From the NCBI GenBank assembly GCA_049976305.1, contig JBMFIM010000007.1:1-42094 (forward strand): DNA of 42,094 nt, read 5' to 3'. Source of the stretch: Candidatus Micrarchaeia archaeon. Its GTDB lineage: Archaea > Micrarchaeota > Micrarchaeia > Micrarchaeales > CABMGC01. This document shows positions 1-42,094 of the stretch, piece after piece. Both the position numbers and the translations under genes were made by a program. The first letter of the stretch is position 1, and each line of letters begins with the position of its first letter. Under the pieces are notes generated by a model, which did no database searches, was not told the DNA's origin, and saw only the letters and a program-made list of their open reading frames with translations.

Positions 1-402
1 GTCAGAGTCTATGTCAAAGAAAGGTGCAAAGCCAGATTTTGCCGCTTTTATCATATACTCCGACATATCGCTGAACTTTGCAATGTCCTCTATTCCGCGC
101 ATGTACGGATCCAGAGGCTTAAACTTTAGCCTTTCTACGGCCTCCGTATTCATGAATGAGGTGTACATGTCGCCCACAATTCTGCAAATCTTGTTTTTCG
201 GCTCCTTCGAGCACTTTTCAGCTATTGCCCGTAACTTTTTCCTGTTTGCTTCTGCCACCGCATCGACTATGCCATAGGAACCCCTGTCTTTTGGCACCTT
301 GTGTCTTCTTAGCCAATTTCCGTTGCAGTAAAGATAAAAATTATCGAAAGGGTCTACAGCAAGATCCATGTGCCTTGTTGAAAATTCAATGTCGTTGTGC
401 AT
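1..402 (-). CDS. M13 (PepO/neprilysin-like) metallopeptidase, 5' part; runs off the window edge
   Basis: Manual translation from ATG at 402: MHNDIEFSTRHMDLAVDPFDNFYLYCNGNWL...GDMYTSFMNTEAVERL, matching M13 N-terminal motifs (D.F+.Y.NG.W; GD.Y.SFM). Not in the ORF track because there is no stop in the window. Confidence 0.85.
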   Translation of the reverse strand, partial: MHNDIEFSTRHMDLAVDPFDNFYLYCNGNWLRRHKVPKDRGSYGIVDAVAEANRKKLRAIAEKCSKEPKNKICRIVGDMYTSFMNTEAVERLKFKPLDPYMRGIEDIAKFSDMSEYMIKAAKSGFAPFFDIDSD

Positions 403-486
403 AAAATCTTCCTCTCTTTTTGAAATTTAAATTTGACATTCTTTTACAACGCTAAATAGAGAAATAGGTAAGTAATAAAAGGATAT

Positions 487-577
487 GTAGTTCAAGCAAG
501 ATTGCGGAAGGCGTGACTATACCAGATGGCCTGGTGTCATTTTGGTTCATAGTTGCCTTCCGCACTCGACTTACTAC
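487..577. other. Long intergenic stem-loop; candidate ncRNA or MITE-like element
   Basis: TGCGGAAGGC (503-512) pairs perfectly with GCCTTCCGCA (555-564). Inner stems GACTAT/ATAGTT and ACCAGATGGC/GTCATTTTGGT (G-U pairs), outer GTAG/CTAC. A T-tract follows. Confidence 0.55.
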
Positions 578-643
578 TTCTTTTAAAATCGGAATAAAGA
601 CAAGAGAGATATTAATTTAAATAGGAAATGGAAAAAGAAAATT

Positions 644-2161
644 ATGGCAGATAGCCAGGAGAGCAGGCCAGATACTAGAAACCCACAGGCAAAGGAGCTT
701 TATACAAAGGCAGGAGAGCTTTTCGAGCAGAACAGGTTCGAGGAAGCTATAGATCTCTATTCGCAGGCAATAAAGCTTGATCCAGTCTATTCAAACGCCT
801 ACTTCAACAGAGCCCTTTCTTACGCAATGCTCAACCGCTACGAAAATGCAAAGCTCGACGCTCAGAAGGTGCTAGAGCTCGAGCCTAACAGCTATGATGC
901 TCCTTATGTGATGGGGCTCATATGCGAGTACGAGGGTAAGCTTGACGAAGCCAAAGAATGGTACGAGCGTTCATTAGCAAAGAATCCAAACTACGAACAG
1001 GCTAAGACGAGGCTTGCTATGTTAACCGCTAAGCTAGGCCAGCAAGCGCAACAATTCCAGCAAACATCTCAGTTTAGTTTAGGTCCTTCTGGCACATCTT
1101 TTGCTTCTTCTACAAAGGCTGAGGAAGAGGAGGAGACAGTAATAGAAGAAGGGCAGATAAAAAGGGTTAAGTGGTACCGCTCTAATACTACTTTCAAGGA
1201 TGTGGTGGACCTTAAAAAGCAGAAAGAGCTTATCTACAACAACATAATCCTAGCAATAAAAAAGCCCGAATTGCTTAAGGCATATGGCAAAAAACTAGGT
1301 TTGGGCGTGTTGTTCTATGGACCGCCAGGAAACGGAAAGAGCTATATAGTAAACGCTATTGCAGGAGAGACTCAATCAAACGTAATTGTAGTGAGAATAC
1401 ACGAAATAGTGGACATGTATGCGGGCAATACCGAAAAGAACTTGCACGCTGTGTTCGAGCAGGCGAGAAAGCATACACCTTGCATACTATTCTTCGATGA
1501 AATAGACGCATTGGGAATGAAAAGGGAAGGTGGCGGGGACCAAATGGGCTACATGAGAATGGCGGTAAATGCCTTCTTGACAGAAATGGACGGCGTGGAA
1601 AAGAATCCGGAAGGCATTTTTGTCATAGGTGCAACAAACCAGCCATGGGATATGGACCCTGCATTAAAAAGAAGCGGCAGGTTTGGCGAGCGCATCTACT
1701 TCCCGCCGCCAAACTACTGGGCTAGAAAGGCGGCTTTCAAGTACAACACCAGGAACATGCCTCTTGGTAGGATAAACTTTGGCAGGCTTGCAAGGGCAAC
1801 AATGGGCTATTCCCAGGCAGATATTGCAGAGATTTGCGACAAGGCCGCGCTCATACCTGCTGTTGAGGAAGACAGGACTGGCAGAAAGAGGAAAATAAAG
1901 ATGAAAGACTTCCTTTCAATGATCAAGACCCATGGAAGCACACTTGACGAATGGTATGCAATGATAAAGAAAGAGATCATAAGCAAGACCGAAACCCAGA
2001 TTGTAGAGGGCAAAAAGACAGAAATTGTAAAGGAGGGCAAGCTTTCGCCAGAGGAGAAGGTCCAGTACAAGGATCTGGTGAAAGACGTAAAGAAAAACTC
2101 AAGCAGTTGGCACAGGTTTATCGTCAAGCTCGTTAGATTCATTGCCTTGTATCTTTTCTAG
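644..2161 (+). CDS. TPR-repeat AAA+ ATPase with C-terminal amphipathic/hydrophobic tail
   Basis: About 3 N-terminal TPRs; Walker A GPPGNGKS, Walker B ILFFDEID, SRH ATNQPWDMDPALKRSGRF; ends WHRFIVKLVRFIALYLF. Confidence 0.9.
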   Translation: MADSQESRPDTRNPQAKELYTKAGELFEQNRFEEAIDLYSQAIKLDPVYSNAYFNRALSYAMLNRYENAKLDAQKVLELEPNSYDAPYVMGLICEYEGKLDEAKEWYERSLAKNPNYEQAKTRLAMLTAKLGQQAQQFQQTSQFSLGPSGTSFASSTKAEEEEETVIEEGQIKRVKWYRSNTTFKDVVDLKKQKELIYNNIILAIKKPELLKAYGKKLGLGVLFYGPPGNGKSYIVNAIAGETQSNVIVVRIHEIVDMYAGNTEKNLHAVFEQARKHTPCILFFDEIDALGMKREGGGDQMGYMRMAVNAFLTEMDGVEKNPEGIFVIGATNQPWDMDPALKRSGRFGERIYFPPPNYWARKAAFKYNTRNMPLGRINFGRLARATMGYSQADIAEICDKAALIPAVEEDRTGRKRKIKMKDFLSMIKTHGSTLDEWYAMIKKEIISKTETQIVEGKKTEIVKEGKLSPEEKVQYKDLVKDVKKNSSSWHRFIVKLVRFIALYLF

Positions 2162-2187
2162 CGCTATAACGTCTAACTAGAGATATC

Positions 2188-2844
2188 ATGAAAAAACTTC
2201 TTATACTATCTGACGTGCATTATCCTCTTTTCTCACTCTCCAATATTGCCGGAATAATCAGAAAAGAAAAACCCGACAATCTGCTTCTGCTCGGTGACAA
2301 CATAGAGCTCAAACTTTTCAAGGAAAAGGAGGAAGCATACGAAGCATTCCTCTCAAAGTTGGACAAAATCTTTCCCCTTTCAAGATCTTTTGTGCTTCTT
2401 GGCGATAACGATTATGTATATGCCGAAAGCGAAGAAATTCTGCCTTTAATTGATTCATTCTCGCCGATGAACAAAGGCAAGTATTTCTTTCTTAATCTAG
2501 GCAACATGTACTTTTTCCACGGCAACCTTGAAAATAGCAAGATTGTGGAGAAAATGGGTTATTATTTTGTAAAGATATCTAGAAAAATTCATGAGAAAAT
2601 TGCGCCGGTTTTGCTTTCTTATTTCGTCAGGTTTTATTTTGGAATACCCAGAGATAATTTTCTCTTTTTGGGCCATTTGCACTACCTTGGTAGAGTCGGA
2701 AAAACCGTTTTCTGTGGCACCTTAAACAATAAAGCCCAATACTTTTCAAGTTCTCTGGGCTATGTGACTGTAATTCATAGTAAATTTAATGTGCAAAAGC
2801 ACGGAATAGTGCTCCATCCGATTATTTCGAGGAAGAAAGTTTAG
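2188..2844 (+). CDS. Calcineurin-like metallophosphoesterase
   Basis: Motifs SDVH, LGDN, LGDND, FHG, GHLH. Confidence 0.85.
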   Translation: MKKLLILSDVHYPLFSLSNIAGIIRKEKPDNLLLLGDNIELKLFKEKEEAYEAFLSKLDKIFPLSRSFVLLGDNDYVYAESEEILPLIDSFSPMNKGKYFFLNLGNMYFFHGNLENSKIVEKMGYYFVKISRKIHEKIAPVLLSYFVRFYFGIPRDNFLFLGHLHYLGRVGKTVFCGTLNNKAQYFSSSLGYVTVIHSKFNVQKHGIVLHPIISRKKV

Positions 2845-3019
2845 TTGCTAAAATTTGAGAAATTTATAAGGAATGGCATTTGAAGTTTGTCATAGCTGTT
2901 TGTGTAGTAGTTTTAACCAAATACCATTATTTCAATGCAAAAGAAGCCCGCACCATTTATAGGTTGGTGTCACAAGTTGCAGTGGGAAAAGTTTTTGAGC
3001 TGATAGTACTAATGGAAAG

Positions 3020-3091
3020 GGCCTTGGCCGGGAGTCGGACCCGGTCCTAAGGGTCCACAGCCCTTTATGCAGCCGTTACACCACCAAGGCC
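3020..3091 (-). tRNA. tRNA-His(GUG) with genome-encoded G-1; CCA not encoded
   Basis: Cloverleaf G-GCCTTGG...CCAAGGC-C; anticodon arm AAGGG-CT-GTG-GA-CCCTT; T-loop reads TCCGACT. Confidence 0.95.
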
Positions 3092-3159
3092 ATGATTTGC
3101 TTTTGTATCATCTAATTTTCCCGCTTACTTTTATAAATATGCTTGCAAAAAGTAATATT

Positions 3160-3281
3160 GGCGGGGTAGCTCAGCCTGGTTAGAGCGCTAGACTCATATG
3201 CCTCTGCATATGAGTGATGAGCTTCCAGCGATGATTGGCTGAGAGATCTAGAGGTCGAGGGTTCAAATCACTCCCCCGCCA
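3160..3281 (+). tRNA. tRNA-Met(CAU), probably elongator, with 47-nt intron 3199-3245 at position 37/38
   Basis: GGCGGGG/CCCCGCC acceptor stem; CTAGA-CT-CAT-A|intron|A-TCTAG; canonical BHB (CTCA/TGAG helix, 3-nt bulges TA|T and AG|A, GCC/GGC). Lacks initiator features (no A1-U72, no GGG anticodon stem). Confidence 0.93.
3206..3237 (+). ncRNA. Intron-embedded C'/D' guide module predicted to direct Cm34 of pre-tRNA-Met
   Basis: Guide GCATATGAGT (3206-3215) is complementary to 3192-3201. D' ATGA (3217-3220), stem GCT-TCC-AGC, 3-nt bulge, C' ATGATTG (3231-3237). N+5 base G3212 pairs with C3195 (C34). Confidence 0.7.
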
Positions 3282-3338
3282 AAAAGTAAAAGAGTTTGTA
3301 CAAAAAGAAGATAAAGGAGAGTAGGCAAAAATTTTCCT

Positions 3339-3626
3339 ATGCTGTCATACAAGCGCCTTTTGCACATTCACAAGATAAAGAAGACCCTAGACGTGCTAGC
3401 ATACTTTTCGCTTTTTTCAGACATAGCCATAGTTCTGATAAATTTTTTCATGCTCGAGTCAAACACCTCTAGCGCTAAGGTTTTGGACTTCTGGTTCACC
3501 ATAAGCCTTGCTGCAGAAGTAGTGTTTACGCTCATACTCCTGCTTATACTTGCGCTTCTATACCACTATGACAGCATAGAGTGGTTTCTTGTATCAAAAT
3601 ACAGAAGCAGAAAAAGAGGGAAGTAG
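3339..3626 (+). CDS. Small two-TM membrane protein, unknown function
   Basis: Two hydrophobic segments, basic termini, GGAGAG upstream. Confidence 0.6.
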   Translation: MLSYKRLLHIHKIKKTLDVLAYFSLFSDIAIVLINFFMLESNTSSAKVLDFWFTISLAAEVVFTLILLLILALLYHYDSIEWFLVSKYRSRKRGK

Positions 3627-3684
3627 CATTATACGAGCTTGCACGGTTAATTTAAAATAGATTCATTTCAATATTGAAGCATAT

Positions 3685-4929
3685 ATGCCCGAGCAAAAGA
3701 GAGCTGAGAAGGAAGAGAGGCTTCTTGTCCTAGTTGTAGATATAGACAACGACCTTTACGTCAAGACAAAAATCAACGGCCCGCTTATTGGCAGGGTGCA
3801 GGTGCTGAATGGTGCAACGCAACTTGCCCTTGCAGATCCTGAAGATACAGACGCAAACACAATGTTCAAGGCCGTGAAGGTATACGACGAGCTCAAGGAA
3901 CAGGGCCATGCAGTATACATCGCCACAATAACAGGTGCCGAAAGCCAAGGATATGCCGCAGATAGAGAGCTCGCAAGGCAGCTTGAGCAGGTAATAGACC
4001 AGTACAAGCCAGATGCTTGTGTTTTCGTCAGCGATGGGGCAAGCGACGAGAGGGCATTGCCAATAGTGGAATCGAGATTGAAGGTCAACAGCCTTGTCAG
4101 GGTAACTGTAAAACAGAGTGAGAACCTTGAAAGCACCTATGTTACCTTGCTGAAGAAGCTTGAGGAGCCGCACTACGCTAGGATTGTGTTCGGAATACCT
4201 GCGATCATTTTGCTAATGTTTGCCCTTAGTTATGCATTTAACCTCGGTTGGCAGTTGCCCGTAGCAATAATCGGCCTTTACCTTCTGCTCAAGGGCTTCG
4301 GCCTGGAGGATATGATAGTGGAGTCATTCAAGGGCTTCGGCTTCAGCATAGAGCGCATGAGCTTTGTATTCTATCTCAGTGCGCTTGTCTTCTTCTTCGT
4401 GAGCATCTTCATCTCCGCAGGCAACTACCTTTACGAGCTTGGCATAGGCTCTGGGCCTTGGCTAGCGTTTGCCTACGCAATAGAGGGCTTTTTGCTCCTC
4501 ATGCCTGTCGCTATTGTGCTCTATATAGTGGGCAGACTGGTTGATGTGCGCAGCAGAAGGTATCTTTTCAGGAGCTACAAGTATGGTGTCTATGCAGGTT
4601 CTTCTCTTATTGTGTGGGTGCTTCTCTACGCTCTTACGGCCTGGCTTATAGGCCAGATATACTTCGGCCAGTTTCTGCTTTTCACAATCTTGGCAATACT
4701 TGTCGGCATTGCCATAAACGAGACAGCGCTTTACTTTAAGAGGCAGGCATTGAAAAGAAGGAACCTCAATAATAAGGTAGTGATAAACGAACTTGGCACG
4801 TTGATAGGAAAGGTTTCAAAGGTGGACGTAAAGAAGGGAATGCTTACAGTTCAGACGCCTTTCGGCAACCCAATCAGATATGGCATAGACAGGGTTGTAG
4901 AGATTTCAGACAGAGTTGTTATTGGCTGA
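3685..4929 (+). CDS. DUF373-family membrane protein with C-terminal PRC-barrel domain
   Basis: LVLVVDIDNDL, LALADPEDTDAN, VSDGASDE and VKQSENLES are DUF373 motifs; several TMs; C-terminus LNNKVVINELGTLIGKVSKV...EISDRVVI is PRC-barrel-like. Confidence 0.85.
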   Translation: MPEQKRAEKEERLLVLVVDIDNDLYVKTKINGPLIGRVQVLNGATQLALADPEDTDANTMFKAVKVYDELKEQGHAVYIATITGAESQGYAADRELARQLEQVIDQYKPDACVFVSDGASDERALPIVESRLKVNSLVRVTVKQSENLESTYVTLLKKLEEPHYARIVFGIPAIILLMFALSYAFNLGWQLPVAIIGLYLLLKGFGLEDMIVESFKGFGFSIERMSFVFYLSALVFFFVSIFISAGNYLYELGIGSGPWLAFAYAIEGFLLLMPVAIVLYIVGRLVDVRSRRYLFRSYKYGVYAGSSLIVWVLLYALTAWLIGQIYFGQFLLFTILAILVGIAINETALYFKRQALKRRNLNNKVVINELGTLIGKVSKVDVKKGMLTVQTPFGNPIRYGIDRVVEISDRVVIG

Positions 4930-5589
4930 TTCTTCAAATTCTGCGTTAAGAATATGGTGTATGAGCTCTGCCTTTTTCTCCCCTATTTTCTCAACTTCCA
5001 TGAGCTCTTCTGGCTTTGCCATTGCGATATTTCTTATACTGCCAAAATGGCTCAGTAAGCTTCTTGCGAGCTTGTTGCCGACTCCCGGAAGAGAGCGAAG
5101 TACAAGCATTTGCCACTGCGACAACGTGTATGCTCTTTTCATGCCGACGGCTCTCGGCTCTTCCCTCTTTTCCTCTTTTTCATGTTCCGCAATTTTTGCT
5201 ATTAGCTCAGCAGTTTCTTCGGGCGAGCTTGACCTCATTACCTCTACTCCGTGATCAACGAAGGCACTTACTATCGTGCCTAACAAAACACTTGGTGCAA
5301 GTGCAAATTCCTCATCGTTGCCTTCTATGATGAGGAAGGGTTTTGGATAACTTGCGCTTAGCCTGTCAAGCTGGTCAAACAGCCTAGAGTTTATTATTGA
5401 GCCTTGAAGATCCCTGAAAGTTTTCCTCTCCACCGCTATTCTATCAGAAATTATATAATCGCCCACAGGAAGCTGTGCGAACTCGGGCTCTATTCCTTGC
5501 TTTTTCAGCGCCTCAAGCAGTTCCAAGTTTCGTTCCCGCAAGTCCACAAGCACTTTCAGTTTCTCCTTTGTACCTTTACTATCCGGCAT
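4906..5589 (-). CDS. xpf: Short XPF/ERCC4 endonuclease (nuclease + HhH2, no helicase)
   Basis: VDLRE, GDY...VERKT..DL..S...RLFDQ; two HhH motifs LPGVG and EKIGEK. Confidence 0.9.
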   Translation of the reverse strand: MPDSKGTKEKLKVLVDLRERNLELLEALKKQGIEPEFAQLPVGDYIISDRIAVERKTFRDLQGSIINSRLFDQLDRLSASYPKPFLIIEGNDEEFALAPSVLLGTIVSAFVDHGVEVMRSSSPEETAELIAKIAEHEKEEKREEPRAVGMKRAYTLSQWQMLVLRSLPGVGNKLARSLLSHFGSIRNIAMAKPEELMEVEKIGEKKAELIHHILNAEFEESANNNSV

Positions 5590-5620
5590 GATTTTATTTA
5601 TGCTCGTTCAAAATATAAAC
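5590..5620. promoter_or_regulatory. 31-bp divergent promoter region for xpf and rio1, both apparently leaderless
   Basis: TTTTATTTA lies about 20-28 nt before ATG 5621; reverse-strand TTTATATT lies about 23-30 nt before ATG 5589. Confidence 0.5.
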
Positions 5621-6382
5621 ATGGCACTAAGGAGAAGCAAGAAGAAAGAGCCTAGCAAGGAAGAGTTTCGACTGAAGGAAAGGCTGAAGGTAGAGGAAGG
5701 CGTTTTCGACCTGCCGACATTGCGCAGGCTTGCAAAGCTTTTCTCTGCTGGCATTGTCTCCAAGCTGTACTTCAAGCTTGCAACTGGCAAAGAGGCCGAC
5801 ATTTTCCTTGCAGAACCAGGTGACAAGGTCAAGGATGAGCTCGTAGTTTTGAAAATATTCAGAGTCCAGACAACAAATTTCAGGAACAGGCTAGATTATG
5901 TGCTTGGCGACCCAAGATTTGGAAGCGTAAAGCAGGACATGTTTTCCATAGTCGCAACATGGTGCAAAAAGGAATTTGGAAACCTGGAGGTGGCGGAAGA
6001 GGCCAAGGTCAACGCGCCTAAGCCTTATGATTTTGTGGGCAACATACTTGCCATGCAGTTTATTGGGAAAGACGGCATGCCAGCGCCAATACTTAAGGAT
6101 GTCAAACTGGAAAAACCAGATGTCTTTCTTGACAAAATTCTCGAGCAAGTGAAAAAGCTTTACAAGCATGGATTAGTCCATGCGGACTTAAGCGAGTACA
6201 ACATACTTGTAATGGACAACGAGCCTTATCTTATAGACTTTGGGCAAGCTGTCGTGGTGGAACATCCAAGCGCATCTGAGTTTTTGAAAAGGGACCTTAG
6301 CAACATAATCTCCTATTTTTCGGAGAAATACGGCATAAAAAGGAATGTTGAAGAAGCCTATGCTTATATCAAAGATGGTTGA
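5621..6382 (+). CDS. rio1: RIO1 serine/threonine kinase
   Basis: ATGKEADIF, KEFGNL, VHADLSEYNIL, IDFGQAV. Start moved to ATG 5621 to avoid overlap with xpf. Confidence 0.95.
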   Translation: MALRRSKKKEPSKEEFRLKERLKVEEGVFDLPTLRRLAKLFSAGIVSKLYFKLATGKEADIFLAEPGDKVKDELVVLKIFRVQTTNFRNRLDYVLGDPRFGSVKQDMFSIVATWCKKEFGNLEVAEEAKVNAPKPYDFVGNILAMQFIGKDGMPAPILKDVKLEKPDVFLDKILEQVKKLYKHGLVHADLSEYNILVMDNEPYLIDFGQAVVVEHPSASEFLKRDLSNIISYFSEKYGIKRNVEEAYAYIKDG

Positions 6383-6544
6383 ATGGCAAAATACAGGTTT
6401 GTTTGCACATGCGGGAGATTTAGTGTGGAAAGCGACGATAGAAAGAAGGTGCTAGAAGCCGCAAAGGAACATGCAAAGACGTGCCCTGACCTTAAAGGCG
6501 CAGACGAACAGGCTTTGGACGCAATGATAGAAACAGAGGAGTAG
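6383..6544 (+). CDS. 53-aa DUF1059-like small metal-binding protein (not in ORF track)
   Basis: MAKYRFVCTCGRFSVESDDRKKVLEAAKEHAKTCPDLKGADEQALDAMIETEE; CxC...H...C; fills the gap exactly between the rio1 stop and the NRAMP start. Confidence 0.75.
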   Translation: MAKYRFVCTCGRFSVESDDRKKVLEAAKEHAKTCPDLKGADEQALDAMIETEE

Positions 6545-6548
6545 AAAA

Positions 6549-7735
6549 ATGCATAGAAGCCTTTCAAGACTCTTCCGCGTATTCGGTCCTGCATGGATTA
6601 CAATGCTTGCAGATATGGATGCAAGCAGCATAATAGGCGCAGCCCAGCTTGGCTCTGCTTTCCAATATTCCTTCATTTGATTTCTTTTGCTTCTCATTTT
6701 ACCGCTTTACATTATTCAGGAAGCTTCTGGAAGAATAGGTGCTGTTACCAGGCAGGGCCTTGGCGACACTATAAGAGGCCATTATTCTAAGGCAACAGCA
6801 AGCCTTATGGTCATTCCTATGTTCTTCGCCGATATTGCAACTTACGTTGCAGAATTCTTGGGGATAGGCGTAGGCCTTGAAATACTCGGCATACCACTCT
6901 ATGCAGGCATAATTGCTGCCTACATAATTTTTCTTGTTGTTGCGTTCACGAGGGAATACGAAAGCGCCGAAAGGATACTTGTTGCAGTCTCTGCTTTGCT
7001 TGTTCTTGGTCTTTTTGCAACGCTGCTTTTGCGTGGCGTAAAGCCTTATCCCGTTTTTGTCGCCAAGCCTAGCTCGCAGTATCTTTTCCTTGCTTCTGCC
7101 ACTATAGGTGCTGTTGTCATGCCGTTTATGCTCTTTTTCCAGGCTTCAGCAACAGGGCAAAGATTAGAGAAGGGAGAAAGCACGTTAACGAAAGAGTCTT
7201 GCGGGAAATAAAAGAAAATACGCTTATAGGCGCGATCGTAACAGAGCTCCTTATGGTAGTAGTAGAGATGACATTTGCAGGCATTAGGACAAGCCCCGGC
7301 ACGTTTATCTCCGCGCAGTCCCTCGCCTCTGTTTTGCAACCAGTTGCTGGCAGGTTTTCGCCATATGCTTTTGGGATAGGGCTTATTGCTTCTGGTTTCC
7401 TTGCGTTAATAGTTGTGGCATTGGCGAGCGCTTGGAGCGTTGCAGAAGTCTTGAGAATAAAGAAAAGGCAGCTGCTTTATGCTGTTGAAAGCCTTCCTGC
7501 CGTTCTGCTTGTGCTCCTCATACCTCCTTCGATGCTGGTAAATGGCGTAATAGACTTTCTTGTGGTTTTTGTTTTTGTGCTTCTAGGCCCTGCCGTTATA
7601 CTTGGCATGATTGCCCAAAACAGGAAAATAATGGGGCATTTTGCCTTTTCGAGATATGAGGCAATAGCTTATTGGCTCGCCTCCGCTTTCGTGCTTGTGT
7701 TTGGAATAATTTCGGCGATAATAAGCATATGGTAG
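6549..7735 (+). pseudogene. NRAMP/SLC11-family divalent cation transporter, disrupted
   Basis: ATG 6549: ...FGPAWITMLADMDASSIIGAAQ...YSFI*FLLLLILPLYIIQE. In-frame TGA at 6678-6680, plus a frameshift near 7155-7200 joining ORFs 6687-7211 and 7199-7735 (GAVVMPFMLFFQAS motif). Confidence 0.85.
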
Positions 7736-7810
7736 TGGGCTCGCGGAGATTTGAACTCCGGACCTCCCGATTATCAGTCGGGCGCTCCAACCAGGCTAAG
7801 CTACGGGCCC
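7736..7810 (-). tRNA. tRNA-Ile(GAU)
   Basis: GGGCCCG...CGAGCCC-A; anticodon arm CCCGA-CT-GAT-AA-TCGGG; T-loop TTCAAAT; C5-A68 mismatch. Confidence 0.95.
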
Positions 7811-7836
7811 CTCTAATGATTTTTGTAAAAAATCCT

Positions 7837-8790
7837 TTAAATAGCTTTCACTATCTCTGCAAACTTTTTCAGGTCTTTTTCCATTTCGCTCCTTATGCTG
7901 GGAAAGCGCAAGGCCGCAGCCGGATGAAATGTTGGAAAATATGTTATTCCCTCTTTTGAAACCGGCCTGCCATGGAGTTCGCTAGCATTTCCTCTGCCAA
8001 GTAGCGCGCCAATTGCAACATTCCCTAGAAGAAGAATGAATTTAGGCTTTATTATATCTATTTGCCTCTTTAGGAAAGGCATGCACAATGCTATTTCGCT
8101 CGGGCTTGGCTCTCTGTTGCCTGGCGGATAAAACTGCACCACGCTGGTTATGTATACTGTCTCTCTCTTTATGCCCGCTTTCTTGAGGAGCTCGTTAAGC
8201 AGCATGCCGCTCCTTCCAACGAACGGTCTTTTTTGCTCGTCTTCCTGTTTTCCAGGCGCCTGGCCAACTAGCATAATGCTTGTGTTTAACGGCCCTTCCC
8301 CTGGTACAAAGTTCTTGCTAAGCTGCCAGCTGCCCATTTCTGGTAGCTTGGCATAGTCTTCATTAAGCTTTGACATTGCTTCGTATCTGCTTACATAGTC
8401 ATAGACTTTTGGGAGCACTTCTTTTATATCTTTGTAACTTGCCTGCGAGAGCATGCTTTCCTGGTCTAACCATGCATAGCCGATGTGCTCTGCAGATATT
8501 TTAACGCTTTTGGTTGAGGATTTCGCTATGAAGAATTTTACTGTCTTCATCACCTTTTCCTTTCCTTCGTAGAAGAAGTATTTCGTCTGTATTGAGAAAT
8601 AGGGTAGGAAAATTGGCTCGAGCCCTGTTTCTTCTTTCACTTCGCGTTTTGCCGCTTCCAGAGCAGTCTCCCCTTTTTCAATATGTCCTTTTGGAATGTC
8701 TGTATCTTGCTCCCTTTTCAAAAGCAAATACAAAGGCCTTCCGTTTTCTATGAAATATACAAATGCACCCGCCGAATATTCGAACTTCAT
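7837..8790 (-). CDS. Fusion: NUDIX (Ap4A hydrolase-like) + family-4-like uracil-DNA glycosylase
   Basis: NUDIX box GHIEKGETALEAAKREVKEETGL; UDG motifs VPGEG, VGQAPG..ED...PFVG, NREP, HPAAALR. Confidence 0.9.
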   Translation of the reverse strand: MKFEYSAGAFVYFIENGRPLYLLLKREQDTDIPKGHIEKGETALEAAKREVKEETGLEPIFLPYFSIQTKYFFYEGKEKVMKTVKFFIAKSSTKSVKISAEHIGYAWLDQESMLSQASYKDIKEVLPKVYDYVSRYEAMSKLNEDYAKLPEMGSWQLSKNFVPGEGPLNTSIMLVGQAPGKQEDEQKRPFVGRSGMLLNELLKKAGIKRETVYITSVVQFYPPGNREPSPSEIALCMPFLKRQIDIIKPKFILLLGNVAIGALLGRGNASELHGRPVSKEGITYFPTFHPAAALRFPSIRSEMEKDLKKFAEIVKAI

Positions 8791-8806
8791 CTTGGCACCT
8801 TTTGTG

Positions 8807-10303
8807 TTACATCATGCTTCTCGCTATGCAATAAGCGCTCAATAACCGTGACCGCTCGGTTTCGTTGTAATAGTAGGGGTTTGCTATGTTGTAGAAGAAA
8901 GTATAAGCGTAGTCTATTCCTTTGCACGCCTGCATGTGCACAAGATATTTAGGAACTATAACATAGGCGTTGGCTACTACTGAAGATGTGTTATACAAGG
9001 TAAACACTACTCTAGTCCTATAAACAAAAAACTCGGAGCCGTTGGCTATTATGTCATACAGTTCTCCCGTAGTGCCGTTTGAATCAAAACTCCAGATTCT
9101 TGATTTTAATGTATTGTTGGCCAGTATGCCTTTCGTAGTGCCGATCCCCGGCCTTGCAATATAAAGCAGCAGAGGGTTAGAGGAGTTTATGCTGTTATTC
9201 CATGCAAAAAATCCGATCCCGTAGGCTGTACCTACATATATGTTCTTTAGTCCTTTCTCAAGAAGGCTAGAGCTTATTAGTCTTGAAATGCTGGAATTGT
9301 GCGGGTTTAGTGCTGTCTGGTTTGCTAGCGCTATCGTTGGAATAGTCATTGCCGTCGAGTAGTTGTAGGTGAGTGCGAAATAAGAAACGCTGAGCAGAAG
9401 TGCAAATGCATATGCTTTGTAGTCTTGCTTTTTGCGTCTTCTTTCCTTTGCATAGGTTTTTTTGTTTGTAAAATGCAGTCCAAATTTGCCCGCGATGAGT
9501 AGCATAATTACTATTGTCAAGTAAAAGAGTATGCTTCCTATGAATTCGTGTATTAGCAATACTGTATTGTTATATCCATAGGCAAGCCAATATGCGCTTA
9601 TTCCAAGCATGCGCAAGTAGTTGAAAAGAAAAAGCAACAAAATGCCTGAGGTTATCCAAAGCGCCTTCTTGGAGGCGCGGCCAGCATAGATAAAAGCTAT
9701 GGGCATGAGGAAAAAGAAAAGTGCGATGAAGAAGCCAATGCTTATGCAAGTATCGCCAATTCCTATTATGCTAACAGGCGAGCTTATTGTTATTGGGGCT
9801 ATGTAGCGAAGCTCTTTTTCAAACAGGCTTAGAACCGCAAATATTGCAATTGTGTTTGCCTTGGCAATCGCCGGGTCAAGCCTGAGAAGAGGCCAGAGCA
9901 CTGCCGGGGATGCAAACAGGGAATAAAGCATAAGGGCTTTGAACCTTCTTACATTTTTTATTCCGAATATTATCGTCGCCAGGGCGAATATTGCTAATGG
10001 AAAAAGGAGAAGGTCTACTCTAAAAGCTAGAAACATAAAAGATAGCCAGAACCTAGCAACTATGACTAGAATTTCAAAAATTACAAAGGCAGTTATGCCT
10101 ATAGCGAGGCTCAGCCTGTCCCCGCTTGGCTTTATGTTACTGAATATGTAGAAAAAGGAGAGTATCGGAAGCATGAGAATGGGCACGATGACATAGGTTT
10201 CTGGGTTTGTGTCTTCTATTGTCAAAGGCGTGATAAAGTAAGAGCTAAGCGTAATTGCAAAAATGCTTATCGCAAACACGACAAAAGCTTCGGTATTGTC
10301 CAT
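8807..10303 (-). CDS. Exosortase/archaeosortase-family protein with C-terminal extracytoplasmic domain
   Basis: Multi-TM; Cys (IGDTCIS), Arg (NYLRM), His (LIHEF) triad in the expected order; soluble C-terminal domain with 10 N-X-S/T sequons. Confidence 0.8.
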   Translation of the reverse strand: MDNTEAFVVFAISIFAITLSSYFITPLTIEDTNPETYVIVPILMLPILSFFYIFSNIKPSGDRLSLAIGITAFVIFEILVIVARFWLSFMFLAFRVDLLLFPLAIFALATIIFGIKNVRRFKALMLYSLFASPAVLWPLLRLDPAIAKANTIAIFAVLSLFEKELRYIAPITISSPVSIIGIGDTCISIGFFIALFFFLMPIAFIYAGRASKKALWITSGILLLFLFNYLRMLGISAYWLAYGYNNTVLLIHEFIGSILFYLTIVIMLLIAGKFGLHFTNKKTYAKERRRKKQDYKAYAFALLLSVSYFALTYNYSTAMTIPTIALANQTALNPHNSSISRLISSSLLEKGLKNIYVGTAYGIGFFAWNNSINSSNPLLLYIARPGIGTTKGILANNTLKSRIWSFDSNGTTGELYDIIANGSEFFVYRTRVVFTLYNTSSVVANAYVIVPKYLVHMQACKGIDYAYTFFYNIANPYYYNETERSRLLSAYCIARSMM

Positions 10304-10313
10304 CTTACTCCTC

Positions 10314-10373
10314 TGTCCTCAGCCGATATAGACTTCATCACATCTCAGCAGTTACTCTATTCTTCACTGGACA
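10314..10373 (-). ncRNA. Box C/D methylation-guide sRNA (double guide)
   Basis: TGTCC-A-GTGAAGA(C)-12 nt-CTGA(D')-GAT-GTGATGA(C')-12 nt-CTGA(D)-GGACA; 5-bp terminal stem; TATA-like TTTAAAA about 20-25 nt upstream. Confidence 0.9.
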
Positions 10374-10427
10374 CTACTATTTTGCTTAAGACTTTTAAAT
10401 ATGCATTGCTATGCTTTTTCGTGTAAT

Positions 10428-10856
10428 ATGCTCAAGTACAGGTTCCTCCCACATACCTCAGAGGTAGAGTTTGTAGCATATGGCAGAAGCATAGAGGAAG
10501 CCATGGAGAACGCAGGAGAGGCCATGCTGCAGGTTATGCTCAACATAAAGAAAATAAAAGGGTCAAAGGCTAAGATAAGAAAATTGATCATAAAGGATTC
10601 TGCCTCTTCGCTTGACGACCTTGCATGGTACTTTCTGCAGGACCTGCTCAGCAAAGTCGACGAAAAGGCTTTGAAGGCCTATGCGGTCAAGGTGTCTTAT
10701 AGTCATGGTAGAAAGCACAGGTTTGTTGCTAAGGTTTTCTACAAGCTTTTAGACGGAGACTTTTCAAGGTTAGAAATAAAAGCAGTGACTCCCTATGACC
10801 TTTCGTTCGAGCAGAAGAACGGAGTATGGAGACTAAGGGCTGTTGTCGATGTCTAG
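10428..10856 (+). CDS. Archease
   Basis: YRFLPHTSEV...AYG.S.EEA.ENA, EIKAVT, C-terminal VVDV. Confidence 0.9.
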   Translation: MLKYRFLPHTSEVEFVAYGRSIEEAMENAGEAMLQVMLNIKKIKGSKAKIRKLIIKDSASSLDDLAWYFLQDLLSKVDEKALKAYAVKVSYSHGRKHRFVAKVFYKLLDGDFSRLEIKAVTPYDLSFEQKNGVWRLRAVVDV

Positions 10857-12054
10857 CGTTCAAACATTGATTGTTTATGCCTTCCTAAGCGTGACCCTAG
10901 CGCTTGCCATAAGGCTTGCCGGCTTCTGGATTACTTATAACATAGCCCTCGCAATGGAAAGCGTTCACATAGTAATAGATGTAGTGATAACGCTGTTTGT
11001 GCTCGTAGCGATATGGCTCACTAAGGCCTCTTTTGCAAAAAGGCTTAGCTACGGTCTTTTCAAGCTCGAAGACCTTGTTTCCTTTTTTATCGCTTTGCTT
11101 ATAATCTATTTTGCATTCGACTTTCTCCTCTCTAGCGGCAGTGTGCTCGCTTCAATGTCTTTCGTTGCTGCTATTTTTGAGCTAGCCAGCCTTGTGCCGC
11201 TGTTTCTTGCAGGCTATACAAAAAGCCTTGCAGGTTCATTGCTAAGGTCACCATCGCTAAAGGCCGATGGCAAGCACACCTATACCGATGTGTATGAGGG
11301 CATGGGAGTTGGTATAGGCCTTCTTCTTTTTGCTTTCTCCCATCTTGTAGGCTTCTATTATCTCGCCATACTTATTGCATTCTTTACCCTTCTTTATACT
11401 GCGTATTCGATAGGTAAGGACTCGCTCCTCAGCCTTCTTGACTTGCCAAAAGACAAGCGTGTGGGAAAAGAAATAGAAGAAATTGCAAGCGGCGTAGAAG
11501 GAGTAAAGCAGGTCAAAGAAGTGAGGATAAGGTGGGCTGGGCCTGTCATCTTCGTTGAGATTATAGTGGAGATGGAGCCGTACCTTACAATAGACGAGTC
11601 GCATCCGCTTACAGAGGTGATAGAGAGTAAGATAAAGGAAAAGATAGAAGGGGTAAGCTCAGTAGTGGTACATGTCGAACCTGTCGAACGAAAAGAGTTT
11701 ACTTTGCTTGTGCCGGTGGAGTCTGCCAACAAACATTCAAGCATAAGCAAGGTGCTTGGCAAGTCGAAGATTTTTGCAATTGTGAAGCTCTCAAGGCATG
11801 AAAAAGAGTTTGAGGAACAAACAAAGTTTATTGAGAATCCGTTCGCGGCAAAGGAGCACATAGGGCCTTACTTCAGGGATCTCATAGCAAAAGAGGGCGT
11901 TACCGACGTTATCTGTGCAAACGCAGGCGAAGGCGTTTATGGCGTGATTTGTTCAAGGCGACTTTTCTGCTGGCAAGCAACAAGCAGCAGCCTTGAAGAC
12001 AATGTGGAAAAATTCAAAGCCAAAAAGCTGAGAAAATTCGTGTTTAATCCTTGA
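10849..12054 (+). CDS. Cation diffusion facilitator with C-terminal NifB/NifX-like domain
   Basis: HIVID and HTYTD transport-site motifs, SYG..KLE, dimerisation domain ending VHVEP, extra domain (ISKVLGKS..F, IENP, DVICANAGEG). Confidence 0.85.
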   Translation: MSSVQTLIVYAFLSVTLALAIRLAGFWITYNIALAMESVHIVIDVVITLFVLVAIWLTKASFAKRLSYGLFKLEDLVSFFIALLIIYFAFDFLLSSGSVLASMSFVAAIFELASLVPLFLAGYTKSLAGSLLRSPSLKADGKHTYTDVYEGMGVGIGLLLFAFSHLVGFYYLAILIAFFTLLYTAYSIGKDSLLSLLDLPKDKRVGKEIEEIASGVEGVKQVKEVRIRWAGPVIFVEIIVEMEPYLTIDESHPLTEVIESKIKEKIEGVSSVVVHVEPVERKEFTLLVPVESANKHSSISKVLGKSKIFAIVKLSRHEKEFEEQTKFIENPFAAKEHIGPYFRDLIAKEGVTDVICANAGEGVYGVICSRRLFCWQATSSSLEDNVEKFKAKKLRKFVFNP

Positions 12055-13090
12055 CAGACGCCGCCTTTCTTAGCCTATTCATAATCGCCAAGCCTATCCC
12101 CCTTTCAGGAAACGTCTGCGCTATGCCTATGTCTGCGTCGGTTTTGTCTAGTCTTTTCAAAGCGTCAAACAGGTTTTTTGCTATTTCATACATATTCTGC
12201 TCGCTGCCAAGCGCTATCGCATCTATGCCTTTGAATAAGCTTGCGGTTTCATTGCTTACAAGCAGAATGGGCTTCAGCCCCTTATTTTTGGCATCACCAA
12301 TCGTCTTTGCAATCTCATCCTTATCGCACAGTACTAGAGGCTTGTTCGGCGCATAATGCCTATATTTCATTCCAGGGGCTATCGCCACATTTGCAGCTTT
12401 CAGCCCACGCACTCCTTCATCCACTTCTATTCTGCCAAATAACTTCTCCAATTCCTCAACCGTAAAAGGCCCCGGCCTAAGCAATGCCGGAGGATTTCTG
12501 GTTATATCTATAATTGTAGATTCTAGCCCATAGAATGTGGTTCCTGCATCTAGCAATATCTCAACCTTGTCCTTAAAATCCTCAAACACGTGCTCTGCCT
12601 TTGTTGCGCTGGGCTTTGTGGCCAAATTGGCGCTTGGCGCTGCGATTGGAACGCCGCTTTGCCTTATCAACGCCAACGCTACCGGATGCGCAGGCATTCT
12701 CACCGCCACTGTCGGCAAGCCGGCTGTTGCCGAGCGAGCTATTTTGCAGCCTTCTTTCTTTCTTGCAACAAAAGTTATAGGCCCAGGCCAAACCTTGTTT
12801 GCAACATCCTCTATTTTCTTTGCCTGTTCTGTGTCAACTATCTCAAAGAATTGATCAATGCTTGCTATGTGAATTATTAGAGGGTTGTCAGCAGGTCTAT
12901 TTTTTGCTTCAAAAATCTTCCTAACAGCGTTTTCATTAAAAGCGTCAGCACCGAGCCCATAGACTGTTTCAGTAGGAAATGCAACAAGATTGCCACTCTT
13001 TATGGCTTTTGCCGCAACATTTATCTTTTCCTCTTCAGGATAGAACGGATTTACTTTAATCAAGATCATTCTATCGCTTAATGCTTGCAC
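12044..13090 (-). CDS. sua5: L-threonylcarbamoyladenylate synthase Sua5 (start may be 13069)
   Basis: FPTETVYGLGA, KNRPADNPLIIH, APSAN, PGMKYRHYAP, AIMNRL. Confidence 0.97.
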   Translation of the reverse strand: MQALSDRMILIKVNPFYPEEEKINVAAKAIKSGNLVAFPTETVYGLGADAFNENAVRKIFEAKNRPADNPLIIHIASIDQFFEIVDTEQAKKIEDVANKVWPGPITFVARKKEGCKIARSATAGLPTVAVRMPAHPVALALIRQSGVPIAAPSANLATKPSATKAEHVFEDFKDKVEILLDAGTTFYGLESTIIDITRNPPALLRPGPFTVEELEKLFGRIEVDEGVRGLKAANVAIAPGMKYRHYAPNKPLVLCDKDEIAKTIGDAKNKGLKPILLVSNETASLFKGIDAIALGSEQNMYEIAKNLFDALKRLDKTDADIGIAQTFPERGIGLAIMNRLRKAASVKD

Positions 13091-13467
13091 ATTCCAATTC
13101 TATCGCCAATTCTTATAGCCATCTTTCTTGCACTTCCAGCGTTAAGTTCGAGCACGTAGCTTGCTTCTTTCTTTGGGTAGTATACCTTGCAGCGGAAAAG
13201 CCTGCATGGCTTGGCCCGCTCAACCAAGTCCACTACCCTCATGTGCTTGTCAAGCCATAGTATGTCTATGCTGAACTTCATGTTCAGCATCCATATACCA
13301 GGTCTGCCTCCCAAGCCAACAAACAGCATGCACTCGTTGGGCTTCAACCTTTTCCAGTACATTAGCCCGTATGCCCTTTTTAGCCAAGTATCGGCAACAT
13401 AAGCCTTTAGCCTTGTTTTGCCTATGCACAACTCCTTAGCAGTATAGCTTTTTGGCCTAAAGCACAT
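13078..13467 (-). CDS. DUF192 family protein
   Basis: VADT...RAYGLM, MLF, IWMLNMKFSIDILW, YVLELNAG. Confidence 0.9.
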   Translation of the reverse strand: MCFRPKSYTAKELCIGKTRLKAYVADTWLKRAYGLMYWKRLKPNECMLFVGLGGRPGIWMLNMKFSIDILWLDKHMRVVDLVERAKPCRLFRCKVYYPKKEASYVLELNAGSARKMAIRIGDRIGMCKH

Positions 13468-13468
13468 T

Positions 13469-15088
13469 CTATTTCACTACCGCTTGGCTCTGCTCCCTGA
13501 GGAATTGGGTAAGATAGTGCTTGCTGCCTGTGCCCTTGCCCGTTATTCCGCTGCCTTTCCATCCTACGAATGTATGCGCCCCAACTATGGCTCCTGTTGT
13601 TGCGCTTGTAGGCCTGTTTACGTATACCACTCCAGCCTGTATCTTGTCAAGGAATTGCCTTATTTCTGAGCGCTTCTTGCTGTACAGGCCTGCTGTCAGT
13701 CCATACTCGGTATCGTTTGCCTTCCTCAAGGCTTCATCAAAGGTCTTGTATGTATCGAGTGCAAGCACAGGCACGAACAACTCCTCATGCATTATTCTGC
13801 TGTCTTGGCTTACCTCTACAAGCGTAGGTTCGACGTAGATGCCGTTTAGTCCTGTGTTGACTACATTGCCGCCATAAAGCACCTTGCCAGTCCTTTTTGC
13901 CTCCTCAACAGCTGCTGTGTATTTCTGCAATGCCGACTTGCTTATGAGAGGACCCATGTATACTTCTTTCTTGAGAGGATTGCCTATTACAAAGCTTCTC
14001 ATCTTTTCTATCATCTTTGATACAAACTCCTCTTTTATCGATTCGTGGACGTAAACCCTAGAGCACGCGCTGCATTTCTGGCCATCGAATCCGAAGGCTG
14101 CACTTGCTACTCCTGTTACTGCGTCATCGATGTTCGCATATTTTGAAACAATTGTCGGGTTCTTGCCACCCATCTCCACTACAAATACCTTCTGCAATCC
14201 AAGGTCTACTGCCTTCTTTATCATGCTTGTGCCAGTGGCCCTCGAGCCGGTGAATACGATTCCGCTCACATCCTTGCTCACTACTAACTCATCCCCTACT
14301 TCGGAGCCTGGGCCCGTAACGTAGTTGAAGACACCATCTGGCAAGCCTGCGCTTTTGAAAAGCTCGTAGATCTTGTAGCCTGTCATCATTGACATGTTGT
14401 CTGTGCTCGAAGGCTTGAATACTACCGTGTTGCCTGTTATAAGCGCGCCTACAGACATGCCGACGGATATTGAAACAGGGAAGTTGAACGGCGCCAGAAC
14501 CCCGAAAACGCCGTATGGCTTCATGGCGATGGTGATCTTTTCCTCTTCGCCAGGCGCGCCCTGGAAGCCAGCGCTGACTTTTGCCGAGCTTCCTGTAAGC
14601 TTGGTTTTTCTGTAGTAGCCCTTATTCTTTTCATACTCGTCCGCATAGTAGTTCATAAAGTCTATTGCTTCATCGACCTCGCCCACAGACTCGTATCTGC
14701 TCTTTCCGTTCTCTATGCTGAGTATTGCAGCAAGCACAAACTTTTCCTTCCTGAAAAGCTCCACAGCATTTCTGAATATTTTTGCCCTCTCCTTATAGCC
14801 TAGCGAAGACCATGATTCGAAGGCAGCCTTTGCCGCTTCTATTGCTTGATCGGCATGCTGCCTAGTGCCCTTCTGGAATCTGCCTATCAGCGTGCCATCT
14901 ATCGGCGAGTTTTCAACTATTTCTTCGTTTGCAAAGACCTCTTTGCCACCTATGTACATTGGTATTCGCTTGCCAAGCACATTCTGTTTTACATAGTTTA
15001 CTGCATCTTCAAAGTTTTTGTCAAACTCTGCTTCTTTGCCCTCTTCTACAAAATGTCTGTATGTAAACTCGTTTTCAAAACCAGCCAT
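13469..15088 (-). CDS. Aldehyde dehydrogenase, P5C dehydrogenase (RocA/PruA)-like
   Basis: PFNFP, FTGS, EMGGKN, GQKCSACSR, EELFVP, YGLTAG, TGAIVG. Confidence 0.9.
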   Translation of the reverse strand: MAGFENEFTYRHFVEEGKEAEFDKNFEDAVNYVKQNVLGKRIPMYIGGKEVFANEEIVENSPIDGTLIGRFQKGTRQHADQAIEAAKAAFESWSSLGYKERAKIFRNAVELFRKEKFVLAAILSIENGKSRYESVGEVDEAIDFMNYYADEYEKNKGYYRKTKLTGSSAKVSAGFQGAPGEEEKITIAMKPYGVFGVLAPFNFPVSISVGMSVGALITGNTVVFKPSSTDNMSMMTGYKIYELFKSAGLPDGVFNYVTGPGSEVGDELVVSKDVSGIVFTGSRATGTSMIKKAVDLGLQKVFVVEMGGKNPTIVSKYANIDDAVTGVASAAFGFDGQKCSACSRVYVHESIKEEFVSKMIEKMRSFVIGNPLKKEVYMGPLISKSALQKYTAAVEEAKRTGKVLYGGNVVNTGLNGIYVEPTLVEVSQDSRIMHEELFVPVLALDTYKTFDEALRKANDTEYGLTAGLYSKKRSEIRQFLDKIQAGVVYVNRPTSATTGAIVGAHTFVGWKGSGITGKGTGSKHYLTQFLREQSQAVVK

Positions 15089-15150
15089 GTAATCACTACC
15101 AATATTGCAACAAACATTTTAATAACATTATAAACAAGAATTAGGCACGT

Positions 15151-16257
15151 ATGGAAATAGTCAGCGAAGGAAAGGCAAGAATCATTACTGCAAACGCATT
15201 CTACAATCCAAAAATGAAAAGGCTCAGGGACATTTCAGTAGCTTTGTTGAGAGCAACCATGAATCCTCGGTTTGCGGTGTTAGATTCTACAGCCGCAACG
15301 GGCATAAGAGGGATAAGGTACTTGCTTGAAGCTGATGCTGGAAAAGCCGTATTTCTCGAGATAAACAGCAGCGCTTATGCCACGCTCCTCAGCAACATAA
15401 AGCTTAATGGAGTAGAAGCAAAAGCAGAGGCAAAGAACACTAGCATACAAGAGTTTGCTAATACATCAAATGAAAGGTTTGACGCCATAGACCTTGACCC
15501 TTTTGGCACTCCAGCGCCTTACATATTTGACCTTCTGAAGCTTGCTAAAGACAACACCCTATTTATGGTAACGGCTACGGACACAGCGACGCTTTGCGGG
15601 GCAGAGGCACATGCTTGCTTGAGGCTTTATGCTGCTAAGCCCATGCACGGCAAGCTGTGCCATGAGGCGAGCATACGTATTCTGCTTGCGTTTTTGGCCA
15701 GGCTTGCTGCGCAGTTCAATTTTGGAATAGAGCCATTACTTAGCTTGGCCGAGCTTCACTATGTCAGAGTTTTTGTCAAGCTGAAAAGAGGAGCGCAGAA
15801 GGCTTTGGAAAGTGTGAAAGAAATAGGGCTCGCATCGTTGTGCAGGAAGTGCCACAGCTATTATCTTGCCAAGTTGTTCAGCAATGAGAAGATCGCATAC
15901 ACGTGCAACTTTTGCGGAAGCAACACAGAGGTTTTCGGCCCATTGTGGCTTGGTAGCATAACCAACAAGCAGGTGTTGGGCAAGGTGGCAAGCCTGTTAG
16001 AAGGCAAGACAGCAGCGAGCATAAACGCAATAGCTTCAGAGCTTGAGGTGCCTTTCTTCTATAGCCTTGACGAGATCACAAGCTATCTAGGAATTGGCTC
16101 TGTGCCCCTCGACAAAGTTATTTCAGAATTGAAAGAGAAAGGGGTAAGTGTGAGCAAGACTGCATTCTGCACCAACTGCATTAAAGCCGATGCAAAAGTT
16201 GATGCAATAATCGATGCGGTGAAGAAAGCGAATGGCTCAGTTATACATAAGGTATAG
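15151..16257 (+). CDS. trm1: tRNA (guanine26-N2)-dimethyltransferase
   Basis: FYNPKM...RD, ATGIRGIRY, DLDPFGTP, TATDTA.LCG, zinc-finger CxxC pairs, GPLWLG. Confidence 0.95.
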   Translation: MEIVSEGKARIITANAFYNPKMKRLRDISVALLRATMNPRFAVLDSTAATGIRGIRYLLEADAGKAVFLEINSSAYATLLSNIKLNGVEAKAEAKNTSIQEFANTSNERFDAIDLDPFGTPAPYIFDLLKLAKDNTLFMVTATDTATLCGAEAHACLRLYAAKPMHGKLCHEASIRILLAFLARLAAQFNFGIEPLLSLAELHYVRVFVKLKRGAQKALESVKEIGLASLCRKCHSYYLAKLFSNEKIAYTCNFCGSNTEVFGPLWLGSITNKQVLGKVASLLEGKTAASINAIASELEVPFFYSLDEITSYLGIGSVPLDKVISELKEKGVSVSKTAFCTNCIKADAKVDAIIDAVKKANGSVIHKV

Positions 16258-16323
16258 TGCCACTAAAAGGAAAAGTATTTATATGAGCTAATTTAATAAG
16301 TATAATCGGTGAAAGAGGTGGGG

Positions 16324-16683
16324 GTGGAAAACGGGGGGCGTATAGGATACCCTGAGTTTGCAAAGGCAATAGCTGCAAGCGATGGCAGGACATATGACGT
16401 AGAAGGCGCGGAGAAAAAAGACTTGGCCTACATCATAGAAAATACCTGCATCTACTGCGGCAGGCTAATGGCAAAGGATGAGGTCAAGATCCTACCACCA
16501 AGCTACGTCGTAGAAAGAGACCCATACGTTAGGAACGGCGTTGTGAAGCGCAGGCTAATGTGCGTGCAGTGCTACAATGAAATAAAGAGCGCTGCAAAAA
16601 CCAAAGAACCATACGCGCAGAGAAACTTGCGCAGCAACATAATAGTGAAAAGCCTGGTAAAGGGATTCCTGTTCAACAAATAA
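16324..16683 (+). CDS. Hypothetical CxxC-CxxC zinc-binding protein (start GTG 16324 or 16309)
   Basis: CIYCG...CVQC; GAGGTG RBS-like motif at 16315-16320; TATA-like TTTATA upstream. Confidence 0.7.
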   Translation: MENGGRIGYPEFAKAIAASDGRTYDVEGAEKKDLAYIIENTCIYCGRLMAKDEVKILPPSYVVERDPYVRNGVVKRRLMCVQCYNEIKSAAKTKEPYAQRNLRSNIIVKSLVKGFLFNK

Positions 16684-16814
16684 AACAGCAAAGCCAGTAA
16701 AGCAAACACATAGCTCAGGGCTTGTTTCATTTTTTCTTTTTTGCTGGCTTGTTTTTCTAGCTTTGCTTTTATTTCCCGTTCCCGCGAGAAAAGTTTATTA
16801 ATGGAGAAAGCGTT

Positions 16815-18122
16815 ATGGTTTTTGGTGTGGTATTGACTTTGCTGATTGAAAAACAAGCATACCACAACAAATACGAAGAGGCGGCCAGGGAAGCTGCAGA
16901 TTACTTGATCAGCCAGATAGGCTCTGACGGCTACCTTCCAGCAGCCAAAGACTACAGATGGTACAAACCTCACTGGTTCAGAGATACTTCTTGGGTTGCT
17001 GTAGCTCTTCTTCGTTATGCAGGCTATTTGAAAGAGAGAGGCCAAGAATATAAAGAGTACCTGGAAGCGGCAAATCGTATTATTGAGTTCAACATAAGCG
17101 CTTTGGAGAAGTATATTCCTAACTTGCAGAATAGCCTTAAGATAAGCCTTGACGACGAGGAATTCTTCAAGCTCTACAACCACATACCTGCTAGGGTCGG
17201 TAGATCCAAGGAGCTGTACAAAGAAGACGGAATGGATGATACCCCTCAGAAAAATGTTGCAAGGAGCTGGCTTCTGCAATACGATACCATTCCGCTAATC
17301 CTTATGACTCTTTACAAAAAGAACCAAATTTTCGGGTTGGATAATAAAGAGGTCGAGTTTTTAAAAAGCAATGTAGTCACAATTGCCAATTATCTTGGTA
17401 AAATATTTGGTACTGAATGCGCTTCTGCTTGGGAGATAGAACCGGAGCTTCTGCATGCTTATGACGTAGCTGCAATACACTTTGCATTCAAAGTGCTTTC
17501 TGAATTCTCTGAGCAGTACGACTTAGGAATTGATAACCAGGAAATAGAGCATATAAAGAACACGCTATACAAAGGCGATCCTCTTCAGTTTCTTAGAAGG
17601 TTCTTTGTCCACGGCGATATGTTGTATCGGGCTAAAAGAAGCTTTGAAAATAAGCCGTTATTAGAAAAGGGCGTCGGCTCATCAGCCATATTCATCTTCC
17701 TTAATTTCGGAATAACAGGTATAGATCTAGGCGCCCCAGAAATAGAAAAAAACACCATAGAGCGCATTGAGGCCGATCTTTTCAATGGCAACATGCTGCC
17801 GATAAGATTTCTTGGGGACACCTACTTTAATGGCGGGCGATGGCTTCTCTTGGGCCTCTCTTTTGCGGAATACTATGCAAATACCAATAGGCTGGAGAAA
17901 GCGAAAGAAATTTTGGATTATGTAATAGACAAATATGAAGGTTCGTATCCTGAGCAGGAGCTTGTAAACCCTGCAAGCCCAGGTGCTGACGAAGAGCGTA
18001 TAAAGGAAAATGGGGGCAAACCGATTCAAGACCTTGCTTGGTCCTATGCAGCGGTCATAACTGCTTCGCTTGCAGTCTTGTCGGCGATGCAAGAAAGCAT
18101 GAGAGAAGCAATGAGAAGGTAG
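16815..18122 (+). CDS. GH15-like six-hairpin glycosidase (glucoamylase/trehalase-like)
   Basis: WFRD, AWEIE, YPEQ, LAWSYA motifs; no clear signal peptide. Confidence 0.8.
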   Translation: MVFGVVLTLLIEKQAYHNKYEEAAREAADYLISQIGSDGYLPAAKDYRWYKPHWFRDTSWVAVALLRYAGYLKERGQEYKEYLEAANRIIEFNISALEKYIPNLQNSLKISLDDEEFFKLYNHIPARVGRSKELYKEDGMDDTPQKNVARSWLLQYDTIPLILMTLYKKNQIFGLDNKEVEFLKSNVVTIANYLGKIFGTECASAWEIEPELLHAYDVAAIHFAFKVLSEFSEQYDLGIDNQEIEHIKNTLYKGDPLQFLRRFFVHGDMLYRAKRSFENKPLLEKGVGSSAIFIFLNFGITGIDLGAPEIEKNTIERIEADLFNGNMLPIRFLGDTYFNGGRWLLLGLSFAEYYANTNRLEKAKEILDYVIDKYEGSYPEQELVNPASPGADEERIKENGGKPIQDLAWSYAAVITASLAVLSAMQESMREAMRR

Positions 18123-18169
18123 ATAAAGAAAAAGTTTAAAAGCTTCTAACAAAAATTTATACCGATTAA

Positions 18170-20155
18170 ATGCTGCTATACATACTCGTCTTCGGTATAG
18201 TGGCCTTGCTGTTTTCACTTGCAGCAGCCTATGTTACCCTCAGGAAGCCGGCAGGAAACAAGCAGATGCAGGATGTAGCCAGTGCAATTAGGCAGGGAGC
18301 AACTGCATATCTCAACAGGCAAGGAAAGGTAATTGGAATATTTGCAGTAGTGCTTGCAATACTTTTCTTTGTTCTTTTCTATGCGCACAACGGCCTGCTA
18401 ATAGACATAGCTTTTCTAACAGGCGCTTTGACTTCTTATCTTACTGCATACTTGGGCATGAATGTTGCAGTAAGGGCTAACGTGCGCACAACTGAAATGG
18501 CGAAGCACGGAGCCGAGAACGCCTTCTACACAGCCATAGTTGGAGGTGCGGTAACAGGGTTTGCTGCAGTAGGTTTCGGCATAATAGGCTTGGTGCTTAT
18601 ACTTAATCTCGTAGGCTTAGACAAAATACCTTTGCTAATTGGCTTTGGTTTTGGGGCTTCACTAGTTTCGCTTTTTGCAAGAGTTGGAGGCGGAATATAC
18701 ACAAAGTCAGCAGATGTTGGTGCCGATCTAGTTGGCAAGACCGAGCTTAACCTGCCTGAAGACGATCCTAGAAATCCTGCAGTAATAGCAGACAATGTGG
18801 GAGACAATGTAGGCGACTGTGCAGGCATGGCCGCCGACGTATATGAAAGCTATGTAGTTACTATTGTAGCATCCTTGCTTATTGCGGCTGCAATGCCAAT
18901 AGTCAAGCCAAGCCTTGTGGCATATCCTTTTGTAATTGCAAGCATAGGGATTGTGTCCAGTCTAGTCAGCATGCTTTTCCTCAAGGGAGCAAAGGCGGAG
19001 CTTACTCTTTACAAAGGCATAGGCTCTGCGGTAGTTACTGCAGCACTGCTTGATCTTCTTGCCACATATCTCATGGGCTTCAGCCTAGCATATTTTGTAC
19101 CGGTGCTTTCTGGTCTAGTTCTAGTGATTTTGCTTTTCGCTATAACCGATTACTTTACAGGCAGGCATACGAAAAGGGTCATAAAGGTAGCACAGGCAGC
19201 GCAAGGCGGAGGGGGCACCGGAGTTATCATGGGCCTTTCAGTGGGTCTCAGGTCAACGGTGTGGCCAGTTGTGGCGATAGTTGTGGCAATACTTATTAGC
19301 TATGCTGCAGTAGGCGTTTATGGAATCGGGATTGCTGCTGCCGGCATGCTCTCGCTAACTGCAACTGTGCTCACCATAGATTCGTTTGGCCCTATTACAG
19401 ACAATGCAGGAGGCATAGCGGAGATGAGCCATGCAGAAGGAAAGGTAAGAGAAGTAACTGACCTGCTCGATGCAGTAGGCAATACAACCAAGGCTACGAC
19501 TAAAGGCTTTGCAATAGGCAGCGCAGCGCTCTCAGCAACTGCTTTGTTTGTAGCATATGCCAGCGCCGCAAAGCTAAGTATAATCGACGCGCTGAATCCT
19601 AGCGTGACAATAGGCATATTCATTGGCGCTTTGCTGCCTTTTGTCTTTTCCTCATTCCTCATGGAAGCAGTAAGCAAAGGCGCCGAAGCATTGGTAGAGG
19701 AGGTAAGAAGGCAGTTCAAGACGATAAAAGGGCTAATGTCGGGAAAGGCGAAGCCGGATTATGCTAAAGTAGTAGATATGACGACTGTAAACGCTTTGAA
19801 GAACCTTGTAGTGCCTGAGCTTGTGGCGATACTTGTGCCCATAGCAGTTGGCCTAATACCTTATCTCGGCAGGCAGGCCCTCGCAGGCTTGCTTGTGGGC
19901 ATGATCCCTGCTAGCTTCATGCTTGCACTTTTCATGGCCAACAGCGGCGCGGCGATGGACAACGCAAAGAAGTATGTGGAAGCAGGCCACTTCGGGGGCA
20001 AAGGCAGCGAGACCCACAAGGCTGCGGTAGTGGGCGACACTGTCGGAGATCCGCTAAAGGACACAGCAGGCCCCGCTCTTAACTCAATGATAAAGGTAGT
20101 AAGCACAATATCTATCCTTCTTGCACCGTTCTTTGTTGCAACTTTGCTTCTCTAG
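18170..20155 (+). CDS. hppA: Membrane-bound pyrophosphatase, K+-independent type
   Basis: GGIYTKSADVGADLVGK, EDDPRNP, DNVGDNVGD, GDTVGDPLKD; GNTTKA (Lys variant marks K+-independence). Confidence 0.96.
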   Translation: MLLYILVFGIVALLFSLAAAYVTLRKPAGNKQMQDVASAIRQGATAYLNRQGKVIGIFAVVLAILFFVLFYAHNGLLIDIAFLTGALTSYLTAYLGMNVAVRANVRTTEMAKHGAENAFYTAIVGGAVTGFAAVGFGIIGLVLILNLVGLDKIPLLIGFGFGASLVSLFARVGGGIYTKSADVGADLVGKTELNLPEDDPRNPAVIADNVGDNVGDCAGMAADVYESYVVTIVASLLIAAAMPIVKPSLVAYPFVIASIGIVSSLVSMLFLKGAKAELTLYKGIGSAVVTAALLDLLATYLMGFSLAYFVPVLSGLVLVILLFAITDYFTGRHTKRVIKVAQAAQGGGGTGVIMGLSVGLRSTVWPVVAIVVAILISYAAVGVYGIGIAAAGMLSLTATVLTIDSFGPITDNAGGIAEMSHAEGKVREVTDLLDAVGNTTKATTKGFAIGSAALSATALFVAYASAAKLSIIDALNPSVTIGIFIGALLPFVFSSFLMEAVSKGAEALVEEVRRQFKTIKGLMSGKAKPDYAKVVDMTTVNALKNLVVPELVAILVPIAVGLIPYLGRQALAGLLVGMIPASFMLALFMANSGAAMDNAKKYVEAGHFGGKGSETHKAAVVGDTVGDPLKDTAGPALNSMIKVVSTISILLAPFFVATLLL

Positions 20156-20856
20156 CTGGCAAAAGATTTTAGCAGGGCGATGGCCTGCTTGATGCCGGCC
20201 TTGGAAGAGCCGGCAGCCCTAACATGGAAGGTGTACGGAATTTCGCATATATTTAGTTCGCCGCTCTTTACGCACTTGAGCAGGTCGAACAATACCTTAT
20301 AGCCTTCGCCCACAAATCTTTGCTTGTTTTTTGAATAGATTGATTTGAAAAGTTCAGCCTTTACGCCGAAAAAGCCAGAGAAGATGTCTTTGCTTGTCTG
20401 TTTTCTTCCTAGTTTTAAAACAACAAGGCCAAGAAGCATTAGGGACTTGGAGATAAGCTTTCTCCACTTTGACCACTTGGTTACATTTGCCCTTACTGCT
20501 ATCACCAAATCATGGTTAAGAAGGCATTTTGCTATCTTCGCCACAACTTCTGGTGGGTGCTGCAAGTCTGCATCCATGACTATTGCATAGGGCGTTTTAG
20601 CCTCAAGGAGGCCATGCACTATACTGTGCGTAAGCCCTCTTTCCAAACCCATTCCCTTCCTGTCCACAAACCTTACTTTCTTGTTTTTTCTTGCTATCCT
20701 TTCTACAATTTTCCTTGTATTGTCTTTAGACCCGTCATCCATTACTAGCACGCTTATTCCTTGATAGTGGCTCAAGAGGTAGCGTATGAGCTTGCCTATT
20801 GTTGCTTCCTCATTCAGCGTTGGGAGTACAATTGTGTAATTAGCATAGTCTATCAT
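20152..20856 (-). CDS. GT2 polyprenol-phosphate glycosyltransferase (DPM1-like)
   Basis: PTLNE, DDGSKDNT, MDADLQHPPE, DIFSGFF, EIPYTF..R..GSSK. Confidence 0.92.
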   Translation of the reverse strand: MIDYANYTIVLPTLNEEATIGKLIRYLLSHYQGISVLVMDDGSKDNTRKIVERIARKNKKVRFVDRKGMGLERGLTHSIVHGLLEAKTPYAIVMDADLQHPPEVVAKIAKCLLNHDLVIAVRANVTKWSKWRKLISKSLMLLGLVVLKLGRKQTSKDIFSGFFGVKAELFKSIYSKNKQRFVGEGYKVLFDLLKCVKSGELNICEIPYTFHVRAAGSSKAGIKQAIALLKSFAS

Positions 20857-22403
20857 TCAATCGCTGCAAACAGAGCCGCATAATTCAGCACTGCCCTTAT
20901 CATTCTGCTTAGCATAGGCACGCGCGAAGTTATTGTTTCTATTCTTTTTATATCTCTCTTCCCTACTGCTTTTGTAAGCCCTATTATTGGCGGATATGCT
21001 ATAAACAGAAGAGCAAACGCTACTGCTAGTTTGAGTGTCGGGTACATGCTGATTAGAAGCACTGGCATAAATACAATTACAAGCAGCAAGTTTGCAAAAG
21101 CTATTCTATAAATCCTTCGTGGAAACACCGTTATGGCATCTTTTCCTATCTCATGCAAGTACAAGAAGTCTGCAATAGCCGGGCCCACAAAGTACAGAAC
21201 TCCGATAAGTGCATATATTGTGAAATACGGTATTAGCAGCACCAGCAGAGCAAGCTCTGCTAATCCAACCACTGCAGAGAATGCAAACACCTTCTTTACC
21301 TTCGCTTTGCTTACAACAATCGAGCTTGCAGGGGCGCCAAGTATTGAAATTAGCAGTGAGGCGCTCATTATGGCGATGTAAACATACACGCCCTCATATC
21401 TTGGAAATACAGTATACATTATCGGATGCGAGAACATTACAAAGAACACAACGAACGGTGTTGCGAAAAGGTAGATAAGATAAAGCATGTAAGACACTAT
21501 TTCGCTAGTTTCCTTCTTGTGCTCAAGGTTTAATGAAGAAAAGAATGGAAGCAAAACCACCATCGAGCCGGTGAATATGCCAAGTATGCTCTCAACTCTT
21601 GAAGCTACTCCGTAATCGCCTATCGTGCTAGATGCCACGTACATGGCAAGGAGCAGTACGCCTATGTTAGAAGGCAGCGAAGAGAAGAAGTTTGAGCCTG
21701 CTATAGGAAGAGAAAAGGAGAATATGCTTTTCATCCTTTCTCTAAACTCTTTAACGCTCAAAGCTATAGGCGCATGCTTCCTTATCCGCCATAAAACTGC
21801 TAAAGATCCTATGGACAATCCTGCAAAAAGCCCCAGCACCGCACCCATTACGCCGAACCCTAGCCAAACAAGCGTGACGCTTACAGCCGCTTGGGAAACA
21901 GTGTAGACTATGCTGGCAATAGTGCTTCCTTTGCCATCGTTGAATCCTATCAGCGCCCCGTGCCCAACACCATAGAGCATAGAGAACACTATGCTTACAA
22001 TCGCTACGACCAGTACTCCAAAATAGGCAAAGGAATGGAAGAGGGCAAAAGTAAGATAGTGCGAAAATGCAAGGCCTATCAGAACAATAATTGTGCCTAG
22101 CAGGAGTATTGTAGCAATGCTGCTCCCTATAAGCCTTTGCAGCTCGTCAGAGTTTTTTGTCTTTGGTATGCTTCTCTCCAAATATGTCGCTATACCGAAA
22201 TTGCCAACTGCGCCAAAGGCCCCAGCGACGCTCACCGCTACTACGTATGCCCCGTAGTTAGAGGGCCCAAGAAGCCTTGCAATAGCGACAAACGCAAGGC
22301 CATAGACTATGAGAGTAAACAGCCCACTGAATGCTAAGTAAGAGGCGGTGGTTGTCGCCTTTACGCTCTTTTCCTCTATGCTTTCTTCAGCTTCGTAGGG
22401 CAT
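20853..22403 (-). CDS. MOP-superfamily oligosaccharide flippase (Wzx/AglR-like)
   Basis: About 14 hydrophobic segments, ARLLGPSNYG, FSLP, GDYGVA. Confidence 0.88.
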   Translation of the reverse strand: MPYEAEESIEEKSVKATTTASYLAFSGLFTLIVYGLAFVAIARLLGPSNYGAYVVAVSVAGAFGAVGNFGIATYLERSIPKTKNSDELQRLIGSSIATILLLGTIIVLIGLAFSHYLTFALFHSFAYFGVLVVAIVSIVFSMLYGVGHGALIGFNDGKGSTIASIVYTVSQAAVSVTLVWLGFGVMGAVLGLFAGLSIGSLAVLWRIRKHAPIALSVKEFRERMKSIFSFSLPIAGSNFFSSLPSNIGVLLLAMYVASSTIGDYGVASRVESILGIFTGSMVVLLPFFSSLNLEHKKETSEIVSYMLYLIYLFATPFVVFFVMFSHPIMYTVFPRYEGVYVYIAIMSASLLISILGAPASSIVVSKAKVKKVFAFSAVVGLAELALLVLLIPYFTIYALIGVLYFVGPAIADFLYLHEIGKDAITVFPRRIYRIAFANLLLVIVFMPVLLISMYPTLKLAVAFALLFIAYPPIIGLTKAVGKRDIKRIETITSRVPMLSRMIRAVLNYAALFAAIE

Positions 22404-22410
22404 TTAAGCA

Positions 22411-23940
22411 CTATACAAATTTTCCAGCATATTCTATTAATCCCTTAGCCCAGCCAGCATGCAAAGATTCTGCAAAGCGCCTCAGGTCGTTTATTCCTTC
22501 CTTGTCAACAACTTTTAGAAGGCCGAGCAAAGGAGGATAAAGCAGAAAAGTAACTAAAAGCCCATATGCTATTTCAAGCAAATTGCCTTTTAGCAGGTTG
22601 CCGGCTAGCAGCAGCACGCCGAGCAAAATGTTCGCAAGATATGCCTTAGCAAGCTTCTTTGAATTTATTCTTATTTGCAAGTCCTTCTCTGTAGCGTATG
22701 CAAACGCGAAGCTCGACACAATTCCGCCGACAATGAATATTGCCACTACTGCCCCGATTGCGCCCCAAGCAGGGATTAGAACGAGCAGCGCGACAAGCTG
22801 TGCAATTGCGGTAGCAAGGTAAAACTTCATAACCTTTATTGTCTTCTCTCTAGCGGTGAAAATTGTCGCCAACAGTCTTCCAAGCAGGAACAAAGCCAAG
22901 CCCAAAGATGCAAGGGAGAGATAAAGTGGAGCTAGCTTATACCTGTTTGAAAGGAGCAAAAAGACCAAGGGCTTTGATAGGGCAGACATGAAAGTAAGCA
23001 AAGGAAGGGTAATGACAAGTGCATATGTCACTGTCTTTGTGATTTTTGCTTCAGAATTTTCGCTCGGCCTTGCATTGATATATGAAAAGCCAGACAGCAA
23101 GGCGGTATATATTGCTCCATACATCGCATATATGCCCGCATTGAGCCTTGTCGCTACCCCGTAGTTGCCTATTATACTCGAGGCGACATATATGCCTAGA
23201 AGCAGGGCGGAGAGCTGCATTACGCCTGTGTTCATTATGTTCGTGGTGCCTAGAGGCAGGCTGAACGCCAATGCATTCTTCACCTCTTGCCAGCTTAGCT
23301 TGGACAAGCTTGCTTGTGAAAGATCGTTTAGCAAGAATGCCAATCCCACAAGGAAGCCTGTGCCGTAGCCGATCACAATGCCCAGCACTGCGCCGTTGAA
23401 GCCATAGCCGAGAAGGATCAGCAAAACGCTGGCAACGAGCTGAACTGTGTACTCTGCTATCACGGAAACCGCCATGCGCATAGGCTTACCCAACCCTATC
23501 AAGGCGCTTGTCTCGCTTCCGAAAGGCACAGCGAAAAGAATTACAAAAGATGCTATAACTAGGGTAGTAAAGCTCACTCCAGAACTCTTATAGGCTCCTG
23601 AGACCAGATATCCTGCGCATACGCCTACAAGCATGGTGGCTGCACCGAGCAAAAAGCTGAGCAACAAGCCTAGAAGGAGCGTGTTCGCAGCTTTCTTCGT
23701 CTCGCCCTTGGTACTATACTCTGTAAGATACTTATTCATGTATTGGCCTAGGCCGTAGCTCATTGCTGCATCGACAAGCAGGTAGAAGCTCACCGCTATT
23801 GTATAGGCTCCGTATTGGCTCGGGCCGAGCAGCCTGGCAACTGCTATTATTGTGACAATGCCTATCAGGAATCCTGTAACATTGCCAAGCATCGCGCCTG
23901 AAAGCGAACTAGCAAGCCTTCTGCCATAGCTTTCAGCCAT
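22411..23940 (-). CDS. MOP-superfamily oligosaccharide flippase, paralog
   Basis: ARLLGPSQYG, FSLP, GNYGVA; collinear with the neighbouring flippase. Confidence 0.88.
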   Translation of the reverse strand: MAESYGRRLASSLSGAMLGNVTGFLIGIVTIIAVARLLGPSQYGAYTIAVSFYLLVDAAMSYGLGQYMNKYLTEYSTKGETKKAANTLLLGLLLSFLLGAATMLVGVCAGYLVSGAYKSSGVSFTTLVIASFVILFAVPFGSETSALIGLGKPMRMAVSVIAEYTVQLVASVLLILLGYGFNGAVLGIVIGYGTGFLVGLAFLLNDLSQASLSKLSWQEVKNALAFSLPLGTTNIMNTGVMQLSALLLGIYVASSIIGNYGVATRLNAGIYAMYGAIYTALLSGFSYINARPSENSEAKITKTVTYALVITLPLLTFMSALSKPLVFLLLSNRYKLAPLYLSLASLGLALFLLGRLLATIFTAREKTIKVMKFYLATAIAQLVALLVLIPAWGAIGAVVAIFIVGGIVSSFAFAYATEKDLQIRINSKKLAKAYLANILLGVLLLAGNLLKGNLLEIAYGLLVTFLLYPPLLGLLKVVDKEGINDLRRFAESLHAGWAKGLIEYAGKFV

Positions 23941-24053
23941 TAAACCGTATTAATTTACTTAGCTTGTCTTTAAAAATTAGAGTGGAGCACACTTCTGCGC
24001 ATTTAGGAACTTGCGATTTCATAGGATTATTTTATGCTGGCTTCCAAACAGTA

Positions 24054-24108
24054 TTTAACAACGTGAGCTGGAAATCCCGCGCTCTTTACACGTAGGATGA
24101 AAGCGAAC
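24054..24108 (+). mobile_element. Degenerate IS200/IS605-like left-end remnant
   Basis: TTTAA|CAACGTGAGCTGGAAATCCCGCG-CTCTTTACA-CGTAGGATGAAAGCGAA: imperfect subterminal hairpin with GAAATCC...GGATGAAAGC flanks. Resemblance recalled from IS605 ends, not searched; no transposase follows. Confidence 0.5.
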
Positions 24109-24208
24109 TGCTGCTATGGCTATTGCAGGCATGTATAAAAAGACATATAAGTTATTTTAGTAAAAATTATAGAGCAAGGAAGTGTAATAAAAGGCGAGCG
24201 ATGATAAG

Positions 24209-26410
24209 ATGATCATGATTAAAAAGTACAAGGCAGAAGCCTACGCCGCACTTGCCTACTTAATTATAGCACTTGTCTTCTTCTGGCCAGCGCTTGCTGG
24301 CAAACTACCAGGCTCTGGCGGCGACGCTTACCAGAGTGCATGGGAGCTTTGGTGGGTTTCATACTCGCTGTTTGTGCTCCACACCTCTCCATATTTTACA
24401 AACTTTGTTTTCGCCCCAGTAGGCGCAAATCTTGTAACCCAAACAATGGCGCCTTTGGCAGGCATCATTGCAGCGCCAATACAGGCAATTAGTCCGGCAG
24501 CCGCGCTTTCGTTCATTTTCTTCTTGGGCTTCGTCCTTTCAGGCTTGTTCGCTTATTTGCTCATCTTTTACCTTACAAAAGACAGGCTTGCATCTTTTCT
24601 TGGTGGCTTCATTTTTGCATTTAGCCCCATACATGTTGTACAAGCTTTGGGGCATTTGCAATATACAAACATCGAGTTCCTGCCCCTGTTCCTTCTAGGC
24701 CTACTTCTGCTAATTGAAAAGAAGCAGCACAAGCATGCTGTGCTTGTTGCCGTGTCATTTGTTTTTCTTACCTTTATGGGCGATATAGAGCAAGCCCTTA
24801 TGGCCATTGTTCTTGCATTCCTTGTTATTGTCTACATGCTGCTAAGAAAAGAAGAAAGGTCAAAGCTTAATTTGAGGTTTTGGGCCCTGCTTGCAGAGGT
24901 CATTGTGCTAACTTTTATTTTTGGCTCGCCTGGCTTTCTTAGCATAGCACATGGCCTTAACAACGAAACGCTGGCTACTGTGAACATGCAGGCAGGCATA
25001 GCTTATAACGAGCTTTATAGCCCTGACCTTCTTTCGTTTTTTGTTCCTTCGCCAAGCAACGGTCTTCTCCAAAGCTTGCCGGAGTCAGTAGCTAGCATAT
25101 ACAAAGGCGATGTTGCAGAAACAACTGCGTATGTGGGCTATTCTGTTTTGCTTGTTGTAGCCTATGCCCTCTATGTCGACTACAAGAAAAACAAGCTAAA
25201 AACTACAGGCCTGTTTGCCTTTGTTGCATTCTTCTTCCTTTGGCTCAGCATAGGCCCATACTTGCAGGTTAATGGAACGATCACAGGCCTACCTGGCATA
25301 TACCTGCTTTACCACTCTATTCCATACTTCAACGTACTAAGGGAGCCAGGCAGGTTTAACATAGTGTCTGAGCTCATGCTTGCAGTAATCTTTGCTTACG
25401 GCTTCTCATGGCTTAGGAAAAGCACAACGCTTAGAAAAGAGGACAAGCAGTACTTGCTTGCTTTCATAGCTGTGCTATTGTTTGTCGAGTATTTTGCCAT
25501 GCCAATAGGCAGCAAAATGCTGAATAGCGAGTTTTCAAGCAGCTATGTGCCAAAGGCGTATTACGAGCTTGCCAAGTTGCCTGGAAGATTCTCTGTCCTG
25601 CTCTTGCCCGCATTGACCAACTATGCCAACTCGACTGCGCCCAACGAATACCCAGGCATGGCGCTTTACTATCAGACTATATTCAAAAAGCCTTTGGTCG
25701 GGGGATATCTAACTAGAGAGAACGCTACTCAGCTTTTCTCCTTATTCAACCTACCACTTGTAGTCTCAGCCTACTATCTGCAAGAGGGCCAAGGGCTAGT
25801 TTACCTTTCCCCGCTTATAACCAACTATACTAATGCTACAAAGTTCCTGCTCGCAGCATACAATGTCACATTTGTGGGCGTGATGAGGCGTGCTTACACC
25901 TTCACCGAGCTGGAGAACATAACAAGCTACCTTGCGAGCATGTTTGGCTATCCGATCTATGAAAGCAACACCACCATAATTTTCTCAACGGCCAACGCCT
26001 TGAGGACTGCAGGCACTTACCTTGCTGCTTATACGCCCGTGCTTGTAGGTGGCTATGGCAGTGTGGCAAGCACCTGGCAGCCAGGTTGGCTTCTTTGCCA
26101 ATACTACTCTGCTTTGTGCAACTCAACTTTCAGCACCATGTGGTGGGCCGCAAACCCTGCATTTGTAGAAATATACGTGCCTAAAACAGAGAATTTGAGC
26201 ATATCCCTGCAGGCGATGTCTTTAAGCTCGATAAGCGTGGAGAACGTATATTTTGACGGCGTGCAGGTTGACAGGCTTACGCTGCAGCCCTTTGTAAAGA
26301 ACTTTACCATAAACGTCACAGCGATCAGGGGCATAAACTCGCTGGTCTTTGCACCAAGCACAGGAGAGCAGCAGCTTGGTGCGAGGAACATAACCATAGC
26401 AGTGCGCTAG
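24209..26410 (+). CDS. Large polytopic GT-C/YfhO-like membrane protein
   Basis: GD...W, F+FAFSP.H, YVGY, REPGRF, KPLVGGY; more than 10 TMs and a sequon-rich C-terminal domain. Confidence 0.7.
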   Translation: MIMIKKYKAEAYAALAYLIIALVFFWPALAGKLPGSGGDAYQSAWELWWVSYSLFVLHTSPYFTNFVFAPVGANLVTQTMAPLAGIIAAPIQAISPAAALSFIFFLGFVLSGLFAYLLIFYLTKDRLASFLGGFIFAFSPIHVVQALGHLQYTNIEFLPLFLLGLLLLIEKKQHKHAVLVAVSFVFLTFMGDIEQALMAIVLAFLVIVYMLLRKEERSKLNLRFWALLAEVIVLTFIFGSPGFLSIAHGLNNETLATVNMQAGIAYNELYSPDLLSFFVPSPSNGLLQSLPESVASIYKGDVAETTAYVGYSVLLVVAYALYVDYKKNKLKTTGLFAFVAFFFLWLSIGPYLQVNGTITGLPGIYLLYHSIPYFNVLREPGRFNIVSELMLAVIFAYGFSWLRKSTTLRKEDKQYLLAFIAVLLFVEYFAMPIGSKMLNSEFSSSYVPKAYYELAKLPGRFSVLLLPALTNYANSTAPNEYPGMALYYQTIFKKPLVGGYLTRENATQLFSLFNLPLVVSAYYLQEGQGLVYLSPLITNYTNATKFLLAAYNVTFVGVMRRAYTFTELENITSYLASMFGYPIYESNTTIIFSTANALRTAGTYLAAYTPVLVGGYGSVASTWQPGWLLCQYYSALCNSTFSTMWWAANPAFVEIYVPKTENLSISLQAMSLSSISVENVYFDGVQVDRLTLQPFVKNFTINVTAIRGINSLVFAPSTGEQQLGARNITIAVR

Positions 26411-26504
26411 CTACTCGTCAAGGCCAAATTTCTTTATCAAGGATAAACGAATTTGCACATTACTATTAAAAGCTTTTCTTCAGAAACCTTCTTTGGTGGG
26501 CTTT

Positions 26505-26759
26505 ATGTCAGTAGAGGATGAGCTGGTGGAGGGACAGGTCTACGAAGTAAGCATAAGGGCTAAGAACATACACGGCGAAGGCATAGGAAACATAAACAAC
26601 AATATAGTCTTCGTTAAGAACGCGAAGACAAGGGTAGGCAAGACGTACAAGGTGAGGATATCCAAGATATATAGGACTTTTGCGTACGCTGAGCTTGTCG
26701 ATGAGGAAGGCGACAATAGAAAGTATTTTATAGGTAATGGGAGTATACTTACCATATAA
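26505..26759 (+). CDS. Single TRAM-domain RNA-binding protein
   Basis: EGQVYEVSI....HGEGIG....IVFVKNA...KVRISKI..TFAYAE. Confidence 0.88.
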   Translation: MSVEDELVEGQVYEVSIRAKNIHGEGIGNINNNIVFVKNAKTRVGKTYKVRISKIYRTFAYAELVDEEGDNRKYFIGNGSILTI

Positions 26760-26795
26760 CTTCTTTGTTTTTTCGCTTTATTCTTAGGTGAATCA

Positions 26796-27443
26796 ATGGA
26801 TGTGAACGAGATTGCAAACAAGCTCCTCAAAGGCACCACCACCATAGGAATAATATGCAAGGACGGCGTGGTTATGGGGGCCGATTCAAGGGCAACGATG
26901 GACACCTTCATAGCCAGCAGCGAGGCTGTAAAGGTCTACAAAATAGACGAGCAGCTTGGAATGACAATCGCTGGCAGCGTGGCTTTTGCCGAGTACCTTG
27001 TCAAGGTTCTTAAGGTGCAGAATGAATTCTACAAGATGACCGAAGGCAAGCCCCTTTCTCCTGGTGCCGCAGCGTCTTTGCTCTCAATGGTTTTGCAGGA
27101 AAATGCAAACCCGTATCTGCTTGAGTTTACCGCTGTTCAGCTTATCGTTGGAGGCATTAACAAGGATGTTCCGGAGCTTTACGACCTGGACCCTCTTGGC
27201 GGTATATCAAAGGAGTCCAAGTTCTTCTCTTCTGGCTCAGGGTCCCTTACTGCTCTAGGCTACTTGGAGAGCGTTTTCGTGCCAGACATGAGCGCTGACG
27301 AGGCAGCAAGGCACACAGTCAAAGCGCTTAAGATTGCAATGAAAAGAGACTCGGCCACTGGCGACAACATAAAGGTTGTTGCTGTAACAAAGAAAGGGTT
27401 CAAAGAGTATTCAAAGGAAGAGATAGAGAAGCTTTCGAAATGA
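26796..27443 (+). CDS. psmB: Proteasome beta subunit
   Basis: Propeptide KG|TTTIG, GADSRAT, GSGS, RDSATGD; GGTGA RBS. Confidence 0.97.
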   Translation: MDVNEIANKLLKGTTTIGIICKDGVVMGADSRATMDTFIASSEAVKVYKIDEQLGMTIAGSVAFAEYLVKVLKVQNEFYKMTEGKPLSPGAAASLLSMVLQENANPYLLEFTAVQLIVGGINKDVPELYDLDPLGGISKESKFFSSGSGSLTALGYLESVFVPDMSADEAARHTVKALKIAMKRDSATGDNIKVVAVTKKGFKEYSKEEIEKLSK

Positions 27444-27480
27444 GTGCTTAGCTTAGTTGGTTTTCTAATTTACATAAGGA

Positions 27481-29460
27481 GTGGTAGCTTTGGAAAACGA
27501 CAAAGGAAAAGAGGAAAGCAAGAAAGAGAAGGAAAAAAGCGAAGAGCTTCTTCAAAGGCTAGAGGAAATACTGCCAAAAGAAGCAGAGATAACAAAGGTA
27601 GCTTTTGAAGGGCCTGACGTGGCGATATACGGGAAGAACATAAGCGCGATATATGGGCATGAAGACTTGATAAGAAACGCCTCTGCAGCGATAAAGAAGA
27701 AGCTTATTCTTAGAAGCGACCCAAGCGTGCTGCTTGACAAGGAAGATGCCGAGAAGAAGATAAGGGAGCTTGTGCCTGCTGACGCAGGCATACCTGAAGA
27801 CGGCATAAGGTTCTCTCCAGAGTTTTGCGAAGTGTACATAGAAGCCCAGAAGCCGGGAATGGTTATAGGCAAAGAAGGCTCAACGCTCAGCGAGATAGTC
27901 AGGCAGACTGGCTGGATTCCTAAGATAATGCGCATACCTTCAATGAACAGCGATGTGATAAAAGGAATAAGGCAGCTATACTTGAAGGAGGAAGATTTCA
28001 GGAAAAAGTTTTTGCTAGGCCTTGGGAAGAAGATAAACCTTGATAGGGGAAACATAGAGTGGGTGAAGGTAACAGCGCTTGGCGGCTTCAGGGAAGTCGG
28101 CAGGAGCAGCTTGCTTGTAGAAACAAACAACTCCAAGGTGATAATAGACTGTGGCCTTAGCCCGGAGCCTGCAGTAAAGGGGCTTGAAGCTATTACCGGC
28201 GATACCAACAAGGTGTTTCCTTATCTCGATACTGCCAACATAACTGTAAACGACATCGATGCTGTTATATTGACGCATGCGCACATAGACCACACAGGCT
28301 TCGTTCCTTACCTATTCCGCTACGGCTACGAGGGTCCGGTATACTGCACTCCGCCGACTAGGGACTTGACTGCATTGGTGCTTTATGACTACATCAAACT
28401 GGTTCAAAGAAGCGGCGGCACGCCACTTTACGAGGAGAAGGATGTAAAGAAGATGCTCGCCCATGTAGTGACAAGGGAATACGGCGAAGTCACAAACATA
28501 ACAGACGAGATGAAGCTTACTTTCCACAACGCTGGGCACATCCTCGGTAGCAGCATAGTGCATTTGCATATAGGCGAAGGCTTATACAATCTTGTCTATA
28601 CCGGCGATTTCAAGTATGGCTTCACTAGGCTTCTTGACGAGGCCGACACGCGGTACCCGAGAATAGATGCTCTCTTTATGGAAAGCACCTATGGCGGTGC
28701 AAAAGACATACCGATCAATAGGCAGCAGGCAGAAGTTCAGCTTATGGAAACAATAAAGCAGGTAATAGACAACAAGGGCAAGGTGCTTATCCCTGTCCTC
28801 TCAGTTGGCAGGGGCCAGGAGCTCATGCTCATACTAGAGGCGTATATGAAAAACAATCCGAGATACAGCCTCAACGCACCAATATATCTTGACGGCATGA
28901 TACTTGAGGCAAGCGCAATACACACCGCCTATCCTGAATACCTTAAGCATTCCCTGAGAAGGCGCATACTCAGCAATGATTCTCCTTTCGAAAGCGAGCT
29001 GTTCCAAGTAGCAAAAGGAGAGATAGAGGAAGTAGTGGATGGCGATCCAGCAGTGATTCTTGCCAGCGGGGGCATGCTAAACGGCGGCACCAGCCTTGAG
29101 TACTTCAGGCGCCTGGCAGATGATCCAAAGAACGCGATAGTCTTTGTCAACTATACCAGCGTAAACTCCTTGGCAAGGCGCGTCCAGAATGGCCTCACCG
29201 AGGTGGCGCTGCCCGATGAGGAGGGCAAGCTTCAGCCAGTTAAGATAAACCTCAAGGTCAATACTATTGACGCCTTCAGCGGCCACAGCAACAGGATAGA
29301 GCTTGTCAACTTTGCCACAAGGGTAAGGCCTCTGCCAAAGCGCATCTTCACAATGCATGGCGAAGAGCAGAAGTGCGAAGACCTTGCCAGATATCTTAAC
29401 ATGAAGCTGCATGTCGAGACTAGGGCGCCGATGAATTTGGACACTATACGGCTGAAATGA
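27481..29460 (+). CDS. fttA: beta-CASP ribonuclease aCPSF1 (FttA)
   Basis: KH domains, GGFREVGRS, THAHIDH, AGHILGS, MESTYG, FSGHS, HGE, NLDTIRLK; conserved position after psmB. Confidence 0.96.
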   Translation: MVALENDKGKEESKKEKEKSEELLQRLEEILPKEAEITKVAFEGPDVAIYGKNISAIYGHEDLIRNASAAIKKKLILRSDPSVLLDKEDAEKKIRELVPADAGIPEDGIRFSPEFCEVYIEAQKPGMVIGKEGSTLSEIVRQTGWIPKIMRIPSMNSDVIKGIRQLYLKEEDFRKKFLLGLGKKINLDRGNIEWVKVTALGGFREVGRSSLLVETNNSKVIIDCGLSPEPAVKGLEAITGDTNKVFPYLDTANITVNDIDAVILTHAHIDHTGFVPYLFRYGYEGPVYCTPPTRDLTALVLYDYIKLVQRSGGTPLYEEKDVKKMLAHVVTREYGEVTNITDEMKLTFHNAGHILGSSIVHLHIGEGLYNLVYTGDFKYGFTRLLDEADTRYPRIDALFMESTYGGAKDIPINRQQAEVQLMETIKQVIDNKGKVLIPVLSVGRGQELMLILEAYMKNNPRYSLNAPIYLDGMILEASAIHTAYPEYLKHSLRRRILSNDSPFESELFQVAKGEIEEVVDGDPAVILASGGMLNGGTSLEYFRRLADDPKNAIVFVNYTSVNSLARRVQNGLTEVALPDEEGKLQPVKINLKVNTIDAFSGHSNRIELVNFATRVRPLPKRIFTMHGEEQKCEDLARYLNMKLHVETRAPMNLDTIRLK

Positions 29461-29476
29461 CAAATATTTTGGCTTT

Positions 29477-30697
29477 TTATTTTGCAGGCAAATATAAGCT
29501 TGCATTCTCATTGATCTCCAGTTCTGTATAGTTGCTGAAATTAAATAGCGAGGGCGATGTGCCTATGCCCTTCACTATTAAAATCGGCTTGCCTGAATAA
29601 TTTTCATATGGCGGAATAGCACTTATGTTATAAAAGTCAAGCAAAGCCCACACGTTCGAAGCTACTTCTCTATAAGAATGGCTGTTTAGGTACTGGATTG
29701 CATTTATCATATACTGATTTCTTTCATTTACGTTGTATGCGCTTTTCAAAAGGCCAGGCAGTAACAATATAGAAAAAACAAAGAAGGCAAAATCAAGCAA
29801 CAAGACGGCTTTGCTTCTTTTATCATCAAGCTTTTGCGCCAAAACAAACACCAAAGGGGCGTAGACTATATAGGACCACCTAGGAATTGTGTAGACAAAG
29901 TTTGACATTAAAGCTCCCGCAAACAACACTGCAAGGCTTATTAGTAGAAAAATGAGAAGCTGCTTGTTTGCCTTCTTATCGCATCTGCAAAACAGCATAA
30001 GCATTAGGTAAAAAGCAAAGAATGGAAGAAACAGGGTAAGCAGCGGCGCAAGGCCGATTGAACTAGCGTAGAAGGAAGTATGCAAAGCAACCTTTACGGT
30101 CTCTATGTAGTTAAATATGGGATTTCCGAACGCAATGTAATTGAATGCAAGCCACGGAATAAATGGGGCAAGCAACAGGCTAATTGCCTTGCGCTTGTTG
30201 TTTGAAAATAGAATCAAAAAGGCAAAAGGCGCAGCGATTACCTTGCTGAGAATCGCCAAGGCTATGAAGAAGCTGAAATAGTATTTTCTCTCAAGGAAAA
30301 GCAGTAAGCCGACCAAAAGGAACAAAAACGAGAGTATTTCTGCACCGTTGAATATAGAATAGAAAATTATTGGAAACGGCGTCAGCACCAGCGAGACCAT
30401 TATGCTCTCGTTCATGTCAAGCTTTTTAGATGCATGAATTGCGATTGCGAAAAGCAGCAGTATGCACGCAATTATATAGAAGTAGCCTGCCTCATTTTTA
30501 AAAATCAGATAAAAAGGGACGAGCACCAGCCCGGTCAACGGCGCCCTTTCCCAGCCTATTAGACTATAATTGCCAGTTATTATGCCTTTTGCATAAAGTA
30601 TATGTGCTATTAAGTCCCAATAGTAGCCCAGTGGATAGTATACTACAGAGATGTTTATGAGTGCGAGCAAAAGCAGTAAAACAGAATATTTCTGCAT
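29477..30697 (-). CDS. GT-C-like membrane glycosyltransferase (PMT/ArnT-like)
   Basis: WD in first loop, ERAPL, AEILS, LSK, N...FGNP, PRW; many TMs. Confidence 0.65.
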   Translation of the reverse strand: MQKYSVLLLLLALINISVVYYPLGYYWDLIAHILYAKGIITGNYSLIGWERAPLTGLVLVPFYLIFKNEAGYFYIIACILLLFAIAIHASKKLDMNESIMVSLVLTPFPIIFYSIFNGAEILSFLFLLVGLLLFLERKYYFSFFIALAILSKVIAAPFAFLILFSNNKRKAISLLLAPFIPWLAFNYIAFGNPIFNYIETVKVALHTSFYASSIGLAPLLTLFLPFFAFYLMLMLFCRCDKKANKQLLIFLLISLAVLFAGALMSNFVYTIPRWSYIVYAPLVFVLAQKLDDKRSKAVLLLDFAFFVFSILLLPGLLKSAYNVNERNQYMINAIQYLNSHSYREVASNVWALLDFYNISAIPPYENYSGKPILIVKGIGTSPSLFNFSNYTELEINENASLYLPAK

Positions 30698-30770
30698 CTT
30701 TGAATGTTACAATAAAAGGTATTTATATTAGGCTTTTTACCTAAGCATAGGCTTAGCTGGGGCAAAAATT

Positions 30771-30796
30771 TAAAAATCTTTTTGCAAAGATTTTTA
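30771..30796. promoter_or_regulatory. 11-bp inverted repeat overlapping the hsp20 promoter; candidate operator
   Basis: TAAAAATCTTT-TTGC-AAAGATTTTTA overlapping TTTAAAA. Confidence 0.45.
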
Positions 30797-30820
30797 TTAG
30801 GGGGCAATTGGGGTGATAAG

Positions 30821-31270
30821 ATGGCGGCGAGAAGGAAGAAGGTTTCTGGAGACTGGCTTCTGCCTGATGTATTCAGCGACTACCCAGACAGGCTAAGCAA
30901 ATACCTAGACAAGCTTTTCTTTGCGCCAGCAAGATACCTGCAAGGCTTTGCAGAACTCCCTGACGTAGACCTTATAGACGAGGGAGACCACTTTGTAATA
31001 CGCGCAGACATGCCAGGAGTGAGGAAGGAGGACATAAAGCTGAGAGTGGACAAGGACAAGGTAGTAATAAGCGCAGAAACGAAGAAGCAGAAGGAAGAGA
31101 AAGGAAAGAACTATTACTACAACGAGCGATCGGCAGCAAGCTACTTCAGGTCAATTCCTCTTCCAAGCGAGGTTTTGCCAGACACAGCCAGCGCCAAGTT
31201 TGAAGACGGCACTCTAGAGATAAATGTCAAGAAGACAAAGGAAGAGGGCAAGGAAATCGAAGTAAAGTGA
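30821..31270 (+). CDS. Small heat-shock protein Hsp20
   Basis: VDLID.GD, ADMPGV.KEDI, ER....FRSIPLP, AKFEDGTLEI, IEV tail; GGGGTGA RBS before ATG 30821. Confidence 0.95.
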   Translation: MAARRKKVSGDWLLPDVFSDYPDRLSKYLDKLFFAPARYLQGFAELPDVDLIDEGDHFVIRADMPGVRKEDIKLRVDKDKVVISAETKKQKEEKGKNYYYNERSAASYFRSIPLPSEVLPDTASAKFEDGTLEINVKKTKEEGKEIEVK

Positions 31271-31309
31271 AGCAAAGCAGGCAGAAATCCAGAGCCAGCA
31301 GTTTCTTCA

Positions 31310-31951
31310 TTATTTTATTTCTTCTGGGTTTTTCATTTCTGTTAGCTTCTTTAATGCTATATAGGTGGCCATCGCCGTATTGTAGATGTCTCTCGTTCTT
31401 CCCCTTGCAAAGGTCCATACATCCTTGACCCCTGCAAGCTCTAGCACAGCTTTTGCTATAGGCCCTGCAACTATGCCTACTCCTCTCGGTGCTGGCTTTA
31501 TGTGCACCTCAGCGCTGCCGCACCTGCCCTTAGTTTTTATCGGCAAGCTGTGTGGCATTCCGCAGTTGCATTCCCATGAGCCGCAGCCAAGCTTTATAGA
31601 AATTATGTGAAGTTTTGCGTCCTTTATTGCGGCCTCAAGCGTTGGCTTTCTCTCTATTCCCTTTCCAACGCCTACGCCCACGTGACCATTCCTATCGCCT
31701 ACTACTACTGTGATCCTGTATTTCTGCTTCCTAGTATCTTTTGTCATCCTTTGAACGCTTGCAATTTCAAGCACCTGGTTTTCAAGCCTAGGCAGCAACG
31801 CATCGACTATTCCTATTTCCTTTATAGGCTTGCCCAGTGCAAATATCTGCTCTATGCTTGTGATCCTGCCTTCTTTTACCATTTTGCCTAGCTTGGTCTT
31901 AGGCTGCCAATTCTCTACGCTAAATTCCTGCTTTTCAATTTCTTCTTCCAT
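31310..31951 (-). CDS. rps5: 30S ribosomal protein uS5
   Basis: WQPKTKLG, GCGSWECNC, PAPRGVG. Confidence 0.97.
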   Translation of the reverse strand: MEEEIEKQEFSVENWQPKTKLGKMVKEGRITSIEQIFALGKPIKEIGIVDALLPRLENQVLEIASVQRMTKDTRKQKYRITVVVGDRNGHVGVGVGKGIERKPTLEAAIKDAKLHIISIKLGCGSWECNCGMPHSLPIKTKGRCGSAEVHIKPAPRGVGIVAGPIAKAVLELAGVKDVWTFARGRTRDIYNTAMATYIALKKLTEMKNPEEIK

Positions 31952-32496
31952 TAAGCATCACCTGCCAGCTTTTTCTTGACCTCGCTGAAAAGCTCTCCAA
32001 GCTTCTCAGGGTTTACGCCAGCTTTAATATATTCGCCGAACTGCCTTTTAAGCTTTTCAGGCTCCTTTGCGAGCATAGCAGCATAAGCCGCGACGTTGCC
32101 TGCGCTGTAGAGCTTTTCGTCTATTTCGAAATTACCTCTAAGCTTTTTGCCCATGTCCGAGAAGCCTTTTGCAAAGACAAAAGGCAGCGAGCCCTTTGTG
32201 CTAGCGGCAAGGCCTATGTCAAGCACGAGCTCCTTGTCATCTTGCTTGAACTTCTTGGCAAGAAGCATGCCCGTCAGATAAGCAGTGGCCCGGTTTGCCC
32301 TGCTTGGCCATCCCAGCTTTTTGAGCTCGTTGGAGTCTGCGCTTGCGAGCACCCTGTCCCCGGAAGGATCGTATTGCACTACCTGACCTATTATGCGCCT
32401 GTTGGTCTTCCTGACCACAAGCCTGTACATGTTGCTCTTTACCAATGCAAGCCTTTTGCGGTAGTTTGTCAAACCTAACCTTCTTCTTTTGAACAC
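31951..32496 (-). CDS. rpl18: 50S ribosomal protein uL18
   Basis: TNYRKRL, RLVVRKTN, AYLTG, LDIGL; GTG start after AGGTGA. Confidence 0.95.
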   Translation of the reverse strand: MFKRRRLGLTNYRKRLALVKSNMYRLVVRKTNRRIIGQVVQYDPSGDRVLASADSNELKKLGWPSRANRATAYLTGMLLAKKFKQDDKELVLDIGLAASTKGSLPFVFAKGFSDMGKKLRGNFEIDEKLYSAGNVAAYAAMLAKEPEKLKRQFGEYIKAGVNPEKLGELFSEVKKKLAGDA

Positions 32497-32500
32497 AATA

Positions 32501-32992
32501 TCACCTATACTGGGCTTTTATGTATTCGTTGATCTGCTTCAGCTCGTCTTCGCTGACCTTAACGCCCTGCTCGTCAAGGTGGAGAAGCAGTGAACGCTTG
32601 TCCGGAAATGCGTTGCCCTTGACGAGGGCGTAGAACTTGTTGAAGGTTTTGTTGTCAAGCTTCTTCATAGCCTTGAGCTTTTTAAGCAGAAGCCTCTGAG
32701 ACCTTACCTTCTTTTCCCACACCCTGCCAGCTCTTGCCTTTGCAGTTCCTCTCCTCTTTCCATAGCCTCTCTTCCTGCCCTTTTCCCTCTTTACCTTTAG
32801 CAGTTTTCCGTGCAGGCTGAGATTATGCTTCTCTGGCTCGGCGTAGACGCCGCCTTCTTTGATAAGCTTCCTAACGTCATCTTTCGTAAGCGCCTTCTTA
32901 GCCTCTTCAAGCGCGCTATCCTTTATCCTTATTGCTCTTACTCCTCTTCCAAGCATTTCGCTTGCAACACGCTTAACAAACTTTATGGTCAT
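32501..32992 (-). CDS. rpl19e: 50S ribosomal protein eL19
   Basis: KRVAS, GRKRGYGKRRGTAKAR, VKGN.F; ATG 32992 has an RBS. Confidence 0.95.
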   Translation of the reverse strand: MTIKFVKRVASEMLGRGVRAIRIKDSALEEAKKALTKDDVRKLIKEGGVYAEPEKHNLSLHGKLLKVKREKGRKRGYGKRRGTAKARAGRVWEKKVRSQRLLLKKLKAMKKLDNKTFNKFYALVKGNAFPDKRSLLLHLDEQGVKVSEDELKQINEYIKAQYR

Positions 32993-33002
32993 GTGCACAC
33001 CT

Positions 33003-33362
33003 TCATGCAAGCCTTATTCCCTTTTCCTGTGCGAGCTGCCTCAGTTGCTCCTTCTTCCTAGCAGAGAGAGCATGATACAGCTTTGCTGCATAGCCCTGCT
33101 TGTTTGCAAGCTCAAGCAGTTCCTTGCTGTTGTGGACTAGCACCTCTATAAGCCCTTCCCTATTTCTGTACCTTACTTCCTCGGCGTTCTTGTAGCCTAT
33201 GTTGGGGCTCTTGCCGTGGAATTTCTTGCTGACTCTCATCTTGTTGTCTATCCCCCTCTGCCTGCGCCATCTGTCCTTTACTCTTTTCCTGTTCTTTGCG
33301 CCAAGGTTGGGCACCTTGAAGTGCGGCTTTTTCTTCTTCACGATTTTAGCGCTAGCGGTCAT
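33003..33362 (-). CDS. rpl32e: 50S ribosomal protein eL32
   Basis: KPHF, WRRQRGIDNKMR, PNIGY, LVHN..EL. Confidence 0.95.
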   Translation of the reverse strand: MTASAKIVKKKKPHFKVPNLGAKNRKRVKDRWRRQRGIDNKMRVSKKFHGKSPNIGYKNAEEVRYRNREGLIEVLVHNSKELLELANKQGYAAKLYHALSARKKEQLRQLAQEKGIRLA

Positions 33363-33363
33363 T

Positions 33364-33897
33364 TTACTCCTCCTTCAAAAGGTATATGCCGTCTTGGAAT
33401 ACGCGGCTGTCTTTGTCTTTCAGGAACGAAAGCTTGAACAGGTTTGCGACTGTCTGGCCCACATCGTAAGGGTCGACGCCTTTGACATAGACGTCCTGCC
33501 CCTTTATCTCCACCTTCGTATCTCCTACAATCTTTGCTACCCTAGGCAATCTCTCGCCGAACATGTTCTTGACAAGCACCTCGTTGTTTTTCACCTCGAA
33601 GCTCATAGGGAAGTGGGAATAAATTACCTTCATATGCTTTGTTATTCCTTCCTGTACGCCGTGAATCGCCCTCTTTATCTCGTTTGAAAGGGCAGTTTCT
33701 GCCAGCATGGCCCTTTTGGTCTTTTCCTTGCCCTCCACTGGCGCTACAACCACCTTGTTTCCTTCTATCTTCGCCTCTACAAGCAGCGTGTTTACCTTCT
33801 TGGTTGTCGAGCCGAGCTTTCCGCTGACCTTGATGTGCTCGCCGTCGTCGAGCAGCTCGACCTTGACTCCTTCAGGTATCTCTATTTCTGTTGCCAT
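33364..33897 (-). CDS. rpl6: 50S ribosomal protein uL6
   Basis: IPEGV, YSHFPM, NMFGE, DSRVFQDGIY. Confidence 0.97.
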   Translation of the reverse strand: MATEIEIPEGVKVELLDDGEHIKVSGKLGSTTKKVNTLLVEAKIEGNKVVVAPVEGKEKTKRAMLAETALSNEIKRAIHGVQEGITKHMKVIYSHFPMSFEVKNNEVLVKNMFGERLPRVAKIVGDTKVEIKGQDVYVKGVDPYDVGQTVANLFKLSFLKDKDSRVFQDGIYLLKEE

Positions 33898-33906
33898 GTT
33901 AAGCGC

Positions 33907-34290
33907 CTAGTAAACATAGGCCAAGAGCCTTCCGCCAAGCCTGCTTTCCTTCGCCTTTTTGTTGCTCATTACCCCTTTTGGCGTAGACACTACCAGCATG
34001 CCGAAGTTTTTGCTTGGTATGTACCTTGCCTCGTATTTGTTGTACTCGTCAATGCTCACAGCATGCCTGGGCTTTATCACGCCTATGTCGTTTATCTTTT
34101 TGGCGAGAACGACCTTGACCTTTTTGAACTTGCCTTCTGTGAATTCCTCAAAGTCCTTGATGTAGCCGTTTTCCTTCAGCGTTTGGAGCACAGCCTTTAC
34201 GAGCTTGGTTGAGTACAGCTCGCAATAGTCCTTTCCTATGCTGTCGTATATCTTAAGCTTGTTTAGCGAATCAGCGAGAATGTCTGCCAT
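33907..34290 (-). CDS. rps8: 30S ribosomal protein uS8
   Basis: DILAD, GVIKPR, STPKGVM, GGRLLAYVY. Confidence 0.97.
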   Translation of the reverse strand: MADILADSLNKLKIYDSIGKDYCELYSTKLVKAVLQTLKENGYIKDFEEFTEGKFKKVKVVLAKKINDIGVIKPRHAVSIDEYNKYEARYIPSKNFGMLVVSTPKGVMSNKKAKESRLGGRLLAYVY

Positions 34291-34298
34291 AAAACCAC

Positions 34299-34454
34299 TC
34301 AGCTATATTTTTCAAACCCAAGCTCTCTTGCGTGCTCCCTGAAGCATCTCCTGCATAGGTATATGCCATAAACCCTTATAAGGCCTTTCGAAGTGCCGCA
34401 TATCCTGCACTTCCTCTTGCCTTTGCTCTCGTATCTGTCAGCATAATCCTTCAT
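34299..34454 (-). CDS. rps14: 30S ribosomal protein uS14, zinc type (not in ORF track)
   Basis: [55 protein letters not shown] overlap with the uL5 stop. Confidence 0.96.
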
Positions 34455-34987
34455 GATTCCTCACCCTTAAACTTGACTTTGAACTCTTTAGCGAGGTACT
34501 CCTCGAGCTCCTCGTTGCTTATCATCTTGTGCCTTCTTGGCACCTTGCCCCTCTTTATCTTCTTGCGCTCCACCCTCATTCCAGGCCTGGCAAAAGTCGC
34601 GTTAACGTTGAGCCCGAGCATGCCTATCTTAGGGTCGTACTTCATTCCAGAGAAGTAAATGTACTCGTTCACCCCGAAGTTTACGCTGTTGTTTGATATT
34701 GCGTTCCTGCTCAGAGTAAAGTCCACTGCGTCAAGGGCCTTTTCAAATATCTTCCTTGCTTCTGCATGCCTTACAGTTACAAAGGCACCTATTATCTGGC
34801 CTTTCTTTATGCCAAATTCAGGCCTTCTAGATTTGGACTTTGCCGGTGCAGGCACGTGGCCCGTGAGCCTTTGCAGTATTTCCTTCGCACCGTCGTATTT
34901 GTCTTCGCTCGCCCCTATTCCTATATTAAGCGTGACCTTTTCGAGCCTTATTGATTGCATGGGGTTTGCCTTCTCCACGTCACTCAC
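34451..34987 (-). CDS. rpl5: 50S ribosomal protein uL5
   Basis: [25 protein letters not shown]. Confidence 0.97.
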
Positions 34988-35663
34988 CTACTACCATTAT
35001 GTTGTCTATTACTGTCTTGATGCTGCCGCTGTCTGTGGCAAGCTCCACCATCATAGGCCTCGAAGCTGTTCCTTCTGTTATCGAAACAACCTTGCCCCTT
35101 TTGTTAGGGTGCCTGCCTTTGTAGACTATGCATTCCACGCCGACTCCGAACTTAAGCACCTTTTCTATCTTTCCGTCGCTTCCTATGGCAACAGAGTCGT
35201 TTACCTTTATCTCCTTGCTGGGCGCTGCTGCAATGGTGCCGTCGTGTAGCCTTATCATGAGTTTGCCTCCTTTTGCCACATACTTGTCGATCACCTTGCT
35301 GATTCTCTTTGCGTCAGCTTCTGCCTTCTCAAGCGCCACAGCACCCTGGTTGTTTATAGCAACCTTGTAGTGCTCGCCTGATGCCAAGCTTACTATGTCG
35401 CCGTAGCCCACTGCGAACTTCGTGTCTTTTACGACCTTGCCGTTCACTTTAACCTTACCTTGCCTAATTATCCTTTCGGCCTCCTTCATGTTGGTAGCGT
35501 AGCCAAGCTTGTCCCTGAGCAACGAGCTCAGTGCTATGCTTCTGCCAAGATCGTGCCTGCCAGGACTCGGCTTTACTATGAACTTGGCTTCCTTCCTAGG
35601 CACGCCTAGGAACGTCGACATTGCAAGCCTTTTAATATGCCTGCTGTTTCCTTTTCTGCTCAT
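34980..35663 (-). CDS. rps4e: 30S ribosomal protein eS4
   Basis: HIKRL, PSPGRH, LRDKLGYA, VKVNGK, LHDG. Confidence 0.96.
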   Translation of the reverse strand: MSRKGNSRHIKRLAMSTFLGVPRKEAKFIVKPSPGRHDLGRSIALSSLLRDKLGYATNMKEAERIIRQGKVKVNGKVVKDTKFAVGYGDIVSLASGEHYKVAINNQGAVALEKAEADAKRISKVIDKYVAKGGKLMIRLHDGTIAAAPSKEIKVNDSVAIGSDGKIEKVLKFGVGVECIVYKGRHPNKRGKVVSITEGTASRPMMVELATDSGSIKTVIDNIMVVGE

Positions 35664-35667
35664 TCGA

Positions 35668-36060
35668 TCAAGCCTTTGTCACCTTTGCCTTTTCAATCTT
35701 CTCAGATCTCCTCTTATCTGTAAGGTCTAAGTCGGTTATGTAAAGGTTTGAAACGCTTATCGGAATGAAGGCCTCTTTGCCTCTAGCATTTTTCCTCGTT
35801 ATGCCCTCTATGTAAGCAACGCCCTTTCTAAGCATCACAGCATGGACCTTGCCAGTTTTTCCTTTCATAGCCCCTGCCATTACCTTGACAGTGTCTCCCC
35901 TCCTTAGCTGTATGCTTCTTAGCCTTATCCCAAGCCTCTCCCTGAGTTCCTTGCTTATGTGTGCGTGTACGAAGTGCTGCCTTACATGCAGGCTGGCATT
36001 GAACCTAACAAATCTTTGCCTTCTCGGCTTCGCGCTTTCAACAAGTCTTACTGCCTGCAT
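35668..36060 (-). CDS. rpl24: 50S ribosomal protein uL24 (start 36060-36069)
   Basis: S.KPRRQR, SKELR, GDTVKVMAG KOW motif, SNL.ITDL. Confidence 0.95.
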   Translation of the reverse strand: MQAVRLVESAKPRRQRFVRFNASLHVRQHFVHAHISKELRERLGIRLRSIQLRRGDTVKVMAGAMKGKTGKVHAVMLRKGVAYIEGITRKNARGKEAFIPISVSNLYITDLDLTDKRRSEKIEKAKVTKA

Positions 36061-36065
36061 AAGCA

Positions 36066-36464
36066 TCACACAATCTTGGCAGAGATTCCTGCCAGCTTTG
36101 AATATCTCTCAATTACCTCTCTAGGTACGGGCCCCTTGATCTCTGTTCCTATGGGCAACAGATCGTCGCCGACCATTATGCCTGCATTGTCCTCGAAGAT
36201 GAGCCTCATGCCGTTTGCCCTTCTTATCGGCGCCTTCTGCCTTATTATTATCACCTTTACCGGCTTCTTGAGATATGTGGGCGAGCCTTTTACCACGCTG
36301 GCAACTATTACGTCGCCTACCCCTGCGGTCGGCATTCTGCCGTGCCTGTGCCCCTTCCCAAGCTTTCCGATCATTTTGAATTCGAGAGCGCCGCTGTTAT
36401 CAGCGCAGGGTATCAGCGCCCCGGGAACAAAAGTTCGCGTTATTTTAGCAGAAACCCCTTTCAT
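36066..36464 (-). CDS. rpl14: 50S ribosomal protein uL14
   Basis: CADNSGA, AGVGD, FEDNA, GTEIKGPV. Confidence 0.97.
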   Translation of the reverse strand: MKGVSAKITRTFVPGALIPCADNSGALEFKMIGKLGKGHRHGRMPTAGVGDVIVASVVKGSPTYLKKPVKVIIIRQKAPIRRANGMRLIFEDNAGIMVGDDLLPIGTEIKGPVPREVIERYSKLAGISAKIV

Positions 36465-36465
36465 A

Positions 36466-36774
36466 TCAAGCCCTCTTCACAATGTCTATTACTGCAAAAG
36501 CCTTGGTTTTGCTGAGCTTTCTAGTCTCAGCTATTTTTACAATATCCCCCTCTTTTGCAGATAAGCATGTCGGATTGTAGGCAGGTATCCTTGACCTTTT
36601 TCTCAGGTATCTCTCGTATTTGTAGAGGAAGCGGGTATAAGGTATTTCGACAATGGCGGTTTTTGCAGCCTTGCTGCTAACAACAGTGCCTGTAAGCACG
36701 GCTCCGCGTGTTTTCAGATTGCCGTGTATCGGGCACTTCGGATCGTGGCAATCCACAAGTTCTTCTTTATTCAT
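36466..36774 (-). CDS. rps17: 30S ribosomal protein uS17
   Basis: CHDPKCPIHG, KYERY, ETRKLSKTK. Confidence 0.97.
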   Translation of the reverse strand: MNKEELVDCHDPKCPIHGNLKTRGAVLTGTVVSSKAAKTAIVEIPYTRFLYKYERYLRKRSRIPAYNPTCLSAKEGDIVKIAETRKLSKTKAFAVIDIVKRA

Positions 36775-37073
36775 AGACTTCTCCTCTTGTAATACTTCAA
36801 TGCTTTCTCAGTCCTTTCAACAGGCCTGTAGTTTATTTCCTTGCCATCGACAAGGAAAGACTTTTTGCCTGCTTTGAAGCGGAATACGGCATTGGCCTTG
36901 ATGATTTTCTTTAAGCCCTTACTAGTATTTATTACTAACGTATTTTTGGTCTCGTCGACCACAGTGCCTTCTATTCCCTCTTGCTTTTTGTCCTTGTGCT
37001 TTACTACTCTCACTTGCAACCCTATGAGCTCGCTTATTACTATGCTTTTGTTGTTATAGCTTTCGTAATGCAT
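36771..37073 (-). CDS. rnp1: RNase P protein Rpp29/Pop4
   Basis: ELIGL.V.V, GIEGTVVDETKNTL, VDG.EI..RP.ER; start trimmed to ATG 37073. Confidence 0.92.
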   Translation of the reverse strand: MHYESYNNKSIVISELIGLQVRVVKHKDKKQEGIEGTVVDETKNTLVINTSKGLKKIIKANAVFRFKAGKKSFLVDGKEINYRPVERTEKALKYYKRRSL

Positions 37074-37130
37074 GTATTTAATTTTATTTGTAGATTTATT
37101 AAGAATACATATAAAAACATTGCTGGTTTC

Positions 37131-37748
37131 ATGCAGAGCAACGAAGAGCTGGTAGCTTATTTGGTAAGCCACGGGTTTGCAGATAAACGTGTTGCCAAAG
37201 CAATGCTTGCAATAGACCGCAAAAACTTTGTTGGAGAAATGCAGGCCTATGCTTACGAAGATGCTCCACTCCCTATACTGTCAGGCCAAACGACCTCTGC
37301 TCCTAGCGTTATAGCAATGATGCTGAAAAGCCTTGACATAAGATACGGCATGAAGGTGCTAGAGATAGGCACTGGCAGCGGCTACCAGACAGCATTGATA
37401 GCAAAGCTTGTAGGCAGCAAGGGAAGAGTAATAACGATAGAGAGATCAGAAGCCCTCTATAACTTCGCTAGATCCAATCTTGCTAAGTACGGGTTCGAGA
37501 ACATAATTCAGATTCTTGGCAACGGGGCAAGAGGGTACAAGAAAAAGGCGCCATATGATCGCATAATCTATTCAGCCGCAGCAAGGACCGTGCCTTTAGA
37601 AACTTTGCAGCAGCTTAAGAAAAACGGGGCTCTGATAGCGCCAGTAGGCTCTTTCTCGCAGGAGCTTCTGCTTGTAAAGAAGGCCAACGGTAGAGAGCTT
37701 CAATACGACCTGGGCCCTGTGGTTTTCTCTGCCTTGGAAGAAGACTGA
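37131..37748 (+). CDS. pcm: Protein-L-isoaspartate O-methyltransferase
   Basis: AYED.PL, GQTTSAP, VLEIGTGSGY, APYDRI, PVG. Confidence 0.95.
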   Translation: MQSNEELVAYLVSHGFADKRVAKAMLAIDRKNFVGEMQAYAYEDAPLPILSGQTTSAPSVIAMMLKSLDIRYGMKVLEIGTGSGYQTALIAKLVGSKGRVITIERSEALYNFARSNLAKYGFENIIQILGNGARGYKKKAPYDRIIYSAAARTVPLETLQQLKKNGALIAPVGSFSQELLLVKKANGRELQYDLGPVVFSALEED

Positions 37749-37775
37749 AAGGTTATTTGATTATTTGGCCATTGC

Positions 37776-38777
37776 CTATTGCTTCTGCGCCTTTGTCTGA
37801 TTTTGTTCTATATACCTTATAAGCTCATTCTCATCCTCAAACATCTTGTCAGCATAATATGGCGTAAATGGGCTGTAGTGTTTGAAAGGGAAATAAAGAA
37901 GGACGGGCTTGCCTTCTGTATAGGCGTAGATCCTCTCGCTGTCAACGCCGCTAGAATATGTCAGCTCCTGCAAATACACTACAACCATGTCTGACTGGTC
38001 TATAAAGTGGTAGTCTCTCTTGACAGTGTTGTTGAATATGTAATCCTTGAGGCGCTTGTCTCCCGAAACTTTGTAAGCCATAATGTCCACAGACCTCGGG
38101 TCAAAGACTATGCAGTGCTTTCTAAGCCTTTTCACAAATCTATCCAGCTTTTCATAGCCCTCCTTCCTATGTGACATTGCAAAGCTTACATATACTTTAG
38201 GCTTGTCCCTGTGATAGATCAGATCAAGCAGCGTGTGTGGATCCTCCCTAGATCCTACTAAATAATTTTGCTTCCCAAGCTCGTTGGCTATGATGTCTGC
38301 GGTATAGACTTCCTGAGACTGCCATATCGCTATTTCAAGCTCATCTATTCCTTTGTCTTGCCACTCTTTTCTCTTTATCAGGTTTGCATAAACCTCGTTG
38401 GGCGACGCATAAAGCGTTACTATAAGATCAGGGTTTAGAAATCTTATGTCCTTTATCGTAGTCAGATTTATGGCGCTGTTTTTCCACCAGAATGATGCAT
38501 GGGAGTCTAGTATGTAGTCTATTCCCTTGCTCTCCTCTATTCTTCTTTTTATTCTCTCGAATGCAAAGCTCTTTATAGAGTTCAGGGTCTTTGTATCGAG
38601 GTTGAGAAGCTTAGGCGGATCGAGGTCTTTTGAAATGTGCTCCCTCCCTATGTCTACGATCTCGTCTATGAGGTTTATCCTTGCAATCTTGTGACGTTCT
38701 CTGCTTGCAAGCCTTACCACAGCCTCTTCTATGCGGTCCCTTCCAGAGCCCGCAAGCGCATTGCTTAAAACAAGCAT
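37776..38777 (-). CDS. Fusion: archaeal adenylate kinase (AdkA)-like domain + nucleoside 2-deoxyribosyltransferase-like domain
   Basis: N-terminal ALAGSGRD P-loop variant, LDSHA, NPDLIVTL; C-terminal KVYVS, RDYHFIDQSDMVVVY, SSGVDSE..YAY..GKPV. Confidence 0.7.
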   Translation of the reverse strand: MLVLSNALAGSGRDRIEEAVVRLASRERHKIARINLIDEIVDIGREHISKDLDPPKLLNLDTKTLNSIKSFAFERIKRRIEESKGIDYILDSHASFWWKNSAINLTTIKDIRFLNPDLIVTLYASPNEVYANLIKRKEWQDKGIDELEIAIWQSQEVYTADIIANELGKQNYLVGSREDPHTLLDLIYHRDKPKVYVSFAMSHRKEGYEKLDRFVKRLRKHCIVFDPRSVDIMAYKVSGDKRLKDYIFNNTVKRDYHFIDQSDMVVVYLQELTYSSGVDSERIYAYTEGKPVLLYFPFKHYSPFTPYYADKMFEDENELIRYIEQNQTKAQKQ

Positions 38778-38824
38778 ATCTTTAATGAAAACTCTCTCTT
38801 AAAAACCTTTATGCCCTGGCCTGT

Positions 38825-39511
38825 TTAGTCCTTTACCAAAGTCCCTTCAAACCTTCTTCCGTTTAGCGCCTGCTTTATACTACTTATCTCGCTGTTTACA
38901 AACCTAAGCTCTATGTTGGACCTTTGCGCAAGCCTGCACGCGAGAAGGTCAAAAACAAATCCTGATTTGGCTTCCCTAGTGTCATACTTGCTCGCAAGCT
39001 CGACAAGCTTTCTGTGGCTTATTCTCTTAAGCTTCCTGGCTCCCGAACTACCTGGCGGTTTGTCATACACGTAGCCTACGCTGCTGACATTCACAAGCAC
39101 ATTGCAGCCCAAGGCCTCGCATGCAAGCACTGCATCGGCATCGGTGGTTATTCCAGGAAACTGGCCAGGAAGTATAACTATTTTGCAGAATTTTAGCAAA
39201 TCTTCCAGCTCGCCCATGCTACTAGCAATTTCAGCGTTTAAGCCCTGAGCTTTCGCAACAAGCATAAGCGAATAGGCATTAAGCCTTGTGGCCTCTATCC
39301 CCACCTTATCTAGGTAATATTCGTTCTTGGCGATAGGCCTGAGGGCGTGTATGTAGCTTTTTGCCACGGCGCCTCCGCCGGTAACAACGACAAGCCGCTC
39401 TTTCAGCGAGCTGGCAAGGGCCACAAAGCTCTTCAAAAATACGGTGTTAGGAAATATGCCGCTGCTTATTACGCTTCCGCCAAGCGAGATTACCTTCGTT
39501 CCACGCACCAT
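38825..39511 (-). CDS. pyrH: Archaeal UMP kinase
   Basis: VISLGGS, VTGGG, D.VGIEATRLNA, PGITTD, VYDKPP, FD..A, GT.V. Confidence 0.92.
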   Translation of the reverse strand: MVRGTKVISLGGSVISSGIFPNTVFLKSFVALASSLKERLVVVTGGGAVAKSYIHALRPIAKNEYYLDKVGIEATRLNAYSLMLVAKAQGLNAEIASSMGELEDLLKFCKIVILPGQFPGITTDADAVLACEALGCNVLVNVSSVGYVYDKPPGSSGARKLKRISHRKLVELASKYDTREAKSGFVFDLLACRLAQRSNIELRFVNSEISSIKQALNGRRFEGTLVKD

Positions 39512-39616
39512 ACAAACAAAGCAAGTGCAAGCTTAAATTCCTATCCAACCTGGCCTGGAATTCCTTTTCCTCCGAATTCCAAAATACTTATATATCTTTT
39601 CAAGCACAAACATAAA

Positions 39617-39730
39617 TGCCAAACGGCCATAGAAGCAGGGTAACGCCCAAACCCATTTCGAACTTGGAAGCTAAGCCTGCTTCGACGTGAAATACTGCCT
39701 TCGGGCGGGAAAGCACGTTGCTGTTTGGCA
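39617..39730 (+). rRNA. rrf: 5S rRNA, stand-alone
   Basis: TGCCAAACGGC/GCTGTTTGGCA helix I, CCATA, CCCATTTCGAAC, GAAGCTAAG, TACTG...GGGAAA; own TATA (TTATATA) upstream and T-tract downstream. Confidence 0.95.
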
Positions 39731-39759
39731 CCTAACTTTTTATTGCTCTCATCTGCTCG

Positions 39760-39819
39760 AGCCTATGATAGGCACAAAGCCAAAAGGAACCCCGCGAATT
39801 TATTCGTGGGGTGTGTCAG
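39760..39819 (+). mobile_element. IS200/IS605-like right-end remnant, or bidirectional terminator hairpin
   Basis: GGA-ACCCCGCGAA-TTTA-TTCGTGGGGT-GTG-TCAG: 10-bp hairpin followed by TCAN; small inverted repeat GCCTAT-G-ATAGGC upstream. Confidence 0.5.
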
Positions 39820-39831
39820 TTTATTTCCCTT

Positions 39832-40854
39832 CTATTTCTTGCGCACGTAAAGTTCCTCCATCGCAGAAACAAGTATCTGCGTGTACTCGTTCTGAGGCAG
39901 CTTGTCCTTGTACTCTTCTATCTTGCTCTTTGCCATCTCTCCGTATTTCTTTGCAACCTCCTGCGCGTATTCTATGCCGTGATACTTCTCTATCATGCTC
40001 CTCAGAAAGTCTATCTCCTCTTTTGTCTTGTCTTTGCGCTCCTTCTTGTAGATTGCTTTGATCTTTTCCTTCTCTTCCGGCGTTGCCTGAGAATACGCAC
40101 GCAGAATTATGAGGGTAACCTTGCCTTCGTAAAGATCTCCAAAATTCTTCTTGCCGAAGACCTTCTCATCAGCTGTCATGTCTAGAATGTCATCTGTTAT
40201 CTGGAAGGCTACGCCAACAGGCTGGCCTATCTGCTTGAGTATGTCTAGCATCTCGTCGCTTGCGCCTGCAGTTATTGCGCCTATCTGCATCGGCCCATAA
40301 ACAGTATAATAAGAGGTTTTGCTGTCTGCTATCCTGTAGTAAAGCGCCTCGTCAGCCTTGTCAAGGTCCTTGACATAGTGTATAAAGTTGTTCTCGATGT
40401 ATTGGCCGTCTACTGTGTATTCTAGCATGTCGTAGAACTTCTCGTAGATTTTGTTCCCTATTTCAGGACCAACTTGCAAAATGTAATCCTTGAGCATGCG
40501 CCACATCGCCATGTGGCCTATGTTTGAGGCGTTGAATGCGTGTATGGGCCCGTAAAGCTTCTGTGCAGCAGGCTTGCCTCTTCTCATCTCAGAGTCGTCT
40601 TCAACGTCGTCCTGCATAAGGATCCAGTCCTCAGAAAGTTGCTGTGCCGCAGCAGGAAGCAACGCCCTTTCTACGCTGCCACCAAACAATTGAGCGCTGA
40701 GCAGGACAAGGCCCGGCCTTCTGTAACTTCCCTGCCTGTCTATATAGTCGCGCATTATGCTGTGGTTCTCTACAGGCTCTTTTATTGGCACGTATTTGCA
40801 AATAGTGTCATAAACCTCTTGCCTATGCAACTCTATATACTCCTTGAAGTTCAT
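39832..40854 (-). CDS. Trans-polyprenyl diphosphate synthase (GGPP synthase/IdsA-like)
   Basis: QDDVEDDS..RRG, GQ, KTS.Y, FQITDDILD, DLYEGK.T. Confidence 0.93.
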   Translation of the reverse strand: MNFKEYIELHRQEVYDTICKYVPIKEPVENHSIMRDYIDRQGSYRRPGLVLLSAQLFGGSVERALLPAAAQQLSEDWILMQDDVEDDSEMRRGKPAAQKLYGPIHAFNASNIGHMAMWRMLKDYILQVGPEIGNKIYEKFYDMLEYTVDGQYIENNFIHYVKDLDKADEALYYRIADSKTSYYTVYGPMQIGAITAGASDEMLDILKQIGQPVGVAFQITDDILDMTADEKVFGKKNFGDLYEGKVTLIILRAYSQATPEEKEKIKAIYKKERKDKTKEEIDFLRSMIEKYHGIEYAQEVAKKYGEMAKSKIEEYKDKLPQNEYTQILVSAMEELYVRKK

Positions 40855-41030
40855 TGCATCATATTTTTATTTTCCGTTAGCTTTTTAATTGCACGTGCAT
40901 AAGCATTGCAAATGCAGAACAAAGTATGTCAATGGAAGTAGAAATAGAGAAGGCAAAGGCAGGAAAATAGAAAAGAATAAAAGGATTTATCTACTCAATT
41001 TAAACATTTCTTGCTAAGATGTGATGCTTT

Positions 41031-41183
41031 ATGGGAAAGTTTCCGCTTGCAGACGAGGCGCTGGCGCAGGTATGGATATGCAGGAAGTGCAAGGCTAGAA
41101 ACAAAGCCGGCGCCACAAAATGCAGGAAATGCGGATCGCCTTATCTTAGGCCAAAGCATAGAGAAATCAAGGCAAAGAAATAA
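41031..41183 (+). CDS. rpl40e: 50S ribosomal protein eL40 (not in ORF track)
   Basis: MGKFPLADEALAQVWICRKCKARNKAGATKCRKCGSPYLRPKHREIKAKK. Confidence 0.96.
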   Translation: MGKFPLADEALAQVWICRKCKARNKAGATKCRKCGSPYLRPKHREIKAKK

Positions 41184-41224
41184 ACTTATTTAGATTTGCG
41201 CTCTAAATGAAAAACGATGATAAC

Positions 41225-41446
41225 ATGGTCGACTTGAACCCTATAGAAAGCGCAATAGTGAAAGCTATGCAGGAGCTTGGCGCAACAAACGAGAGCTCCC
41301 TTAAGACTGCAGACGACATTGCGAAAAAGGCCAATAGGCCTAAGAGCCTTGTCACCAATACGCTCGTAACCCTGGCACAAAAAGGCGTTGTTAAGAGGGT
41401 GGCAAGGGAGAAGGCAGCCGGCTACTACTTGCTGATAAAGGTTTGA
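41225..41446 (+). CDS. Small winged-helix DNA-binding protein (start 41225 or 41207)
   Basis: TADDIAKKANRPKSLVTNTLVTLAQKGVVKR...GYY wHTH pattern. Confidence 0.75.
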   Translation: MVDLNPIESAIVKAMQELGATNESSLKTADDIAKKANRPKSLVTNTLVTLAQKGVVKRVAREKAAGYYLLIKV

Positions 41447-41449
41447 TGC

Positions 41450-41908
41450 ATGAGTAGCGAAGAAAGCAACGAAAGCATAGAATTCTACGCCCGGTACAAG
41501 AACTGGGTGGCAGTAAAAAAGATAACAATAAGGGACGACACAAAGCCAGAGGAGATAGTGGCGCAGATTGCAAGCATAAGGCAGAGCATAGACAGAAAGG
41601 CGTTCGAGATTCTGGGCATAGACACACAGGCCCTAGATGCCTATGCCGCCTCGCTTACAAAGGACATGAGGAAAAGCTATTCTAACCTTGCAAGGGCTAT
41701 AGAAAACCTCGGAAAGCAGGAAGCCAAGGAGCAGATAAGCAAGGCTACTGGCGGCAAGCCTGAGCTCGAGGAAATAGCGGCAACATACTTATTCAGGAAG
41801 GTAGTGCAGAACCTCTCTTTCGATTTTGACATAAACCAGGAAATGCTGGAAAAGGCGTATCCTTACCTCAAGATGCCAAAGCCTCCAGGCAGAAAGCCAA
41901 AAGCCTGA
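41450..41908 (+). CDS. DUF2666-like archaeal protein
   Basis: IEFYARYKNWVAVKKITI...PEEIVAQIASI resembles DUF2666 from memory; C-terminal YPYLKMPKP. Confidence 0.65.
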   Translation: MSSEESNESIEFYARYKNWVAVKKITIRDDTKPEEIVAQIASIRQSIDRKAFEILGIDTQALDAYAASLTKDMRKSYSNLARAIENLGKQEAKEQISKATGGKPELEEIAATYLFRKVVQNLSFDFDINQEMLEKAYPYLKMPKPPGRKPKA

Positions 41909-42094
41909 AATCAGGCAATTCGATCTTAGTTTCTCCAAATTTCTCTGCTGTCTGCTGAAGTAGCAGCAAGCTATTTATTGTTTTTTTCAATACTATCAGT
42001 GAGGGCATGCAGAAAAAGGGCACGATATATAATAAACGTTCTAAAATACATCGCCATACCTATCCTATCATAACAAAGACGCTCTTGGTTAAGG

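What the first reader, a model, noticed from the sequence alone, without database searches (positions are those of the whole stretch)
3188..3251. tRNA-Met intron is a minimal half-C/D guide aimed at its own wobble C34
Seen: the 47-nt intron holds GCATATGAGT, a perfect 10-nt complement of ACTCATATGC (A31 to the first 3 intron nt, spanning the 5' splice site). After one spacer nt come D' ATGA, a 3-bp hairpin, a 3-nt bulge and C' ATGATTG. This forms a K-turn with tandem G-A, U-U and a compensatory U-A in place of the usual G-C. The fifth nt upstream of D' (G3212) pairs exactly with C34. Established: the N+5 rule, Cm34 in archaeal elongator tRNA-Met, and intron-encoded C/D guides in euryarchaeal pre-tRNA-Trp. 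Inference: a single C'/D' unit with no terminal C/D pair guides Cm34. The guide duplex excludes the BHB splice fold, so the precursor would behave as a methylate-then-splice switch. Related tRNA-Met intron guides may already be reported in other DPANN (e.g. Nanoarchaeum), so novelty needs a literature check.
Basis: partly seen in the sequence, partly recalled or inferred. Interest (0 to 1): 0.85.

Follow-up and report, generated by a model that had tools for sequence, protein, structure and literature searches.

The report
Self-aimed methylation guide in tRNA-Met intron
The intron of this small archaeon's methionine tRNA carries a stripped-down RNA guide that folds back onto the tRNA's own first anticodon base and most likely directs its sugar methylation before the intron is cut out; relatives that lost it carry an ordinary free guide RNA for the same base.

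Summary
The window is from a Micrarchaeota genome, and the gene is elongator tRNA-Met. The module (antisense to nt 31-35, one spacer base, D' NNGA, stem-loop, C') occurs in 179 of 251 phylum genomes, and also in Nanoarchaeota, Aenigmatarchaeota, Nanohaloarchaea and Hadarchaeota records. The N+5 register on C34 holds in 74 of 78 homology-fetched introns that keep the antisense core. The guide co-varies with nt 31: 134 A-U, 34 G-C, no mismatch. Strongest test: 10 of 54 pattern-negative genomes, and 0 of 26 positive ones, encode a free C/D sRNA with the same guide and D'/C' half. No methylation is shown. Action in cis, precision with one K-turn, and gating of splicing are all inferred. Precedent: Randau 2012 reported a stable C/D-like RNA from the N. 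equitans Met intron with no target predicted; it has this layout. This scan already noted the element on other genomes (e1-7545369, e1-7900621). Verdict: new variant of a known kind.

The parts
3130..3137 (.). TATA-like palindromic element about 23-30 nt upstream of the tRNA, between it and the divergent tRNA-His gene
   Evidence: seen in sequence; function inferred
3160..3198 (+). 5' exon of elongator tRNA-Met(CAU), nt 1-37
   Evidence: Rfam RF00005; ARAGORN with introns
3192..3201 (+). target strand: A31 to intron nt 3, spanning the 5' splice site; C34 at 3195
3199..3245 (+). 47-nt intron at 37/38
3206..3215 (+). antisense guide; G3212 is the fifth base upstream of D' and pairs with C34
3217..3220 (+). 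box D' (ATGA); the GA is fixed in register, the first two bases vary, canonical CTGA in 9 of 78
3221..3229 (+). canonical stem-loop of the K-turn; the first two pairs are invariant in 25 of 25 aligned relatives
3230..3237 (+). 3-nt bulge (3230-3232) and box C' (3231-3237)
   Evidence: stem of at least 2 bp + NNU bulge + GA in 175 of 178 matches (the 178 include one bacterial chance hit and some duplicates)
3237..3246 (+). 3' strand of the bulge-helix-bulge splice motif (intron helix 3237-3239, central helix 3240-3243, 3' bulge 3244-3246)
   Evidence: sequence; energy evaluation
3246..3281 (+). 3' exon, A38 to discriminator A73

Best explanation
The intron is the guide-D'-stem-loop-C' half of a box C/D sRNA built into the pre-tRNA. 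Steps: (1) the guide folds back on A31 to intron nt 3, a hairpin with a 4-nt loop that hides the 5' splice site (sequence and folding; shown in silico); (2) L7Ae binds the single K-turn and recruits Nop5-fibrillarin (inferred from the motif); (3) fibrillarin 2'-O-methylates C34 by the N+5 rule on the unspliced precursor (inferred from fixed register, covariation and replacement by free sRNAs); (4) the precursor refolds to the BHB and is spliced (required, since the folds exclude each other). Confidence that the module guides Cm34 of its own tRNA species is about 0.88. That it acts in cis with one K-turn is about 0.65. That it actively gates splicing is about 0.4.
For: Register: GA sits 3 nt after the antisense core in 74 of 78 introns fetched by homology or exon motif, while those 3 nt vary. 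Covariation: nt 31 with the last guide base is A-U in 134 and G-C in 34 of 168 distinct module-bearing loci, none mismatched, although the search patterns allowed mismatches; a U-A form occurs in G291. Intron nt 1 pairs as U-A 47, A-U 8, G-C 4 of 69. Four pairs change on both sides, 0 of 500 shuffles reaching this (kin not independent). Natural swap: 10 of 54 pattern-negative genomes versus 0 of 26 positive ones carry a free sRNA with C box, the same guide and D'; 9 are complete four-box RNAs, 1 is cut by a contig end. In the 5 of these 10 where the Met gene was located, its intron lacks the module and the free guide pairs 9-11 bp with that genome's own junction. In G000 the matching free sRNA keeps the Leu(CAA) guide but has no Met guide. 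Specificity: in the Hadarchaeota class sample, 8 of 8 Met-type CAU genes have the module and 0 of 6 Ile2-type ones do; TiaS is present in G263. Machinery: all 42 module-positive genomes of the Nanoarchaeota-phylum sample have fibrillarin; 0 of 16 located Met genes in fibrillarin-negative genomes have the module. The N. equitans intron RNA is stable and abundant. Loops of 3-8 nt and 5-7-bp duplexes in Woesearchaeota records favour cis action.
Against: No methylation, L7Ae binding or RNA data exist for this organism. Hardin and Batey (PMC1635284, passages) found single-K-turn hemi-complexes active but not site-specific. Contiguous duplexes of only 5 bp occur in 31 of 178 matches, far below the 10-12-nt guides in the Breuer review. 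Three congeners (L004-L006) have a mismatch opposite C32. L068 and L075 are off register by one. The non-canonical stem beyond the tandem GA is weak: fourth pair unpaired in 96 of 175. The BHB fold is computed as at least as stable in 33 of 140 loci, including four congeners. The Trp intron guide was shown to act in trans (reviews). 44 of 54 pattern-negative genomes had no free-guide hit, although several of them proved to have the module behind long insertions or had no located Met gene. The fibrillarin association is confounded by kinship: Met genes were located in only 16 of 50 fibrillarin-negative genomes, and 7 of 11 fibrillarin-positive genomes in that subset are also intronless.
Confidence: 0.72

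Rival explanations
1. Same chemistry, but in trans or in a two-RNA particle: a Nop5 dimer binds two pre-tRNAs (or a pre-tRNA and another K-turn RNA or the excised intron), restoring two K-turns, and one molecule's guide acts on the other.
For: The Trp intron guide acts in trans (reviews). Two box motifs were needed for precision in vitro. The excised N. equitans intron is stable. Guide duplex and K-turn are both kept even when 40-70 nt are inserted between target and guide.
Against: The intramolecular hairpin has pairing probability 1.0 in the window. Duplexes of 5-6 bp closed by 3-8-nt loops are too weak for intermolecular targeting. Free sRNAs of the same lineage use 9-11 bp.
Confidence: 0.18
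2. The module is a splicing-control or intron-stabilising L7Ae site; the antisense arm only masks the 5' splice site and no methylation occurs.
For: Compensatory pairing extends across the splice site. The two folds are often within a few kcal/mol (median difference -2.65). L7Ae binds K-turns outside C/D particles (recalled).
Against: This does not explain the fixed N+5 register, the absence from Ile2-type CAU genes, or the transfer of the same guide into canonical four-box sRNAs where the module is lost.
Confidence: 0.08
3. The antisense element is a relic duplicate of the BHB 3' strand, and the boxes are chance.
For: Guide and BHB strand both complement C32-A35, so they share letters.
Against: The guide co-varies with nt 31 and intron nt 1, which the BHB does not use. 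The guide is better conserved than the BHB strand, which has 4 of 4 pairs in only 46 of 140 loci. The reversed-pattern control gave 0 hits in 251 and in 201 genomes.
Confidence: 0.02

Closest known systems
Stable C/D-like RNA from the 66-nt intron of Nanoarchaeum equitans elongator tRNA-Met (Randau 2012, PMC3491384; seen: passages, section 9, one supplement row)
   Same: Same tRNA and intron position. The sequence in the supplement has guide, one spacer base, D box, GC stem-loop and C-like box in this order. G325 has the same letters at the intron start and shows a 9-bp hairpin to G31 through intron nt 2 with N+5 on C34. It is very probably the same element.
   Different: The paper lists 'no prediction' for the target and does not describe self-targeting, exclusion of the BHB fold, or the wider distribution.
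Box C/D guide in the euryarchaeal pre-tRNA-Trp intron (Pyrococcus sR50, Haloferax volcanii; seen only through reviews)
   Same: An intron-borne guide for Cm34 of its own tRNA that pairs across the exon-intron junction before splicing.
   Different: The Trp intron has four boxes and two guides (Cm34, Um39) and acts in trans in vitro. Here there is one K-turn and one guide, 4 nt from its target.
Free guides for Cm34 of pre-tRNA-Met: Haloferax sR-tMet and Pyrococcus sR49 (Grosjean 2008, PMC2584109, passages; Joardar 2011 not held)
   Same: Same target base, with pairing into the intron start. The free sRNAs found here in families f11, f15 and f16 look like this kind.
   Different: They are separately encoded four-box sRNAs. 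Grosjean 2008 states that the Met guide is 'always exonic'; this intron contradicts that.
Engineered hemi-C/D complexes (Hardin and Batey 2006, PMC1635284, passages)
   Same: One C/D motif and one guide.
   Different: Artificial, with a separate substrate and no site specificity. Here the substrate is tethered and the register is conserved.

Membership tests
Archaeal box C/D methylation guide sRNA | K-turn or K-loop box pair with tandem G.A, bulge U and closing stem | tested here: met
   175 of 178 matches; same form as the D'/C' half of G000's canonical sRNA on C3
Archaeal box C/D methylation guide sRNA | Antisense guide with the target at N+5 from D or D' | tested here: met
   74 of 78 unbiased loci; covariation
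Archaeal box C/D methylation guide sRNA | Bipartite layout: both C/D and C'/D', two guides | tested here: not met
   No conserved second box pair in the intron
Archaeal box C/D methylation guide sRNA | Guide duplex of about 10-12 nt | tested here: inconclusive
   10 bp in the window; contiguous length 5-7 bp in 127 of 178 matches, often extended past a 1-nt bulge
Archaeal box C/D methylation guide sRNA | L7Ae, Nop5 and fibrillarin encoded | tested here: met
Archaeal box C/D methylation guide sRNA | Assembles the RNP and methylates the target | not testable with these tools
   needs biochemistry
Intron-encoded tRNA-Trp-type guide (sR50 kind) | Host is tRNA-Trp; four boxes guide C34 and U39 | tested here: not met
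   Host is tRNA-Met; one guide only. Rfam gave only the tRNA match
Elongator tRNA-Met (versus Ile2 or initiator) | CAU anticodon, not initiator-like, and AUA read by another route | tested here: met
   Separate initiator at C1:76141 and tRNA-Ile(UAU) at C2:37828; no TiaS hit (genome 93.7% complete)
BHB intron at 37/38 | 4-bp helix between two 3-nt bulges, and a splicing endonuclease | tested here: met
   Sequence; PF01974 hit in a 384-aa frame, a size like the three-unit ARMAN enzyme

The most novel reading that the evidence does not exclude
A natural half-C/D enzyme-substrate: one K-turn and a tethered hairpin as short as 5 bp give site-specific Cm34 in cis, the tRNA's own three-way junction replaces the second K-turn, and the hairpin blocks splicing until the particle has acted. 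The half-guide is ancestral across DPANN and Hadarchaeota and moves between the intron and the D' slot of a free Leu(CAA) sRNA.
Probability: 0.35. Interest if true: 0.85.

Novelty: new variant of a known kind. Interest (0 to 1): 0.68.

Why it matters
It assigns a target to the orphan N. equitans Met-intron RNA and overturns the printed rule that the Met Cm34 guide is always outside the intron. It supplies a natural, minimal test case for two open points in C/D biology: whether one K-turn can be site-specific, and whether an intron guide can act in cis. It gives a reason why these tRNA introns are kept in reduced genomes. It also shows a guide module exchanging between an intron and a free sRNA.

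Tried and rejected
Alternative terminal C/D pair in the window (3214-3220 with 3239-3242): not conserved, and the 10 nt upstream of that D word have no other complement in the genome. Fibrillarin-loss test within Micrarchaeota: uninformative, 245 of 251 have it. A naive 42:0 versus 109:50 fibrillarin table was set aside because the exon pattern missed 75 of 80 module-negative genomes; the looser search is reported instead. IMG/VR scan: 11 hits, none a tRNA. One search gave 5 hits, of which 2 (L247, L248) were chance; one search gave 12 genomes, of which 2 (L252, L253) were chance. Met genes of G162, G109, G181, G205 and G247 were not located. Five bacterial chance hits among the 80 loci shown were dropped before the counts. 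Sequencing runs: no RNA holder listed. Literature searches found no paper assigning a self-target to a Met intron. The library lacks most subscription papers; Joardar 2011 was not held, and Clouet d'Orval 2001, Singh 2004 and Tripp 2017 were not read. Figure 6 of Randau 2012 was seen only as a legend.

Full report
Observation. The window holds an intron-containing tRNA gene at 3160-3281(+). The guide 3206-3215 is the exact complement of A31 to intron nt 3, and G3212, fifth base upstream of D' (3217-3220), pairs with C34. The guide hairpin and the bulge-helix-bulge use the same bases. In the window the guide fold is computed about 10 kcal/mol more stable (K-turn pairs are not modelled).

Host and gene. 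Named records with the same intron design are Micrarchaeota. The genome (723 kb, 93.7% complete) encodes fibrillarin, Nop5, two L7Ae-family proteins and a splicing endonuclease. It has a separate initiator tRNA and a tRNA-Ile(UAU) and gave no TiaS hit, so this is elongator tRNA-Met.

Conservation. A full-length intron-bearing match was found in 36 of 40 relatives. A module pattern hit 179 of 251 phylum genomes with 0 reversed-pattern hits, against 215 of 251 for the exon motif alone, which includes some chance hits. Several negatives have the module behind long insertions. A named scan showed 80 loci of at least 119. Five were bacterial chance hits; the rest are tRNA-Met genes in records labelled Micrarchaeota, Woesearchaeota/Nanoarchaeota, Aenigmatarchaeota, Nanohaloarchaea, Parvarchaeota, Hadarchaeota, unclassified archaea and 'Methanosarcinales'. 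In a Nanoarchaeota-phylum sample 42 of 201 genomes matched, control 0.

Register and covariation. Ninety loci were fetched by homology or exon motif, without the module in the query pattern. Of these 88 were anchored, 78 had the antisense core, and 74 of the 78 had GA exactly 3 nt later, while those 3 nt vary. Across 179 distinct anchored loci, 168 have the module; this pool includes pattern-selected loci, so it is not a rate. Nt 31 and the last guide base are A-U in 134 and G-C in 34, never mismatched, and U-A in G291. Pairing at intron nt 1 also co-varies. On a 25-row alignment four pairs change on both sides, with 0 of 500 shuffles as high; relatedness inflates this. The K-turn anatomy holds in 175 of 178 matches.

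Natural swap. Family f11 lacks the module in 11 of 11 genomes but mostly keeps fibrillarin. I searched 54 of the 72 pattern-negative genomes and 26 positive ones for a C box followed by the guide and a D' box. Twelve negatives and no positives hit; 10 hits are real sRNAs, 9 with all four boxes. Their D' guide puts N+5 on Met C34. In the 5 cases where the Met gene was found, the guide pairs 9-11 bp with that genome's own exon-intron junction, and the intron has no module. Their D guide fits C34 of tRNA-Leu(CAA), located in 3 of 3 genomes searched. G000 has the Leu guide sRNA with an unrelated D' guide. The intron module is therefore interchangeable with the D'/C' half of a canonical C/D sRNA aimed at the same base. 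This is the strongest evidence for function.

Specificity controls. Among 14 CAU tRNA loci printed from the 30 loci of the Hadarchaeota class sample, 8 of 8 Met-type genes have the module, all with canonical CUGA. None of 6 Ile2-type genes does (type assigned from the acceptor stem, an inference). G263 has TiaS. All 42 module-positive Nanoarchaeota-phylum genomes have fibrillarin. Met genes were located in 16 of 50 fibrillarin-negative genomes and none has the module (14 intronless). In the 11 of 30 fibrillarin-positive, pattern-negative genomes where they were located, 4 have it and 7 are intronless. Kinship limits the weight of this.

Mechanism and doubts. Shown: anatomy, register, covariation, swap. 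Inferred: L7Ae binding, methylation, cis action and order of events. Short loops and 5-7-bp duplexes in Woesearchaeota records argue for cis. Against a precise single-K-turn reaction stands Hardin and Batey's non-specific hemi-complex. Also against are the mismatch opposite C32 in L004-L006, the shifted register in L068 and L075, and the trans mode of the Trp intron. The guide fold is more stable in 107 of 140 loci, median 2.65 kcal/mol. This fits an equilibrium that proteins could tip, but it does not show gating.

Prior art. Randau 2012 (section 9 and a supplement row read) describes a stable RNA from the N. equitans Met intron as a possible C/D sRNA, target 'no prediction'. G325 has the same letters at the intron start and shows the self-hairpin with N+5 on C34. 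Grosjean 2008 (passages) says the Met guide is always exonic. The reviews read in passages name only the Trp intron as functional. Nine searches found no self-target assignment, but the library is incomplete and bioRxiv supplements are closed. This scan's own notes report the same element on other genomes, and similar modules in Gln, Leu, Phe, Lys, Trp and Cys introns. These are not independent support. A word search found no note on the free-sRNA swap.

Unpublished genomes. G038 (L025, L090) and G210 are inside the tallies; no conclusion depends on them.

Verdict. The element is real, conserved and very probably a guide for Cm34. It works like a C/D guide but fails the bipartite criterion, so it is a new variant of a known kind with a partial published precedent. 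Interest 0.68.

Noticed in passing
G000:C13:15125-15256 (-); L087-L116: The tRNA-Trp intron (miscalled Arg by ARAGORN) carries a near-identical D'-stem-loop-C' module with no conserved guide before it, then the C34 guide and in many genomes a second D'/C' loop. This is a circularly permuted two-box layout unlike the Haloferax order.
   Followed up: partly
window 10319-10367 (-): A canonical four-box C/D sRNA candidate lies in the window itself; three more are on C1, C3 and C9. Targets were not sought except for the C1 Leu(CAA) guide.
   Followed up: no
L054 (G157), L086 (G239), L298 (G069): Module-less Met introns contain a copy of the Leu(CAA) anticodon-loop word, so the free sRNA's second guide could also grip the Met intron.
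   Followed up: partly
L133, L163, L166, L186, L203, L207, L279 and others: By eye, many Woesearchaeota-type introns have a guide-complementary stretch 3' of C' that could capture the guide in the splice-competent fold; not counted.
   Followed up: no
L068 (G135), L075 (G237): In one genus the GA is off register by one base, which suggests a shifted target or decay.
   Followed up: no
L133, L136, L139, L151, L163, L166, L181, L195, L197, L205: Ten records labelled Methanosarcinales have tRNA-Met introns of the Woesearchaeota type; the labels may be wrong.
   Followed up: no
window 3019-3090 (-) and 7735-7810 (-): tRNA-His lies divergent to the Met gene 69 nt away, and a tRNA-Ile(GAU) gene lies further on.
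   Followed up: no
L045, L046: tRNA-Ile(UAU) genes of relatives carry about 30-nt introns without this module.
   Followed up: no
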